A stretch of DNA of 5,258 bases, from UHGV virus genome UHGV-0236308. One strand, 5' to 3'. A program made the translations under genes and the position numbers. How positions within the stretch are numbered: position 1 is the first letter of the stretch; each line of letters starts with the position of its first letter. Under the pieces are notes generated by a model. The model worked only from the letters and a program-made list of their open reading frames with translations, was not told the DNA's origin and made no database searches. The stretch comes from a virus. This document shows, one piece after another, positions 1-5,258 of the stretch.

Positions 1-777
1 TACTGGCTTACTCTCACCTACGACGAAGAGCACATTCAACATCTTCTAGTACCTGCGGCGGACAAGAAAACAGGCGAAGTCATCAAAGTGGCAAGCCTGT
101 ACAAAAAAGACCTGCAGGACTTTATGAAGCGTATCCGGGAACGATGGAAAAGAGTGCACAATAATCCCAACGTGAGATTCTACGCGTGCGGAGAGTATGG
201 GGAACAAAATCACCGACCTCACTTTCATGTCATCTTATTCAACTTTGTGATACCAGACTTGGAACTCATCACAAATAAGAATGGATTTGCAGTATTCCAA
301 TCCGAGGAGGTCAGCAAGGTATGGGGTATGGGAAACGTAACCATAAACCGAAATTCGTGGCTGACGGCTGCCTATACCGCGCGATACATGATGAAAAAGC
401 GCAAAGGAAAATGGGCAAAACAGGAGTACGCAGAAGCCGGAATAAATCCAGAATTCTGCCTCTGCTCCAGAAAGCCGGGAATCGGATACGGATACTACGA
501 AGCACACAAGGATGAAATATACAGCAAGGACGGTATCGCATATGCAAAAGCAAAAGGAGGCGCACAGACCAGAAAACCACCAAAGTATTTCGACAAGTTG
601 TTTAAACTGGAAAATCCGAACAAATTTGCGGAGATACAGGCACTGCGCAAAGAGGTGGCGGAACACCAGTTTAAATACAGACTTGTTGGAAAAACAACAT
701 TACCGCGAATAGAATACTACAAAATTGAGGAACAGGTTAAGCAGGACACTATTAAAGCGCTAAGGCGGACGCTGTGA
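1..777 (+). CDS. VP4: Replication initiator VP4 (HUH rolling-circle endonuclease), C-terminal 258 aa; full protein 338 aa, join(5019..5258,1..777)
   Basis: Frame 1 is open from base 1. RCR motif I WLTLTY (4-21), DLQDFMKR, YACGEYGEQNHRPHFH (motif II HUH at 220-228), motif III YTARYMMKK with two Tyr (373-387), SRKPGIG, PPKYFDK. The track start at GTG 88 is an artefact of linearisation. Confidence 0.96.
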   Translation, partial: YWLTLTYDEEHIQHLLVPAADKKTGEVIKVASLYKKDLQDFMKRIRERWKRVHNNPNVRFYACGEYGEQNHRPHFHVILFNFVIPDLELITNKNGFAVFQSEEVSKVWGMGNVTINRNSWLTAAYTARYMMKKRKGKWAKQEYAEAGINPEFCLCSRKPGIGYGYYEAHKDEIYSKDGIAYAKAKGGAQTRKPPKYFDKLFKLENPNKFAEIQALRKEVAEHQFKYRLVGKTTLPRIEYYKIEEQVKQDTIKALRRTL

Positions 778-785
778 AGTGGAGG

Positions 786-812
786 AAGCCCCCGGAGAAA
801 TCCGGGGGCTTT
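786..812 (+). terminator. Probable intrinsic terminator hairpin after VP4
   Basis: Perfect 11-bp stem AAGCCCCCGGA (786-796) / TCCGGGGGCTT (801-811) with a GAAA tetraloop, starting 9 nt after the VP4 stop. The U-tail is short (TTTGT). Confidence 0.7.
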
Positions 813-892
813 GTGCTGGCCGCGCCGGCACCCTAAAGGGGCCCCCGACGCTTTTATGGCCAGCAGGCCAATAAGGAAAGGGGCAAACCTTT

Positions 893-963
893 ACAAAAAA
901 TCGAAAAATAGTTGAAAAACATAAAAAAATAATTAATGCAAAAAATTAAAAAAATGATATAAT
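893..963 (+). promoter_or_regulatory. Extended -10 sigma70/sigmaA promoter with A-tract upstream region
   Basis: TGaTATAAT at 955-963 is a perfect TGnTATAAT. The -35 is weak (ATGCAA 936-941). A-tracts upstream resemble an UP element. It lies just before the SD (AAAGGGG 979-985) of the first gene of a long coupled gene run. Confidence 0.75.
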
Positions 964-994
964 TAAGATAAATAAAAGAAAGGGGATAAAAACA

Positions 995-1309
995 ATGAAA
1001 ATCTACACACTGATTGGAACCATGAAAGTCGACGAAGGAACAGGAACACTGGAAAACGGAAGAATGATGTACGTACCAACTGTAACAACCAGCGAGAAAG
1101 AAATGAGAGAATTGACAGACTGGTACGACTACACTTGCACGAAATGGTCAGAAATAACCATAAGCGAGGAGGCGAAGGAAGCTGTAAAAACAAGAGTAAT
1201 CTACACATGGAGGGATGAGGAAGGAAAAATAAGGTACAGCCAAGACCCAAAATACACATTCAAGAAAATCATGGAGGCCAAGTATGGAAATCTGGGATAT
1301 GATGATTAA
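995..1309 (+). CDS. Hypothetical protein orfA (104 aa)
   Basis: ATG at 995 with AAAGGGG SD at 979-985, directly downstream of the promoter. Same strand and codon style as the core genes. No family recognised. Confidence 0.8.
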   Translation: MKIYTLIGTMKVDEGTGTLENGRMMYVPTVTTSEKEMRELTDWYDYTCTKWSEITISEEAKEAVKTRVIYTWRDEEGKIRYSQDPKYTFKKIMEAKYGNLGYDD

Positions 1310-1442
1310 CATCACGAGGGCACGAGCCGATAAGGCATTCCGGGAACTGGACTACGAGGTGTTCACCGCGCTCTGCAAACTACTGGAAGACTTTGACAAA
1401 ATCAAAATGGCATATGGGAAGGGAGACAAAACCAATGTTTAA
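1284..1442 (+). CDS. Hypothetical protein orfB (52 aa, not in the ORF track)
   Basis: GGAGG at 1273-1277, ATG 1284, TAA 1440-1442. Sequence MEIWDMMINITRARADKAFRELDYEVFTALCKLLEDFDKIKMAYGKGDKTNV. It fills the gap between orfA and orfC, overlapping them by 26 and 8 nt. Confidence 0.75.
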   Translation: MEIWDMMINITRARADKAFRELDYEVFTALCKLLEDFDKIKMAYGKGDKTNV

Positions 1443-1608
1443 TCTAACCAACAAGCAGGCGAAGGTCCTGGACGAACTTATCATGATGGAGAAGGCCACA
1501 GAAACCAAAAATGCGTGGATTTCCTTCCGGCTACTTGCAAACGTCAGCGCGAAGGAATATGATAACATCAAGCAGGAAGGAGGTGATGACAATGGCATAC
1601 AGACGTAA
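1435..1608 (+). CDS. Hypothetical protein orfC (57 aa), possible mini HTH-like protein
   Basis: AAGGGAG SD at 1419-1425 precedes ATG 1435, preferred over the track's TTG 1393. Sequence MFNLTNKQAKVLDELIMMEKATETKNAWISFRLLANVSAKEYDNIKQEGGDDNGIQT. Confidence 0.7.
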   Translation: MFNLTNKQAKVLDELIMMEKATETKNAWISFRLLANVSAKEYDNIKQEGGDDNGIQT

Positions 1609-1708
1609 GGCAAGGCGAGGGGACCACAGAATGTTCATGCGCACGGCAGGAACCACGAAGCAAATCAACATCACGCCTAAAATCATGCGAGGAGGCATCA
1701 GACTTTGA
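1592..1708 (+). CDS. VP8: Small basic DNA-binding/packaging protein (VP8-like, J analogue), 38 aa
   Basis: Full SD AGGAGGTGA at 1578-1586 and ATG 1592. Sequence MAYRRKARRGDHRMFMRTAGTTKQINITPKIMRGGIRL has an Arg/Lys-rich N-terminus, F.RTA and the C-terminal MRGGIRL typical of gokushovirus small basic proteins. Confidence 0.85.
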   Translation: MAYRRKARRGDHRMFMRTAGTTKQINITPKIMRGGIRL

Positions 1709-1992
1709 AAGGCTATCTGTACAGCATCTACGACACCAAGCTGCACCAGGTCATCATGATGACCATCCACCAAAACGACAAGGACGCCAAAGAAAATTTC
1801 CACAAGGCAACGAAGGAATTCGACGCCAGAGCGCTGGTCCTCTGCCGGATGGCGGACATCGACACCGAAGAAAATGAACTCACAATCTCAAAACAGGAGG
1901 TCGTCTCACGTGGCAAAAACAACCTCAAACACGCCAAGGTTCTACAGCCGGCTGAATCTGCCGGAGCGGAAACCGTCTCCAGCGGGAAGTGA
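1705..1992 (+). CDS. VP5: Nonstructural protein VP5-like (95 aa)
   Basis: TTG start overlaps the VP8 stop (TTGA 1705-1708), with SD GAGGAGG upstream. N-terminal LYSIYDTK, ND..A...F and a later L..(M)ADID.E match the VP5 pattern as recalled. Position before VP3 fits. Confidence 0.7.
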   Translation: MKGYLYSIYDTKLHQVIMMTIHQNDKDAKENFHKATKEFDARALVLCRMADIDTEENELTISKQEVVSRGKNNLKHAKVLQPAESAGAETVSSGK

Positions 1993-2398
1993 ATGGGCTG
2001 AACAGTGCGTCATCGATGTAGACAGCGAAACCGGAGCGAAGGTCTTAAAAGTAGTCGGAAGAGAAAACATCTACGAGAAAATCCAGGAATGCCTGGAACC
2101 GACAAAAATCGAGAATATCATCCGTCGATTTGAAGAAGGAGACCCGACGGCACTAGGACACGAAAGCGGCATCTATGCCGACATCAGCGACATGCCGACA
2201 AACATCATCGAGGCGCAGAAGCGCATCCAAGACGTGCAGGCAAAATTCGCGTCGCTGCCTATCGACATCAAGGAAAAATTCGGGAACGACCCGACGGTCT
2301 TCATGGCGCAAATCCTTTCAGGGGAAGGATTGCAGAAACTGAAGAAGGAACCTGAAACCGCGGTACAGGAGGAAATCAAGGATGAACAGAAACAGTAA
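1910..2398 (+). CDS. VP3: Internal scaffolding protein VP3 (162 aa)
   Basis: AGGAGGT at 1895-1901 precedes the in-frame GTG 1910, preferred over ATG 1874. Motifs IENIIRRF..GD, GIYADISDMP and FASLPIDIKEKFGNDP..F are typical of VP3. Confidence 0.88.
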   Translation: MAKTTSNTPRFYSRLNLPERKPSPAGSEWAEQCVIDVDSETGAKVLKVVGRENIYEKIQECLEPTKIENIIRRFEEGDPTALGHESGIYADISDMPTNIIEAQKRIQDVQAKFASLPIDIKEKFGNDPTVFMAQILSGEGLQKLKKEPETAVQEEIKDEQKQ

Positions 2399-4103
2399 CA
2401 GCCGTTTCGCACAAGCTCCACAGGTAGATATACAGCGGTCCACCTTTGACCGCTCCAGTGGGCACAAAACGACGTTTAACGCCGGCAAATTGGTGCCCAT
2501 CTATGTGGACGAGGTTTTACCCGGAGACACGTTCGAGATGAAAACGTCGGCCATTATACGGGGAAGTACGCCTATCTTCCCGGTCATGGACAACGCCAAC
2601 CTGGACATTTACTTTTTCTTCGTACCGAACCGGCTAGTTTGGGACCACTGGAAGGAGTTCAACGGCGAAAACACAGCCAGCAAGTGGGAACAGACTGTGG
2701 AATACAGCATCCCGCAGATGGCTCCTCCATTAAGCACCGGAACAAAACCAAAAGCGGGCTGGGAAAAAGGAACCCTGGCGGACTATATGGGCATTCCGAC
2801 AGAGGTAGGACCTGGAGCCTCACAGAACAATCCAGAATACACTGTCAATCATCTACCTTTCCGGGCTTACTGCCTGATTTGGAACGAATGGTTCCGGGAC
2901 CAGAACCTACAGGACCCGGTGCTTATCGACAAAGGGGATTCACAGACCAACGGCAGACACCTGATACCAGAAGGGAACTCAATCACATTTGAGAACCAAG
3001 CCGCTTTACAAGGGGCCAATCTTCTGCCGGTAAACAAGTACTTCGACTACTTCACAGGGGCACTTCCTGAACCGCAGAAGGGGCCAGAGGTGCTATTGCC
3101 TTTGGGCAACACAGCGCCGATTATCACCAATCAAAATCCAAACAGTATATTACCCAAATACGGCGTAACATTCAGATCAGACCAATTCACCGAAGTCGGA
3201 AAATCACACAACCTATCAATAACAGTCACAGGTCAAAAGTATGGTAAAATGGTAGCAGATAATAAAGAGACGACCATACTAGAAGCACAAAATGCAGTGC
3301 CAAACAACTTAATCGCAGACCTGGGAAACGCTACAGCTGCAACCATCAACGAACTGCGGCTCGCGTTCCAGCTCCAGAAACTGTACGAACGAGATGCTCG
3401 AGGCGGTACGAGATATATTGAGATTATAAAATCTCATTTCGGAGTAACGTCTCCAGATGCCAGACTTCAGAGACCTGAATACCTGGGCGGCGAACGTATC
3501 CCGATTAACATTGACCAGGTCATCCAGACATCTGGTACGATAGAAGGAAGTACTCCGCAGGGCAATACTGGTGCCTATTCCCTTACAGGCAACCAGGGAA
3601 GCTATTTCAAGCACTCTTTCGTGGAACACGGGTACGTGCTGGGGCTGGCGTGTGTCCGAACCGAACACACCTACCAGCAGGGACTGGAAAAAATCTGGAA
3701 CCGGAAGAATCGATTTGACTTCTATTGGCCGGCTCTGGCAAACATCGGAGAACAAGCCATCCTCAACAAAGAAATCTACCTGCAAGAAGTCAAAAGCATG
3801 AACGAAGAAGCCTTTGGCTATCAGGAAGCCTGGGCGGAATACCGGTATAAGCCGAGTCGGGTAAGCTCGGCATTCAGAAGCAACGCCACTGGAAGCCTGG
3901 ACGCGTGGCACTACGCGGACTACTACGAAACAATGCCGGTGCTTTCAGCAGAATGGATACAGGAAACCTACAAGAACGTGGACAGGACTCTGGCTGTACA
4001 GTCTACCCTAGAAGACCAATACATTGCAGACTTCTGGTTCAAGTGCAAATGTACTCGGCCTATGCCTATCTACAGTATCCCTGGACTGATTGACCATCAC
4101 TAA
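2382..4103 (+). CDS. VP1: Major capsid protein VP1 (573 aa)
   Basis: AGGAGG at 2367-2372. Motifs RSTFDRS..HKTTFNAGKLVPIYVDEVLPGDTF, FFFVPNRLVW, IWNEWFRDQNL, PQKG, TINELR.AFQLQKLYERDARGGTRY, RLQRPEYLGG, FGYQEAWAEYRY and the C-terminal PGLIDH. Confidence 0.98.
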   Translation: MNRNSNSRFAQAPQVDIQRSTFDRSSGHKTTFNAGKLVPIYVDEVLPGDTFEMKTSAIIRGSTPIFPVMDNANLDIYFFFVPNRLVWDHWKEFNGENTASKWEQTVEYSIPQMAPPLSTGTKPKAGWEKGTLADYMGIPTEVGPGASQNNPEYTVNHLPFRAYCLIWNEWFRDQNLQDPVLIDKGDSQTNGRHLIPEGNSITFENQAALQGANLLPVNKYFDYFTGALPEPQKGPEVLLPLGNTAPIITNQNPNSILPKYGVTFRSDQFTEVGKSHNLSITVTGQKYGKMVADNKETTILEAQNAVPNNLIADLGNATAATINELRLAFQLQKLYERDARGGTRYIEIIKSHFGVTSPDARLQRPEYLGGERIPINIDQVIQTSGTIEGSTPQGNTGAYSLTGNQGSYFKHSFVEHGYVLGLACVRTEHTYQQGLEKIWNRKNRFDFYWPALANIGEQAILNKEIYLQEVKSMNEEAFGYQEAWAEYRYKPSRVSSAFRSNATGSLDAWHYADYYETMPVLSAEWIQETYKNVDRTLAVQSTLEDQYIADFWFKCKCTRPMPIYSIPGLIDHH

Positions 4104-4117
4104 GGAGGAAACCAAGA

Positions 4118-4945
4118 ATGGGATTCCTGGACTTTTTCAAGGGGGCATTTGCGACTGGTGCTAATTATCCCTCAAAGGATAACTGGAACGTCCAATATGA
4201 GCAAAATATCGCAGACCGAGATTGGCAACGCAACCAGCAAGCAGCACAGCAGGCATTCATAAATGAGATGACCAGCGCACAAATGGCCATGAATTGGGAT
4301 GCCCAGCAAGCTGCACTCAATCGCCAATTCCAACAAAGCAGCGCACAACAGGCTATGCAGTTTAGCGCCAGCGAAGCGGCCCTAAATCGCCAATGGCAGG
4401 AAGCCATGAATCAAAAGGCGATGAACTGGGATGCTCAGCAAGCTGAGATAAACCGTAACTGGCAAGCAGCTGAGGCGCAAGCGAACAGAGAATTCCAAAC
4501 TGCATCTGCACAACAAGCCATGCAGTGGGAAGCACAGCAAGCTGAACTCCAGAGACAGTTCCAAACCGAGATGTCCAATACAAGCTATCAGAGGGCCGTA
4601 AAGGACCTTAAAGCCGCTGGCCTTAATCCTATACTGGCAGCACTCAATCAGGGGGCTTCTACGCCCTCTGGGGCCATGGGAGGGGGCTTTGCGGCATCGG
4701 GGTCTATGGGCGGAGGTGCACAGGGGTCTGGATTCACCTCTTCCGGGTCATCCGGACAAGGTTTTTCGGCGTCTGGTTCCCAGGGCCGCGGATACTCCGC
4801 AACCGGTAAACAGGCGACCAGCGCGAAGGGCATCGTCAAGGATGGACTTGGTCTCCTGGGAGACATCATCAAGCTGTCGATTCACGAGCAGCACCAGTCG
4901 AAGACCGAGTTCGGGAAACTTCTCGCAGGCTTTATGGGCCGATGA
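4118..4945 (+). CDS. VP2: DNA pilot protein VP2 (275 aa)
   Basis: TAAGGAGG SD fused to the VP1 stop (4101-4108). Gln/Ala-rich coiled-coil repeats plus the conserved pilot motif MSNTSYQRAVKDLKAAGLNPILA...GASTPSG. Confidence 0.93.
   Translation: MGFLDFFKGAFATGANYPSKDNWNVQYEQNIADRDWQRNQQAAQQAFINEMTSAQMAMNWDAQQAALNRQFQQSSAQQAMQFSASEAALNRQWQEAMNQKAMNWDAQQAEINRNWQAAEAQANREFQTASAQQAMQWEAQQAELQRQFQTEMSNTSYQRAVKDLKAAGLNPILAALNQGASTPSGAMGGGFAASGSMGGGAQGSGFTSSGSSGQGFSASGSQGRGYSATGKQATSAKGIVKDGLGLLGDIIKLSIHEQHQSKTEFGKLLAGFMGR
4274..4570 (+). repeat. Nine tandem 33-nt (11-aa, hendecad) coding repeats in VP2
   Basis: Aromatic residues (W/F) fall at VP2 positions 60, 71, 82, 93, 104, 115, 126, 137 and 148, exactly 11 apart. 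Two unit types are visible: xAQxAMxW/F and Q/EAxxNRxF/WQ. Confidence 0.9.
4673..4807 (+). repeat. Nine tandem 15-nt (5-aa) Gly/Ser coding repeats in VP2
   Basis: AMGGG FAASG SMGGG AQGSG FTSSG SSGQG FSASG SQGRG YSATG, with Gly at every fifth residue (190-230). Confidence 0.88.
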
Positions 4946-4961
4946 GATTCTAAATTTCTGT

Positions 4962-5001
4962 CACTCAGCTCCATTACAACAAGCTATAATGGAGCTGAGT
5001 G
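4962..5001. other. Perfect 15-bp inverted repeat, candidate rolling-circle origin hairpin (may also terminate VP2 transcripts)
   Basis: CACTCAGCTCCATTA (4962-4976), loop CAACAAGCTA, TAATGGAGCTGAGTG (4987-5001). It sits in the VP2-VP4 intergenic gap just upstream of the Rep SD and has no U-tract. The origin role is inferred. Confidence 0.65.
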
Positions 5002-5018
5002 TAAATGGAGGACCAAAA

Positions 5019-5258
5019 ATGCCATGCTATTCACCAATGATAGGATGGCGAAAGAAGGACGGTACCGTGTATATATACGGGGACCTCCGCAACGAAAACT
5101 GGAAGACGGCGCCGGAATCACTTTTGAGTAAGGGAGTCAATCCCTACACGGATGAAAGAATTATCATACCATGCGGCAAGTGTACCGGCTGCCGTCTCGA
5201 GTATTCGAAACAGTGGGCCGACAGATGTTACCTCGAAGCCAAAATGTGGAAAGCAAAT
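5019..5258 (+). CDS. VP4: Replication initiator VP4, N-terminal 80 aa (continues at position 1)
   Basis: SD GGAGGA at 5007-5012 and ATG at 5019. Translation MPCYSPMIGW...IIIPCGKCTGCRLEYSKQWADRCYLEAKMWKAN contains the MPC start and the PCGxCxGCR...W..R motif typical of microvirus VP4. The 240 nt are exactly 80 codons with no stop. Missed by the ORF track because it is open-ended. Confidence 0.95.
   Translation, partial: MPCYSPMIGWRKKDGTVYIYGDLRNENWKTAPESLLSKGVNPYTDERIIIPCGKCTGCRLEYSKQWADRCYLEAKMWKAN

Follow-up and report, generated by a model that had tools for sequence, protein, structure and literature searches.

Mirror-ordered coupling of a helical and a Gly/Ser repeat array in the VP2 pilot protein of gokushoviruses

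Gokushoviruses are among the commonest gut phages. In relatives of the phage studied here, VP2 is a minor virion protein required for DNA entry, according to the available part of PMC3091885; the accessible portions of this article and of PMC3394797 describe VP2 only as a coiled-coil protein with a predicted N-terminal transmembrane segment, and excerpts of other sources only as Gly-rich and helical. The VP2 proteins of Chlamydia phages CPG1 and Chp1 resemble the protein analyzed here in gene, gene position and an AGLNP/GAS-P-G core. In the reference Chlamydia phage VP2 only a single hendecad is clear and a Gly/Ser pentapeptide array is lacking, whereas the VP2 described below carries 9–10 paired units and a short C-terminus. 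For the pilot protein H of phiX174, the available excerpts report a decameric tube 170 Å long (PMC7354561) and 10–12 copies per virion (PMC11945456). No description of a mirrored-array coupling in VP2 was found in the literature searched, a body of text with few subscription papers; no account of it appears in the accessible parts of PMC11980548, PMC12328618, PMC11945456, PMC11281519, PMC13064476, PMC3394797, PMC3091885 and PMC7354561.

The genome and its VP2 gene

The DNA under study (UHGV-0236308; 5,258 nt, referred to as the window) is a whole circular gokushovirus (microvirus) genome, since VP4 starts at position 5019 and continues in frame across the ends of the window to position 777. 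All of the genes identified lie on the + strand. They encode the VP4 replication initiator (3′ part at 1..777; phrog_942, E 2.6e-84, with the start placed from the ORF list and sequence), a VP5-like DNA-binding protein (1705..1992; phrog_1670, E 3.4e-05), the VP3 internal scaffold (1874..2398, with a real start possibly further downstream; Pfam Chlamy_scaf, E 1.6e-29), the VP1 major capsid protein (2382..4103; Pfam Phage_F, E 2.9e-173) and the VP2 DNA pilot protein of 275 aa (ORF 4118..4945; PHROG pilot families, best E 5.9e-161). The gene order in the window is thus VP4 – small ORFs – VP5-like – VP3 – VP1 – VP2; the order VP4-VP5-VP3-VP1-VP2 is reported for human-gut gokushoviruses in the available text of PMC3394797.

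Three further elements were observed outside these genes. A perfect 15-bp inverted repeat with a 10-nt loop (4962–5001; folding z −6.4 versus shuffles, without a T-run downstream) lies between VP2 and the VP4 start and could be a replication or packaging signal or a terminator. An 11-bp GC-rich hairpin (786–811), placed directly after the VP4 stop codon and before an AT-rich non-coding stretch, is likely a terminator. An ORF of 104 aa (995–1309) is preceded by a ribosome-binding-like site; it has no PHROG match and, in Pfam, only a short marginal match to DUF4124.

The window encodes an ordinary gokushovirus VP2. This protein has three features of Gokushovirinae pilot proteins, namely placement after VP1, similarity to annotated VP2 and a long, predicted helical region, and its array region is 97–98% identical to proteins annotated as VP2 in Dulem virus 184 and Gokushovirus WZ-2015a. 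A length of 275 aa was found in 7/7 full-length loci and in the 15 members listed of a 552-member cluster, and the eleven-residue period is present in this protein and in its homologues. In a search of the viral structure library BFVD, the matches carrying a name were microvirus pilot or minor capsid proteins only (TM-score ≤0.48). None of 1,881 candidate relatives exceeds 482 aa, which is weak evidence. One database protein of 850 aa (P0193) consists of about four identical ~209-aa copies with the VP2 core and is probably an assembly concatemer.

Translation of positions 4118–4942 yielded the two arrays of the earlier note, nine repeats of 11 aa and nine of 5 aa, exactly as written there. The nine hendecads (4274..4570; aa 53–151) form a predicted continuous helix and contain a DNA repeat family (D1) with spacings of 66, 66 and 99; the register used below for position numbers is shifted by one codon (4277–4573). 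Two degenerate distal hendecads precede them (4211..4276; the profiles count 11 hendecads and 10 pentapeptides), of which H11 (4211–4243) is unpaired and H10 (4244–4276) faces the tenth pentapeptide. The array is followed by a conserved core (4574..4672), common to Chlamydia phage VP2, which comprises the helix end, the AGLNP turn, a short helix and the GASTPSG linker, with invariant R, D, A, G, N and P columns. Next come the Gly/Ser pentapeptides (4673..4822, delimited by translation, co-variation and the geometry fit), nine of them clear (4673–4807; aa 186–230) and a tenth degenerate (4808–4822), and then a short C-terminal helix in the AlphaFold model (4829..4939; helix aa 238–274).

With hendecads classed as A (AM type) or B (NR type), and pentapeptides as Y (aromatic) or X, the first array reads ABABABBAB and the second, reversed, YXYXYXXYX, which confirms the 9/9 mirror proposed previously; the tenth, degenerate pair adjoins the arrays outside the limits drawn at that time. 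Such a mirror is expected for 1/126 orders of five X and four Y units, for 1/15 if adjacent Y units are barred and for 1/4 if the ends are also fixed. The mirror in this one protein is weak to modest evidence, and it is the homologues that settle the matter. Similarity matrices computed from the nucleotide sequence of each array matched when one array was read in mirror order (Mantel rho 0.49, p 0.016), compared with a rho of 0.01 in parallel order. An inverted DNA duplication as the origin of the mirror was ruled out by the lack of reverse or reverse-complement copies (local scores 16, 16 and 22).

Co-variation of the arrays in number and order

The first pool of homologues comprised 375 sequences (182 proteins and the VP2 from 193 of 206 loci), 346 of which were kept; the others had short tails (14), were unparsed (10), or had short N-termini (3) or open 5′ ends (2). 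The 346 VP2 proteins fell into 213 clusters at 60% identity and 113 clusters at 40%. A later search provided 114 new proteins, of which 91 formed a held-out set, the 23 left out being at least 60% identical to the first set (19), unparsed (3) or short-tailed (1). Units were numbered from the core outward, and hendecads and pentapeptides were counted independently by two separately trained profiles. These superseded a strict count, halting at the first unit without an aromatic residue or Gly, in which rho was only 0.43 (117/121 proteins). The module profile matches 33,695 protein clusters at 50% identity, most of them unparsed and some perhaps matching only in the core.

This analysis revealed that hendecad and pentapeptide counts co-vary in the 213 clusters (rho 0.80–0.85, slope 0.81–0.87), in the 113 clusters at 40% identity (rho 0.80–0.84) and in the 91 held-out proteins (rho 0.70). 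The length of the Gly/Ser/Ala/Thr run, which is independent of register, follows the hendecad count with a rho of 0.74. Hendecad numbers range from 1 in Chlamydia phage VP2 to 11 (with 10 pentapeptides) in the VP2 of the window. Among 79 disjoint close pairs differing in hendecads, the pentapeptides changed in the same way in 44, in the opposite way in 7 and not at all in 28; the contention that the arrays must expand together is therefore upheld as to their coupling but not as to the “must”. An excess of 0, 1 or 2 hendecads over pentapeptides was found in 62, 84 and 39 of the 213 clusters, respectively, although such mismatches are partly counting noise at the array ends. The coupling in number is tight but not absolute.

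The counts differ by at least 3 in 19 of the 213 clusters and in 4 of the 91 held-out proteins. On inspection by eye, some of these gaps are parser slips, and one subgroup has a Pro-broken, out-of-register tail. In this subgroup (P0034, P0045, P0066, P0070, P0087 and P0129) the hendecads are mostly of the NR type and the tail register is lost after unit 2; Pro is present in most of its members, and tail length still looks scaled. A separate, divergent clade (L046, L083, L204 and L206) has more hydrophobic hendecads and Met/Leu tail units, and is undercounted by the profiles.

When 102 loci were placed on a capsid tree, several clades were seen to contain longer arrays. This tree supplied only 7 independent pairs, an underpowered sample, in which a mean of 5.0 changed in the same direction and 0.1 in the opposite direction (median p 0.06 at the best threshold); at two higher thresholds the test was not significant.

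Since the homologues were drawn by profiles holding both arrays, which favour the alternating pattern, the tests of unit order were stratified. With shuffling within each position, homologues were found to co-vary in unit order: 563 of 667 pairs agree in the mirror register, compared with 444.5±8.6 expected (z 13.8, odds ratio 24.7). Registers slid by −2, −1, +1 and +2 gave z values of 3.0, −2.8, −5.1 and 4.7, and for the two parallel registers z was 3.7 and 2.2. When the types of the preceding units were also kept constant, agreement was seen in 679 of 792 pairs (558.3±8.3 expected), and the mirror signal survives clustering at 40%. In the held-out proteins the agreement was 364/406 against 305.3±5.1 (z 11.6). 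Among irregular arrays with at least four pairs, 39/94 were perfect mirrors and 55/94 imperfect, whereas swapping of tails gave 12.5±2.9 perfect mirrors. As judged from the sequences, the coupling of the arrays is real and family-wide.

Residue pairing, predicted structure and geometry

Asn, Gln or Asp at hendecad position 4 was opposite Phe, Tyr or Trp in 0/516 pairs, whereas Ala at this position faced one of these aromatic residues in 190/462 pairs and a small residue in 82/462. The pairing of aromatic Y units with AM hendecads and of small units with NR hendecads, which had been postulated earlier, was thus observed, but the choice is made by Ala versus Asn/Gln before the M/R residue and not by Met versus Arg itself. 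In a single clade, replacement of Ala by Gln, with Met unchanged, accompanies a Val-to-Ser change in the facing pentapeptide. The middle Gly of the xxGxG units had likewise been attributed to the facing NR unit; it was found instead to track Trp in the next hendecad outward. Pentapeptide residue 3 is Ala in 9/89 instances opposite Trp at position 7 of the next hendecad and in 317/435 opposite Phe. Trp at position 7 faces Ala in 1/23 held-out instances, and all 5 Trp residues of the window's VP2 are opposite Gly or Ser. Furthermore, Asn at hendecad position 1 avoids Ala at residue 3 of the same-register pentapeptide (3/51, held-out). The Trp-7 and Asn-1 codes are two codes beyond the observations of the earlier note.

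Searches of PDB sequences found no solved relative of VP2, and Pfam and the ESM Atlas likewise gave no meaningful match for it. The AlphaFold model of the window's VP2 (alignment A1) contains a helix at aa 23–166, with pLDDT mostly above 90, preceded at the N-terminus only by a short helix (aa 3–13), and a disordered tail (pLDDT below 50 for aa 179–244). Little weight is placed on this disorder, because only 9 of 107 scored rows of A1 are in register in both arrays. Since local realignment left only 4/223 rows in register for the 9-unit protein, a second model was built for the homologue P0184 (7 hendecads and 6 pentapeptides; 131/131 rows in register). Both models show a helix break at AGLNP followed by a short helix. 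The tail of P0184 has a pLDDT of 53–62 (pTM 0.49; contacts reported: none), compared with 39–45 in the VP2 of the window with its misregistered alignment, the two targets being different proteins. In neither model is the tail ordered with confidence, which counts against the fold-back described below.

Pooled coupling analysis of 794 instances gave top helix–tail scores of 0.58–0.78, against maxima of 0.08–0.23 in three shuffles. Hendecad positions 1, 4, 7 and 8 couple to the tail, and the top couplings align with negative slope along a single face of the helix. A coarse geometric fit, with no energy model, of an ideal 11/3 helix and a single antiparallel chain to the 8 strongest pairs brings all 16 pairs with a score of at least 0.20 within 9.3 Å; with a parallel chain, some pairs remain as much as 26 Å apart. 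Within the helix, couplings were detected at i+2 and i+5 (7-9, 9-11 and 11-5), which may reflect unit-type linkage only. The earlier proposal of a Gly-rich tail lying antiparallel on the helix is strongly supported by the co-variation in number, order and residue pairs, and direct antiparallel contact between tail and helix is very likely.

Shared ancestry or a common length pressure could in principle link the arrays with no contact at all, the tail being a disordered spacer. The tail is of low complexity and is predicted to be disordered in the A1 model, offsets of ±2 also lie above chance (z 2.3–4.9), and the capsid-tree test falls short of significance. Nevertheless, the signal withstands stratification by position and by previous unit, 40% clustering and held-out data, three separate residue codes peak at the offsets predicted by antiparallel geometry, a single-residue switch is compensated inside one clade, and longer arrays arise at several places of the capsid tree. 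This explanation is largely refuted and we regard it as most improbable.

Sequence co-variation is blind to the difference between contacts within and between chains, and the tail is uncertain in the monomer models, both of which leave room for a tail that lies antiparallel on the helix of a neighbouring subunit and staples the oligomer. Such an exchange appears improbable: one ideal helix with one chain already satisfies all 16 top couplings, and an invariant turn/linker of ~33 residues brings unit 1 of both arrays together.

A possible fold-back rod and its relation to known systems

The match of the arrays in number, mirror order and facing residues makes a reversal of the chain at the AGLNP core likely. 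The core (4574..4672) would then be the reversal point, which would account for the invariance of its motif. A fold-back hairpin built from modules of 16.5 Å is very likely for VP2 on sequence grounds. In this hairpin, the Gly/Ser tail would lie antiparallel on one face of the predicted straight helix, with one pentapeptide per hendecad. A large pentapeptide residue 1 would be lodged between positions 4 and 8 of a hendecad that has Ala at position 4, whereas Asn/Gln at 4 together with Gln at 8 would be opposite a small residue, likely holding the backbone. Pentapeptide residue 3 would contact position 1 of its own hendecad and position 7 of the next one. Along a straight 11/3 helix, the tail has to repeat itself at intervals of five residues, which would correspond to a twist between beta and polyproline II. 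The arrays would probably grow by separate duplications, with selection restoring the match and one or two unpaired distal hendecads being tolerated.

Aromatic residues at position 7 and Met/Arg at position 5 flank the tail face, and the i+2/i+5 couplings would suit helices packed side by side; on these grounds an arrangement of the hairpins in a ring is preferred. Such a ring, predicted to contain about 10–12 VP2 copies, would carry the genome across the host envelope. The explanation as a whole, a hairpin rod of paired modules piloting the genome across this envelope, is probable in our judgment; a role of VP2 as a delivery rod is plausible in view of its role as a pilot protein. The chances that the hairpin persists in the ejected oligomer and that module number sets its reach seem about even. 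For the VP2 of the window, 9–10 modules would give a calculated reach of 150–165 Å, which may be set beside the 170 Å of the H tube. In the accessible reports on microvirus Ebor and two Salmonella microviruses no long periplasm-spanning tube was seen, which counts against a rod.

The antiparallel contact might also exist only in the capsid, where the tail would mask the oligomerisation face of the helix; upon ejection the tail would peel off, and the bare helices would come together as a tube like that of H. Positions 4, 7 and 8, which couple to the tail, have together with 11 the spacing of a canonical hendecad core. The low AlphaFold confidence for the tail would suit a marginally stable contact, and the largest counts (11 hendecads and 10 pentapeptides) are such as a capsid-size ceiling would give. 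Moreover, the H protein of phiX174 is a monomer within procapsids, and delivery requires its oligomerisation (PMC7354561, available part). Set against this, the strict size complementarity at position 4 resembles a well-packed, lasting interface, and the i+2/i+5 couplings, unless due to unit-type linkage, suggest helix–helix contacts at the flanks that are compatible with a bound tail. A contact confined to storage, the main rival of the lasting hairpin, is possible but on the unlikely side, and the lasting hairpin is preferred here.

The C-terminal remainder of VP2 has a median length of 144.5 aa in proteins with one hendecad, compared with 43–49 aa in those with at least five. It shrinks as the arrays grow, as if one reach-giving element were replacing another. 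Of 21 long bacterial contigs (L088–L124; hosts taken from bin titles), 17 were parsed; at least three hendecads were found in 5/10 of those from Bacillota and 0/7 of those from two-membrane hosts (p 0.044). VP2 with short arrays is found in Bacillota too, which means that wall type alone does not dictate length, and a link between hendecad number and host envelope type is a lead only. An Enterobacteriaceae prophage outside the parsed set (L107) has one hendecad and a long C-terminus.

A more speculative extension of the lasting hairpin, which we consider rather doubtful, is a double-walled DNA channel, unlike the phiX174 tube, in which ~10–12 straight helices would form the outer wall and the antiparallel Gly/Ser chain of each would cover its lumen side. 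If it were true, the small Ser/Thr residues of these chains would be turned toward the passing DNA, the channel would grow in 16.5 Å modules through matched expansion of two mirror-coded arrays, and it would be tuned to the thick walls of Bacillota, replacing the long C-terminal coiled coil of phages with two-membrane hosts.

The fold-back hairpin would provide a residue-level architecture for a region of VP2 usually dismissed as disordered. The mirror register is itself unusual, in that two separate repeat arrays of a single protein correspond one to one; it would offer a natural and extensible helix–strand module and possibly a sequence marker of host envelope type.

VP2 and phiX174 H share the pilot role, 11/3 repeats and an amide-rich helix. 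The likeness to the 11/3 coiled coil of the H tube, which had been drawn at the outset, stands as an analogy and not as homology: hhalign of the VP2 alignment A2 with phiX174 H found no homology (probability 0.2%, E 0.31), and no H family was among the 25 most-matched of 75 Pfam families for 131 VP2 members. H has three hendecads followed by heptads, with no mirrored Gly/Ser pentapeptide array after them, and its tube is all-helix, whereas in VP2 an extended chain would lie on the helix. Since amide positions 4 and 8 of VP2 couple to the tail, an H-like bare lumen would require the tail to leave.

Ladders of helical residues that bind an extended chain are known from the Asn ladder of armadillo repeats, the MHC class II groove and the “leash in the groove” of class I fusion proteins. 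As would be the case in VP2, a twisted extended chain is held there by Asn/Gln and size-matched pockets with a fixed period. VP2 differs from these systems in that binder and bound chain would be two separately expanding arrays of one polypeptide, matched by a one-to-one mirror code.
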